From NCBI GenBank assembly GCA_047614525.1, contig JBLHEU010000003.1:1-40976 (forward strand): 40,976 nt of DNA, given 5' to 3'. Made by a program: the position numbers and the translations under genes. Shown here one piece after another: positions 1 to 40,976 of the stretch (within the stretch, counting starts at the first letter, position 1; every line of letters starts with the position of its first letter). The stretch is from Bacteroidia bacterium (lineage in GTDB: Bacteria; Bacteroidota; Bacteroidia; UBA10329). The notes beneath the pieces were generated by a model. That model did not search any database. It had not been told where the DNA came from and saw only the letters and a program-made list of their open reading frames with translations.

Positions 1-146
1 GCTACACGATTCTCTTGTAGCGTACATTCTTTTGGTACTCCAATAAAAAGTTCTTGTTGACTTTTAGCCACTTCCAACATTTCTTCTTGCGGCATTAATC
101 CGCCCGAAGCTGTTAGTGTGAAAAAACTGCCTTCTTTTTTGGTCAT
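1..146 (-). CDS. ald: Alanine dehydrogenase, N-terminus (runs off the left edge; not in the ORF track)
   Basis: Manual translation from the ATG at 146 gives MTKKEGSFFTLTASGGLMPQEEMLEVAKSQQELFIGVPKECTLQENRVA. This has the IGVPKE..ENRV AlaDh/PNT N-terminal motif and a Bacteroidota-type PQEEMLE extension. The ATG overlaps the tsaE stop (ATGA). Confidence 0.8.
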   Translation of the reverse strand, partial: MTKKEGSFFTLTASGGLMPQEEMLEVAKSQQELFIGVPKECTLQENRV

Positions 147-565
147 GATGGATGGGTTACTGTTATCAATCGCTGGTCATTTACAACACGAATGTTCACC
201 ATTACGTGCTTTTCTGGAATGATTCCCGAAGCCATTTCGGGCCACTCGATTAAGCAAAGATACCCACTAAAGAAATAGTCTTCGTAGCCAATATCATATA
301 GCTCTTCTTCGGATTGAATACGATAAAGGTCAAAGTGGTAAACAGCACCAATTTCGCTTTGGTATTCGTTTACTATAGAAAAGGTGGGACTACTAACTTC
401 ATCCTTTACACCAATCGACTTGCAAAGTTCCTTGATTAGGGTTGTTTTTCCCGCACCCATGTCACCTGAGAAAAGGATGATTTTTTCCTTTTCAATGATG
501 GTTTTCAAGTAGTCACAACCAGCCTTGAGCTCTTGAATACTAGATGCGTGGAAAATCTCTTCCAA
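143..565 (-). CDS. tsaE: tRNA threonylcarbamoyladenosine biosynthesis ATPase TsaE
   Basis: GDMGAGKT P-loop plus SSPTFSIVNEY, YHFDLYR and LIEWPE motifs; directly downstream of porX. Confidence 0.96.
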   Translation of the reverse strand: MEEIFHASSIQELKAGCDYLKTIIEKEKIILFSGDMGAGKTTLIKELCKSIGVKDEVSSPTFSIVNEYQSEIGAVYHFDLYRIQSEEELYDIGYEDYFFSGYLCLIEWPEMASGIIPEKHVMVNIRVVNDQRLITVTHPS

Positions 566-579
566 ACCAATTATCTTCC

Positions 580-2133
580 TTATTTACTACTCAAATGCAC
601 TACAGGAATCATCATTTCTTCTAGAGAGATACCTCCGTGTTGGAAAGTGTTTCGGTAGAAATTGACGTAATAGTTGTAGTTGTTTGGGTAGGCGAAAAAC
701 TTGTCTTCCTTAGCAAAAATGAAAGACTGACTTACGTTTACTTTCGGTAGGTGTGCATCATGCGGGTTCTTGACAGCAAACACATCCTTTGCGTCATAAT
801 TTAGATTTTTAGCTTGCTTGTATCTCAAATTCGTATTGGTGTTCTTATCTCCAATTACCTTGCTTGGTTCTTGTACACGAATGGTACCGTGGTCGGTGGT
901 AATCACCACATTTACATCATGTTCTGCAATGCGTTCCATCATGTCTTTTAATGGAGAATGCTCAAACCAACTCAGGGTTATTGAGCGGTAAGCAGATTCA
1001 TCATCTGCAAGCTCACGAATCATCTCCATCTCAGTTCGGGCATGCGAAAGCATATCCACAAAATTGTAGACAATCACATTCAAATCGTTGTTCATCAAGT
1101 TAGGAATAGTTTCTACCAACTTCTTACCGGCTTGGTGCTTAGTAATCTTGTTGTAGCTGAATTTCTGACTAAGATTTAAGCGCTTAAGCTGATCTGCCAA
1201 GAAATCTTCCTCATGCATATTCTTGCCGCCTTCATCTTCATCGTTCAACCATTTGTCTCCAAATCGTTTTTCAATATCAAGCGGAGTTAACCCTGCAAAA
1301 ATGGCGTTTCGAGAATACTGTGTAGCTGTAGGCAGAATACTTAAGAAGATATCCTCGCTCTCAAATTTAAAAATATCTAAAACTGCTGGCTTTATAATCA
1401 GCCATTGGTCCCAACGTAAGTTGTCAATTAGTAGCATGAATGTTGGCTTGCCTTTGCCAACTTTTGGTGCCACTTCTTTTTTGAATAATGTATGAGATAG
1501 AGTAGGGCTATCGTAGCCGTGGCCATTCATCCAATCGATGTAATTGTTCTCTACAAACTTAAAAAACTGAGCATTTGCTTCCGTTTTCTGAGAATCGAGA
1601 ATCTCAGACATGCCATCTTCCTTGCTTTTTTCTAGCTCCAATTCCCAGTGCACAAGCTGCTTGTAAACATCTTTCCACTCTTCATAATTAAGCCTATCGC
1701 TCAGCTTCATGCTTATCTCACGAAACTCACGCTGATAGTTATGGCTGGTCGTTTCAGCAACTAAGCGTTTCGTATCTAATAACTTCTTTATAGTGAGAAG
1801 AATTTGGTTCGGGTTTACAGGCTTTATCAGGTAGTCAGAAATCTGAGAACCAATGGCCTCTTCCATAATGTGTTCCTCCTCACTTTTGGTAATCATCACC
1901 ACAGGAACACGTGAATTTTTATTCTTAATCTGCGTAAGCGTTTCTAGTCCAGAAAGCCCTGGCATATTTTCATCTAAGAAAACAATATCGAACTCAGATT
2001 CGTCAAATAAATCTAGGGCATCATCACCGTTTGTTGCAGTTTCTAATTCAAATCCTTTGTCTTGAAGGAAAAGCAAGTGCGGCTTTAACAAGTCAATTTC
2101 ATCATCTGCCCAAAGTATCTTCAATTTCTCCAT
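580..2133 (-). CDS. porX: PorX-type response regulator (receiver domain + PglZ/alkaline-phosphatase domain)
   Basis: N-terminal REC domain (ILWADDE, FLDENMPG, YLIKP) and C-terminal PglZ motifs (LIDNLRWDQW, PTATQYSRN, TTDHG, FQHGGISLEEM). Confidence 0.95.
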   Translation of the reverse strand: MEKLKILWADDEIDLLKPHLLFLQDKGFELETATNGDDALDLFDESEFDIVFLDENMPGLSGLETLTQIKNKNSRVPVVMITKSEEEHIMEEAIGSQISDYLIKPVNPNQILLTIKKLLDTKRLVAETTSHNYQREFREISMKLSDRLNYEEWKDVYKQLVHWELELEKSKEDGMSEILDSQKTEANAQFFKFVENNYIDWMNGHGYDSPTLSHTLFKKEVAPKVGKGKPTFMLLIDNLRWDQWLIIKPAVLDIFKFESEDIFLSILPTATQYSRNAIFAGLTPLDIEKRFGDKWLNDEDEGGKNMHEEDFLADQLKRLNLSQKFSYNKITKHQAGKKLVETIPNLMNNDLNVIVYNFVDMLSHARTEMEMIRELADDESAYRSITLSWFEHSPLKDMMERIAEHDVNVVITTDHGTIRVQEPSKVIGDKNTNTNLRYKQAKNLNYDAKDVFAVKNPHDAHLPKVNVSQSFIFAKEDKFFAYPNNYNYYVNFYRNTFQHGGISLEEMMIPVVHLSSK

Positions 2134-2167
2134 TTGTTTTATTTAAACGATTCAACTCACTAATAAT

Positions 2168-2190
2168 TACCTTCGCCACTGCCAAAAGTA
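2168..2190. promoter_or_regulatory. Divergent Bacteroidota -7 promoter elements for the HD gene (+) and porX (-)
   Basis: TACCTTCG at 2168-2175 (+) and TACTTTTG at 2190-2183 (-), compared with the TAnnTTTG consensus. Confidence 0.55.
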
Positions 2191-2211
2191 GTACTCTTAA
2201 CGCACGGCATT

Positions 2212-3456
2212 TTGATAAAGTATAACAAACGAAAAATCCTTAATGATCCTGTTTACGGGTTCATAACCGTGCCTTACGAATCGGTATTCGATGTGATTGA
2301 ACATCCGTTTTTCCAACGCCTCAGAAGGATTAAGCAACTTGGATTAACTCATCTTGTTTACCCTGGAGCTTTGCACACAAGGTTTCATCATACAATTGGA
2401 GCTGTACACCTTATGGGATTGGCCGTTAAAGAACTGCGAGACAAGGGCTACGAGATATCAGACAAAGAAGCGGAAGGTGTAACGTTGGCCATCCTTTTAC
2501 ATGATATTGGGCACGGACCTTTTTCTCATGCGTTAGAACACAGCATAGTTTCTGGCGTGTCGCATGAAGATATTTCAGCCTTATTTATGGAGTATCTGAA
2601 TAAAGAGTTTAATGGAAAGCTAGATACAGCTATCGCGATTTTTAATGATAATTATCCGAAGCGTTTTCTGCACCAATTAGTAAGCAGTCAGCTAGATATA
2701 GATAGGCTAGATTACCTCAGACGCGATAGTTTTTTTACCGGAGTTTCTGAAGGTATTGTAGCTTCAGACCGCATAATTAAAATGCTGCATGTAGTTAACG
2801 ATGAGTTGGCAGTTGAAAGCAAAGGCATTTATTCGATTGAGAAATTTATAGTTGCACGAAGGATTATGTACTGGCAGGTTTATTTGCATAAAACAGTTCT
2901 TTCGGCTGAATACCTTCTGATTTATATTTTAAAGCGTGCAAATGAATTGGCTAAGCAAGGAACAAGTTTGTTTGCAACACCTGCTTTTCGCACTTTTTTA
3001 GATAGAAAAGTAACGTTAGAGGACTTTAAGAATGAATCAGACTTACTGACTCAATTTGCGGAACTAGATGACTTTGATGTACTTACTTCGGTGAAGGTTT
3101 GGAAGAACCACCCAGACGTAGTGCTGTCTAAACTTTCGGGGTTTCTAGTAGATAGAAAGCTGTTGAAAATAAAGATGTATTCTGAAGAAGTTTCACCCAT
3201 AAAACTAGCGGAATTAAGAACGGAATTGGCATATCAATGGAAAATTACCGAAGAAGATGCTAGCTATTTTGTGTTCACCGATTCTATTGCAAACAGTGCG
3301 TATAATTTGAAGCAGGACCGGATTAATATCTTGTTCAAAAACGGAGAAGTTAAGGACCTAACCGAGGCCGCAGACACCCTTAGTTTGAGTGTACTTTCAA
3401 AACCCGTAGAAAAACACTTTCTTTGCTTTCCAGCATTGCTGACCAACCAACTCTAA
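2212..3456 (+). CDS. HD-domain phosphohydrolase (SAMHD1/dNTPase-like)
   Basis: DPVYG, QRLRRIKQLG, YPGALHTRFHH, LLHDIGHGPFSH, DIDRLDYL and YWQVYLHK motifs. Confidence 0.92.
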   Translation: MIKYNKRKILNDPVYGFITVPYESVFDVIEHPFFQRLRRIKQLGLTHLVYPGALHTRFHHTIGAVHLMGLAVKELRDKGYEISDKEAEGVTLAILLHDIGHGPFSHALEHSIVSGVSHEDISALFMEYLNKEFNGKLDTAIAIFNDNYPKRFLHQLVSSQLDIDRLDYLRRDSFFTGVSEGIVASDRIIKMLHVVNDELAVESKGIYSIEKFIVARRIMYWQVYLHKTVLSAEYLLIYILKRANELAKQGTSLFATPAFRTFLDRKVTLEDFKNESDLLTQFAELDDFDVLTSVKVWKNHPDVVLSKLSGFLVDRKLLKIKMYSEEVSPIKLAELRTELAYQWKITEEDASYFVFTDSIANSAYNLKQDRINILFKNGEVKDLTEAADTLSLSVLSKPVEKHFLCFPALLTNQL

Positions 3457-3519
3457 AACACACCCGGCCATAGGTATATTTCTACTTTAACGAGGTTCAT
3501 TAAATTTATTTTAAAGCGG

Positions 3520-4542
3520 ATGATTTTGACCGCAGGTGTTATTGCTGATTTAATTGGCGGAAGTGTTGACGGAGACCCACAGGTACAAGTAAGTACCGTG
3601 AGTCCTATCGAAAGCGGTTCTGCGGGTTCATTGTCGTTTCTGGCAAACCCTAAATACAACGAGTTTCTTGAAACTACGGATGCATCTGTGGTTATTGTTA
3701 AAACAGATTTTAAGGTCGAATCAACCACTAGGGCAACGCTAATACGTGTTGAAGACCCATACTCTTGCTTTGCAATCTTACTTCAGAAGTATGATGAGAT
3801 GAATGGTCCAAAAGCTGGGATTCATTCTTCTTCTGTAATCTCTGAAAGTGCTACGATTGGAAAGAATGTTTCTATTGGTGCTGGTGCTGTGATTGAAGAT
3901 GACGTGGTTGTTGGAGATGATGCAATTATTGGCGCAAACGTTGTTTTAGAAAGAAAGGTGAAGGTGGGAAACGGATGCAAGTTGCATTCGGGCTCTCGTG
4001 TTTTGCACGATTGTGTCATAGGTAATAATTGCACGCTTCATGCTGGCGTTACAATAGGAAGTGACGGTTTTGGATTTGCTCCATCAGACACTGAATACAG
4101 CAAAATTCCGCAGGTTGGTAACGTTATTCTTGAGGATAAAGTTGAAGTAGGGGCAAACTCAACCATAGATAGAGCTACTATGGGTTCAACTATTATTAGA
4201 ACAGGAGTTAAACTCGATAACCTCATCCAAATTGCACACAACGTAGAAATTGGAGAACATACTGTAATTGCTGCTCAAACTGGAATTGCAGGTTCAACTA
4301 AAATCGGGAAACGCTGCATGATTGGCGGCCAAGTGGGAATCATCGGCCATCTGCTGATTGGAGATAATGTGAAAATTGCCGCGCAAAGTGGAGTAGGAAG
4401 TAACCTGAAAGACGGGGTAATTGTACAGGGTTCACCAGCTTTTGAGGTTGGTAGTTACCGTAGGTCATATGTCTCGTTTAGGCGATTGCCAGAAACACTC
4501 CGAAGAATTGAACAACAACTAAAAGAACTGACCAAGGGATGA
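3520..4542 (+). CDS. lpxD: UDP-3-O-(3-hydroxymyristoyl)glucosamine N-acyltransferase
   Basis: SFLANPKY, hexapeptide repeats, GSDGFGF, TIDRA and [10 protein letters not shown] motifs. Confidence 0.97.
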
Positions 4543-5930
4543 GCGTAAAACAGAAGACCTTAAATCAGGCGATTTCCATTTCTGGGGTTGGTTTACACAC
4601 TGGAGAAATGACAAAAGTTGTTGTGAATCCTTCAGATGAAAGAGGAATCGTTTTCATAAGAACCGACCTTGAAAATGCTGAGATAAAAGCCGCTGTGGCA
4701 AATATTACTAGCACAAAAAGAGGAACTACAATCGGTTATGGTGAAGCTACGGTTAGCACCATAGAACATTGGATGGCATCGCTGGCAGCAGTCGGTGTAA
4801 CTAATGCTAGAATTGAGATTGACGGTCCTGAGTGTCCAATTCTTGATGGTAGTTCAAAGGAAATTACCGATGCTATTAATAAAGTTGGAGTTAATGAGTT
4901 AGAAGCGGATTTTGATATTCTAAACGTTGATTCAAACCTTGAGTATAAGGACGAAGAAACAGGTGCAGAGTACTTGATCATTCCTTCAGACAAACCTCGG
5001 TTTACCGTAATGATTGATTACAATAGCAAGGCTTTGCCGCCACAGCACGCGGTGCTAACAGACCTTGCAGATTTTGAAGCTGAGATTGCTTCCTGCAGAA
5101 CGTTTTGTTTTTTACATGAATTAGAACTGCTTCTAGAGCATAACCTTATTAAGGGTGGTGGTTTAGATAATGCCGTTGTTTTTGTTGAACATCCTATGGA
5201 TGATGCGAAGCAAGCTAAATTGGCTAAGCAGTTTAACCAATCAGATATTAAAGCAAGTGTACTTGGTACGCTTAATAATACCGAGTTGCGTTTTCCAAAT
5301 GAACCAGCAAAGCATAAACTCCTTGACTTAATTGGGGATATGGCGTTGATTGGTGCGCAATTAAATGGGCATGTAATTGCCACTAAACCCGGTCATGGTT
5401 CAAATTCTCGTTTTGGGATGTTTATAGCCGGATTGGTTAAGGATAACAAAAAGGGAAAGGCACCTAAAATTGATTTTAATGCGCAGCCAGTACTTGATGT
5501 AAACGGCATTATGGCAATGTTGCCTCACAGACCACCTTTCTTGTTTGTCGACAAGATTTATGAACTGACGCCTACGATGGTTGTGGGTGTGAAAAATGTG
5601 ACCATGAATGAGTATTTCTTTGAGGGTCACTTTCCTGGAGCGCCTGTTATGCCAGGTGTAATACAGGTAGAGGCTATGGCTCAGGTTGGAGGGATTCTAG
5701 TTCTGAATACCGTTCCAGACCCAGAGAATTACCTCACTTATTTAATGAAAATAGATGGCGTTAAGTTTCGTAAAATGGTAATGCCAGGCGATACAATCGT
5801 TTTTAAACTTGAGCTAGTCAGCCCAATAAGGCGAGGTATCTGCCATATGAAAGGACACGCTTACGTAGGGAATGAATCCGTGATGGAAGCCGAGATGATG
5901 GCCCAAATAGTAAAAAGAGACACCGAATGA
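4539..5930 (+). CDS. lpxC-fabZ: Bifunctional LpxC deacetylase / FabZ dehydratase
   Basis: LpxC motifs GVGLHTG, STIEH, PILDGS and HKLLDLIGD, fused to FabZ motifs [11 protein letters not shown] and [11 protein letters not shown]. The fusion is typical of Bacteroidota. Confidence 0.96.
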
Positions 5931-6727
5931 ACCAACCCTTATCTTTTGTACACCCCCAGGCAAAAATTGCCGACAATGTGGTAATCGAACCTTTTGTTAC
6001 CATTCATAAGAATGTTGAAATAGGACAAGGTTGCTGGATAGGTTCGAACGTTACCATTATGGAAGGCGCTAGAATTGGCAAGAATTGCAGGATTTTTCCT
6101 GGAGCAGTAATTTCTGCCGTCCCACAGGATTTGAAATTTGATGGAGAAGAATCTTTCGTTGAAATAGGTGATGACGTTACGATTCGTGAGTGCGTTACCA
6201 TTAACAGGGGAACAAAAGCAAGCGGTAAGACTGTGATTGGTAACAAGTGCTTAATCATGGCTTATGTACATGTTGCTCATGACTGTATTCTTGGCGAAGG
6301 AGTTATACTTGCCAATGCATGCACACTTGCTGGTCATATTATTATTGATGATTACGCTATTTTGGGCGGAATGTCTGCCCTGCATCAATTTGTTAGAATT
6401 GGAGCACACGCCATTGTTTCGGGAGGGGCATTGGTGGTAAAAGACGTGCCGCCATATTGCAAGGCTGCACGTTATCCGTTGAGTTACTCTGGTGTGAACA
6501 GCGTTGGCATGAAACGTAGAGGATTCTCAGTTGAAAAGGTTCGAGAAATCCAAGAAATATATCGTGTGCTCTTCTTGAAGCATTACAATGTAACTCAAGC
6601 CTTGTCGCATTTAGAAGCGGAATTTCTTGTAACTGATGAGCGTGATGAAATCATCAAATTCATTCGAGATTCGAAGCGCGGAATAATGAAAGGATATCAG
6701 TTTATGAACGGAAACGGATCTAAGTAA
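5927..6727 (+). CDS. lpxA: Acyl-ACP--UDP-N-acetylglucosamine O-acyltransferase
   Basis: PQDLKF, IRECVTINRGT, HVAHDC and HQFVRIG motifs; operon position. Confidence 0.97.
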   Translation: MNQPLSFVHPQAKIADNVVIEPFVTIHKNVEIGQGCWIGSNVTIMEGARIGKNCRIFPGAVISAVPQDLKFDGEESFVEIGDDVTIRECVTINRGTKASGKTVIGNKCLIMAYVHVAHDCILGEGVILANACTLAGHIIIDDYAILGGMSALHQFVRIGAHAIVSGGALVVKDVPPYCKAARYPLSYSGVNSVGMKRRGFSVEKVREIQEIYRVLFLKHYNVTQALSHLEAEFLVTDERDEIIKFIRDSKRGIMKGYQFMNGNGSK

Positions 6728-6729
6728 GT

Positions 6730-7362
6730 ATGTCTTCTTTGCCGCAGATTTCTTTGCGAAACGTAGGGAAACGGTATAATTATGAATGGATTTTTCGTGG
6801 AGTAACTCATACGTTTAAGGCAAATGAGCATACTGCTATTCTTGGTTCAAACGGTTCTGGGAAATCTACATTGCTCCAAGTTATTCTGGGCAGTACAGTT
6901 CACTCAGAAGGCGAAATATCTTACCAGTTAGATGGAAATAATTTTAATGCCGAAGAAACAGTTGGCAAGTTTTCATTGGCTACTCCTTACCTAGATATTA
7001 TTGAAGAATTTACACTGATGGAGATGTTAGAATTCCATCAAAAAATGATAGCCTTCCGAAACGGAATTGATCTAAAGGGTATTGTAGACCGTTTGTATCT
7101 ATCAGACGCTAAGGACAAAGCCATTAAGCACTTTTCCTCTGGAATGAAGCAACGTGTAAAGCTGGGTATAGCTCTGATGTCGGATACTCCATTTGTATTG
7201 CTTGATGAGCCAACTTCGAACCTTGACGCTATGGCAATAGACTGGTACAACCAATTGGTTGAAGAATTCAAAAACGGTAGGGTGATTATTGTTTGCTCAA
7301 ATGATCAGAAGGCCGAATTTTCATTTTGTTCTGAGCAATTAAACGTAGGGGATTTTAAATAA
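6730..7362 (+). CDS. ABC transporter ATP-binding protein (no permease in the window)
   Basis: Walker A GSNGSGKS, signature FSSGMKQR, Walker B LLDEP. Confidence 0.9.
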   Translation: MSSLPQISLRNVGKRYNYEWIFRGVTHTFKANEHTAILGSNGSGKSTLLQVILGSTVHSEGEISYQLDGNNFNAEETVGKFSLATPYLDIIEEFTLMEMLEFHQKMIAFRNGIDLKGIVDRLYLSDAKDKAIKHFSSGMKQRVKLGIALMSDTPFVLLDEPTSNLDAMAIDWYNQLVEEFKNGRVIIVCSNDQKAEFSFCSEQLNVGDFK

Positions 7363-7364
7363 TC

Positions 7365-7820
7365 CTAGCGCTTTTCGAAATTGAGTGAAGCGGAATTAAT
7401 ACAATAACGCAATCCGGTAGGTTGAGGGCCGTCTTCAAATACGTGACCCAAATGAGCATCACATCTGGCACAATGCACTTCATCTCTCATCATACCAAAA
7501 CTCATATCCGAAGTCTTTTCTACATTCTGCTTTAGAAAGCTGTAGTAACTAGGCCAGCCTGTGCCACTTTTGAACTTGGTTTTCGAATCAAACAACTCTA
7601 AGTCGCAGCATATACAGGAGTATGTGCCTTCAACTTTATTGTTCCAATAAGTGCCAGTAAATGCCCGTTCAGTTCCTGATTCGCGCGTAACGTAATACTG
7701 CTCCTCACTGAGCTTTTCTTTCCAGTATTTCTCAGGCTTGGTTATTTTCTGAACATCAGATTGTGCCGAAACAGAACCAAAAACCATCAAAAAACAAAAT
7801 GCAAATAAGTACTTCATCAT
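7365..7820 (-). CDS. msrB: Peptide-methionine (R)-S-oxide reductase with signal peptide
   Basis: GTERAF, CICC and CARC Zn ligands, SGTGWPS, HLGHVFEDGP and RYCINSASL; hydrophobic N-terminus. Confidence 0.95.
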   Translation of the reverse strand: MMKYLFAFCFLMVFGSVSAQSDVQKITKPEKYWKEKLSEEQYYVTRESGTERAFTGTYWNNKVEGTYSCICCDLELFDSKTKFKSGTGWPSYYSFLKQNVEKTSDMSFGMMRDEVHCARCDAHLGHVFEDGPQPTGLRYCINSASLNFEKR

Positions 7821-7942
7821 TGCTTAACACCAAGAGGGTGGCTATGTTTATAATTGAGGTTTTTTATAATCTCAATGAGTACTACATACTTTTTTGGCAC
7901 CTCATTTTAAGCTAGCTCAATACGGAAGAAAGAAGTATGTTA

Positions 7943-8590
7943 CTACTTTTTGCCCCCATTCAATTGTTCGAACGAAACAATTCGGTAGCCTTCTGGAATG
8001 GTCTGGTCAAAAAGATTGTCTTCTACTGCGAGGGTGATTTTAGTTGCCTTAGAAATGAGAACACCATCTTTGCTCGTTTCTATCATCAACAACGGAAACC
8101 CATCAAGCTTAGAAAAGAAATATCCCTCGAACTCAAAATCGTGCGACTTAAGTTTTGGAGTGTACCAAACTTCAATTGTCTTGTCTTTCAGAGATACTTG
8201 AGCCTTAGAACACGTGTAACCCTTAATTTTTTTCGACCCCTCAGTTAGCGTAATCTTCATACTACTATTATCATGTGCTAAAGATTCTTCAGAAAGTTTA
8301 CTCGCAATTTTAACCGATCCGCTTTGCATAGAATTGAGAAGCAACCCTTTTTTAGCATCTAAATCGTAAACCATTTTCAGGTCTACCATTTTGTTCACCA
8401 AAACCATAGACATCTTGTTGCCTTTGTAGGCATAGCTTAAGAAATCGCTATCGGCTTGATTTACGGTAGGGTCATCTCCTGTAATCTCAAACTCAACAAC
8501 AAAATTACTAACGGAAGTCTGTCCTTGTGCCACGGATGAGCAAAGCAAGAGTGTGAGAACTAGATACAGATAGGAAGGGGTCTTAAACAT
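7943..8590 (-). CDS. Exported DUF4412/GLPGLI-like protein
   Basis: Signal peptide; KKIKGYTCSKA, VWYTPKL and KLDGFPL resemble the GLPGLI/DUF4412 pattern. Confidence 0.65.
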   Translation of the reverse strand: MFKTPSYLYLVLTLLLCSSVAQGQTSVSNFVVEFEITGDDPTVNQADSDFLSYAYKGNKMSMVLVNKMVDLKMVYDLDAKKGLLLNSMQSGSVKIASKLSEESLAHDNSSMKITLTEGSKKIKGYTCSKAQVSLKDKTIEVWYTPKLKSHDFEFEGYFFSKLDGFPLLMIETSKDGVLISKATKITLAVEDNLFDQTIPEGYRIVSFEQLNGGKK

Positions 8591-8609
8591 GGTATTGAGA
8601 TTAAATGAG

Positions 8610-9176
8610 TTATTGTTTACCCAACATAGCTTTTTTCAAGTCGTCATCTGCTGGTTTATCTCCAAGCCAAATGCCGAACAACGCTTTCTTGAAATCCATG
8701 CCTTCAATAGTGCCTTCAAGCTTTCCATTCTTGTAAGACTCTACGCCTTTTCCAGGAACGTAAACAATATCAAATACGTTGCCTTCAACAATTTCACTCT
8801 TCTTAAACGTGTTTACAAAAACATCAATTTCAGATTTTAAAGGAGCGGTATTTCCGCCCGTGCTTGCTTCAAAGCCTTCCATAATAGCTTCGCTCATGTT
8901 CTCACTGCTAATCATGCCAGAAGTAATTTCAAGCTTAACTGCCATGGCTTCGTCAGCGTTTACCACCGCTTTTGCATCGTTAGATTTACTGGTGAGGTAC
9001 AACCCACCAACATACAGTTTAAAGAATAATTTCTTTCTAATTCCTCCACCGTTAAGGTCCACATTTGCGTCTCCAGCTTTTATACTTGCAGGTAGTGTGA
9101 CTCCATTAATGGTAACTTGAGCTTGGGTTGGAAGTGCCAAGGTTAATGCAATAATTGTGGTTAATAGTAATCTCAT
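8610..9176 (-). CDS. Chalcone-isomerase-like (CHI-fold) exported protein
   Basis: LNGGGIRKKLFFKLYVGGLYL and FKKALFGIWLGDKPADDDLKKAML motifs; signal peptide. Confidence 0.88.
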   Translation of the reverse strand: MRLLLTTIIALTLALPTQAQVTINGVTLPASIKAGDANVDLNGGGIRKKLFFKLYVGGLYLTSKSNDAKAVVNADEAMAVKLEITSGMISSENMSEAIMEGFEASTGGNTAPLKSEIDVFVNTFKKSEIVEGNVFDIVYVPGKGVESYKNGKLEGTIEGMDFKKALFGIWLGDKPADDDLKKAMLGKQ

Positions 9177-9346
9177 AATCTGGGTTTTAGATTGCGCTAA
9201 GATATGTGATAATCTAATTGCCTTTAGGCAAGAACAAAGCCAATTTGATTGTGAGAAAACAAGACAATTGTGTGCAATGTTTACATTGGTGAATGTGAAA
9301 TGTCTATCAGTAAATCATTGAATAACTTGCCTTCAAATTCAAGAAC

Positions 9347-10114
9347 ATGAAACAGCTAATCAATTCAACAATAGTCTTCGTCTTTCTACTTGTTACCAGT
9401 TCGTGCACGTATACAACGGGAGAAGGGCCTTTAGTTGAGAAAGAGTTTGCAAAAGATGCTTTTCGGGACGTTGAACTTGATGGCTCTTTTAATGTGAATA
9501 TCACCCAAGGCGCACAGCAAAACGTGGTCGTAAACGGACAAGAGAATATCATTGAGAAGCTTAAAATGGATGTGCTGGATGGCGTACTGTATCTAAGTCT
9601 AGAGCCCGGTAATTACATGAATTATGAACTTGAAGTGGACCTAACCATGCCTAGGTTGCAAACGGTGGTGTTATCTGGTTCTGGTGATATAAAGTTGGGC
9701 ACATTCGTGGGATTGGACGAATTAAAAATAAGTCTAGATGGGTCTGGAGATATTGAGTCGGAAGGCGTTCTGGAGGTTAACGGATCTGCAACTATTGATT
9801 TAGAAGGAAGTGGAGATATAGACCTAAGTCTTAAGGCCGAAAAGGTGATGGTGGATTTAGATGGTAGCGGAGATGTCGACCTAAATGGCACTTCTTCAAC
9901 TTTAAAAGCCATGTTAGACGGAAGCGGAGATATTAAAACATACAAGCTGCAATCGCTGCGTGCAGAAGTAGAATTAGAAGGTTCAGGAAATGTCAAGGTA
10001 TATGCTTCAAAAAGTTTGAAAGCATCTTTAAAGGGCTCAGGAGACATCCGTTATAGGGGCGAGCCAACAGTAGAGGCAAAAATTGATGGTTCGGGAACTA
10101 TTGAAGCAGATTAG
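9347..10114 (+). CDS. GIN-domain (DUF2807) lipoprotein
   Basis: Lipobox TSSC followed by many L(D/E)GSGD(I/V) beta-solenoid repeats and a C-terminal YRGEP. Confidence 0.88.
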   Translation: MKQLINSTIVFVFLLVTSSCTYTTGEGPLVEKEFAKDAFRDVELDGSFNVNITQGAQQNVVVNGQENIIEKLKMDVLDGVLYLSLEPGNYMNYELEVDLTMPRLQTVVLSGSGDIKLGTFVGLDELKISLDGSGDIESEGVLEVNGSATIDLEGSGDIDLSLKAEKVMVDLDGSGDVDLNGTSSTLKAMLDGSGDIKTYKLQSLRAEVELEGSGNVKVYASKSLKASLKGSGDIRYRGEPTVEAKIDGSGTIEAD

Positions 10115-10145
10115 AATCTATTTTTGCAGGCCTAAATAAAACACC

Positions 10146-10649
10146 ATGAGCGAGACAAAGAACCCAAGAGTATTTTTTGATGTAAGTATTGATCAGCAAC
10201 CAGCTGGTAGAATAGAGTTTGAGCTAAATGCTGATATCGTGCCTAAAACTGCCGAGAATTTCCGTGCATTATGCACAGGTGAAAAAGGCTTTGGTTACAA
10301 AGAGAGTTCTTTTCATAGAGTAATCCCCCAGTTTATGCTGCAAGGCGGTGACTTCACAAATCACAACGGAACAGGTGGAAAATCCATTTATGGCGAGAAG
10401 TTTGAAGACGAAAATTTTGATTTGAAGCATGAACAACCAGGATTGCTAAGCATGGCTAATGCGGGACCTGGAACAAATGGATCTCAATTCTTCATCACAA
10501 CCATTTCTTGTCCTTGGTTAGATGGAGCACACGTGGTTTTTGGAAGGGTAACCAAAGGATTAGACATAGTTGAAAAGATTGAACTTTGTGGCTCGCGCGC
10601 TGGCGCAACTTCAGTTCCTATTAAAATTGAAGATTGTGGTGAGCTCTAG
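10146..10649 (+). CDS. Cyclophilin-type peptidyl-prolyl cis-trans isomerase
   Basis: [48 protein letters not shown] and [10 protein letters not shown] motifs. TATTTTTG promoter element at 10119-10126. Confidence 0.97.
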
Positions 10650-10685
10650 AGCATAATCATCAAGTTATTGCAAACGATTTTTTGA

Positions 10686-10719
10686 TTAAGCCAATGAACT
10701 TCCGGGTTCATTGGCTTAA
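10686..10719. terminator. Hairpin / probable intrinsic terminator after the cyclophilin gene
   Basis: Perfect 14-bp arms: TTAAGCCAATGAAC-ttccgg-GTTCATTGGCTTAA. Confidence 0.7.
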
Positions 10720-10886
10720 ATTTTAATCAGCTTTTTGGCTAAACGCACATTGGGGACAGGTTCTTCAACAATGAAAAATAATGCTAATAAAAAGCTGGGG
10801 AAAAGGTTCATTCCTCGTTGCTAGGTAAACATTTCTTTGGTTTTGATTATATACCTTGTACGTATAAACCAATAAAATCAAGTTCA

Positions 10887-11300
10887 ATGTACTTAAGAGT
10901 TCTACTTGCATCGCTGGCCGGAACGGCCTGGAATTTCTTTGGCGGTTGGGTCATTTATGGCATGCTGCTCATGGATTATTATCAATCGCATACCATCGTT
11001 TATGACGGTCTGGCAAAGGAGGACCCAGATATGGTTTGGCTCATAATAAGTTGTTTTGCCCCGGCTCTGCTAATTGCAATTATGGAGGATAGAACGGGAA
11101 AATCAAGTCTTATTGGAGGAGCCATTACAGGCTTTACAATTGGATTTTTGCTTCAATTAACCTTTACCGGTAGCATGTTTGCTTTCTTTAATTTGCATGA
11201 TAGTACTGCTGTTTTAGCAGTAGATGTAGTTATTGGCGCATTGTATTATGCGGTTACTGGAGCTATTGCAGGAGGGATTCTTGGCTTTAAAAAAGCATAG
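10887..11300 (+). CDS. Four-TM membrane protein (DUF1761-like)
   Basis: Start moved to the ATG at 10887 (MYLRVLLAS). Four hydrophobic segments; FFGGWVIYG and GAITGF patterns. Confidence 0.65.
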   Translation: MYLRVLLASLAGTAWNFFGGWVIYGMLLMDYYQSHTIVYDGLAKEDPDMVWLIISCFAPALLIAIMEDRTGKSSLIGGAITGFTIGFLLQLTFTGSMFAFFNLHDSTAVLAVDVVIGALYYAVTGAIAGGILGFKKA

Positions 11301-11319
11301 TTTAAAATCCTTTACTACT

Positions 11320-11485
11320 GCTATTCAGAACATAAAACTTGCAATGGTAATTGGTGTGCTCTTTTTGTTTGGAGGAATTCAAATGGCTAGAGACTTTCCT
11401 GCCCCGCTATGGTTTGATGTTGTAGACATAGTACTTGCTTATATTTCAATGGGGTTTTTAGGTTGGAATCTTGAAGGAAGTATGC
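11320..11485 (+). pseudogene. C-terminal remnant of a small Bacteroidota membrane protein
   Basis: KLAMVIGVLFLFGGIQMARDFPAPLWFDVVDIVLAYISMGFLG reads like the last two TM helices of a common hypothetical family. The rest of ORF 11233..11562 overlaps the previous gene and a terminator. Confidence 0.45.
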
Positions 11486-11514
11486 AAGTAAAACCAAAAT
11501 CATTTTCTGAATTG

Positions 11515-11545
11515 AGCCGTCATGCATGCGCATGGCGGCTTTTTG
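11515..11545 (+). terminator. Intrinsic terminator
   Basis: AGCCGTCATGC-atgc-GCATGGCGGCT followed by TTTT. Confidence 0.7.
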
Positions 11546-11643
11546 TTGCCAGTTACAATTGACCAAATCGACTTTTGAGGCTTGTGAAATCGTTTAACTT
11601 TCGTCTCGCAAATCAGACTAAAACCTAGTTAAATACATACAAT

Positions 11644-12609
11644 ATGAAAAAAATCTACTCTACTATTTTATCAGTATTAACGGTTGGAGCGGTTCTTACC
11701 GCTTCTGCACAACAACAGCCTACTAATGGCGATTTCGAAAGTTGGGATGGAAACGGTGATCCAACTGGCTGGAGCGACATGAGAACCGGTGTCCTTTGTA
11801 GTTTTTGCGGTTTTGGTTCTTCACAACGAATTTTTGAGGATAACGGTGTAGTTCACAACGGTAACGCTAGTGTTAGAATTGAAACAACCGAGGTGTTCGG
11901 TAGCATCATAAATGGTACGATGACTACCGGCCAAATTCATGCACCGTCTACTACGCCTTCTGAGGGGTTTGCTCAAACACATGTAGGCCAGGCAGACTTT
12001 AACCATCCAATGACTGATATGCCAGATAGTTTGGTGTTTTACGCACAGTATAACGAAACTGGCACGTCAGATTCTGCTTCCGTGGCAGTAACGCTTCACG
12101 ACAACTCGGATTACAGAGACCCGAACGGAGATGACAGTCAGGTAATTGCTTATGTGAGAAAACGATTTCAAACTGCAGGTATTGGTAACTGGGTTAGAAT
12201 TTCTGCGCCATTTGATTACTCTGGAGGCTCTTCTAATCCTATCGCTTACGCCTTAATGACTTTCACATCAAGCTATCAGCCAGGTGCTGGAAGTAGCTCT
12301 GCGAAACTTTGGGTAGATGATTTCGAATTCATATACAACCCAGACCTAACTGGAGTTGAGGAATTGGCTGATGTTGTTGGGGTTTATCCGAACCCAACAA
12401 ATGATGGTAGGATTACCATCAACCTTGGATACGATAACCTTACTGGTTCTGCTACTGTGCTAAACATGATGGGACAAACTGTTGGTTTGTTCAACTTCTC
12501 AAATGAGAATAAGATTAACGTAGAAATCAACCAGCCTACTGGAATGTATTTCATCAATCTTCAAACAGAAAACGGAAGATCCACTACAGTGAGAGTAGTT
12601 AAGAGCTAA
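11644..12609 (+). CDS. T9SS type-A cargo protein with a PCMD-like (putative carbohydrate metabolism) domain
   Basis: Signal peptide; NGDFESW, PDSLVFY and SKLWVDDFEFIY motifs; C-terminal sorting domain VYPNPTNDG...GMYFINL...RVVK. Confidence 0.8.
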   Translation: MKKIYSTILSVLTVGAVLTASAQQQPTNGDFESWDGNGDPTGWSDMRTGVLCSFCGFGSSQRIFEDNGVVHNGNASVRIETTEVFGSIINGTMTTGQIHAPSTTPSEGFAQTHVGQADFNHPMTDMPDSLVFYAQYNETGTSDSASVAVTLHDNSDYRDPNGDDSQVIAYVRKRFQTAGIGNWVRISAPFDYSGGSSNPIAYALMTFTSSYQPGAGSSSAKLWVDDFEFIYNPDLTGVEELADVVGVYPNPTNDGRITINLGYDNLTGSATVLNMMGQTVGLFNFSNENKINVEINQPTGMYFINLQTENGRSTTVRVVKS

Positions 12610-12625
12610 CTAGTTCTTTTCTATG

Positions 12626-12665
12626 TAAAAAAGCCCCGAACACAATTGTGTTCGAGGCTTTTTTA
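12626..12665. terminator. Bidirectional intrinsic terminator between convergent genes
   Basis: TAAAAAAGCCCCGAACACA-at-TGTGTTCGAGGCTTTTTTA, with A/T tracts on both sides. Confidence 0.85.
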
Positions 12666-12684
12666 TTTGGTTTGGTGTTAGCGA

Positions 12685-14604
12685 TTAGACCATCTCCACA
12701 CTTCGCTTCAAGAATTCACTGAGCTCTTTTCCTTTAAGTAATCCTTGGCTTAGCAAAGCAAGGTCGCAAAGCTGTTTTGCTTTCTTCTCCTTGTTGTCTC
12801 CTTTGCTTCTCAAGATTTCGCCCACTTTTGGATGGTTAGCATTTACAACCAAGTTGTACATCTGAAAACCGCCCATTCCCATCATTTGGTTTTGTCCGCT
12901 CATCTTCTGCATGTCGGCCATTCTACGCATGAATTCTGGCTGAGTAACAGTAACTGGCATTTCAGTTTCACTCAAGTTTTCAAACGCAACAGTAAAGTTG
13001 GTTTTGCTTTCTTCTGAGTTTACTTGAGCTTCAAATATTGGCTTCAATTTCTCTTTCTCTTCATCAGAAAGTTTGCTTGGAGTTTCTTCGTCCTTGTTGA
13101 TGAGTTTGTCAACGATATCAGCATCAACTCTTGCAAATGTGCTGTTCTCTAGTTTCTGCTCTAACTGATTCACAAAGTGAGAATCTAAAGGAGAATCCAT
13201 CACCATTACATCATAGCCCTTATCTGTAGCGCTGTTGATGTAAGAATGCTGTCCAACTGCATCATTTGTGTAGAGGTAAACCAACTTCTTGTCCTTGTCA
13301 GTTTGAGCCGCAGTAATGTGCTCTTTGTATTCCTCCATCGTGAAATACTTTCCTTCTGTGTTCTTGAACAACCAGAACTTGGAAGCACGCTCTTGAAACT
13401 TTTCATCGCTCAGCATTCCATACTGAATGAAAATCTTGATATCATCCCATTTAGCCTCAAAATCCTTTCTGTCAGCTTTGAAAAGCTCAGCCAATTTATC
13501 AGTCACTTTTTTGCTGATGTGATTGCTGATTTTCTTCACGTTATGGTCGCTCTGTAAATAGCTTCGCGAAACGTTCAAAGGAATATCTGGTGAGTCGATT
13601 ACACCGTGTAGCAGTGTCAAGAATTCCGGAACAATGCTTTCTACGTTATCAGTAATGAAAACCTGATTGCTGTAAAGCTGAATCTTGTCTTTCTGAACCT
13701 GAATATTGTCCTTAATCTTCGGGAAGTAAAGGATTCCGGTTAGGTTAAACGGATAATCAACATTTAGGTGAATGTTAAACAAAGGCTCATCAAATGATGA
13801 TGGATACAACTCTTTGTAAAACCCGTTGTAATCCTCTTCGCTTAGTTCAGATGGTTGCTTAGTCCAAGCAGGAGAGGTGTTGTTGATTACGTTGTCTTCA
13901 ACAAACTCAACATCTTCACCGATTTTTTCGCCTTTATCATCGCGCTTAGCATATTCGGTTCTTGTTTTCGTTCCAAATTTGATGGTAACAGGAAGGAACT
14001 TGCAATACTTATCAAGTATTCCTTGAATACGAGCTTCTTCCAAAAACTCCTTACTATCGTCCGCAATGTGAAGAACGATGTCGGTTCCTCTGTCTTTTCT
14101 ATCGTGTTCCGATAACGTGTAATTCGGACTTCCATCACATGTCCAATATGCGGCTTTCTTACTTTTTACATGGCTTTTGGTGATAATCTCCACCTGCTTA
14201 GCTACCATAAAAGAAGAGTAGAAACCAAGACCGAAATGACCAATAATCGCTTCAGACTTGTCTTTGTACTTATTCACAAATTCTTCTGCTCCTGAGAAAG
14301 CGATATCGTTGATGTATTTGTTTACATCATCTACGCTCATGCCAACTCCCTTATCCTTAATGGTAAGGGTTCCAGCTTCTTTGTCAAGTACAATCTCGAT
14401 GGTTATGTCACCAAGTTCGCCTTTGATTTTATCCATGCCACTAAGCGTTCTTAGCTTTTGGGTTGCATCGGTTGCGTTAGCTACCAACTCACGCAAGAAA
14501 ATCTCGTGGTCTGAGTAAAGGAATTTCTTAATAATTGGGAAGATGTTCTCGGTAGAGACATTGATTGTTCCCTTTTGTGTTTTATCTGCAGTATCTGTTG
14601 CCAT
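12685..14604 (-). CDS. htpG: Hsp90 chaperone HtpG
   Basis: LYSDHEIFLRELVAN, DKGVGM, IIGHFGLGFYSSFMVA and DIPLNVSRSYLQ motifs. Confidence 0.98.
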   Translation of the reverse strand: MATDTADKTQKGTINVSTENIFPIIKKFLYSDHEIFLRELVANATDATQKLRTLSGMDKIKGELGDITIEIVLDKEAGTLTIKDKGVGMSVDDVNKYINDIAFSGAEEFVNKYKDKSEAIIGHFGLGFYSSFMVAKQVEIITKSHVKSKKAAYWTCDGSPNYTLSEHDRKDRGTDIVLHIADDSKEFLEEARIQGILDKYCKFLPVTIKFGTKTRTEYAKRDDKGEKIGEDVEFVEDNVINNTSPAWTKQPSELSEEDYNGFYKELYPSSFDEPLFNIHLNVDYPFNLTGILYFPKIKDNIQVQKDKIQLYSNQVFITDNVESIVPEFLTLLHGVIDSPDIPLNVSRSYLQSDHNVKKISNHISKKVTDKLAELFKADRKDFEAKWDDIKIFIQYGMLSDEKFQERASKFWLFKNTEGKYFTMEEYKEHITAAQTDKDKKLVYLYTNDAVGQHSYINSATDKGYDVMVMDSPLDSHFVNQLEQKLENSTFARVDADIVDKLINKDEETPSKLSDEEKEKLKPIFEAQVNSEESKTNFTVAFENLSETEMPVTVTQPEFMRRMADMQKMSGQNQMMGMGGFQMYNLVVNANHPKVGEILRSKGDNKEKKAKQLCDLALLSQGLLKGKELSEFLKRSVEMV

Positions 14605-14656
14605 AATAGTTAGCGGTTAGATATTAGGTTAGTAGTTCTTATTGATTCCGCGATAG

Positions 14657-14671
14657 TCAATAGCTGTGCCA
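14657..14671 (-). promoter_or_regulatory. Sigma54-like -24/-12 element upstream of htpG
   Basis: The minus strand reads TGGCAC-AGCTA-TTGA against the consensus TGGCAC-N5-TTGC, about 52 bp upstream of the ATG. Confidence 0.55.
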
Positions 14672-14854
14672 TTGGAGAAAAACGGAAGGGTTGTCAGTTT
14701 TGTACTGAAATGAAATAGGAGAGAGGTGACAGGATAGCAGTTGAATACCAAAGAACCACAGGTTTCCCTTAGTGCGAGATGACAATCAAATTAACACCCT
14801 TTTAGCTAGAGCTACACGAGTTTTGTTACTCGGTGTCTTTACGCACAAATAGCC

Positions 14855-15310
14855 TTACCCTTCTTCCTTGTCATCCGCCTGCTTGGCTAAACGGTACAGA
14901 TAAGAACTGTAAATGTTACGCTTTGCAAACCGAACCTGCTTGTCTGAATTATGGAATTTGAGGAACACATTTTTGGGTACTCCAAAAAACTCGTAGGTAT
15001 TTCCATCTAAGTAGGAAATTTCCAATAAAACCCCTTTATGTACGTAGTCGGCAATACCACCTTTAGTGGTTGTAAGCTCAAAAGCCGGTGCATTGGTAAC
15101 CTTTGTCTCTGGCGAGATGCTGATTAGAAATTTGTAACCATCAATTATTTTCCGGCTCATAACCTCTGCCTCAGCTGCTTTTTCATCTCCCTCCATAAAC
15201 TTATCAGGGTGCCATTCTTTTACCAGATTACGGTAACTGGTCTTTAACTCCTTAAGAGTTGATGTGTCTTCTGTTCCGAAAATTTTTCTGTACTCACCAA
15301 TGCGCTTCAT
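14855..15310 (-). CDS. J-domain + KTSC-domain protein
   Basis: Start moved to 15310 (MKRIGEYRK), with TACTTTTG on the minus strand at 15339-15332. J domain ELKTSYRNLVKEWHPDKF; KTSC-like LEISYLDGNTYEFFGVPKNVF. Confidence 0.85.
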   Translation of the reverse strand: MKRIGEYRKIFGTEDTSTLKELKTSYRNLVKEWHPDKFMEGDEKAAEAEVMSRKIIDGYKFLISISPETKVTNAPAFELTTTKGGIADYVHKGVLLEISYLDGNTYEFFGVPKNVFLKFHNSDKQVRFAKRNIYSSYLYRLAKQADDKEEG

Positions 15311-15594
15311 GTGTCCGTTTTTTAGGGCGCGCAAAAGTACCTATAGATTTCTTGAGTTTACACGTTTTACTTTTAGGTACTCGAACTACTTAAAATCACA
15401 AAGCTTGCGTGCTATTTCTAGCCCCTATTTCTTGTTGGTATTGTAGGTGGTTTTTTATCCTGGAGCCCTTAATACCTATATCATTAAAGAGTACTCAAAT
15501 CCTGAAAAGGTGTCGAAGTCGTTAACAGTAGTAATGGCATAACACAAAAACACCGAGGTGCCTTATACCAGAAGTAAAAGCAACTATGTTGATC

Positions 15595-17382
15595 TTAGAA
15601 ACTATACTTCCCCTGTTTAACCATGTATTTGGTTATGTCTCGTCTTAGTTCCTTAGGGTTGATGTTGTAGCTCTTAATAAGCTTACGAACGATGAAGTTT
15701 ACTTTGCGCTTTTCGCCATCAGAAGCAAAGCTTGAAATAGCATCCTTAGCTGTTTTACGAACGCGTTCTAACGATTCGTACAGGTAAACCTGCATCATAG
15801 CTCGCTGAATTTCTAGCTTTTCTTTATCGCCACCCATTGTTTCAAGCTTGCGCACTTTAAGAACAGCAGAATCGCACACAAAGGCATCCGCCAAAATATC
15901 GGCAAGGTTCATCACAATTTCTTGCTCATCAACCATCTTCTTACCAAGCTTCTTACCAGCAGTGCTAGAAATGTATAGGAATACATCTTTTAACGCCTGA
16001 ACGATTCTTGCTTCTTCAGAAGCACCCGTTTTTGTTCCAGAAAAGATGGACTTTATAACCCTGCTTTGCACGTCTTTACCAGCACCAATCAGGTCAATTT
16101 CTTTGGTTTTAAGGGCGCGCTTGGTCAACTCAGCAACCGAAAGCATTCGGTTAATCTCGTTGGTTCCTTCATAGATTCTGGTAATCCGAGCATCGCGGTA
16201 ACCCATTTCAATTCCGGTCTCAGCAGAATACCCCATTCCTCCAAATATTTGGAGGGTTTCATCAATTACGTAATCAAGATTTTCTGAGCCCTTTACCTTC
16301 AGAATGGCACATTCTATGGCGTATTCTCGAATAGATTCAAGCTTCGATTCTTGAACTTCCATTCCGCCCTTTTGCAGTTCTTCTCGTTTAAGGTCAATGT
16401 TTCGGCCAATTCTCCAAATGCCTGCATCTACACAAAACACGCGCGAAGCCATTTCTCCAAGCTTGTGTTGCATAGCACCAAACTCAACAATTCGAGTATC
16501 AAACTGCTTACGCTCGGTTGCATACTCAATGGCTTGGTTAATGGCAAATTTGCAACCACCATTTGTACCAGCGGCAAGCTTAATTCTTCCTGTATTAAGA
16601 ATATTGAGCGCCATGGCAAAACCACCTTGTCGTTCTCCTAATAGATTTTCTACTGGAATTGGAGTGTTCTCAAAAAACACTTGTACCGTAGATGAACCTT
16701 TAATACCAAGCTTTTTCTCTTCGGCTCCAATCGTTATGCCGCCAAATCCTTTCTCAACAATAAATGCCGTAAGCTTATCGTCATCATCAATCTTAGCAAA
16801 AACAACAAAGATGTCTGCAAAACCACCGTTGGTAATCCACATTTTCTGACCATTCATCAGGTAATGCGTTCCTGCTTCGTTAAGCACACATTTTGTTTTG
16901 CCCGAGTTGGCATCTGAGCCGGCAGTTGGTTCTGTAAGACAATAACTCGCCTTTAGTTTGGCAGATGCTACTCCTGGCAAATACTTAGCCTTTTGTTCTT
17001 TGGTTCCGTAATACACAATTGGGAGAGAGCCAATAGAAGTGTGCGCACCTATTGTAGTGGCAAATGAAAAGCCCTGAGAAATCATTTCAGAGAAAATTAA
17101 CCCTGTATTGAAATCAAGAGCCATTCCACCATGCTCTTCGCTAATGGAAATACCACAAAGGCCTAATTCTGCTGATTTTTCTAGTAGCGAAACAATTTCT
17201 GCCTGATGCTTGGAAGCTTCAAGTTCATAACCGTTTTTCTTCATTGGCTCCTGAATTTCCTGAATACAGAAATCACGAACCATTTCGCCAATCATTTTCT
17301 GTTCTTCAGTAAATTCTTCATTGATGAAAATATCTTGTGGATTACCTTCTTCTATCAGAAATGTACCGCCTTTGAGTGTCAT
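15595..17382 (-). CDS. Acyl-CoA dehydrogenase (long FadE/VLCAD-like)
   Basis: Start moved to 17382 (MTLKGGTFL), with TACTTTTG on the minus strand at 17407-17400. Motifs YCLTEPTAGSD, NGQKMWITNG, KLGIKGS, ERKQF, FGGMGY and RIYEGTNEINR. Confidence 0.95.
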   Translation of the reverse strand: MTLKGGTFLIEEGNPQDIFINEEFTEEQKMIGEMVRDFCIQEIQEPMKKNGYELEASKHQAEIVSLLEKSAELGLCGISISEEHGGMALDFNTGLIFSEMISQGFSFATTIGAHTSIGSLPIVYYGTKEQKAKYLPGVASAKLKASYCLTEPTAGSDANSGKTKCVLNEAGTHYLMNGQKMWITNGGFADIFVVFAKIDDDDKLTAFIVEKGFGGITIGAEEKKLGIKGSSTVQVFFENTPIPVENLLGERQGGFAMALNILNTGRIKLAAGTNGGCKFAINQAIEYATERKQFDTRIVEFGAMQHKLGEMASRVFCVDAGIWRIGRNIDLKREELQKGGMEVQESKLESIREYAIECAILKVKGSENLDYVIDETLQIFGGMGYSAETGIEMGYRDARITRIYEGTNEINRMLSVAELTKRALKTKEIDLIGAGKDVQSRVIKSIFSGTKTGASEEARIVQALKDVFLYISSTAGKKLGKKMVDEQEIVMNLADILADAFVCDSAVLKVRKLETMGGDKEKLEIQRAMMQVYLYESLERVRKTAKDAISSFASDGEKRKVNFIVRKLIKSYNINPKELRRDITKYMVKQGKYSF

Positions 17383-17416
17383 GTTGCGCTTATTTGATAC
17401 AAAAGTAATTAAAAAG

Positions 17417-17430
17417 CAATGCGTGCATTG
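17417..17430. promoter_or_regulatory. Palindromic candidate operator between the divergent ACAD and GNAT genes
   Basis: CAATGC-GT-GCATTG; a related CAATGT-TT-ACATTG lies at 9275-9288. Confidence 0.4.
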
Positions 17431-17498
17431 TAAATTATGATTCAGTTGTTTTGTCATATATCAACATTCAATTATTGAGTGTTTTGTTACTTCGTACT

Positions 17499-18854
17499 AT
17501 GAGTTCAGCAACAGACATTCCAACTTTAGAAGAGTTAAGAGACGTTTTTGATAAGCGCAGACCCTATTTTCATTTAAGCAAAGGCCGAACGGAAGAGGGG
17601 TTATTCAAGTTTGACGTCAATGAATCTTTGGTGGCTTCTGAGGATTCTTTTGAAGAGGACTTGCTGCTGATTTCGTTTCCGATTGCATTCATGGATAATA
17701 TTGCTCCGGTACTGCATCATTTTGGTTTGAATACCGATAAAGAGAACTTCCTAGAGCAATGCCGAGAAGTTATCGCGGTAGCAGAAAACCACCAGAACGA
17801 AAAGGGTGGAGGGAAGATGAGTTTCCAGAGTTTGTTCTACAACATTCCAGAGTCTATTCAATCGGTGAATTACGATGCCGTAATTGTGCTGTCCATTCAT
17901 GTTTTAGATAAGAAAGAAGAAGAGCGCGACTATAGAATGGTCGGGTATATTCACGCCAATGAGTTCGATTTTGCACCTTATGAAGATGAAACAAAGATTG
18001 AGAAAGGCTATTACTACAATATGCTTAGGGTTACCGAGCATTCAGAAAATGGCGTAAAAATCTACCGCAGGAAGAAGATATTCTCTTTGATGTTTTCCAT
18101 TCTGCATCATTTGGTTTACCAAAATGGTGTCAATTTCTGCTTTGCTTGTATGGGTAAAGAGAACAAGAGTATTAAAGAGGCCTTGCACAGAAATACACTA
18201 ATGCATGATGAGTATTACGAGCGTTTGCCGTTTACCATGTACTCTAAGGTGAACAGACTTTACGGCAAAAAGAAGCACTACGAAACGCTGGTAGATATTA
18301 CGCATGACGAAGCTAGAATGCGCGAATACTACACCCAGATGCATGCTAAAATGAAGAAGTATCTGTTTTACAATCACCTCAACTTTGAAGATTTCCAGAA
18401 GTTGATGCTAAATATGAAGGAGTATTCTCCAACAAGTGGGGTTTATGCTCATTTTGATGATGCTGGTAACATGCTTACCGCCAGTGGTGCAATGAACTGG
18501 GGAGAGTTCCTCACGTTTCAAATTGTAAACCCAAAAGGGATTTTCATTCTAGCTCAGAAGTCTGGCATAATGAAGCACTTCTTTAAACCATCAATGGGTA
18601 TTGGAAAACCAGAGCATTATAAGAAGCTTTTGAAAGGCTTGTGCTACAAATACCATAAAGAGGCTGGGGTAGGTGTTACCGTTATTTCTACTTCAGAAGG
18701 AGACGAATACAAGGATATTTACAAGAGTTTGCTTGATGATGAATATGCCTATTTCATTATCTGTAACGATAAAGAAAAGCTTCAGCAATTCAAGAAGCGT
18801 TCTGAGAGCCCAGATGGTCATCCGATGCTTTTCCTTGATCAGCCGATTATTTAG
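17499..18854 (+). CDS. Putative GNAT-fold N-acyltransferase, HLS1-like
   Basis: Probable ATG at 17499. GNAT-like beta4/motif A (YYYNMLRV...YRRKKIFSLM) and motif B (FCFACMGKENKS); the C-terminal half recalls HLS1 by eye. Confidence 0.55.
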   Translation: MSSATDIPTLEELRDVFDKRRPYFHLSKGRTEEGLFKFDVNESLVASEDSFEEDLLLISFPIAFMDNIAPVLHHFGLNTDKENFLEQCREVIAVAENHQNEKGGGKMSFQSLFYNIPESIQSVNYDAVIVLSIHVLDKKEEERDYRMVGYIHANEFDFAPYEDETKIEKGYYYNMLRVTEHSENGVKIYRRKKIFSLMFSILHHLVYQNGVNFCFACMGKENKSIKEALHRNTLMHDEYYERLPFTMYSKVNRLYGKKKHYETLVDITHDEARMREYYTQMHAKMKKYLFYNHLNFEDFQKLMLNMKEYSPTSGVYAHFDDAGNMLTASGAMNWGEFLTFQIVNPKGIFILAQKSGIMKHFFKPSMGIGKPEHYKKLLKGLCYKYHKEAGVGVTVISTSEGDEYKDIYKSLLDDEYAYFIICNDKEKLQQFKKRSESPDGHPMLFLDQPII

Positions 18855-18857
18855 TGA

Positions 18858-18890
18858 AGACCTGTTAGTTTTCTAAAACCTAGTAGCTCT
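18858..18890. repeat. Degenerate REP-like palindrome (family A)
   Basis: AGACCTGTTAGTTTTCTAAAACCTAGTAGCTCT, a diverged copy of 23114-23145, between convergent genes. Confidence 0.55.
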
Positions 18891-18893
18891 GAA

Positions 18894-19316
18894 CTACTGA
18901 ATGTACAATTTCTTAATCCTCTTCTTCGGACCAGGGCAAAACTGGGTGTGGCAACTCATGCATTGGTCAACCATTTGGTTAAAGTTGAATACTGAGCTTG
19001 AATCAGCGGATTCTAACTCCTTAATTGAGTTGATATAAGCCTCGGCAAAAGCCTCAAAAACGGGTCCGTTTACTGTTGGGTCGGTTGGTATTGCAGAATG
19101 AATGTCTTGATATTTCTTAAGGCCAGTTAACGGCTTTCCATCAACTACAAGCTGCTTCAAACTATCCGATTCTTCAAACATATCTCGCATGAGCAAAGCC
19201 AGTTCAGAATCTCCGTTTGGGTTAATAGGGTGCTTCTTAATTTCGGTTGTTTCAGTCTTGCACCCCAAAATCAACCCGAGACTAAACAAGCTAATGATGA
19301 CTAATCTACTTCCCAT
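18894..19316 (-). CDS. Monoheme c-type cytochrome lipoprotein (cytochrome c'-like layout)
   Basis: Lipobox ILGC; helical body (SELALLMRDM); single CXXCH (CMSCH) near the C-terminus, followed by CPGP. Confidence 0.7.
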   Translation of the reverse strand: MGSRLVIISLFSLGLILGCKTETTEIKKHPINPNGDSELALLMRDMFEESDSLKQLVVDGKPLTGLKKYQDIHSAIPTDPTVNGPVFEAFAEAYINSIKELESADSSSVFNFNQMVDQCMSCHTQFCPGPKKRIKKLYIQ

Positions 19317-19828
19317 TTTTGTAATGATTTCATTTGCTTTTTAGCCTTGGTAACCAAGGTTTGGCGTTGCTGCAAAATAATTACTTCTAAGTACAATTTG
19401 TATTCAGGAATGAGCGCTGGATTACGTTTGCAGATAAACTCCAACAAACGCATGCTGGCATTTTTAACTGCTGGTTTGGCGTAGGGTTTCCCTAATTCTT
19501 CAAAAGCATAAGTGGCAGCCAAACCATCATGCTCTGTCGGAAACTTACTGTGGCTCAAATACCAAATAGTCATCCACCGGAACCATTCATGAGGCGGGTC
19601 ATTCATTTTGCTTAAAAGCATCTCAATCTTCGGGAAAAGCAAAGACGGCTTCTTCTTAAACGTTTGTCCAAGAATAAAACCACTACGGTGGGCTATGTGT
19701 CCTTCTTCTCTATAAAATGAGTTAAAGACTTCTTCAAACACCTTGATGTCGGATGCTATGAAAGTTGATATGCTTTTAGACTTATCAGCGTCCCAGCGGT
19801 TGTAAAGAAGAGCGCGCCAGTCTTTCAT
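19301..19828 (-). CDS. Hypothetical alpha-helical (HEAT/ARM-like) protein
   Basis: 175-aa ORF overlapping both neighbours; amphipathic helical pattern. Confidence 0.6.
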   Translation of the reverse strand: MKDWRALLYNRWDADKSKSISTFIASDIKVFEEVFNSFYREEGHIAHRSGFILGQTFKKKPSLLFPKIEMLLSKMNDPPHEWFRWMTIWYLSHSKFPTEHDGLAATYAFEELGKPYAKPAVKNASMRLLEFICKRNPALIPEYKLYLEVIILQQRQTLVTKAKKQMKSLQKWEVD

Positions 19829-20802
19829 TCGTGTTTTCTATTGGCCAGCACATTGTCTAAAGTCCATTCAATGCGCTCTTGGTTTTCGGTACTTCTAATA
19901 CTACAGCTTGATTTGCTGCAAATTCTGCAAGAACTAGGGGCGCACGGGTCGGTATGAATGAACATTTCAACTCCTTCGGGATTACTGCCTTTTACTATTT
20001 GTTCAGCAGTTTCAATCTCAACATGAGCTTCTTCAACTGTGAGGTAGGAGGGAACCGTAATGTGGCAATCTATATGAATATTCTTGCCAAACTTTTGAGC
20101 TCTAAAGTTGTGTAAATCAATCAAGTTCTCTGTCCTGTTCAAGTTCAATTCAGTAATTAATTGTTTCAGTAAATCAAAATCAGCTTCATCCATAATCCCT
20201 GCAAACGATTTTCGAATTTCCTTTATTCCGATAAAGCCAATAAACACCCCAAACCCAAGTGCAATTGCACTATCAATCCACGCATATCCAGTTAGCAAGA
20301 CAATACCCAAACCGATTATCATTCCAAAGGAAGTGTAGCCATCGCTTTTAAGGTGTTTACCACTGGCAACCATGGTTGGAGACTTATATTTCTTGCCGTA
20401 GTTCTCGGTAATTATGCCAAGTACAAAATTTATTGCGCCAGCTCCACCCGCTAACCACATACCCGTATCCAATTCCATCAATTGATGTTCGGTAATCAAA
20501 CCTTCAACCGATTTGTAAACGATTCCTATGCCAGCAATTAGAATAAGCGTTCCTTCAATTCCTGCAGAAATGAATTCAATTTTGCCATGGCCATACGGAT
20601 GGTCTCTGTCTTTGGGTTTTGCAGCTAAAATGAGGCTGTATAAAGCAAATGTTCCTGCAACCACATTTACAATGCTCTCCATTGCATCGGAAAAAATGGT
20701 GTTGGAGTTTGTAAGTAGATAGGCAAGGAATTTAAGTCCAAGAATTATCACACCAGTGCCAACGGCAACCCACTGAAATCGTATGTGTTTTTTGTCTTTC
20801 AA
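19825..20802 (-). CDS. Cation diffusion facilitator family transporter
   Basis: SDAMESIVN, HPYGHGKIEF, HLKSD and HIDCH motifs; Cys-rich tail HTDPCAPSSCRICSKSSC. Confidence 0.93.
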   Translation of the reverse strand: MKDKKHIRFQWVAVGTGVIILGLKFLAYLLTNSNTIFSDAMESIVNVVAGTFALYSLILAAKPKDRDHPYGHGKIEFISAGIEGTLILIAGIGIVYKSVEGLITEHQLMELDTGMWLAGGAGAINFVLGIITENYGKKYKSPTMVASGKHLKSDGYTSFGMIIGLGIVLLTGYAWIDSAIALGFGVFIGFIGIKEIRKSFAGIMDEADFDLLKQLITELNLNRTENLIDLHNFRAQKFGKNIHIDCHITVPSYLTVEEAHVEIETAEQIVKGSNPEGVEMFIHTDPCAPSSCRICSKSSCSIRSTENQERIEWTLDNVLANRKHE

Positions 20803-20890
20803 ACCGAGAGACTAAGTTATATGATTACTGTTTTATCATTGGCCTACAAAAGTTAAGAGAGTTACCTAACTTTCGCGGCAACTTTACAGC

Positions 20891-21709
20891 ATGAAAAACA
20901 TAATTGTCCCCTTCGATTTTTCTCACAACTCAAGAAACGCACTAGAGTATAGTGCCCAATTTGCAAAACGTATGCAATCTGTTTTGCATATTTTTCATGC
21001 TTACGATAGGAGCGAGGTGCTGGAAGGTATAAAAGTTGCCACCACCATTTCGGCAATGGAAGACACACGAACAAAGATGATTCTCCAGTTTGATTTAGCT
21101 GAAGACCAAGTTAAATCTCACGTAATACAAGGTGAATTTATTGAGGAGATTATTCAATTTATTAAAGGAAATAAGGTAGACCTCATAGCTATTGGAACAA
21201 GAGGAGCTTCTGGTTTGCGTGAGTTACTAGTAGGCAGTAACACGGTTCAATTAATGCAAGAAGTTCGGGTAATTCCAATGTTGGTTGTTCCAGAAAAAGC
21301 AGACTTCAACCCACTTAGAAACATTCTTTTGTGCTCAGACCTTCATGAAATTGCCAATGATGATGCGTTAGACCTGGTGAAGGAGATTGCCATGGAATTT
21401 GAAGCCGATGTTCGTCTGGCTCACGTAGAAAAAGGCAGTGGTAACCCTACCTATGAAAAGGTGCTTGAAAAGAGGCGAGAAATGCACATTTTTGAACCAG
21501 AAGTAGATTGCACCTACAAGCGCATAATTGCAAAAGACATTGTAGAGGGTATTAAGTACTACATGGATAAAAAGAATGATAACGACATGGTTGCCATGGT
21601 TTATCGCACCCACTCATTCATTGAAACCATTTTTGGAAAGAATCATACCCACGAAATGGCTTACCACTCTACCGTGCCGTTGTTGGTTTTGCCAGAGGGA
21701 AAAGGTTAG
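20891..21709 (+). CDS. Tandem-domain universal stress protein
   Basis: KNIIVPFDFSHNS, DLIAIGTRGASGLRELLVGSNT and VPLLVLP motifs. Confidence 0.93.
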   Translation: MKNIIVPFDFSHNSRNALEYSAQFAKRMQSVLHIFHAYDRSEVLEGIKVATTISAMEDTRTKMILQFDLAEDQVKSHVIQGEFIEEIIQFIKGNKVDLIAIGTRGASGLRELLVGSNTVQLMQEVRVIPMLVVPEKADFNPLRNILLCSDLHEIANDDALDLVKEIAMEFEADVRLAHVEKGSGNPTYEKVLEKRREMHIFEPEVDCTYKRIIAKDIVEGIKYYMDKKNDNDMVAMVYRTHSFIETIFGKNHTHEMAYHSTVPLLVLPEGKG

Positions 21710-21766
21710 AACTCTATTCGCATACTATTTATTGATTCGTCTCGCTTGCCAGCAAAACGCTCACTC

Positions 21767-22180
21767 ATGCAACAATCCTTATCAATCCTATTTCTAGCGG
21801 CTGTTCTTTTTGCAAGCTGCGATAGACCTGATTGCACCAACGCAAATCAAGTATTTAGTACTAACAAACCAAACTCAAACCAATACGTGCTAGAGTTGGC
21901 CAAGCAGCTGAAATCTGTTGACCAAAGCAAAAGGACATATTGGATTAAGGCGTACGAGAAGATTGAAGCCAAGGAGTATCTCAATATCTACATTCAGGGT
22001 GATGGTCTCTGTGCTCAAACCAGGTTATTGGTTGAAGACTGGTCCAACCTTGAGTTTCTTCATAAGGCAGAAGGGAAGGGGTATATCGGTGCCGAAATTC
22101 AAAACCTAAGGTTGGAGTTGAGAATAGAAGAGGAAACATCATGTTTGGTGTATGTTTCTCATGATGCCATATTAGATTGA
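21767..22180 (+). CDS. Hypothetical lipoprotein
   Basis: Probable ATG at 21767; lipobox FASC followed by DRPDC. Confidence 0.65.
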   Translation: MQQSLSILFLAAVLFASCDRPDCTNANQVFSTNKPNSNQYVLELAKQLKSVDQSKRTYWIKAYEKIEAKEYLNIYIQGDGLCAQTRLLVEDWSNLEFLHKAEGKGYIGAEIQNLRLELRIEEETSCLVYVSHDAILD

Positions 22181-22274
22181 TTTCCTGTTTGTTTTGAGTA
22201 CTGCCTTACAGTACTTGGTTGATAATTTACGGTAATGGGGGAGTTTTGTTATATTCGTTTCAAATTTAACCCCC

Positions 22275-22748
22275 ATGGAAAACGAAGCCGCTCAGTCTGA
22301 GGCAGTAGAACCAACACCTCAACCACAATTGGTAATTGACAAGCATATTGCTGTATACCTGATGGAAACCTGTAAGTGGGGTAAGTTCCTCGCAATTATG
22401 GGATTTGTTGGAGTTGGCTTTATGGTGGTAATTGGGCTGTTGATGATGACAGTGCTTTCATCCTTCATGTCCCAAGAAGCCAACATGCCTTTTCCAGCAG
22501 GGCTTTTGGGAGGTTTCTATCTTTTAATCGCGGTAGGTTACTTTTTCCCATCATTATACCTGCTCAATTTTTCTAACAAAACTAAGCTTGGTCTCAACTC
22601 AATGTCTCAAATCGCCATGACAGAGGCTTTTTCCAATCTTAAATCTTTATTCAAGTTTATGGGAGTATCCATCGTAGTTGTGCTTGTAATTTATGGGCTA
22701 ATACTCCTTGGTTCTATTGCTGTAGGAATAGCAGCAGGTTTAGGATAA
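22275..22748 (+). CDS. DUF5362-like membrane protein
   Basis: KWGKFLAIMGF, YFFPSLYLLNFS and LKSLFKFMG motifs; three TM segments. Confidence 0.8.
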   Translation: MENEAAQSEAVEPTPQPQLVIDKHIAVYLMETCKWGKFLAIMGFVGVGFMVVIGLLMMTVLSSFMSQEANMPFPAGLLGGFYLLIAVGYFFPSLYLLNFSNKTKLGLNSMSQIAMTEAFSNLKSLFKFMGVSIVVVLVIYGLILLGSIAVGIAAGLG

Positions 22749-22831
22749 GGTTAGTTGTTCTAACTTCTAGATGGCGCGTGTTCTTAGAGCCCGCCCTACG
22801 TATTTCATCATCCAAAAAGAGGCTGGTTTAT

Positions 22832-23121
22832 AAGCTTCGCAACGGTTGGTTATAAGAGTACAAAGGCTTTTTGGTGAAAGTAGAAAAAGGACGAAAAGCA
22901 TCTACATCTACAACAAGGAACATGTCCCCTTGCCGGAAAAGAAATACACGCACTTACGGCTTTCAGAGCAAGCAGAATGGATGTAATACTTTAATAAAAA
23001 GAAGACAGAGGCCAATGCGCTACAGTCTGATATTGATAGAATTAATATAGAGATAAACCAAATGGTTTATCAGCTTTATGGGCTGAGTGAGTAGGGAATA
23101 GCTATAGTAGAAAAGACCTAG
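22832..23121 (+). pseudogene. Decayed C-terminal tail of a type IIG (Eco57I/TaqI-C-like) restriction-modification enzyme
   Basis: Reads KLRNGWL*EYKGFLVKVEKGRKA, then after a frameshift LRLSEQAEWM*YFNKKKTEANALQSDIDRINIEINQMVYQLYGLSE*GIAIVEKT*. This matches the EIDxMVYxLYGLxxEEIxIVE tail, with internal stops. Confidence 0.8.
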
Positions 23122-23145
23122 TAGGTTTTAAAACCTACTAGGTCT
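23114..23145. repeat. Perfect 32-bp REP-like palindrome (family A)
   Basis: AGACCTAGTAGGTTTTAAAACCTACTAGGTCT equals its own reverse complement. Confidence 0.8.
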
Positions 23146-23161
23146 CGTTAAACCAGAGTGC

Positions 23162-24838
<1,677 letters not shown>

Positions 24839-25137
24839 TTATATTCCTGAAAGGAGGAGGCGTAGCATACAACCCTAAAACCTGTTTTGCTGAGAACGAA
24901 GTAGAGCAGGAAGATGATTTTGAACCTGGTGTTGAAGCCAAGGTTAAAACCAAGTATATCGCTATTTGCCCAAATCAATAAAAGCCATCATACATAAAAT
25001 CTTAAGATATTCAAAAACAGTTATATAAGTAATATTACTTCAAGTATTTTTTTAATATTAATATGCTTAAAAAAACCCTAATTATTTGTAAATTAAGGCT
25101 TCGTACACCTTAATTCTAGTCGTAGTTTTGCACTCCA

Positions 25138-26538
25138 ATGGAGACAAAAACGGATAATGAAAATAGCATACCGGAATCACTTTCGTTACCACCAGATGCC
25201 AAAGGCGGGTGGCCAATAGGTAGTGCTCGGTTGTTTGCAAATGACCCAATTGCATATTGCGAAAAGCAGATTCCTGAGTTTGGAGTCATCTTCCAATTAA
25301 AGTCTGTTTTCTTTCGCTTTATTCCTGATTTTCATGGTGTTATGATTCTCTCTGACCCTGACATGATTAAACACGTTATGCAGGTAAATAATAAGAACTA
25401 CGTAAAGAGCCGTGCATACAAGGTGCTTGCAGTACTCTTGGGCGAAGGGCTATTGACCAGCGAAGGTAATTTTTGGAGAAAGCAGCGAAGATTGATGCAG
25501 CCAGCCTTCCACAGAGATAGATTAGCATCGTTGGTTCATATTAAAACGAATGCCGGTCAGGCATTAGTAGACAAATGGGCAAAACTTAGCGATGGTACGG
25601 AGGTAGATGTTTCAGTTGATATGATGGAGATGACACTAGATATTGTTTGTCAGGCCATGTTTAGTAGCGATGTGGGAGATGCAATTGACGTGGTACATCA
25701 AGAATTTGATAAAGCAAATGAAAACCTCATTAAGCGGGTAATTAATCCATTCCCGTTGCCATTTTGGCTTCCATTACCAAGCATTAGAGATGAGAAACGT
25801 GGCTATGATGCCATCAAGCAAGTAGTGGCGGACATCATTGCAAAAAGAAGAAATTCAACCCAAAATTACGATGACCTTTTGGCCATGTTGATGGAGGTGG
25901 AAGATGCTGATACGCACGAAAAAATGAGTAATCAGCAAATTCAGGACGAGGTTATAACCATCTTTTTAGCTGGTCATGAAACCACTGCTGTGGCGCTTAC
26001 TTGGCTGATGCATTGCTTAGACGAAAACCCAGAAGTTGAGCAGAAATTATTGGATGAAGAAAAAGCAGTATTAAACGGAAGAATCCCAAAGCTTGAAGAT
26101 TTAAAAGCATTGGAATACACCAAAATGGTAATTGATGAAACACTGCGTTTGTATCCGCCAGCTTGGGTTATTGGCAGGCGTGCTTTAGAAGAAGACCAAA
26201 TTGGAGGGTATCGTATACCAAAACACACCAATTGTCTGCTCCCTGTTTATTACGTGCATCGAGACCCAAAATACTGGGATGAGCCATTAAAGTTTAAGCC
26301 AGAAAGGTTTAATGCTGAGAACTCAAAAGGAAGGCACAAATTTGTCTATTTCCCCTTTGGTGGAGGACCAAGGCTTTGCATTGGCAACAACTTTGCACTT
26401 ATGGAAATGCAATTAATTGTTCCTATGCTGGTGCGTGCATTAGGCCTTAAAAAGGCTGCGAATTTTGAGTTTAAAAAGGAGCCGTTAATTACCATGCGTC
26501 CTTCGCCCCACATGAAAATGATTATTAACAAGCGATAA
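25138..26538 (+). CDS. Cytochrome P450
   Basis: I-helix AGHETT, ETLR, PERF and heme motif FGGGPRLCIG. TAGTTTTG promoter element at 25123-25130. Confidence 0.97.
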   Translation: METKTDNENSIPESLSLPPDAKGGWPIGSARLFANDPIAYCEKQIPEFGVIFQLKSVFFRFIPDFHGVMILSDPDMIKHVMQVNNKNYVKSRAYKVLAVLLGEGLLTSEGNFWRKQRRLMQPAFHRDRLASLVHIKTNAGQALVDKWAKLSDGTEVDVSVDMMEMTLDIVCQAMFSSDVGDAIDVVHQEFDKANENLIKRVINPFPLPFWLPLPSIRDEKRGYDAIKQVVADIIAKRRNSTQNYDDLLAMLMEVEDADTHEKMSNQQIQDEVITIFLAGHETTAVALTWLMHCLDENPEVEQKLLDEEKAVLNGRIPKLEDLKALEYTKMVIDETLRLYPPAWVIGRRALEEDQIGGYRIPKHTNCLLPVYYVHRDPKYWDEPLKFKPERFNAENSKGRHKFVYFPFGGGPRLCIGNNFALMEMQLIVPMLVRALGLKKAANFEFKKEPLITMRPSPHMKMIINKR

Positions 26539-26601
26539 CACTTGTTCACAATCTGAGCCTTGCGGCAGCCTTTTGGCAAAAAATGTACGTACTTTTGCAA
26601 A

Positions 26602-28143
26602 TTGGAATCAAACGAACAAATACCAGCAGAACCCGCTCCAGTGGTTGTAGAGAAAAAACAACTCTACGGTTATCAGGAAAATGCACTCAATCGAATTTTT
26701 GGTCGATTAGACGCTAAAGAAAAACCGTTTAACCTGCTTTTTCAACTTCCTACCGGTGGTGGCAAGACTGTCATTTTCTCCGAAATTGCTAGAAAATATA
26801 CTCAGCAAACAGGGAAGAAGGTGATGATCCTGACGCACAGAATAGAGTTGTGCGGACAAACATCTCGAATGTTAGACGCATTTGAGGTTAAGAATAAGGT
26901 GATTACCAGCGATGTAAAAGACCTACCAGACAAAGACGAATTTCAGTGCTTTGTTGCTATGGTTGAAACGCTTAATAATCGCCTTAACGAAAAGGCTTTT
27001 GAGATTGATGACATTGGGCTTTTAATCATTGATGAAGCGCATTATAACTCATTTGGAAAACTATTAAAGTTCTTTGATAAGAGTACCATTTTGGGAGTAA
27101 CGGCTACACCTTTGAGCTCAAACATTAACCTCCCAATGAATGAGAATTATGATGAGCTTTTAGTTGGCGAGTCTATCGAGTCTCTTATAGAAATGAACTA
27201 TTTGGCCAGGGCCAATACTTACTCGTACGACCTGAACTTAAGTTCTCTCAACATTGGTATCAATGGAGATTATACCGTTCGCTCTTCTGAAGAATTGTAT
27301 TCAGACTACGCAATGCAAAACCGTCTTTTGGGTGCGTACCAAGACCATTCTCTCGGCAAGAAAACACTGATTTTTAACAACGGAATAAAAACGTCTAGAA
27401 ACGTTTGTGCTACGTTTGAAAATGCGGGATATGCCGTCAAGCATCTTGACAATAAGAATACTGCAGTTGAACGAAGAGACATTCTTCTGTGGTTCAAGGA
27501 AACCCCAGATGCCATTCTTACATCTGTTGGTATTCTTACAACAGGTTTTGACGAACCTACTGTTGATACCATTATTCTAAATAGAGCAACACGTTCGTTG
27601 ACGCTCTATTTCCAGATGATTGGGCGTGGTTCTAGAATTCTAAAAGACAAGAGACATTTCAGCGTAATTGACCTTGGAAACAACCTAGCGAGGTTTGGCC
27701 TTTGGGAAGAACACGTTAATTGGGAACACATCTTCCGTAATCCTGATATGCACTTGACAACTATTCGGTCTGATGAAGAAATTCAGCGCGAATTCAAGTA
27801 TAAAATGCCTGAGGAAATTCGGGAGAAATTCAGTAAATCTGAATCAATTGATTTCATTATTGTTGATGTTTATGAAGAAACACTGAAAGCAGGAAAGCGT
27901 CCTAAGGAAGTGATTGAATTATCGTTGGAACAGCATTGTCAAATGTGTATGGATAATTCGGAAACATTGCAAGAAGCGAAAAAGTTAGCCACGCTTTTGA
28001 ATGATGAAGTTGAATACCGAACTAGGAAATACAGTCATTGCTTAGCTAAAACCACCAACAGCTACATGAAGTGGCTGCATGATGAGTATATGCGTAAATT
28101 GAATGTAAAACTCATTCAAAAGTATCAAGTAACCTTTATTTAA
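26602..28143 (+). CDS. SF2 DEAH-box helicase (ResIII/RadD-like)
   Basis: PTGGGKT, DEAH, TATP, TTGFD and QMIGRGSR motifs. Probable TTG start at 26602, just after TACTTTTG. Confidence 0.9.
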   Translation: MESNEQIPAEPAPVVVEKKQLYGYQENALNRIFGRLDAKEKPFNLLFQLPTGGGKTVIFSEIARKYTQQTGKKVMILTHRIELCGQTSRMLDAFEVKNKVITSDVKDLPDKDEFQCFVAMVETLNNRLNEKAFEIDDIGLLIIDEAHYNSFGKLLKFFDKSTILGVTATPLSSNINLPMNENYDELLVGESIESLIEMNYLARANTYSYDLNLSSLNIGINGDYTVRSSEELYSDYAMQNRLLGAYQDHSLGKKTLIFNNGIKTSRNVCATFENAGYAVKHLDNKNTAVERRDILLWFKETPDAILTSVGILTTGFDEPTVDTIILNRATRSLTLYFQMIGRGSRILKDKRHFSVIDLGNNLARFGLWEEHVNWEHIFRNPDMHLTTIRSDEEIQREFKYKMPEEIREKFSKSESIDFIIVDVYEETLKAGKRPKEVIELSLEQHCQMCMDNSETLQEAKKLATLLNDEVEYRTRKYSHCLAKTTNSYMKWLHDEYMRKLNVKLIQKYQVTFI

Positions 28144-28149
28144 TCCGTT

Positions 28150-28890
28150 TTGAGTGCAGTAGTTAGACCTTCTGAGCAGATTTACGAGAATTACACACAA
28201 GAGGATTTTGCAGTTTGGAAAACGCTGTATAATCGCCAAAGCGAGCTTTTGCAAAAGTTCGCTTCTCAAGAATTCTTGAGCGCGCTTAAACTCATTGATT
28301 TTACTTCTGATAAGATTCCTGATTTTAAGCGCATAAAAGCAGCTTTGCAACCTCTAACTGGTTGGCAATTAGAAACCGTTCCAAACATTAGTGAGCAAAA
28401 GGAATTCTTCCAGTTTCTATCTGAAAAGAAGTTTACCGCCACATGCTGGCTCCGTAAGATGGAACAGCTTGATTATTTAGAAGAACCAGACATGTTTCAT
28501 GATGTGTTTGGACATGTACCGCTTCTGAGCAATAAAGCCTACACAAGCTTTTTTGAAGCCATCAGTCATATTGCCATAGAGTATATAGATAACCCCAAAG
28601 TAATTGAGCTGTTGGGGCGTGTTTATTGGTTTACCATTGAGTTTGGCCTTATTCGCGAAAACGATAAGCTTAGAATTTATGGCGCAGGAATAATCTCATC
28701 TTCTGCTGAAACTGAAAACTGTTTGTCTGACGCTACAGCGAAGCACGATTTTAATGTTAATCAGATTTTGAACACTTCGTTTAGAACCGATGTTACTCAA
28801 GACAAGTATTTTGTGATTGAATCCTATGAGCAATTGTACGAGTCAATTCCAGAAATTAGAATTCAACTACAAAAGAATCTTTCGGCCTGA
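28150..28890 (+). CDS. phhA: Phenylalanine 4-monooxygenase
   Basis: YLEEPDMFHDVFGHVPLL, YWFTIEFGL and IYGAGIISS motifs. Confidence 0.95.
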   Translation: MSAVVRPSEQIYENYTQEDFAVWKTLYNRQSELLQKFASQEFLSALKLIDFTSDKIPDFKRIKAALQPLTGWQLETVPNISEQKEFFQFLSEKKFTATCWLRKMEQLDYLEEPDMFHDVFGHVPLLSNKAYTSFFEAISHIAIEYIDNPKVIELLGRVYWFTIEFGLIRENDKLRIYGAGIISSSAETENCLSDATAKHDFNVNQILNTSFRTDVTQDKYFVIESYEQLYESIPEIRIQLQKNLSA

Positions 28891-28922
28891 AAGGCTATCA
28901 AACCCCTATCAAGTATAAAACT

Positions 28923-29903
28923 ATGAGCAAACCCGCCTTTTATAACGACCTTTCAATACCCGTAGTAGCTGCACCAATGTTTCTGATTTCTGGTCCTGAA
29001 ATAGTAATTGAATGCTGCAAGAATGGAGTGATAGGAACGTTTCCTGCTCTTAATCAAAGAACAACCGAGGGGTTTGAAGAATGGGTTGTAGAGATTAAAG
29101 AAGCATTGGCTGCTTTTGAGGAAGAAACGGGTAAAAAGGCTGCTCCTTATGGAGTAAACCTCATCGTACATCAAACCAATCCTAGAGTTCAAGCAGACCT
29201 TGAAATTTGTGTCAAACATCAGGTTCCAATCATCATCACATCATTAGGCGCAGTATCTCAATTGGTTGATGCTGTGCATAGCTATGGTGGACTTGTTTGG
29301 CATGATGTAATTAAGAAGCGCCATGCAGAAAAAGCTGCTGAAGCCGGAGTTGACGGATTGATATTAGTAGCTGCTGGAGCCGGGGGGCATGCAGGTACAT
29401 TGAACCCAATGCCTTTTGTTCAAGAAATTAGAGGGTTCTTTGATAAAACGATTCTATTAGCTGGTTGCATAAGCAACGGGCAAGACGTAGCTTCTGCAAT
29501 GCAGATGGGGGCTGATTTTGCTTGGATTGGCACACGCTTTATCAATACCACAGAAAGCAGAGCAAGCGAAGGTTATAGAGATATGATTATATCAAGTGGT
29601 GCCAGCGATATTGTACATACTGCAGCTGTATCTGGCGTAGCCGCAAACTTTCTAAGACCAAGTTTAGAAGCCATGGGTATCACCCAAGAAATGTGGGATA
29701 AAAAAGCCAAGATGGACTTCGGTAAAGAAATGGACGCGGCTCAAGCAGAAGCTAAAGCTTGGAAAACGCTGTGGTCTGCTGGCCAGGGTGTTACCACTAT
29801 TCATGATAATGTTACTGTTTCAGACTTGGTTTCAAGGCTAAAGGCTGAATTTGTTTCAGCGCTTGAAAGCCAAAGTAAACTGCTTGAAAAGTATTCTTCT
29901 TAG
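28923..29903 (+). CDS. Nitronate monooxygenase family flavoprotein
   Basis: PVVAAPMFLISG, GAGGHAG, GADFAWIGTRF and WSAGQG motifs. Confidence 0.92.
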   Translation: MSKPAFYNDLSIPVVAAPMFLISGPEIVIECCKNGVIGTFPALNQRTTEGFEEWVVEIKEALAAFEEETGKKAAPYGVNLIVHQTNPRVQADLEICVKHQVPIIITSLGAVSQLVDAVHSYGGLVWHDVIKKRHAEKAAEAGVDGLILVAAGAGGHAGTLNPMPFVQEIRGFFDKTILLAGCISNGQDVASAMQMGADFAWIGTRFINTTESRASEGYRDMIISSGASDIVHTAAVSGVAANFLRPSLEAMGITQEMWDKKAKMDFGKEMDAAQAEAKAWKTLWSAGQGVTTIHDNVTVSDLVSRLKAEFVSALESQSKLLEKYSS

Positions 29904-30330
29904 GAGCTGCATAAACTGACGTTGAGGCATTTCACCTGCTTACTTTCTGTAAAAAAAACATTTTGCGTAAGACTGAAGCTTAATTAATTGAATTATCTCA
30001 ATCTGAGTTTCTATACTGCAGAATAGGGCCATGACTTCAGTCAAATCCCGTCTCAAGGATAGGGTAACGTGTAGAAATAGAGAAAATCAACACCTCTAAA
30101 TCAACCTATAAATTAGTCGAAGGTCATTTTACCTGTACACCAAGAGGAAAGATTGCTGCCAAGGAAGGGGGGAGTTGATACGTGCTTCGTTAGCTGATTC
30201 TTCTCCTTTACACTAGATAAAATAAGAGATTCAGATATTTATCTGTAAGTAATTCTCTTAGAAGTGGGGTGTATTCAGAATTTCTCCATCTTTGTTTTTC
30301 AACTAGGAACACAAATGTGAATCTAGACCG

Positions 30331-30726
30331 ATGTACACAAATAATAGTCTGATTTCACAGTTTATTGCCTGCCATAATACAAGAGAAGCTCTGGCAATAA
30401 CTGATTCATGTAAATCTTTGGATGCCTTCTTGGCCGTAGTAGATTTGCATGGTGCTTACTTAAGAGTATCTGATACAGCTAAGGCAATGATTGGCTGCGA
30501 TTTGAATTGCTTGAAATCGGAAACCATTTTTTCTATGGCTATAGATACCGAAAGGCCCGAGCTATTTAAGGCTTGTTCCCGAGCCGTTATACAAGGTTCA
30601 GTTTACCGAATTTCACACCATATTAAGTGTTCCAATTCTGAGAAAGTTCCGGTGGTTACTCATATGAAGAAGGTGATAGACGATACTGGAATAGAGATGA
30701 TTCTTTGCATGAATGTAAAGGCCTAA
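30331..30726 (+). CDS. Stand-alone Cys-rich PAS-like domain protein
   Basis: AVVDLHGAYLRVSDTAKAMIG...SETIFSM...HHIKCSNSEKVPV follows the PAS/PAC pattern; 7 Cys; no output domain. Confidence 0.6.
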   Translation: MYTNNSLISQFIACHNTREALAITDSCKSLDAFLAVVDLHGAYLRVSDTAKAMIGCDLNCLKSETIFSMAIDTERPELFKACSRAVIQGSVYRISHHIKCSNSEKVPVVTHMKKVIDDTGIEMILCMNVKA

Positions 30727-30900
30727 GTCAGATTTGCTTTATCCAAGGTTATTTTTTACGCTAATCTACTTCAGTCAAACTTCATAACAAATCGTTAGAA
30801 TTCTGTAATAAACTTGGTGGCGTATTTCATTAATTCGCAAACAGAATTAGTAATTAGGAGTACAGTTATTTTTGTTGGTAAACTCTCAAGGCCGAATACA

Positions 30901-31560
30901 GTGAAAGCTCAAGCATTCAGTTTCTTATTCCTTTTGATGTTTCAGGTTGGGCAAGCTCAGTCAGCAGACTTTCAATTTGTATTTGGGTCTAAGGCTCTTA
31001 AGATAGATAGTAGCTATGTAGTAAGCCAGACTCAAATATCCATTGAAACCATTCGGTTTTACGTAAGTGGGGTAGCGCTTTACAAGGGTGGCTCTTTAGT
31101 CTGGAAAGAAGCCGAAAGCTACCATCTTATTGATGCATTAAAAACAGAGTCATTACGTATAGCAATACCTGAGGTTGATGCAGATAAAATGGTATTCCTA
31201 ATTGGAACCGATAGCCTAACCAATGTATCTGGTGCAATGGGCGGAGATTTGGATCCAAGCAAAGGCATGTATTGGGCTTGGAACAGCGGTTACATCAACT
31301 TCAAACTAGAAGGAACAAGCTCAGTTTGCGATACGAGGAACAACGCTTTTCAATTTCATTTAGGTGGATATGCTTATCCTAATGCAACGGTGCAATCCGT
31401 TGAATTGGAACGTACATCAAACACAATTCTTGTAGATGTAAAAGCTTTTTTAGAAGGGGTTGATTTGGCAAAGCATAACACAGTTATGTCGCCTGGACAA
31501 GAGGCTGTTACGCTTGCCAAAAGGACAGCAACTATCTTTAGAATGAAGAATGAAAAATAG
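30901..31560 (+). CDS. mbnP: MbnP-family copper-binding protein
   Basis: Probable GTG start at 30901 with a signal peptide; RFYVS, YHLID, GDLDPSKGMYWAWNSGYINFKLEG (WxW) and FHLGGY motifs. Confidence 0.85.
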   Translation: MKAQAFSFLFLLMFQVGQAQSADFQFVFGSKALKIDSSYVVSQTQISIETIRFYVSGVALYKGGSLVWKEAESYHLIDALKTESLRIAIPEVDADKMVFLIGTDSLTNVSGAMGGDLDPSKGMYWAWNSGYINFKLEGTSSVCDTRNNAFQFHLGGYAYPNATVQSVELERTSNTILVDVKAFLEGVDLAKHNTVMSPGQEAVTLAKRTATIFRMKNEK

Positions 31561-32566
31561 CATTGCGGCTTTCATTCTTTTGAGTTTTGGTCTGATGGCC
31601 GCAACTGTGCCATCTTTGACTAAAGTGGGGTTAGAATATCCTGAAAGCTGGCCAGAACCAGTTTATGATTTCATTAAAAGTCCACTTACTAAAGAAGGAA
31701 TTGCTCTGGGAAGAAAGCTGTTCTACGACCCAATACTCTCCGCGGATAGTACCATATCTTGTAGTAATTGTCATTTATCGTTTACTGCTTTTACCCATGT
31801 AGACCATGATTTAAGCCATGGGATAAGAGACAGCATTGGCACGCGTAATTCTGCAGCTTTAATGAATTTGGCTTGGAGCAAGAAGTTGATGTGGGATGGC
31901 GCAGTCAACCATATAGACATGCAGGCTTTGGCGCCCATTACCCATCCAGCAGAGATGGGCGAGGATTTGAATAATGTGCTTAAGAAGCTTCAACGAACTC
32001 ATACTTATCCAAGTTTATTTCAAATTGTATTTGGCGATAGCATGATTACAGGAGAACACTTGTTAAAAGCGCTTTCTCAGTTTCAATTAACGTTAGTTTC
32101 GGCTAATTCTAAATATGATAAGATGAAACGGGGAGAGGTCAGCTATTCTGAACAGGAGGAGAGTGGTTATGAATTGTATAAGGCCAATTGTAACACATGC
32201 CATCAAGAGCCATTGTTTACCAACGGAGAGTTTGAGAATACAGGCTTACAAGTTGATTCTACCTTGAATGACTATGGAAGAATGCTCATCACCAAAAACC
32301 CAAAAGATTCATTGCTATTTAAGGTTCCAACCTTGAGAAATATTGAGTTCTCATATCCTTACATGCATGATGGGCGGTTTAAGACGCTTAGACAAGTGCT
32401 AAATCATTACTCAGAAGACATATCATCATCCCAAACATTGGCATACGAACTTGAAAATGGCATTCCCTTAACCAGTAATGAGAAGGTTGACTTGACTGCT
32501 TTTTTACTCACACTTACAGACAAAGAATTCTTATTCAACCCAGAATTCTCTTTTCCTAGAAATTGA
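31550..32566 (+). CDS. mbnH: Di-heme cytochrome c peroxidase/MauG family enzyme, MbnH-like
   Basis: LGRKLFYDPILS, CSNCH, RNS...N, MWDG, CNTCH, FKVPTLRN and PYMHDGRF motifs; overlaps mbnP. Confidence 0.85.
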   Translation: MKNSIAAFILLSFGLMAATVPSLTKVGLEYPESWPEPVYDFIKSPLTKEGIALGRKLFYDPILSADSTISCSNCHLSFTAFTHVDHDLSHGIRDSIGTRNSAALMNLAWSKKLMWDGAVNHIDMQALAPITHPAEMGEDLNNVLKKLQRTHTYPSLFQIVFGDSMITGEHLLKALSQFQLTLVSANSKYDKMKRGEVSYSEQEESGYELYKANCNTCHQEPLFTNGEFENTGLQVDSTLNDYGRMLITKNPKDSLLFKVPTLRNIEFSYPYMHDGRFKTLRQVLNHYSEDISSSQTLAYELENGIPLTSNEKVDLTAFLLTLTDKEFLFNPEFSFPRN

Positions 32567-32611
32567 AAATGAACAATCAAAAACAATAACTATCAACTAA
32601 TCTAACATACA

Positions 32612-33964
32612 ATGAAACGTACTTTATTCTCTCTCTTTGGTCTCCTTGCTATAACGCAAGTATCGGCTCAGCAGGCAGCATCGCCAACGCACCCAGCAGT
32701 TTATTCTTGGTTACAGAACACTACAGAAACTGGCACCTTTTATAATCAAGGAAACTCAACTGCTCAGAACAACGGCATTCTCGTTAATTGTCAGGAGGTG
32801 GAATATTCTAATGACTTTGTTTACGCGCATACCGAAGGAGTTCCTGCTTATACAACGGGTCCGTTCTTAGATGGCAATCCATCTGCGGCAACGGCACAAG
32901 GAGACGTTTATAAAATTCCATTAAACCCAACACCAAGTAATAATCCATCAAATACAACTGGCGGTACAATTGGTGTTTTTGTCAATGGAGTTTCGTTATT
33001 TGATTACCGTGATGGAGTAGCTTGGAATCCGAGTACCAATGCACTTTGCGGTGGCCCAGGTAATCCAATGTGTCCGGGTGGCCCAACGGCATCCATGGAT
33101 TGGAACCGAGATGCGATACCAGCCGAAATGGGCGGTTTCGATTGCTCAAAAGCACACCCTGCAATGGGTAATTACCATCATCATCAAAACCCTTCAGCCT
33201 TTGACTTAGATCAAAACGTGGTTTCAACTATCTGTAACTTGTATGATGCAGAAGGGTTGTATGCCATTAATACTTCTGAGCATTCGCCACTGTTAGGCTT
33301 TGCTTATGACGGTTATCCAATTTATGGCGCTTATGGTTATGCAACCGAAAGTGGAACTGGGGTGATTACAAGAATTAAGTCTGGTTATGAGTTGTCGACC
33401 GCTACAACCAGAGCCAACGGCCCTGATGTTAATGCAACGTATTTTAACGGCTACTTCCGCGAAGATTACACTTGGGTTGCTCATTCTGGAGAAGAAGAAT
33501 ACCTAGACGAGCACAACGGAAGAAACTGCGTAACTCCCGAATATCCTGGTGGAATTTATGCTTATTTCTGTACTATAGACGAAGACTGGAACTCAGTTTA
33601 TCCATATGCTGTTGGACCAACTTTTTACGGAACCTACGCTAACCGTAGCGTTACCTCGGTAACTGAAGCCACAACCGTATACACGCCACCTTCTGTTGGG
33701 CTGACCGAAGCTGAAGAGCAAGAAATGGACGTAGTTGTTTTTCCAAACCCAGCATCTGACTTGGTTGCTTTACAAGTAAAAGGTCTGGTTAAAGAGAACC
33801 TAGCCATTACCGTTTTGGACATTACCGGAAAAGTGATTGCTGAAGATGTGCTGACAGCAGGAACGACCATCTGGTATTTGGATACAAAGACTCTATACGA
33901 TGGTGTTTACATCATCAAAATTGGAAATACCATTGCTAAACAAGTAACGGTAGCAAGAAATTAG
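32612..33964 (+). CDS. YHYH-domain protein with T9SS type-A sorting domain
   Basis: Signal peptide; IGVFVNGV, AHP..GNYHHH, HSPLLGFAYDGYPIYG, LDEHNGR and TPEYPGGIYAYF motifs; C-terminal sorting domain VFPNPASD...GVYIIKI. Confidence 0.88.
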   Translation: MKRTLFSLFGLLAITQVSAQQAASPTHPAVYSWLQNTTETGTFYNQGNSTAQNNGILVNCQEVEYSNDFVYAHTEGVPAYTTGPFLDGNPSAATAQGDVYKIPLNPTPSNNPSNTTGGTIGVFVNGVSLFDYRDGVAWNPSTNALCGGPGNPMCPGGPTASMDWNRDAIPAEMGGFDCSKAHPAMGNYHHHQNPSAFDLDQNVVSTICNLYDAEGLYAINTSEHSPLLGFAYDGYPIYGAYGYATESGTGVITRIKSGYELSTATTRANGPDVNATYFNGYFREDYTWVAHSGEEEYLDEHNGRNCVTPEYPGGIYAYFCTIDEDWNSVYPYAVGPTFYGTYANRSVTSVTEATTVYTPPSVGLTEAEEQEMDVVVFPNPASDLVALQVKGLVKENLAITVLDITGKVIAEDVLTAGTTIWYLDTKTLYDGVYIIKIGNTIAKQVTVARN

Positions 33965-34016
33965 GGCTACGGTTACAACTGCATTAATGAATTGAATAGT
34001 TAGTTGGTTGAAGTGC

Positions 34017-34053
34017 AAAGGACCGACATGCTTCTGCGTGTTGGTCCTTTTTT
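34017..34053 (+). terminator. Intrinsic terminator closing the mbnP-mbnH-YHYH unit
   Basis: AAAGGACCGACATGC-ttct-GCGTGTTGGTCCTTT followed by a T tract. Confidence 0.8.
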
Positions 34054-34274
34054 ATTGGTTTAAGTAATGTGTTATTTTTGAAAACGATAACCTGGTTATT
34101 ACTTGCGGTAAATGCGTAGAAGGAGGTTCTTAAATCGGAAACGTTTGGGAGTTGAAAAAGTAAAATGATTCTCAGGTTGTTACCTAAAGGGTATCCCAAT
34201 TTGATTATCAATGTGACGTGTGACACTCGATATATTTTTAGCCACAGAGACACAGAATTTAGCTGAATACGTCA

Positions 34275-34332
34275 CGTCAACCTGAACTTGTTTCAGCATC
34301 TAATCAGACCCTGAAACAAGTTCAGGGTGACG
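34275..34332. repeat. REP-like inverted doublet (family B)
   Basis: CGTCAACCTGAACTTGTTTCAGCATCT-aatc-AGACCCTGAAACAAGTTCAGGGTGACG. The arms are near reverse complements and each contains an internal CTGAA..TTCAG palindrome. Confidence 0.75.
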
Positions 34333-34347
34333 CTATTAAAAAAGAAG

Positions 34348-35535
34348 CTAGCTGAATAGGAGCACCAATTGAGCTAATCCGGCCACTCCGCCTAAAACGG
34401 CACCAACAAGAATTAGAATCCACTCATCTTCTTGGAATGCAGGACGCAGCACAGCTTCAAATTCATCGGGAGGGAGCCCGGCCATTTTCTCTCGCATGGT
34501 GGTTTCTAGGTCGAGCACATCTTCTGCATATTCGAAGGTGCGATTAATGGAATGGGGGAGGCTCTCTACAAACCTGGTGGCTGCCATATCCTTTAGCTCG
34601 TCATACTTTTTAGTGCCAGCAAAAATTTGGTAGATGTTTCTTGATATACCAATCTGGTCATCAATAGCACGTTTAACATGCCCTTGAAGTATGGTAATCA
34701 TTTTGTCAGATGCTTTACCACGGAATATCCTTTCAAACATCCGTTCTACGGTTAATATTTTAGACGATACAATCTTGGAGTACTCGGCTGCTACTTCGTT
34801 CTGGCGCTTAATGAATAAACCGTGAATTTTAATGCCTAGGAAGTTGATTTCCTTCTTAGGATTGAAAATCATTTTGAGTGCTAACCAGTTAGTTGCCCAC
34901 CCAACAATAAGACCGCCAACGGGCAAGAGCCACCAAGAATCGTTGAAGAACCATACAATGGCTTGGATGATTCCGAATAGGAACCCGAAGTAAAGCCCAG
35001 AGGTTCTGATGAATTTAAATTCTTCTTCGCCACACTTTAAGAATATTTCGTTGGTAAGCAATTTGTCTGCCGTAAGGTGTTCTACCACTAATCCTTTAAT
35101 GTCTAGAAACTCCTCTATGTTGTCTCTTACATCTAGCATCATTTCTTCTGCCACGGCAGGCATTTGAGAAACCGCCTGCTTGTAGATGGTCTCCTTAACC
35201 AGGTTAGGGGTAGCAAGCCACATTAATCCTGCTTCTTTTTTCATCACTTCGTCAATCATTTGACGCGCCATTTTCTCTAACCCAGGTTGCAAGTCGGCAG
35301 CAACACGTTTGGGTTCTATCTTCTCAAAAAGCGCCTGAACATCAATGAGCTTGCTCGTCATTAAGTCCACCGATTTTTCAGCCATTTTACCTGCTTTAGA
35401 AGGGACAATGCCCTGCCAACCCAGAAAAGGCTTGATGCCCACAAATTCGATGGGGTAGAAGGTCATCTGAATGGCCAACCAGTTTGTTCCCCAGCCAACA
35501 AGGCCGCTTATAATGGGTATTGCCAAATAAGGCAA
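34348..35535 (-). CDS. DUF445-family membrane protein
   Basis: Duplicated GWxTNWLAxxMxFxP motif, WQGIVP, and C-terminal FQEDEWILILVGAVLG. Confidence 0.88.
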   Translation of the reverse strand: MPYLAIPIISGLVGWGTNWLAIQMTFYPIEFVGIKPFLGWQGIVPSKAGKMAEKSVDLMTSKLIDVQALFEKIEPKRVAADLQPGLEKMARQMIDEVMKKEAGLMWLATPNLVKETIYKQAVSQMPAVAEEMMLDVRDNIEEFLDIKGLVVEHLTADKLLTNEIFLKCGEEEFKFIRTSGLYFGFLFGIIQAIVWFFNDSWWLLPVGGLIVGWATNWLALKMIFNPKKEINFLGIKIHGLFIKRQNEVAAEYSKIVSSKILTVERMFERIFRGKASDKMITILQGHVKRAIDDQIGISRNIYQIFAGTKKYDELKDMAATRFVESLPHSINRTFEYAEDVLDLETTMREKMAGLPPDEFEAVLRPAFQEDEWILILVGAVLGGVAGLAQLVLLFS

Positions 35536-35711
35536 GAGGTAATTATATGTTTCCCAGAGTTCGATGGCAGCTAATCTAGTAATGTAGGACTAAAAGTTAC
35601 ACCTTGTAATCGTCAATTCGGAAAGATAGTTTTAATCGGAATGTTGGCAGGGTATCTTTTGATACAATTTTATTTCTCAAAATCGCTCCGGGTGACGTCC
35701 CAATGCCTCAT

Positions 35712-37286
35712 TCAATCTTTCACCCAACCTCTCGGATTACCTAAAAAATTCTTTTTGAATTGGGAGAGAACATTCCGCATTTCTTCCACCTTTTTTTCTT
35801 GCCGTGTAGCAACGTTATAAGATTCGTACGGGCTGTCTTTGAGGTTATACAGTTTTGGCCAATTATCTAGTCTATTAATTGTAGTGTCTTTTTCTGGCGG
35901 AGTATATGTGGGCACATACTCGCTGGTTGTGTAATTAGGGTGTTCTAAAGGAATAGGCCAGGTATAGCTGTAGTTGGTTTCTATAAATTTCCAATCGCCT
36001 ATTCTAACAGCTTCAAAGGCATAATCATGAAAAAGGAACAACGGACGGGAATAGGCAAGGCCTGTTTTGGTGGTGTCTGCTAGGATATCGAACAGATTGT
36101 GGCCGTCAATAATTCTGTCTTTTGGTAATGATATTCCTGCTGCTGCCATGAGGGTGGGCAAGAGGTCTATGCCCATGGCTGGAACAGCGGTTTTGTATGC
36201 TGCTTTTATCTTTTTAGGATACCGAATAATGAAGGGTACTTTATATCCGCCTTCGTACATCTGGCCTTTTCTGCCTCTCAATCCGCAGGGGTTTCCTTCA
36301 AACCAAGGACCATTATCGCTAGTAACCACAACTATGGTGTTTTCGGTAAGGTTTAAACTGTCTAGGTGTTTTAGTATTTCTCCAACGCTGTAATCAAACT
36401 CTTCTACAGCATCGCCATAGGCGCCTCCTTTAGATTTTCCCTTAAATCCTTTTGATGGAAAAAAGGGTTGATGCGGGTCTTTGTGCGCTAGGTAGAGGAA
36501 GAAGGGTTCGTCTTTGTTTTGGGTGATAAAGCTTTTGGCCGAATCTGTAAACAACTGCGTGTAATGCTCTTGGTCTAAACCAATATCGTTTAGCATTTTA
36601 CGGTCGTTTTCGTAAAAGGCAACTGGCCAATCGTCATTTGAGGCTTCTAGCCCAACGAAATAATCAAAGCCATGATTGAAAGGATGAAATTGATCGTCTT
36701 GCGAGATGGTGCCTAGGTGCCATTTACCCACTACACCTGTTTTGTAGTTGGCAAGCTTCAGCATTTCTGGAATGATAATCTCTGATTGCATAATGCCGTT
36801 AATAATGTTGCGCTCGCCACGCATATCTACAGCTCCTAAGGTGTTTGCTAAGCGGTTGCCTACATTCATCACAAAACTGGTATTTACATGATGAAAAGGG
36901 TAGGCGAGACCCTGTCTTATTGCATATCTACCGGATAGAAAACCAAACCGCGAAGGGGTGCAAATAGAGGAGGGTGCGTAAAAGTTGGTGAACACTACAC
37001 CTTGACTTGCAAGAGTGTCTAAATTTTGGGTGTTAATGGCCGTTTGTTGGTTGTAACTCACATCTCCATAGCCTAAATCGTCCGCCAAAATGAAGACGAT
37101 ATTCGGTTTGTCTGCCATAGGCGTTACATCTACTATGTCTTCGATATTAAAAGGGCGGTCGTCAAAATCTGAACGAACCAAGCCTTGGTGCGAAGGACCT
37201 TGCAAGAAGTACCATGTAAGTATTGCGCCAACTAATAGAATGAGGAAAAACGATAGGCTTAAGAAAAGACGTTTGAAAAACTTCAT
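35712..37286 (-). CDS. Cys-type (formylglycine-dependent) arylsulfatase with N-terminal membrane anchor
   Basis: PNIVFILADDLGYGD, CTPSR, GKWHLG, HGFDYF, SDNG and LYNL motifs. Confidence 0.95.
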   Translation of the reverse strand: MKFFKRLFLSLSFFLILLVGAILTWYFLQGPSHQGLVRSDFDDRPFNIEDIVDVTPMADKPNIVFILADDLGYGDVSYNQQTAINTQNLDTLASQGVVFTNFYAPSSICTPSRFGFLSGRYAIRQGLAYPFHHVNTSFVMNVGNRLANTLGAVDMRGERNIINGIMQSEIIIPEMLKLANYKTGVVGKWHLGTISQDDQFHPFNHGFDYFVGLEASNDDWPVAFYENDRKMLNDIGLDQEHYTQLFTDSAKSFITQNKDEPFFLYLAHKDPHQPFFPSKGFKGKSKGGAYGDAVEEFDYSVGEILKHLDSLNLTENTIVVVTSDNGPWFEGNPCGLRGRKGQMYEGGYKVPFIIRYPKKIKAAYKTAVPAMGIDLLPTLMAAAGISLPKDRIIDGHNLFDILADTTKTGLAYSRPLFLFHDYAFEAVRIGDWKFIETNYSYTWPIPLEHPNYTTSEYVPTYTPPEKDTTINRLDNWPKLYNLKDSPYESYNVATRQEKKVEEMRNVLSQFKKNFLGNPRGWVKD

Positions 37287-37380
37287 TTTGAAAGCTACTA
37301 AAAGCTTTGATTGTACAATGGAAACAAGGGTGACACCGATTAATTTGGTTCTTATATTGTGAGCTTACAAATAGAACGAT

Positions 37381-37806
37381 ATGTTAAAATCTTGGTTGAG
37401 TGTAGGATTAGTAAGCTTTATGCTAATTGGTTGTGCTGATAGTGCATCGGATAATGAAGTACAAAGTGAAACAGAAGAGTCTGTAACGGTAGTTGGTACT
37501 GAGAGTACTAATGCAGAAGCAGAAGTAAAATATACAGTTACAGAGGCACCCTCAGACCAAGAGAAAGTTGCTGCGCCAGCTTCTGGATTGAATCCAGCTC
37601 ATGGTCAACCAGGACATAATTGTGATATTGAAGTAGGGGCACCATTAGATGGTTCTGGCGGTAAAAGTCAGCCAGTATTGGCACCAAACCTAGCTACGCA
37701 ACCAGCAGCACCAAGTCAGCCAGCAACAGGAGCATTGAATCCTGCACATGGTCAGCCTGGGCACGATTGTGATGTTGCCGTTGGCGCGCCACTGCCTGCT
37801 AAATAG
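37381..37806 (+). CDS. Lipoprotein with two His/Cys-containing 20-aa repeats
   Basis: Lipobox LIGC; repeats LNPAHGQPGHNCDIEVGAPL and LNPAHGQPGHDCDVAVGAPL separated by low-complexity linkers. Confidence 0.85.
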   Translation: MLKSWLSVGLVSFMLIGCADSASDNEVQSETEESVTVVGTESTNAEAEVKYTVTEAPSDQEKVAAPASGLNPAHGQPGHNCDIEVGAPLDGSGGKSQPVLAPNLATQPAAPSQPATGALNPAHGQPGHDCDVAVGAPLPAK

Positions 37807-37960
37807 TCTCTCGTTTTAGGAGATTATTGGTTGGTGTATTTCTGATAAATATTTGATTGTACTTTTCTCTTGATAGAAAAGAACGAAAAGATTAAGACTG
37901 CCTAAACAGTTAAGTAAATACTCATGCCTAGAAGAATAGAGTAGCTTGACAGTAGGAGTT

Positions 37961-37989
37961 AGGAGAAAAAAGAAAAGACGGTAATTGCA
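37961..37989 (+). repeat. Left copy of an imperfect direct repeat flanking the second ACAD gene
   Basis: AGGAGAAAAAAGAAAAGACGGTAATTGCA versus AGGAGAAACGAAAAGGCGGTAATTGCA at 39807-39833. Confidence 0.6.
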
Positions 37990-38036
37990 TTTGCCACTGT
38001 GGCTTTTACATTAGCAATTCAATAAATAAAGGACAT

Positions 38037-39743
38037 ATGCTACTTCATCCAAACAAGACAGATTTCTCCCATTTAGATGCAGAATCTCAAGAGATAATGC
38101 GTCTCACCATTTCTTTCTTTGAAAACAAAGGGAAGGAAAAACTGATGGAAGATGACCGGCATTTGGTTTGGTATGCTGATTTCTTAGAATATGTAAAGGA
38201 CAATAAGCTCTTTGCAAAACTGATGACGCCAGCTGGTTATGGTGCCGAAGGTTCTAGATGGGATACTACCCGAATTGCTGCTTTCACAGAAATATGCGGG
38301 TTCTACGGCTTATGCTATTGGTATACTTATCAGGTTTCTTCTCTTGGCCTTGGCCCCATTTGGATGAGTGGGAATGAGGAGATAAAGCAAAAAACTGCAA
38401 CGCTGCTGGAAGAAGGAAACATCTTTGCTTTTGGTTTATCTGAGAAAGAACATGGTGCCGATATTTATTCTAGCGGTGTGTTCTTAACACCAAAAGGAGA
38501 CGGAACTTATACCGCAAGCGGTAGCAAGTACTACATAGGAAATGGAAATAAAGCGGCCATTGTTTCTGTATTTGGTAAGATGGCTGAAACCGGTGATTAC
38601 GTCTTCTTTGCGGTTGATTCTCAGCATGCAAACTACAAGCTAATTAAGAACACGGTTAACAGTCAGTCTTATGTTTCTGAATTTAAACTGGAGGATTATC
38701 CGATAACAGAGGCAGAGATTCTGCACAAGGGGAGAGATGCTTGGGATGCAGCTTTGAACACGGTAAATGTGAACAAGTACAACCTTGGTTGGGGTTCAAT
38801 AGGTATTTGTACCCACGCTATGTACGAGACCATTACGCATGCTGCTAACCGTAATTTGTACGGAAAATTTGTAACGGATTTCCCGCATGTAAAGGCGCTT
38901 CTTACTACGGCTTACACGCGTTTATTTGCCATGAAATTGTTTGCCCTTAGAGCAACAGATTATATGCGAACTGCCTCTGCTGAGGATAGACGTTACTTGC
39001 TTTTTGTGCCAATGGTTAAGATGAAGGTTACTACAGAAGGAGAGCATGTAATTAACGACATGTGGGATGTAATGGCGGCCAAGGGATTTGAGAAGGATAT
39101 GTATTTCAATATGGCTGCAAGAGATATTCGGGCCTTACCTAAGTTGGAAGGAACGGTGCATGTAAACATGGCGTTGATTATCAAATTCATGCCTAACTAC
39201 TTCTTCAACCCTGGAGGGTTTCCAGAAATCCCAACGTTTCAAGAGCCTGTGAATGATGATTTCCTTTTTAACCAAGGACCTACAAAAGGATTGGGTGGAA
39301 TTCAGTTCCATAATTACTACAACGTTTACAAATCTGTTGACTTGCCTAATGTGAATGTGTTTAAGGAGCAGATAAAGGTTCTGAGAGAGGCATTGATGAC
39401 GGCTGGTCCAGACGAGGCGCAGCAGAAGGATATTGATTTCTTATTAACTGTTGGAGAGTTGTTTACGTTGGTTGTTTACGGACAATTAATCTTGGAGAAC
39501 GCCAAACTGTGCAATATCGAAGATGACATGGTAGACCAAATGTTTGAAGTATTTGTTTCTGATTTCTCAAGGTTCTCTTTAGAACTTGGCAACAAGCCAT
39601 CCAGCAGCGAGAAACAGCAGGAATACGCAAGTAAAATGATTCGTAAGCCCATATACAATACGGAGCGCACAGCTAGAATTTGGGATAAGCATGTATATGC
39701 TATGAAAGAATCGTATGCTATGAATCCTGTAGCTAAGGGTTAA
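38037..39743 (+). CDS. Acyl-CoA dehydrogenase (distinct subfamily)
   Basis: FGLSEKEHGAD, GSKYYIGNG, AAKGFE and LPKLEGTVHVN motifs. Confidence 0.93.
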   Translation: MLLHPNKTDFSHLDAESQEIMRLTISFFENKGKEKLMEDDRHLVWYADFLEYVKDNKLFAKLMTPAGYGAEGSRWDTTRIAAFTEICGFYGLCYWYTYQVSSLGLGPIWMSGNEEIKQKTATLLEEGNIFAFGLSEKEHGADIYSSGVFLTPKGDGTYTASGSKYYIGNGNKAAIVSVFGKMAETGDYVFFAVDSQHANYKLIKNTVNSQSYVSEFKLEDYPITEAEILHKGRDAWDAALNTVNVNKYNLGWGSIGICTHAMYETITHAANRNLYGKFVTDFPHVKALLTTAYTRLFAMKLFALRATDYMRTASAEDRRYLLFVPMVKMKVTTEGEHVINDMWDVMAAKGFEKDMYFNMAARDIRALPKLEGTVHVNMALIIKFMPNYFFNPGGFPEIPTFQEPVNDDFLFNQGPTKGLGGIQFHNYYNVYKSVDLPNVNVFKEQIKVLREALMTAGPDEAQQKDIDFLLTVGELFTLVVYGQLILENAKLCNIEDDMVDQMFEVFVSDFSRFSLELGNKPSSSEKQQEYASKMIRKPIYNTERTARIWDKHVYAMKESYAMNPVAKG

Positions 39744-39815
39744 TTAATCTGTAGAGTAAAGATTCGTGCGACCGTAATGAAGGGATTATACACTTTTTTG
39801 AAAGGAAGGAGAAAC

Positions 39816-39861
39816 GAAAAGGCGGTAATTGCAACCAAAGGGTGGCATTTACCGCCTTTTC
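39816..39861. terminator. Strong hairpin / possibly bidirectional terminator
   Basis: GAAAAGGCGGTAATTGCAACC-aaag-GGTGGCATTTACCGCCTTTTC. Confidence 0.7.
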
Positions 39862-39998
39862 TAAAATCTAACCAAGTCTCGTACTTAGAATGATTAGCAC
39901 TCGGTTGGAGAAATGTCGCTAAATAATCTGCTATTTGTAAATACCTTGAGCGACCTTAAAATCACAACCAAGGGAGATATGTTTTTACACTTTCAAGC

Positions 39999-40442
39999 AT
40001 GCAAATACTAGGTAGAGTTGATATTGCTGATTTTGAAGAGTTTGAGTTGGAAGATATCAAACTCAAAATGGATACTGGCGCCTATACTTCTTCCATACAT
40101 ACGCATGATATTCAGGAAGTTGAATTAGACGGGGAAAAGTACATTGAGTTCAAATTATTGGACCCTTCGCATCCGCTGTATCAAGATCGGGTATTCAGGA
40201 CTAGGGATTTCAAGCAGAAAAAAGTTAAAAGCTCGTTTGGTACTGTTGAAGAACGGTATGTAATTGAAACTACCATCACTATTTTTGATAAGGTGTATCC
40301 GATTCAGCTATCGCTGAGTGAAAGGGGAAATATGAAGTATCCAATACTTATGGGTAGACGGTTTTTGAATAAAAAATTCATAGTAGATACCTCATTGAAA
40401 AACGTTTCTTACAAACTGAAAACATCGAATCCATCGATTTAA
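39999..40442 (+). CDS. RimK-associated putative protease (RimB-like / 'ATP-dependent zinc protease' family)
   Basis: [24 protein letters not shown] and [12 protein letters not shown] motifs; directly upstream of rimK. Confidence 0.9.
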
Positions 40443-40452
40443 AATTATAGTT

Positions 40453-40976
40453 ATGAAAATTGCTGTTCTTTCCAGAAACCCCAATCTGTATTCTACTAAA
40501 CGTTTAATAGAGACTGGTACGAAACGCGGACATGAAATGCTGATTGTAGATCATTCTAAATGTGACATCGTTATTGAGAAAAAGCGACCGCATATTATGT
40601 ACAAGGGTAAAGAGCTAACAGGAATAGACGCGGTTATTCCAAGAATTGGGGCATCTATTACGTTCTATGGCACTGCTGTGTTGCGTCAGTTTGAAATGAT
40701 GAAGGTGTTTACCGCTGTTGAATCTGTTGCGTTGGGCAGGTCTAGAGATAAGCTGAGAAGTCTTCAGATTCTATCTCGTGCTGGATTAGGAATGCCTAAA
40801 ACAGCTTTTACCAATTACTCGAAAAACGTTTCTGAGGTAATACAGCAGGTAGGAGGTGCTCCAGTGGTTATTAAACTGCTAGAAGGAACGCAAGGAGTAG
40901 GTGTGGTATTGGCGGAAACTGACCAAGCGGCAGAGTCTGTACTTGAGGCGTTTAATGGGCTGCAAGCTAGGGTTAT
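40453..40976 (+). CDS. rimK: RimK alpha-L-glutamate ligase, N-terminal part (runs off the right edge; not in the ORF track)
   Basis: Manual translation gives [18 protein letters not shown]...[25 protein letters not shown]...[12 protein letters not shown]...[17 protein letters not shown]. Confidence 0.95.

Follow-up and report, generated by a model that had tools for sequence, protein, structure and literature searches.

A Bacteroidota protein family with a predicted N-myristoyltransferase-like fold and a possible role as an N-acyltransferase in sphingolipid-type lipid metabolism

The window analyzed here is the whole 40,976-nt stretch of Bacteroidia bacterium DNA (GCA_047614525.1, JBLHEU010000003.1:1-40976). 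An ORF listing of the window placed a plus-strand ORF of 467 aa, counted from a TTG codon, at positions 17451 to 18854. An ATG at 17499 in the same frame yields a protein of 451 aa, the length given in an earlier sequence-only reading of this DNA; this start aligns across the closest loci, and the DNA upstream of 17499 diverges. The gene (17499 to 18854, plus strand; stop codon TAG at 18852 to 18854) encodes X451, which belongs to an unnamed protein family of Bacteroidota and has a predicted tandem-GNAT fold resembling that of N-myristoyltransferase (NMT), as indicated by the ORF, the closest-locus alignment, AlphaFold2 (AF2) and Foldseek. The 67 homologues and 80 further genomic loci place X451 well beyond a chance ORF. 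Its sequence shows neither a signal peptide nor a hydrophobic N-terminus. The motif strings previously quoted for the protein were all present and colinear, namely, GGGKMSF (residues 103 to 109), RMVGYI (146 to 151), MLRV (175 to 178), YRRKKI (189 to 194), FACMGKENKS (215 to 224), a 38-residue block reading GIGKPEHYKK...GDEY (367 to 404) and SPDGHPMLFLD (437 to 447), with the chain stopping four residues past D447.

Divergent to X451 lies a gene for a FadE-type acyl-CoA dehydrogenase (ACAD) of 595 aa (15595 to 17382, minus strand), identified using Pfam and NCBIfam. Its start is most likely the ATG at 17382 (MTLKGG...), which places exactly 116 bp between the two genes, in agreement with the approximate distance first proposed. 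The protein carries Pfam Acyl-CoA_dh_N, _M and _1 (the N, M and C domains) together with PF21263, and scored 635.2 bits against the NCBIfam FadE equivalog NF058590 (cut-off, 600). It scores as an ordinary FadE, so the special desaturating role envisaged for it was not borne out. The palindrome noted between the two genes was located at 17417 to 17430 (14 bp, CAATGC-GT-GCATTG), ∼35 bp upstream of the ACAD start codon, and is present once in the 41-kb window. A repeat search of the window returned only a weak 11-nt pair, the palindrome being too short for the settings used. Taken alone, a palindrome of 14 bp is not beyond chance. It was, however, invariant (CAATGC-GT/AT-GCATTG) in all eight loci of the window clade, where the intergenic flanks diverge, and is probably the operator of a regulator of the fatty-acid-degradation type.

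Gene context was surveyed across 80 loci plus the window (81 in total). An ACAD gene directly upstream of and divergent to X451 was found in eight of these (the window and seven others), all from the window clade and sharing at least 84% identity. Among the remaining relatives (≤63% identity), ACADs were nearby in a single locus, L018, where a TetR gene stands between the ACADs and the X451 homologue and an acyl-CoA synthetase is also encoded. The same palindrome occurs in L018, ∼31 bp upstream of an ACAD gene and between the ACAD cluster and tetR-X451. Because the window clade alone shows the ACAD pairing, the conserved two-gene module suggested by the sequence-only reading is unsupported.

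The X451 family is small, with identities down to 37% among the 67 homologues (E value, ≤1e−74), and its members were found only in Bacteroidota in both the homologue and locus searches. They are uncharacterised soluble proteins of about 430 to 460 aa. X451 matched no Pfam family at an E value of ≤1, including NMT, NMT_C, PF00583, Acetyltransf_9 and SCP2, and no NCBIfam model, and searches of PDB sequences with the single sequence and with profiles A1, A2 and A3 gave only chance-level rows. A profile search of 1.84 billion representatives identified 37 matches (nine of 282 to 458 aa and 28 fragments of ≤207 aa), all of which fit the X451 family profile and none of which had a second, unrelated matched region. 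A word-seeded search (E value, ≤10) identified 79 proteins, all family members and none with a precomputed Pfam domain. Relatives from outside the family were therefore absent from both searches, which used libraries of unstated plant protein content and of a size that demands high scores. As the profile search returned the X451 family alone, the widespread bacterial ceramide synthase (bCerS) family was not detected among its 37 matches.

Foldseek analysis of the AF2 model of X451 (pLDDT, 87.9; pTM, 0.86) identified 213 PDB matches at an E value of ≤0.001. Among the 44 matches listed from ranks 1 to 50, 42 were NMTs, from six or more species, and two were Eis-like GNATs of Enterococcus faecalis (2hv2 and 2i00). 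The best match was 1iyl_C (E value, 1.5e−10; TM, 0.51/0.59; 408 columns). Alignments to NMTs spanned 380 to 446 columns and thus covered both halves of X451, with TM values among the matches listed of 0.47 to 0.52 (query) and 0.49 to 0.67 (target), identities of 9 to 13% and rmsd of 5 to 7 Å. TM values of 0.5 to 0.6 with such rmsd indicate a common architecture, not a common active site. When modelled alone (pLDDT, 80.9), the N-terminal half had many matches to single-domain GNATs at Foldseek probabilities of 0.9 to 1.0, and matched the CoA-dependent acetyltransferases 2eui, AAC(3), GNA1 and SSAT with E values of 5e−5 to 1e−2. Those ESM Atlas neighbours of X451 that bear a family name were also GNATs (Acetyltransf_1/_9; score, 0.95). 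The earlier assignment of X451 to the GNATs thus held for the predicted fold (AF2/Foldseek and ESM Atlas), but no Pfam GNAT profile was matched at an E value of ≤1; as modelled, X451 is a GNAT-fold acyltransferase by fold only. Two GNAT-type halves are predicted in one chain, related by a pseudo-twofold as in NMT, and hhalign detected no sequence similarity between them. The canonical GNAT pyrophosphate-binding motif, Q/R-x-x-G-x-G/A, follows strand 4. This motif was missing at the expected place in X451, where the helix after strand 4 begins Y-R-R-K-K-I-F, without glycines.

Most invariant residues of the family fall in the N-terminal GNAT domain (residues 58 to 262; 17670 to 18284, plus strand), which was delimited by invariant columns and the domain-only model. 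They include E96, H98, G103, G105, F109, Q110, H152 and N154, together with Y172, N174, R177, Y189, R190, M218, G219 and N222, and this domain would be the acyl-CoA-binding and catalytic half. A highly conserved loop, ENHQNEKGGGKMSFQS (residues 96 to 111; 17784 to 17831, plus strand), contains six invariant residues and sits between the first helices and the sheet in the X451 model. Its pLDDT is low, at 72 for block 91 to 100 and 61 for block 101 to 110 in the full model and below 50 in the domain-only model. By analogy with the GNAT alpha1-alpha2 loop, which is the Ab-loop of NMT (for its role, see PMC7048800), the loop may act as a mobile acceptor-binding lid. The C-terminal half (residues 263 to 451; 18285 to 18851, plus strand), recognized from secondary structure and Foldseek, forms a second alpha/beta domain ending in the tail ...SPDGHPMLFLDQPII. 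This tail is confidently ordered in the model (pLDDT, 92 for residues 441 to 450), and 77 of the 78 full-length members have their last eight residues in register, following the pattern [hydrophobic]-F/Y-x-D/E/G-x-P-x-x. The sole exception, L024, is an artefact, as its sequence holds a run of N (masked bases).

Outside the window clade, the gene context of the family is heterogeneous with a recurrent lipid theme. Genes of lipid and acyl-CoA metabolism recur beside relatives of X451, a point in favour of the sequence-only reading. In 19 of the 81 loci an alpha-oxoamine synthase (AOS) gene is directly upstream of and co-directional with X451 (gaps, −4 to 168 bp). Each of the 19 had one NCBIfam match at an E value of ≤1e−115, which was also its best, to serine palmitoyltransferase (SPT; NF047600), at 486 to 501 bits; these SPT-like genes, at about 495 bits, score below the model cut-off of 640. 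The one tested against the PDB was closest to Sphingobacterium SPT, at 387 bits, and more distant from cysteate-C-fatty acyltransferase, at 233 bits. This contextual link between X451 and Spt, which points to a functional one, involves two separate clades: 17 loci come from a clade of 20 rows, and L022 and L023 lie in the other half of the tree, which was built by a quick IQ-TREE search with long-branch warnings. A YegS/DAG-kinase-type lipid kinase gene precedes the SPT-like gene in five loci. Neutral ceramidase (PF04734) is encoded within three genes of X451 in 15 loci, again from two clades, one represented by L028 (where it is the divergent neighbour) and the other being the clade with DprA, a gene found upstream of X451 in 18 loci. 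A TetR gene is directly upstream in 11 loci, and in seven of these the TetR-X451 operon has an inverted repeat where TetR begins; the best NCBIfam match of the regulators was FadR, a weak one (44 to 47 bits against a cut-off of 200). Further loci carry genes for PAP2, START, hot-dog thioesterases, CoA-transferase, PKS KS-AT and fatty-acid hydroxylase. Genes for SDR, AOS, SDR/KR, PPTase and FabD-like acyltransferase follow an X451 paralogue in the same direction in L069; the AOS genes of L069 and L006 were not assignable to SPT. No SPT, ceramidase or TetR gene was present in the window itself, and about three of roughly 12 lineages had no lipid gene near X451. Since synteny is largely inherited within clades, the independent observations are few, being two for SPT and two for ceramidase.

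Taken with the predicted fold, this context suggests that X451 could be an N-acyltransferase that uses acyl-CoA in sphingolipid-type lipid metabolism, perhaps an analogue of ceramide synthase, a reading to which we give a probability of roughly 45%. An amino-lipid acceptor is proposed from gene context in the family as a whole; a modelled fold reveals neither the chain length of the donor nor the identity of the acceptor. The N-terminal GNAT half would bind acyl-CoA, with the conserved Y-R-R-K-K, where the helix following strand 4 begins, replacing the usual pyrophosphate-binding loop. The acceptor pocket would be formed by the mobile, conserved E-x-H...GGGK..FQ loop and the C-terminal half, and the positionally fixed C-terminus may reach back into the active site, like the catalytic C-terminal carboxylate of NMT. 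The likeliest reaction would be N-acylation of a sphingoid base or its 3-keto precursor by a long-chain acyl-CoA, which would make X451 ceramide-synthase-like. In the window, X451 and the divergent FadE-type ACAD appear to have a palindromic operator region in common, and X451 expression is thus probably tied to fatty-acyl-CoA availability; the ACAD would be a regulatory neighbour and not a dedicated pathway partner.

Several other activities could be considered for a protein of this fold. X451 could be a functional analogue of NMT or Eis in bacteria, acylating the N-terminus or a lysine of a protein or peptide. Such an enzyme would suit the closest solved structures, which among the matches listed are protein N-myristoyltransferases followed by the Eis-like tandem GNATs 2hv2 and 2i00 (E values, about 2e−9 to 6e−9), as well as the NMT-like fixed C-terminus and the ESM Atlas neighbours carrying Acetyltransf_9, an Eis-type family. 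However, a shared fold leaves the acceptor unspecified, none of the genes adjoining X451 in the 81-locus survey encodes a conserved candidate substrate protein, and the recurrent neighbours encode SPT-like enzymes, ceramidase, lipid kinase and PAP2 and not proteins sharing an N-terminus, which makes a protein substrate improbable. A small-molecule acetyltransferase of the Eis, AAC or SSAT type, serving detoxification or metabolite acetylation under a TetR-type drug or metabolite sensor, appears no more probable. The TetR-X451 operon with its inverted repeat (7 of 11 loci) is a classic inducible resistance or detoxification layout, and the N-terminal domain alone best matches aminoglycoside, polyamine and sugar-amine acetyltransferases; yet these matches are weak and of a kind that any GNAT would give, NMT is a better match to the whole protein (E value, 1e−10), the best family match of TetR is a fatty-acid regulator, albeit a weak one, and the links to SPT-like and ceramidase genes seen in four clades would be left unexplained.

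Less probable still is the proposal of the sequence-only reading that X451 is a bacterial HOOKLESS1 (HLS1) orthologue, receiving from the ACAD a desaturated acyl-CoA and passing its enoyl group on to either an amine or a protein. The divergent pair, with its 116-bp gap and a palindrome conserved in 8/8 window-clade loci, fits such a module, as does L018, which also groups ACADs, the palindrome and X451, with a TetR gene between. The colinear motif list, with its proposed HLS1 parallels, and the plan given for HLS1 in PMC11923405 (GNAT plus C-terminal domain, one pocket, buried C-terminus), which mirrors that of X451, also favour it. Against this, the ACAD directly adjoins X451 in 8 of 81 loci only, passes the FadE equivalog cut-off and fits ordinary beta-oxidation, and the palindrome is beside the ACAD start in both lineages and may therefore serve the ACAD promoter only. 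In addition, X451 lacks a PF00583 match, the profile (37) and word-seeded (79) matches all lie within its own family, and the HLS1 C-terminal domain is land-plant-specific according to the same source. Finally, an aminoacyl-tRNA user of the FemABX or MprF-synthase type that aminoacylates a lipid or cell-wall precursor is very unlikely, as the N-terminal half resembles CoA-dependent enzymes and no Fem or MprF structure was among the matches listed (44 whole-protein and 38 domain rows), even though FemABX enzymes likewise have two GNAT domains (PMC4964394) and the lipid context would suit an MprF-like reaction.

Bacteroidota reportedly have bCerS homologues, so a second ceramide synthase would not be obviously needed. 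Bacterial sphingolipid synthesis is only partly mapped. A metagenomic study describes Spt-like genes without nearby bCerS or CerR and raises the possibility that non-homologous enzymes yet to be recognized take the place of bCerS or CerR in many Spt-encoding lineages (PMC11334938). X451 encoded after an Spt-like gene is a testable candidate for the missing step in Chitinophagales-type Bacteroidota and, if confirmed, would extend the NMT architecture, taken as eukaryotic, to bacteria and to lipid acceptors. It is doubtful that the family is at once a second, non-homologous bacterial ceramide synthase of NMT plan with a catalytic C-terminal carboxylate and a distant relative of HLS1; were this true, it would point to a lipid or other small amine, and not a histone, as the long-sought HLS1 substrate. 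Should the HLS1 resemblance be real, the acyl acceptors of HLS1-type enzymes could be studied in this family as a simple bacterial model. Even if none of these readings holds, the analysis identified a new structured family that Pfam does not cover and, in Bacteroidota, a conserved operator motif of fatty-acid genes.

Compared with known systems, Eis-like tandem GNATs (E. faecalis EF1021-type, 2hv2/2i00) form the second group of structural matches among those listed. They are bacterial, like X451, and Acetyltransf_9 is found on its ESM Atlas neighbours; however, TM values are only 0.36 to 0.42, lower than with NMT, X451 has no Pfam Acetyltransf_9 or SCP2 match, and the gene contexts differ. 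HLS1 is described as combining an N-terminal GNAT with a C-terminal domain to form one large pocket; its C-terminus is folded inside the protein, a C-terminal tag abolishes function, and its substrate is given as unresolved (PMC11923405). The X451 model, with its fixed C-terminus, has the same overall layout. The HLS1 N-terminus is marked by PF00583, which X451 lacks even at an E value of ≤1, and its C-terminal domain is described there as specific to land plants.

The bCerS family (Caulobacter CC_1154 / CCNA_01212) is described as a cytoplasmic peripheral-membrane acyltransferase (PMC11087976) and an N-acyltransferase (PMC11324152). The role proposed for X451, a soluble cytoplasmic N-acyltransferase acting after Spt, would be similar, but the profile search of 1.84 billion representatives, an indirect test of homology to bCerS, returned the X451 family only. 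X451 directly follows the Spt-like gene in 19/81 loci, whereas bCerS is reported to lie in another operon than spt (PMC11324152), and in Bacteroidota bCerS and spt reportedly do not form a cluster (PMC11334938).

NMT remains the best structural match among those listed (∼400 columns; E value, 1.5e−10; TM, 0.5 to 0.6). According to PMC4964394, NMT also comprises two GNAT-type halves in one chain without detectable mutual sequence similarity, and CaNMT, given as 451 aa, is similar in size to X451. The position of the X451 C-terminus is fixed, and the C-terminal carboxylate is the catalytic base of NMT (PMC7048800 and PMC4964394); the mobile conserved loop of X451 would lie where the Ab-loop of NMT does. 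The two differ in that X451 has no sequence relation to NMT (no NMT or NMT_C match at an E value of ≤1; 9 to 13% identity) and, unlike the eukaryotic enzymes, is bacterial and was found here only in Bacteroidota. Whereas NMT acylates protein acceptors, the gene context of X451 points to lipid acceptors.

X451 is encoded by an ORF at 17451..18854 on the forward strand. Its most likely start is ATG 17499, giving 451 residues, since in an alignment of the loci this codon was aligned in all close relatives whereas the DNA 5′ of it diverged. On the opposite strand, the acyl-CoA dehydrogenase (ACAD) ORF spans 15595..17457 and most likely starts at ATG 17382 (595 aa). Pfam identified three classical ACAD domains plus PF21263 in its product, which also exceeded the curated NCBIfam cutoff of the FadE model NF058590 (635 versus 600 bits). 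With these starts the genes are separated by 116 bp, as the sequence-only reading had placed them, and every motif string that it listed could be located in X451 in colinear order. The remaining genes (LpxD, LpxC-FabZ, LpxA, HtpG, a CDF transporter, Usp, and a P450) look like an ordinary Flavobacteriales-type chromosome, and scans of the window for tRNA genes and Rfam families returned no match. Convergent with X451, a 140-aa ORF at 18894-19316 (−) has a lipoprotein-like N terminus and a C-terminal CMSCH (CxxCH, heme c type); it had no Pfam match and was kept across the window clade (the window plus seven loci). Elsewhere, a small protein with DnaJ J and KTSC domains is encoded at 14855-15334 (−), and a second, more divergent ACAD-like gene in which only the Acyl-CoA_dh_1 and _M domains were detected lies at 38037-39743 (+). 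At 30814-32566 (+), an MbnP-family gene is followed by genes for a MauG-like diheme cytochrome c peroxidase and a YHYH-domain protein carrying a type IX secretion sorting tail.

No Pfam model matched X451 at an E value of ≤1, the sole NCBIfam row was at chance level, and sequence comparison with the PDB yielded no match for the single protein or for profiles of the whole protein or each half. A word-seeded search identified 67 homologs (E value, ≤1e−74; 37 to 100% identity), none with a precomputed Pfam domain and all named ones labeled "hypothetical protein." The organisms given were Flavobacteriales, Chitinophagales, or other Bacteroidota metagenome-assembled genomes (MAGs), except for a partial record labeled Granulosicoccus sp. 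When a profile was run exhaustively against all 1.84 billion cluster representatives (E value, ≤0.001), only 37 proteins matched, 9 of them 282 to 458 aa long and the other 28 fragments no longer than 207 aa. A word-seeded profile search at an E value of ≤10 returned 79, all family members, with nothing between 1e−105 and 10. Longer fused forms were searched for and none was found. No named relative emerged from the Pfam, NCBIfam, PDB sequence, exhaustive profile, word-seeded profile, or fusion searches. Literature word searches, which cannot find families by sequence, turned up no description of the family and nothing relevant on a bacterial N-myristoyltransferase (NMT)-like enzyme or a sulfonolipid N-acyltransferase. 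X451 is a new family inside a known superfamily; neither Pfam nor NCBIfam has a model for it, and sequence comparison revealed no relative with a solved structure. Among the 134 candidate stretches from a genome collection, 104 encoded a relative, and the best 80 of these 104 formed the set of genomic loci; every record among the 80 that named a phylum or order was Bacteroidota. Three MAGs contributed two loci each. The contexts differed within the pairs L018/L041 and L064/L069, which suggests paralogs with diverged roles, while L020 and L021, which have the ORF cluster downstream in common, could represent strain variants.

An AlphaFold2 model of the whole protein, built on a 46-sequence alignment (A1), was confident (pLDDT 87.9; pTM 0.86). 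Foldseek gave 213 PDB matches to it at an E value of ≤0.001. The 44 matches listed from ranks 1 to 50 were 42 NMTs (yeasts, Aspergillus, Plasmodium, and human) and two Eis-like tandem GNATs of Enterococcus faecalis (2hv2 and 2i00). The best NMT match, 1iyl_C, had an E value of 1.5e−10 and TM scores of 0.51 (query) and 0.59 (target) over 408 columns with 13% identity. The closest architecture to the predicted structure is therefore that of NMT, and this architecture has so far been tied to the eukaryotic enzyme. The two halves of X451 shared no sequence similarity in hhalign, so that an internal duplication was not detected; the halves of NMT are themselves described as having very limited identity (PMC4964394). 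ESM Atlas look-alikes bearing a family name were GNATs. The assignment to GNATs in the sequence-only reading thus held for the predicted fold and failed in the Pfam comparison, and X451 is very probably a GNAT-fold acyltransferase.

Invariant residues lie mostly in the N-terminal half (E96, H98, G103, G105, F109, Q110, H152, N154, Y172, N174, R177, Y189, R190, M218, G219, and N222). The family carries Y-R-R-K-K at the site where usual GNATs, in their canonical motif, have a pyrophosphate loop. Residues 96 to 111 (E-x-H...GGGK..FQ) were highly conserved yet modeled with low confidence, a pattern expected of a mobile substrate lid. They may be equivalent to the Ab-loop of NMT or the α1-α2 loop of GNATs, to which such a role is ascribed (PMC7048800). 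N-terminal length varied by tens of residues across the family alignment. The most striking conserved feature was the fixed C terminus: it was in register in 77 of 78 full-length members (a hydrophobic residue, F/Y, x, D/E/G, x, P, and two further residues), the one exception having a masked N-run, and the X451 tail was confidently ordered in the model (pLDDT 92). By analogy, it could be likened to the C-terminal carboxylate of NMT, described as the catalytic base and tested by C-terminal shortening (PMC7048800 and PMC4964394).

To place the family in its genomic context, 731 ORFs from the 80 loci and the window region were clustered, cluster representatives were annotated with Pfam and NCBIfam, three genes on each side of each X451 homolog were tabulated, and a quick maximum-likelihood tree was computed from the 78 full-length members. 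An α-oxoamine synthase (AOS) gene lay directly upstream and codirectional in 19 of the 81 loci (gaps of −4 to 168 bp). For all 19, the best match, and the sole one at an E value of ≤1e−115, was the serine palmitoyltransferase (SPT) model NF047600 at 486 to 501 bits, below its cutoff of 640 and about 115 bits above the BioF and KBL models. One representative compared with the PDB scored 387 bits against Sphingobacterium SPT versus 233 bits against cysteate-C-fatty acyltransferase, which makes a sulfonolipid reading of this gene less likely. The SPT-linked loci occupied two regions lying well apart in the tree: a 20-member clade, to which 17 of them belong, and the pair L022/L023. The AOS genes of L006 and L069 shared the BLAST cluster of the SPT-like genes but were not assignable to SPT (about 295 bits, on a par with BioF and KBL) and were excluded from the count. 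A YegS/DAG-kinase-type lipid kinase preceded the SPT-like gene in five loci; an ORF beside the L006 AOS, considered as a further kinase, was a Usp protein. We take the dihydrosphingosine kinase of Porphyromonas gingivalis to belong to the same kinase family. That enzyme is described as resembling human SphK1 (PMC9045371).

A neutral ceramidase gene (PF04734) was found within three genes in 15 of the 81 loci, at two separate places in the tree: L028 (adjacent and divergent) and a "DprA" clade in which a DUF4442 hot-dog protein and CoA-transferase subunits are likewise conserved. Any one genome has few SPT or ceramidase genes, and each of the two lies beside the family in two separate lineages; chance is hard to credit for this adjacency, although it is association rather than proof. 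Other lipid genes included PAP2 (three loci), START (two), 4HBT_2 thioesterase (two), and polyketide-synthase-type KS-AT ORFs (four). The last lie near the tetR-X451 pair in a Flavobacteriales TetR clade, one to three genes downstream of X451 in L009, L012, and L016 and at L010:10861-13332. At L069:5989-12622 (+), an X451 paralog is the first gene of a codirectional series comprising an unknown 132-aa ORF, an SDR, a generic AOS, an SDR/KR, a PPTase, and a FabD-like acyltransferase. The series resembles a cluster for amino-lipid biosynthesis, and its MAG holds a second, SPT-linked copy of X451 (L064). A 275-aa ORF downstream of X451 in five loci looks like a lipoprotein and had no named family or functional lead.

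Overall, the best-supported reading, with a probability of roughly 45%, is that X451 is an acyl-CoA-dependent N-acyltransferase of sphingolipid-type lipid metabolism. If so, it would most likely N-acylate a sphingoid base or the corresponding 3-keto precursor and thereby act as a functional counterpart to bacterial ceramide synthase (bCerS). The latter is an acyltransferase described as cytoplasmic and bound peripherally to the membrane (PMC11087976), and a metagenomic study that reported stand-alone Spt-like genes raised the possibility that nonhomologous proteins replace bCerS or CerR there (PMC11334938). Counting against a lipid role, DprA lies upstream of the X451 homolog in 18 loci, several lineages have no nearby lipid gene (e.g., L020-L026/L032, L041, and L029/L038/L070), and common descent within clades accounts for much of the synteny. 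One rival is a protein acyltransferase of the NMT/Eis-like kind, for which the structural matches would speak, with the SPT and ceramidase neighbors on the other side.

A small-molecule acetyltransferase controlled by TetR is a further rival to the N-acyltransferase reading. In the clades sister to that of the window, a TetR gene lay directly upstream and codirectional in 11 loci (gaps of −31 to 78 bp), and the N-terminal half modeled alone (residues 58 to 262; alignment A2; pLDDT 80.9) resembled CoA-dependent GNATs, including 2eui (a probable acetyltransferase), AAC(3) enzymes, GNA1, and SSAT (E values, 5e−5 to 1e−2). On the other side, the best NCBIfam match of the TetR protein was the Bacillus-type fatty-acid regulator FadR, weakly (44 to 47 bits). 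An aminoacyl-tRNA-dependent transferase, another rival, would also use such a fold, but no enzyme of this type was among the Foldseek matches listed for the N-terminal half. In 7 of the 11 TetR-X451 loci (L009, L010, L011, L014, L015, L019, and L079), an inverted repeat, GGAGTGA-ACGC-TCACTC(C), begins or ends within some 10 nt 5′ of the TetR start codon and is probably an autoregulatory operator.

A different sequence from that repeat, the palindrome CAATGC-GT-GCATTG at 17417-17430 precedes the ACAD start by about 35 bp and occurs once in the 41-kb window; it is absent upstream of the ACAD-like gene at 38037-39743. Taken alone it is unremarkable. At the settings used, a repeat search picked up nothing but a weak 11-nt pair, missing this 6+2+6 arrangement. 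Scans for promoters and terminators were not above shuffles (5 promoter-like sites versus 4.4 expected, with the Bacteroidetes promoter consensus). The palindrome, which the sequence-only reading had pointed out, was nevertheless invariant (center GT or AT) in all eight window-clade loci, within poorly conserved intergenic DNA. It recurred in L018, a Chitinophagales MAG locus whose X451 is just 50% identical to that of the window, where it again precedes an ACAD gene, by about 31 bp, and separates a cluster of an acyl-CoA synthetase and two ACAD genes from a tetR-X451 pair (L018:727-7332, with CAATGC-AT-GCATTG). This layout may be the ancestral form of the window arrangement; the window clade would then have lost or relocated the TetR gene. 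We read the palindrome as a putative operator of a fatty-acid-degradation-type regulon, which may also control X451. Recurrence of a FadR-like TetR, the ACADs, and the palindrome common to the window clade and L018 suggest that expression tracks fatty-acyl-CoA supply.

Across the neighborhoods, a comparison that had been proposed from the sequence, the recurrent lipid genes were SPT-like, ceramidase, and FadR-like TetR genes, with ACADs in the window clade and L018. The proposed two-gene module of an HLS1-like X451 and the ACAD, also a rival reading, did not extend further: although the genes are neighbors here, an ACAD directly upstream and divergent was confined to the window clade (the window and seven loci of the 81, all at least 84% identical), and synteny ruled it out as a conserved partner. 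Three window-clade loci (L001, L005, and L007) have a fatty-acid hydroxylase superfamily gene (PF04116) beside the ACAD, where the window has the DnaJ-KTSC gene.

The sequence-only reading also proposed motif parallels with plant HOOKLESS1 (HLS1). HLS1 is described as having a PF00583 GNAT domain near its N terminus and, on the C-terminal side, a domain conserved among land plants (PMC11923405), whereas PF00583 did not match X451. No plant protein was reached by the exhaustive profile search or that at an E value of ≤10, in huge databases that demand high scores and whose plant content is unstated. In the same account, both HLS1 domains form a single large pocket, the C terminus is folded inside the protein, a C-terminal tag abolishes function, and the substrate is in dispute (PMC11923405). 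Because this described overall plan matches that of the X451 model, the idea of a kinship with HLS1 stays alive by analogy.

Follow-up and report, generated by a model that had tools for sequence, protein, structure and literature searches.

Three consecutive genes and a terminator-like hairpin, all on the + strand, occupy positions 30901–34050 of the stretch of DNA analysed here (40,976 nt, hereafter the window), and their products resemble MbnP, the di-haem MauG/MbnH enzymes and the YHYH family. The locus raises the question of whether these genes form a functional unit and, if so, what this unit does at the cell envelope of an organism that has been detected in DNA runs from sea ice and seawater.

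Organisation of the locus and its predicted products

The mbnP-like gene (30901..31560, within an open frame that begins at 30814) overlaps by 11 nt the gene of a di-haem MauG/MbnH-like protein of the cytochrome c peroxidase family (31550..32566, 338 aa), and after a gap of 45 nt follows the YHYH gene, coding for a protein of 450 aa with a T9SS type A C-terminal sorting domain (32612..33964). An intrinsic-terminator-like hairpin, whose 15-pair stem includes 7 G-C pairs and whose loop of 4 nt is accompanied by the T-run TTTTATTGGTT after the stem, is placed at 34017..34050, beginning 52 nt past the YHYH stop codon. No other + strand terminator-like site was found inside the trio; the region 29800–34500 holds three such sites in total against a mean of 3.2 in shuffled sequence, and only the quality and position of the 34017–34050 hairpin count. 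The layout given in the original prediction, a WxW-bearing mbnP with an overlapping di-haem gene, a YHYH-T9SS gene 45 nt further on and one strong terminator, was thus recovered, and the gene spacing indicates that the trio is probably co-transcribed. The intergenic stretch on its 5' side (30727..30900, + strand), which is presumed to be the promoter region, yielded no promoter-like site in a sigma-70 scan, a scan that does not cover Bacteroidota promoters. The 131-aa ORF that precedes this stretch (30331–30726) has no Pfam match, a weak PAS match below cut-off and no homology to the proteins found upstream of the relatives' cassettes.

The MbnP-like frame (30814–31560) matches the Pfam family MbnP (PF20243) with an E-value of 1.5e-38 and a score of 133 bits (cut-off 27). 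The start codon that had been proposed, the GTG at 30901, is also the one that an alignment with relatives favours; it gives a protein of 219 aa (248 aa for the full frame) with a Sec-type signal-like stretch at its N-terminus. The motif GMYWAWNSGY, in which WxW corresponds to residues 125–127, and His153 are present, and Met123, Trp125, Trp127 and His153 are invariant in an alignment of 11 Bacteroidota MbnP-like proteins. According to a review (PMC11951088), the WxW motif of MbnP holds the Trp that is converted to kynurenine, and Kyn174 is a ligand of Cu alongside His, Met and water; when mbnP or mbnH is deleted, Cu-bound methanobactin is reported to stay in the medium (PMC13729199). Judged by sequence, the window protein is far from the characterised MbnP: it scores 34.3 bits with TIGR04052 (the MbnP_like_WxW equivalog), below the cut-off of 140 and with a match restricted to residues 150–220 of the 248-aa frame, it has a single Cys in its 219 residues, and its profile aligns GMyWaW to GMAWNW of PDB 7l6g_A with a weak E-value of 0.14.

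The di-haem protein matches CCP_MauG (PF03150; E-value 1.6e-51, 175.3 bits, cut-off 25.6) and has a pair of haem c motifs (CxxCH, residues 71 and 214) that are both invariant in 16 relatives. Its best NCBIfam match is TIGR04039 (MbnH), yet the score of 205.8 bits lies below the cut-off of 362.85, and TIGR03791 (MauG) gives 172.8 bits, also below its cut-off (443.85). Matches in the PDB include 1iqc (3.6e-39), 6e1c over the full length (1.6e-38) and MauG, 3l4m (5.9e-26). Tyr287, nearly invariant in the 16 relatives, is aligned to the Tyr in the 'IYSEG' of 6e1c, presumably the position of the axial Tyr of MauG-type enzymes, which in these takes the place of the Met of canonical peroxidases as distal ligand of the second haem.

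The YHYH protein matches PF14240 over residues 100–326 (nt 32909–33589; E-value 2.2e-49, 168.5 bits against a cut-off of 25), and its sorting domain matches Por_Secre_tail (PF18962) over residues 376–441 (nt 33737–33934; 1.8e-10, 41.4 bits against 27), with TIGR04183 also scoring above its cut-off (33.6 bits against 23). The C-terminus matches the solved T9SS CTDs 8glk_D, 8gl6_D and 8qb1_A, the N-terminus is signal-like and the window's own genome encodes the T9SS core (SprA and GldM above cut-offs), so that by its CTD, its N-terminus and the genomic machinery the protein is a predicted type A cargo of the T9SS. The predicted model of the YHYH domain (about residues 22–362) has a pLDDT of 92.7 and a pTM of 0.92. 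Its comparison with solved structures gave no fold match and no similarity to known hydrolases, a missing match being weak evidence, and the predicted fold is common only to structural YHYH proteins of cyanophages (E-value 6.9e-19) and giant viruses. His182, His189, His191, Asp233 and Asp285 are invariant in 60 sequences; the aromatic residues Trp164, Tyr238 and Tyr318 are likewise invariant, and Tyr188, beside the His cluster, is nearly so. The protein had been described as His-rich, a label that does not suit its nine His (2.0% of the 450 residues), among which there is a single YHHH cluster. For YHYH, Iyer et al. (PMC7824862) predict a Zn site made up of three His (plus Asp) as well as a hydrolase role, and such a Zn site is also predicted in a 2026 bioRxiv preprint. 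The family is abundant, with 2610 matches at an E-value of 1e-3 or better in a representative library search, and its description as uncharacterised stands, the literature holding no published function for any member.

Recurrence of the trio and its neighbours in relatives

The trio is a conserved unit of Bacteroidota and neighbouring lineages that recurs across families. Among 78 loci from other species, which were picked by closeness to the query YHYH and are mutually related, so that the counts overstate independence, there are 57 that encode MbnP and MauG no more than 3 kb away and on one strand with YHYH, 56 showing the order MbnP-MauG-YHYH of the window and one having YHYH in first place; in five further loci both genes are slightly farther off or on the opposite strand. 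MbnP and MauG overlap or are separated by at most 20 nt in 51/53 loci, and the gap between MauG and YHYH is at most 100 nt in 51/64, with a median of 45.5 nt that is close to the 45 nt of the window. A sample of 401 genomes of the phylum gave 37 strong YHYH matches, 12 of which lie within about 2 kb of an MbnP match, in two gene orders and several families. The neighbourhood statistics called for in the original prediction thus favour a linkage, and its proviso that YHYH might rarely co-occur with the pair is answered by these counts, by the matching spacing and by the separate clustering of the MauG-like proteins. In a quick tree, 73 YHYH-linked MauG-like proteins, joined by that of locus L047, fall on one side of a branch of length 0.82 (SH-aLRT 99), and 13 unlinked paralogues, five from the window's own genome, on the other: a MauG-like lineage is dedicated to YHYH loci and separate from the paralogues of the same genomes. 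The literature search found no paper dealing with both MbnP and YHYH.

Each part also occurs without the others. MbnP/MauG pairs are common in the phylum (98/401 genomes, with four pairs in the window's genome), and in 19 of 20 sampled loci they stand on their own in other contexts. A full MauG-like gene lies directly 5' of YHYH, with no MbnP, in L017 and L030. YHYH is found directly behind a sensor module without MbnP or MauG in L086 and L103, and MbnP is absent from 15 of the 37 genomes of the phylum sample with a strong YHYH match; MbnP and MauG are therefore accessory to YHYH and not its obligate partners. The cassette is present in the cultured strains Aquimarina addita JCM 17106 and Neolewinella agarilytica DSM 24740, and experiments are therefore feasible.

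The sensor module, found upstream of the cassette in 29/78 loci, resembles CnrH, CnrY and CnrX, a set of sigma factor, anti-sigma factor and sensor: it comprises an ECF sigma factor, a membrane protein of only about 90–110 aa with one TM segment and a CnrX-like PF13801 protein with conserved His, Glu, His and Cys. Counted separately, the cassette-type ECF sigma factor occurs in 30 of the 78 loci and the CnrX-like PF13801-type protein in 31, and L019 shows an arrangement similar to the module with YHYH alone. The module is absent 5' of the window's cassette; the window's own genome (82% complete) holds no cassette-type ECF (best E-value 2.7e-24) and only a weak CnrX-like match (9e-6), both elsewhere. 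In PMC7826278, ECF groups whose +2 position is taken by a 'heavy-metal resistance protein' are interpreted as systems for heavy-metal stress. By analogy with CnrYXH, the module suggests induction by the presence of metal, which would suit a protective function, or one that depends on metal, better than it would a scavenger induced by starvation.

Further neighbours bear on the nature of the metal, each metal cue coming from a single locus: SCO1/SenC directly 5' of MbnP (L037), a T9SS-tailed multicopper oxidase directly 3' of YHYH (L031) and ZnuABC directly 5' of MauG-YHYH (L030, one locus of all searched). The metal is ambiguous, with the MbnP precedent, SCO1 and the multicopper oxidase pointing to Cu, and the predicted YHYH site and ZnuABC to Zn. 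A TonB receptor lies 3' of MauG in L050. In L034, L095 and L099, other enzyme-like T9SS cargo (arylsulfotransferase-like, CotH-LTD) has been inserted into the same slot.

Possible roles of the cassette

The cassette points to a candidate undescribed metal-handling system. We tentatively favour, mostly by inference, a conserved envelope module that handles a transition metal and in which YHYH, as an exported metalloprotein, acts together with the MbnP/MauG pair of the periplasm. By analogy with MbnP/MbnH of Methylosinus, the di-haem enzyme would oxidise a Trp of the M-x-W-x-W motif in the MbnP-like protein and so create a metal (Cu) site of Met, His and kynurenine. YHYH would fold in the periplasm, the home of MbnP and MauG, gain its metal or some other maturation there and then be exported by the T9SS to act at the surface, either as an enzyme that depends on metal or as a protein that binds it. 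In the relatives a periplasmic metal signal would switch on the whole unit; in the window's genome the regulator of the cassette would not be adjacent. It is rather doubtful that MbnP/MauG is a dedicated periplasmic maturation machine, controlled by the CnrX-like sensor, for an exported enzyme whose fold has no solved representative, with YHYH receiving from it the metal, or a cofactor derived from Trp/Tyr, before it leaves the cell. If true, a pathway of cofactor maturation would for the first time be linked to type IX secretion, and YHYH, a widespread domain of bacteria, phages, giant viruses and diatoms, would have its first function.

The same genes could belong to a metal-stress regulon of independent products, with MbnP buffering periplasmic metal, the di-haem enzyme maturing MbnP or removing peroxide, and surface YHYH sequestering metal with no hand-off between them. 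The sensor module in 29/78 loci, YHYH alone behind it in L086 and L103 (and similarly in L019), the pairs that stand alone in 19/20 sampled loci and, by analogy, CnrYXH-like systems, which switch on with metal present (PMC7826278), are consistent with this explanation. It is nevertheless somewhat unlikely, since a MauG/MbnP lineage kept with YHYH across orders and a tight conserved spacing suggest more than shared regulation, and one His3/Asp2 site per 450 residues would make a poor sequestering protein.

MauG builds tryptophan tryptophylquinone in methylamine dehydrogenase, and YHYH could likewise be the substrate of the MauG-like enzyme, with periplasmic oxidation or cross-linking of Trp/Tyr yielding a cofactor or metal site made from the protein itself ahead of T9SS export, and MbnP serving as a second substrate or adaptor. 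The MauG-like gene directly before YHYH without MbnP in L017 and L030, the dedicated MauG lineage, the invariant Trp164, Tyr238 and Tyr318 with the nearly invariant Tyr188 by the His cluster, and the alignment of Tyr287 with the Tyr of 6e1c would all suit such a reaction. However, an MbnP with the full M-x-W-x-W...H, translationally coupled to MauG, is present in 57/78 loci as the obvious substrate and is missing in two loci only, and YHYH relatives that have no MauG neighbour retain the same invariant residues, which makes YHYH an unlikely substrate.

The predicted Zn site of three His and Asp and the hydrolase role proposed with it (PMC7824862), the fold shared only with structural YHYH proteins of cyanophages and giant viruses, the enzyme-like cargo in the same slot (L034, L095, L099) and the fusions to BACON and Ig domains that occur would agree with YHYH being a hydrolase that depends on Zn and is secreted to attack a polymer outside the cell, a role proposed for the YHYH domains of phage tails, the adjacency to MbnP/MauG being shared envelope housekeeping. 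This leaves the metal-sensor module, the dedicated MauG lineage and the conserved operon structure unexplained and finds no structural likeness to any known hydrolase (again weak evidence), and we consider it distinctly improbable. A chance juxtaposition in the window's genome, conceivable with pairs in 98/401 genomes and four in this one, is contradicted by the synteny counts (57/78 loci and 12/37 matches, in which strand and spacing agree, across several families and with two gene orders) and is extremely improbable.

The favoured reading, an envelope module for a transition metal, would concern two families at once. MbnP/MbnH-type pairs are widespread and conserved far beyond methanobactin producers (PMC3621798), YHYH is a family without a solved structure, and an operon that joins them, often with a metal-sensing sigma factor, offers a concrete and testable context for both. 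Trace-metal handling would also be ecologically relevant in sea ice and seawater.

Comparison with known systems

The window pair resembles MbnP/MbnH of Methylosinus trichosporium OB3b (7L6G and 6E1C; the 'metallo-mystery pair', TIGR04052/TIGR04039), where a Trp-rich periplasmic partner with WxW is also encoded by a gene that overlaps that of a di-haem MauG-like protein. Unlike the OB3b proteins, the window pair scores below the equivalog cut-offs (34 against 140 and 206 against 363), and 7L6G is titled a four-Cys-motif protein, whereas the MbnP-like protein of the window, with one Cys, lies outside that description. The window further differs in its third gene, for a YHYH protein predicted to be exported by the T9SS, to which the relatives add the CnrX-like sensor module. 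As the original prediction held, no TonB-dependent receptor is encoded among the 38 window ORFs scanned, and mbnB and mbnC appear to be absent, with no TIGR04159 or TIGR04160 match in the window's own genome (82% complete; the MbnC search is weak and gave no match in any control genome). Its view that YHYH fills the usual transporter slot was not borne out, as a TonB-dependent receptor adjoins 0/20 other MbnP loci in the phylum.

MopE/MCA2590 and CorA/CorB, the kynurenine-copper proteins of methanotrophs, are encoded, like YHYH, beside a gene for a periplasmic MauG-like enzyme, and they reach the surface or medium and bind metal (PMC3621798, PMC11951088), as is predicted for YHYH. YHYH, in contrast, is unrelated to them in sequence and predicted fold, its export is predicted to proceed via the T9SS, and the window has an MbnP-like protein besides; copper is described as repressing mopE and corA (PMC3621798), whereas the CnrX-like sensor of the relatives suggests metal induction. 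MauG, which acts on pre-methylamine dehydrogenase in tryptophan tryptophylquinone biogenesis, and thus on another protein and not on a small substrate (PMC11951088), belongs to the same CCP_MauG di-haem family (E-value about 6e-26 for MauG chains), but no methylamine dehydrogenase genes lie nearby, and bacterial CcP and 6e1c are nearer to the window protein than MauG is. With CnrYXH of Cupriavidus metallidurans the relatives share an ECF sigma factor, a short one-TM protein and a PF13801/LTXXQ-type protein, and differ in the order sigma-Y-X, in the conserved Cys and in having MbnP/MauG/YHYH downstream in place of an efflux pump. Finally, the YHYH proteins of phage tails and baseplates and of diatoms (PF14240) are of the same family as the window protein, which has the cyanophage fold in prediction and the His triad and Asp described by Iyer et al.; unlike them, it is a stand-alone cellular protein, predicted to be exported by the T9SS and encoded in an operon with MbnP and MauG.

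The three-gene unit in the window

Three genes and one terminator lie on the + strand from 30901 to 34050. The mbnP-like gene (30901–31560, +) opens with a GTG taken as its start because it is the best placed by alignment with relatives, the frame itself being open from 30814. Its product (Pfam MbnP, 1.5e-38, 133 bits against a cut-off of 27) is 219 residues long, begins with a signal-like stretch and contains a single Cys as well as the motif GMYWAWNSGY. The following gene, of the di-haem CCP_MauG family (31550–32566, +; 1.6e-51; CxxCH at residues 71 and 214), shares an 11-nt overlap with it, and a gap of 45 nt leads to the YHYH gene (32612–33964, +), whose product combines a YHYH domain at residues 100–326 (2.2e-49) with a T9SS type A sorting domain (PF18962, 1.8e-10; TIGR04183, 33.6 bits against 23). 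A terminator-like hairpin (34017–34050, +) with a 15-bp stem and a T-run stands 52 nt past the YHYH stop codon, and no further + strand terminator-like site was seen within the three-gene unit. No TonB-dependent receptor was present among the 38 window ORFs scanned, and MbnB and MbnC had no match in the window's genome (82% complete). The scans confirm the trio, overlap, short gap, terminator and absent receptor and MbnB/MbnC described in the original prediction; its account of the YHYH protein as His-rich was wrong, His making up 9 of 450 residues. A run search returned 24 DNA datasets with the organism and 0 RNA datasets, and the sigma-70 scan model does not cover Bacteroidota promoters.

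Further features of the window were recorded away from this unit. A 141-residue protein with no Pfam match is encoded 3.3 kb past the YHYH terminator (37381–37806, +); it carries a lipoprotein-like signal (..LIGCADS..) and, twice, the His/Cys motif NPAHGQPGH(N/D)CD(I/V)xVGAPL, and may be a small lipoprotein that binds metal. At 19825–20802 (−) there is a cation efflux gene of the CDF family (PF01545 and ZT_dimer), and a 321-residue protein encoded at 11644–12609 (+) has a T9SS sorting domain as its sole recognisable part.

Gene neighbourhoods in relatives

The original prediction had proposed neighbourhood statistics for MbnP, CCP_MauG and YHYH as a check, and these were run on two sets. The first was a phylum sample of 401 genomes, of which 59 contained YHYH and 98 MbnP. 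A YHYH match with an E of 1e-26 or better counted as strong, and 12 of the 37 such matches had MbnP within about 2 kb on their own contig and strand. The order was that of the window in 5 of these pairs, while YHYH led in the other 7; ten of the 12 loci were scanned with Pfam and showed MbnP, CCP_MauG and YHYH adjoining. MbnP was wholly missing in 15 of the 37 strong-YHYH genomes, 12 of which belong to one family whose YHYH proteins are short (340–380 aa). The second set came from a search for the closest YHYH proteins with one genome per species, which gave 78 loci (54–72% identity) spanning Saprospiraceae, Lewinellaceae, Flavobacteriales, Crocinitomicaceae, Chitinophagales, Sphingobacteriaceae and Ignavibacteria/Kapaibacterium, the neighbouring genes being scored with profiles from our own alignments. 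Two cultured strains, Aquimarina addita JCM 17106 and Neolewinella agarilytica DSM 24740, carry the cassette. Both MbnP and MauG were placed within 3 kb of YHYH on its strand at 57 of the 78 loci (MbnP-MauG-YHYH in 56, YHYH first in 1), loci that are not independent events because they were picked by similarity to the query YHYH and are related to one another. MauG was seen without MbnP at 8 of the 78: upstream sequence is truncated by the contig end in 3, MbnP lies farther upstream in 4 because of an extra gene between MauG and YHYH, and one, L030, truly has no MbnP. At the 13 loci with neither gene, 2 have less than 200 nt of upstream sequence and 1 has both genes on the opposite strand. The spacing is tight, MbnP and MauG overlapping or lying at most 20 nt apart in 51 of 53 loci (most commonly with a 4-nt overlap), and MauG and YHYH being separated by at most 100 nt in 51 of 64 (median 45.5 nt).

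Where MauG and YHYH stand far apart, a further T9SS cargo gene has been inserted: another YHYH gene in L028 and L040, one for an arylsulfotransferase-like protein with a sorting tail in L034 (4262–5911), and one for a CotH-LTD protein with a sorting tail in L095 (3677–5941) and L099 (3675–5939). Other neighbours of the cassette that hint at metal were each found at a single locus: SCO1/SenC immediately precedes MbnP in Neolewinella agarilytica (L037), a T9SS-tailed multicopper oxidase immediately follows YHYH in L031, and a TonB receptor comes after MauG in L050. The MbnP-less locus of a Lewinella sp. MAG (L030:754–7305) has ZnuA-ZnuC-ZnuB-ZnuB genes directly before MauG-YHYH; a general linkage to ZnuABC was rejected, this locus being alone among all loci and the window's genome.

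Arylsulfotransferase-like products were also encountered before MbnP in L120 (2697–4367, with a sorting tail) and before YHYH in L022 (6836–8386, no sorting-tail match). Sulfatase genes are located just downstream in L037 and L065, and in the window at 35712–37286 on the opposite strand.

In many relatives a module of three genes lies upstream of the cassette on its strand, encoding an ECF sigma factor, a small protein of ~90–110 aa that has a single transmembrane helix and is conserved at its N-terminus, and a CnrX-like protein of ~150–190 aa that in several cases matches PF13801 (Metal_resist) or LTXXQ and in which His, Glu, His and Cys are conserved. Our own profiles detected the cassette-type ECF at 30 of the 78 loci and the CnrX-like protein at 31, the two occurring together at 29. 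CnrH/CnrY/CnrX have the same layout, and ECF groups whose +2 position holds a "heavy-metal resistance protein" are read as heavy-metal stress systems in a passage of the ECF reclassification (PMC7826278). The sigma-Y-X trio stands directly before YHYH without MbnP/MauG in L086 and L103, with L019 similar, so YHYH looks like the core target and MbnP/MauG a frequent accessory. The module is absent from the window, and a close copy was not found elsewhere in its incomplete genome.

At the 20 YHYH-unlinked MbnP loci of the phylum sample, MbnP and MauG adjoin in 19 and a TonB-dependent receptor adjoins MbnP in 0. The proposal that YHYH fills a slot usually held by a transporter does not fit the phylum, given that none of these 20 loci has such a receptor; the link of methanotroph MbnP to a transporter is in print (in part of PMC3621798).

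These 20 unlinked loci (L105–L124) hold ordinary Bacteroidota MbnP/MauG pairs. Upstream of the pair there is often, in 10 of the 20, a protein of ~110–130 aa with no Pfam match (for example L105:5464–5835 and L118:5550–5921), which has one TM segment at its N-terminus, contains the motif C.NK.KP.L.CNGKC and carries FHPP at its C-terminus. An ORF of ~300–340 aa is also a frequent neighbour of the pairs; it once matched Phenol_MetA_deg, an outer-membrane barrel-type family. The 131-aa ORF upstream of the window's cassette (30331–30726) was considered both as a CnrX-like protein and as this ~120-aa Cys-motif protein, and is homologous to neither. Three further MbnP/MauG sets were found in the window's own genome: on contig C77 (1016–4637; locus L025), where an MbnP with a T9SS tail followed by two MauG-like genes diverges from a sulfite-oxidase-like Mo enzyme and a rhodanese, a layout shared by L013 with its T9SS-tailed MbnP and two MauG; on C65 (13494–15072; locus L026), where the pair precedes TauE, MBL-rhodanese, rhodanese, Tll0287-like and thioredoxin genes in a sulfur-metabolism context; and on C71 (1–1530).

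The MbnP-like, di-haem and YHYH proteins

Judged by their profile scores, the MbnP-like and MauG-like proteins of the window are members of the broad families, outside the curated equivalogs. The MbnP-like protein scored 34.3 bits with TIGR04052 (MbnP; cut-off 140), and the di-haem protein 205.8 with TIGR04039 (MbnH; cut-off 362.85), its top NCBIfam match, against 172.8 for MauG. Among solved structures, the di-haem protein resembles the Nitrosomonas peroxidase 1iqc (3.6e-39) and, about equally and over the full length, 6e1c (1.6e-38), which is MbnH and is labelled by the tool simply as "Di-heme enzyme"; its likeness to MauG structures is weaker (about 6e-26). A phmmer search of solved structures with the single MbnP-like sequence returned nothing, and a profile built from 11 MbnP-like proteins of Bacteroidota gave a weak match (E 0.14) to the MbnP structure 7l6g, aligning GMyWaW to GMAWNW. 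Residues M123, W125, W127 and H153 (numbered as in the window's protein) are invariant across these 11 proteins. The Cu site of MbnP is described in a passage of a review (PMC11951088) as His, Met, water and kynurenine-174, the latter formed by MbnH from a Trp in a conserved WxW motif. The window's MbnP-like protein thus keeps a plausible Met/Trp/His set, whose residues would by analogy be the ligands.

A quick tree of 87 MauG-like proteins, with few unlinked rows, contains a branch (SH-aLRT 99, length 0.82) that separates all 73 YHYH-linked proteins together with that of L047, a locus with its MbnP/MauG pair 2 kb away from YHYH and on the opposite strand, from 13 unlinked paralogues. Five of these 13 come from the window's genome, two on contig C77 and one each on C65, C71 and C40. 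Because the tree splits linked from unlinked proteins in this way, the YHYH-adjacent pair is a separate orthologous lineage and not any MbnP/MauG copy.

A second, divergent di-haem CCP-like gene (~400 aa) was seen directly after YHYH in L046 (7278–8501), L058 (3127–4353) and L095 (7277–8461), and ~2.2 kb past the last YHYH-like ORF in L097 (10610–11797). The products of these four loci form their own long-branched group in the tree.

The YHYH domain was modelled (residues 22–362; 60 sequences) with a pLDDT of 92.7 and a pTM of 0.92. Foldseek with the domain alone against the PDB gave a best E of 0.11, and an exhaustive structural alignment (VIA) against 48,161 representative chains a best Z of 2.6; in fold searches with the full-length model the C-terminal sorting domain alone was matched. 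The viral library returned cyanophage and giant-virus YHYH proteins only (best E 6.9e-19), and the Protein Atlas YHYH clusters only (scores 0.84–0.86). The predicted domain thus found no solved-fold match, which does not prove a new fold. Residues H182, H189, H191, D233 and D285 are invariant in the 60 sequences, as are W164, Y238 and Y318. The last 90 residues of the protein match T9SS sorting domains of known structure, and SprA and GldM are encoded in the same genome. Variant architectures were noted in relatives: a 682-aa fusion of a metallo-beta-lactamase fold, YHYH and an EF-hand (L020:7488–9536, genome G331), YHYH with three BACON domains in L008, and YHYH with Ig-like domains in L010 and L011.

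A possible metal module and its precedents

The operon-like structure, the conserved synteny, the dedicated MauG lineage, the sensor module found in relatives, a putative metal site made of invariant residues and the signal for export, taken with the Methylosinus precedent, lead us to infer a periplasm-to-surface metal module of the MbnP-like protein, the di-haem enzyme and YHYH, a reading held tentatively and with a probability slightly short of even. The di-haem enzyme would mature the MbnP-like protein, which would bind metal in the periplasm; YHYH, folding there ahead of T9SS export, would receive metal or another maturation and would then act on the cell surface. The metal could be Cu or Zn, between which the evidence does not choose. 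A CnrX-like switch speaks for induction by the presence of metal, and so favours either an enzyme that depends on metal or a protective role over a starvation-induced scavenger.

A complex prediction of the MbnP-like (21–219) and MauG-like (24–338) proteins with the YHYH domain as partner scored 0.00 against a mark of 0.32, which counts neither for nor against binding. That the three are co-regulated stress proteins acting independently of one another is rather unlikely. Two loci without MbnP would suit a MauG-like enzyme that modifies YHYH directly, an explanation to which we give a small probability. YHYH is called uncharacterised in passages of PMC7824862, which predicts a Zn site of three His and Asp and proposes a hydrolase, and of a bioRxiv 2026 text, which predicts a three-His Zn site; that YHYH is a Zn hydrolase, apart from the metal role of the MbnP/MauG pair, appears improbable. 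A chance neighbourhood can be practically dismissed.

The literature search found no paper joining MbnP and YHYH among the 25 ranked highest, and three papers that name YHYH as a protein domain, the neighbourhood analyses of the key MbnP papers, which may list YHYH, lying outside that search. Compared with the known systems, what appears to be new here is that an MbnP/MbnH-type pair is joined by an exported partner that is itself conserved and, in relatives, by a metal-sensing sigma module.
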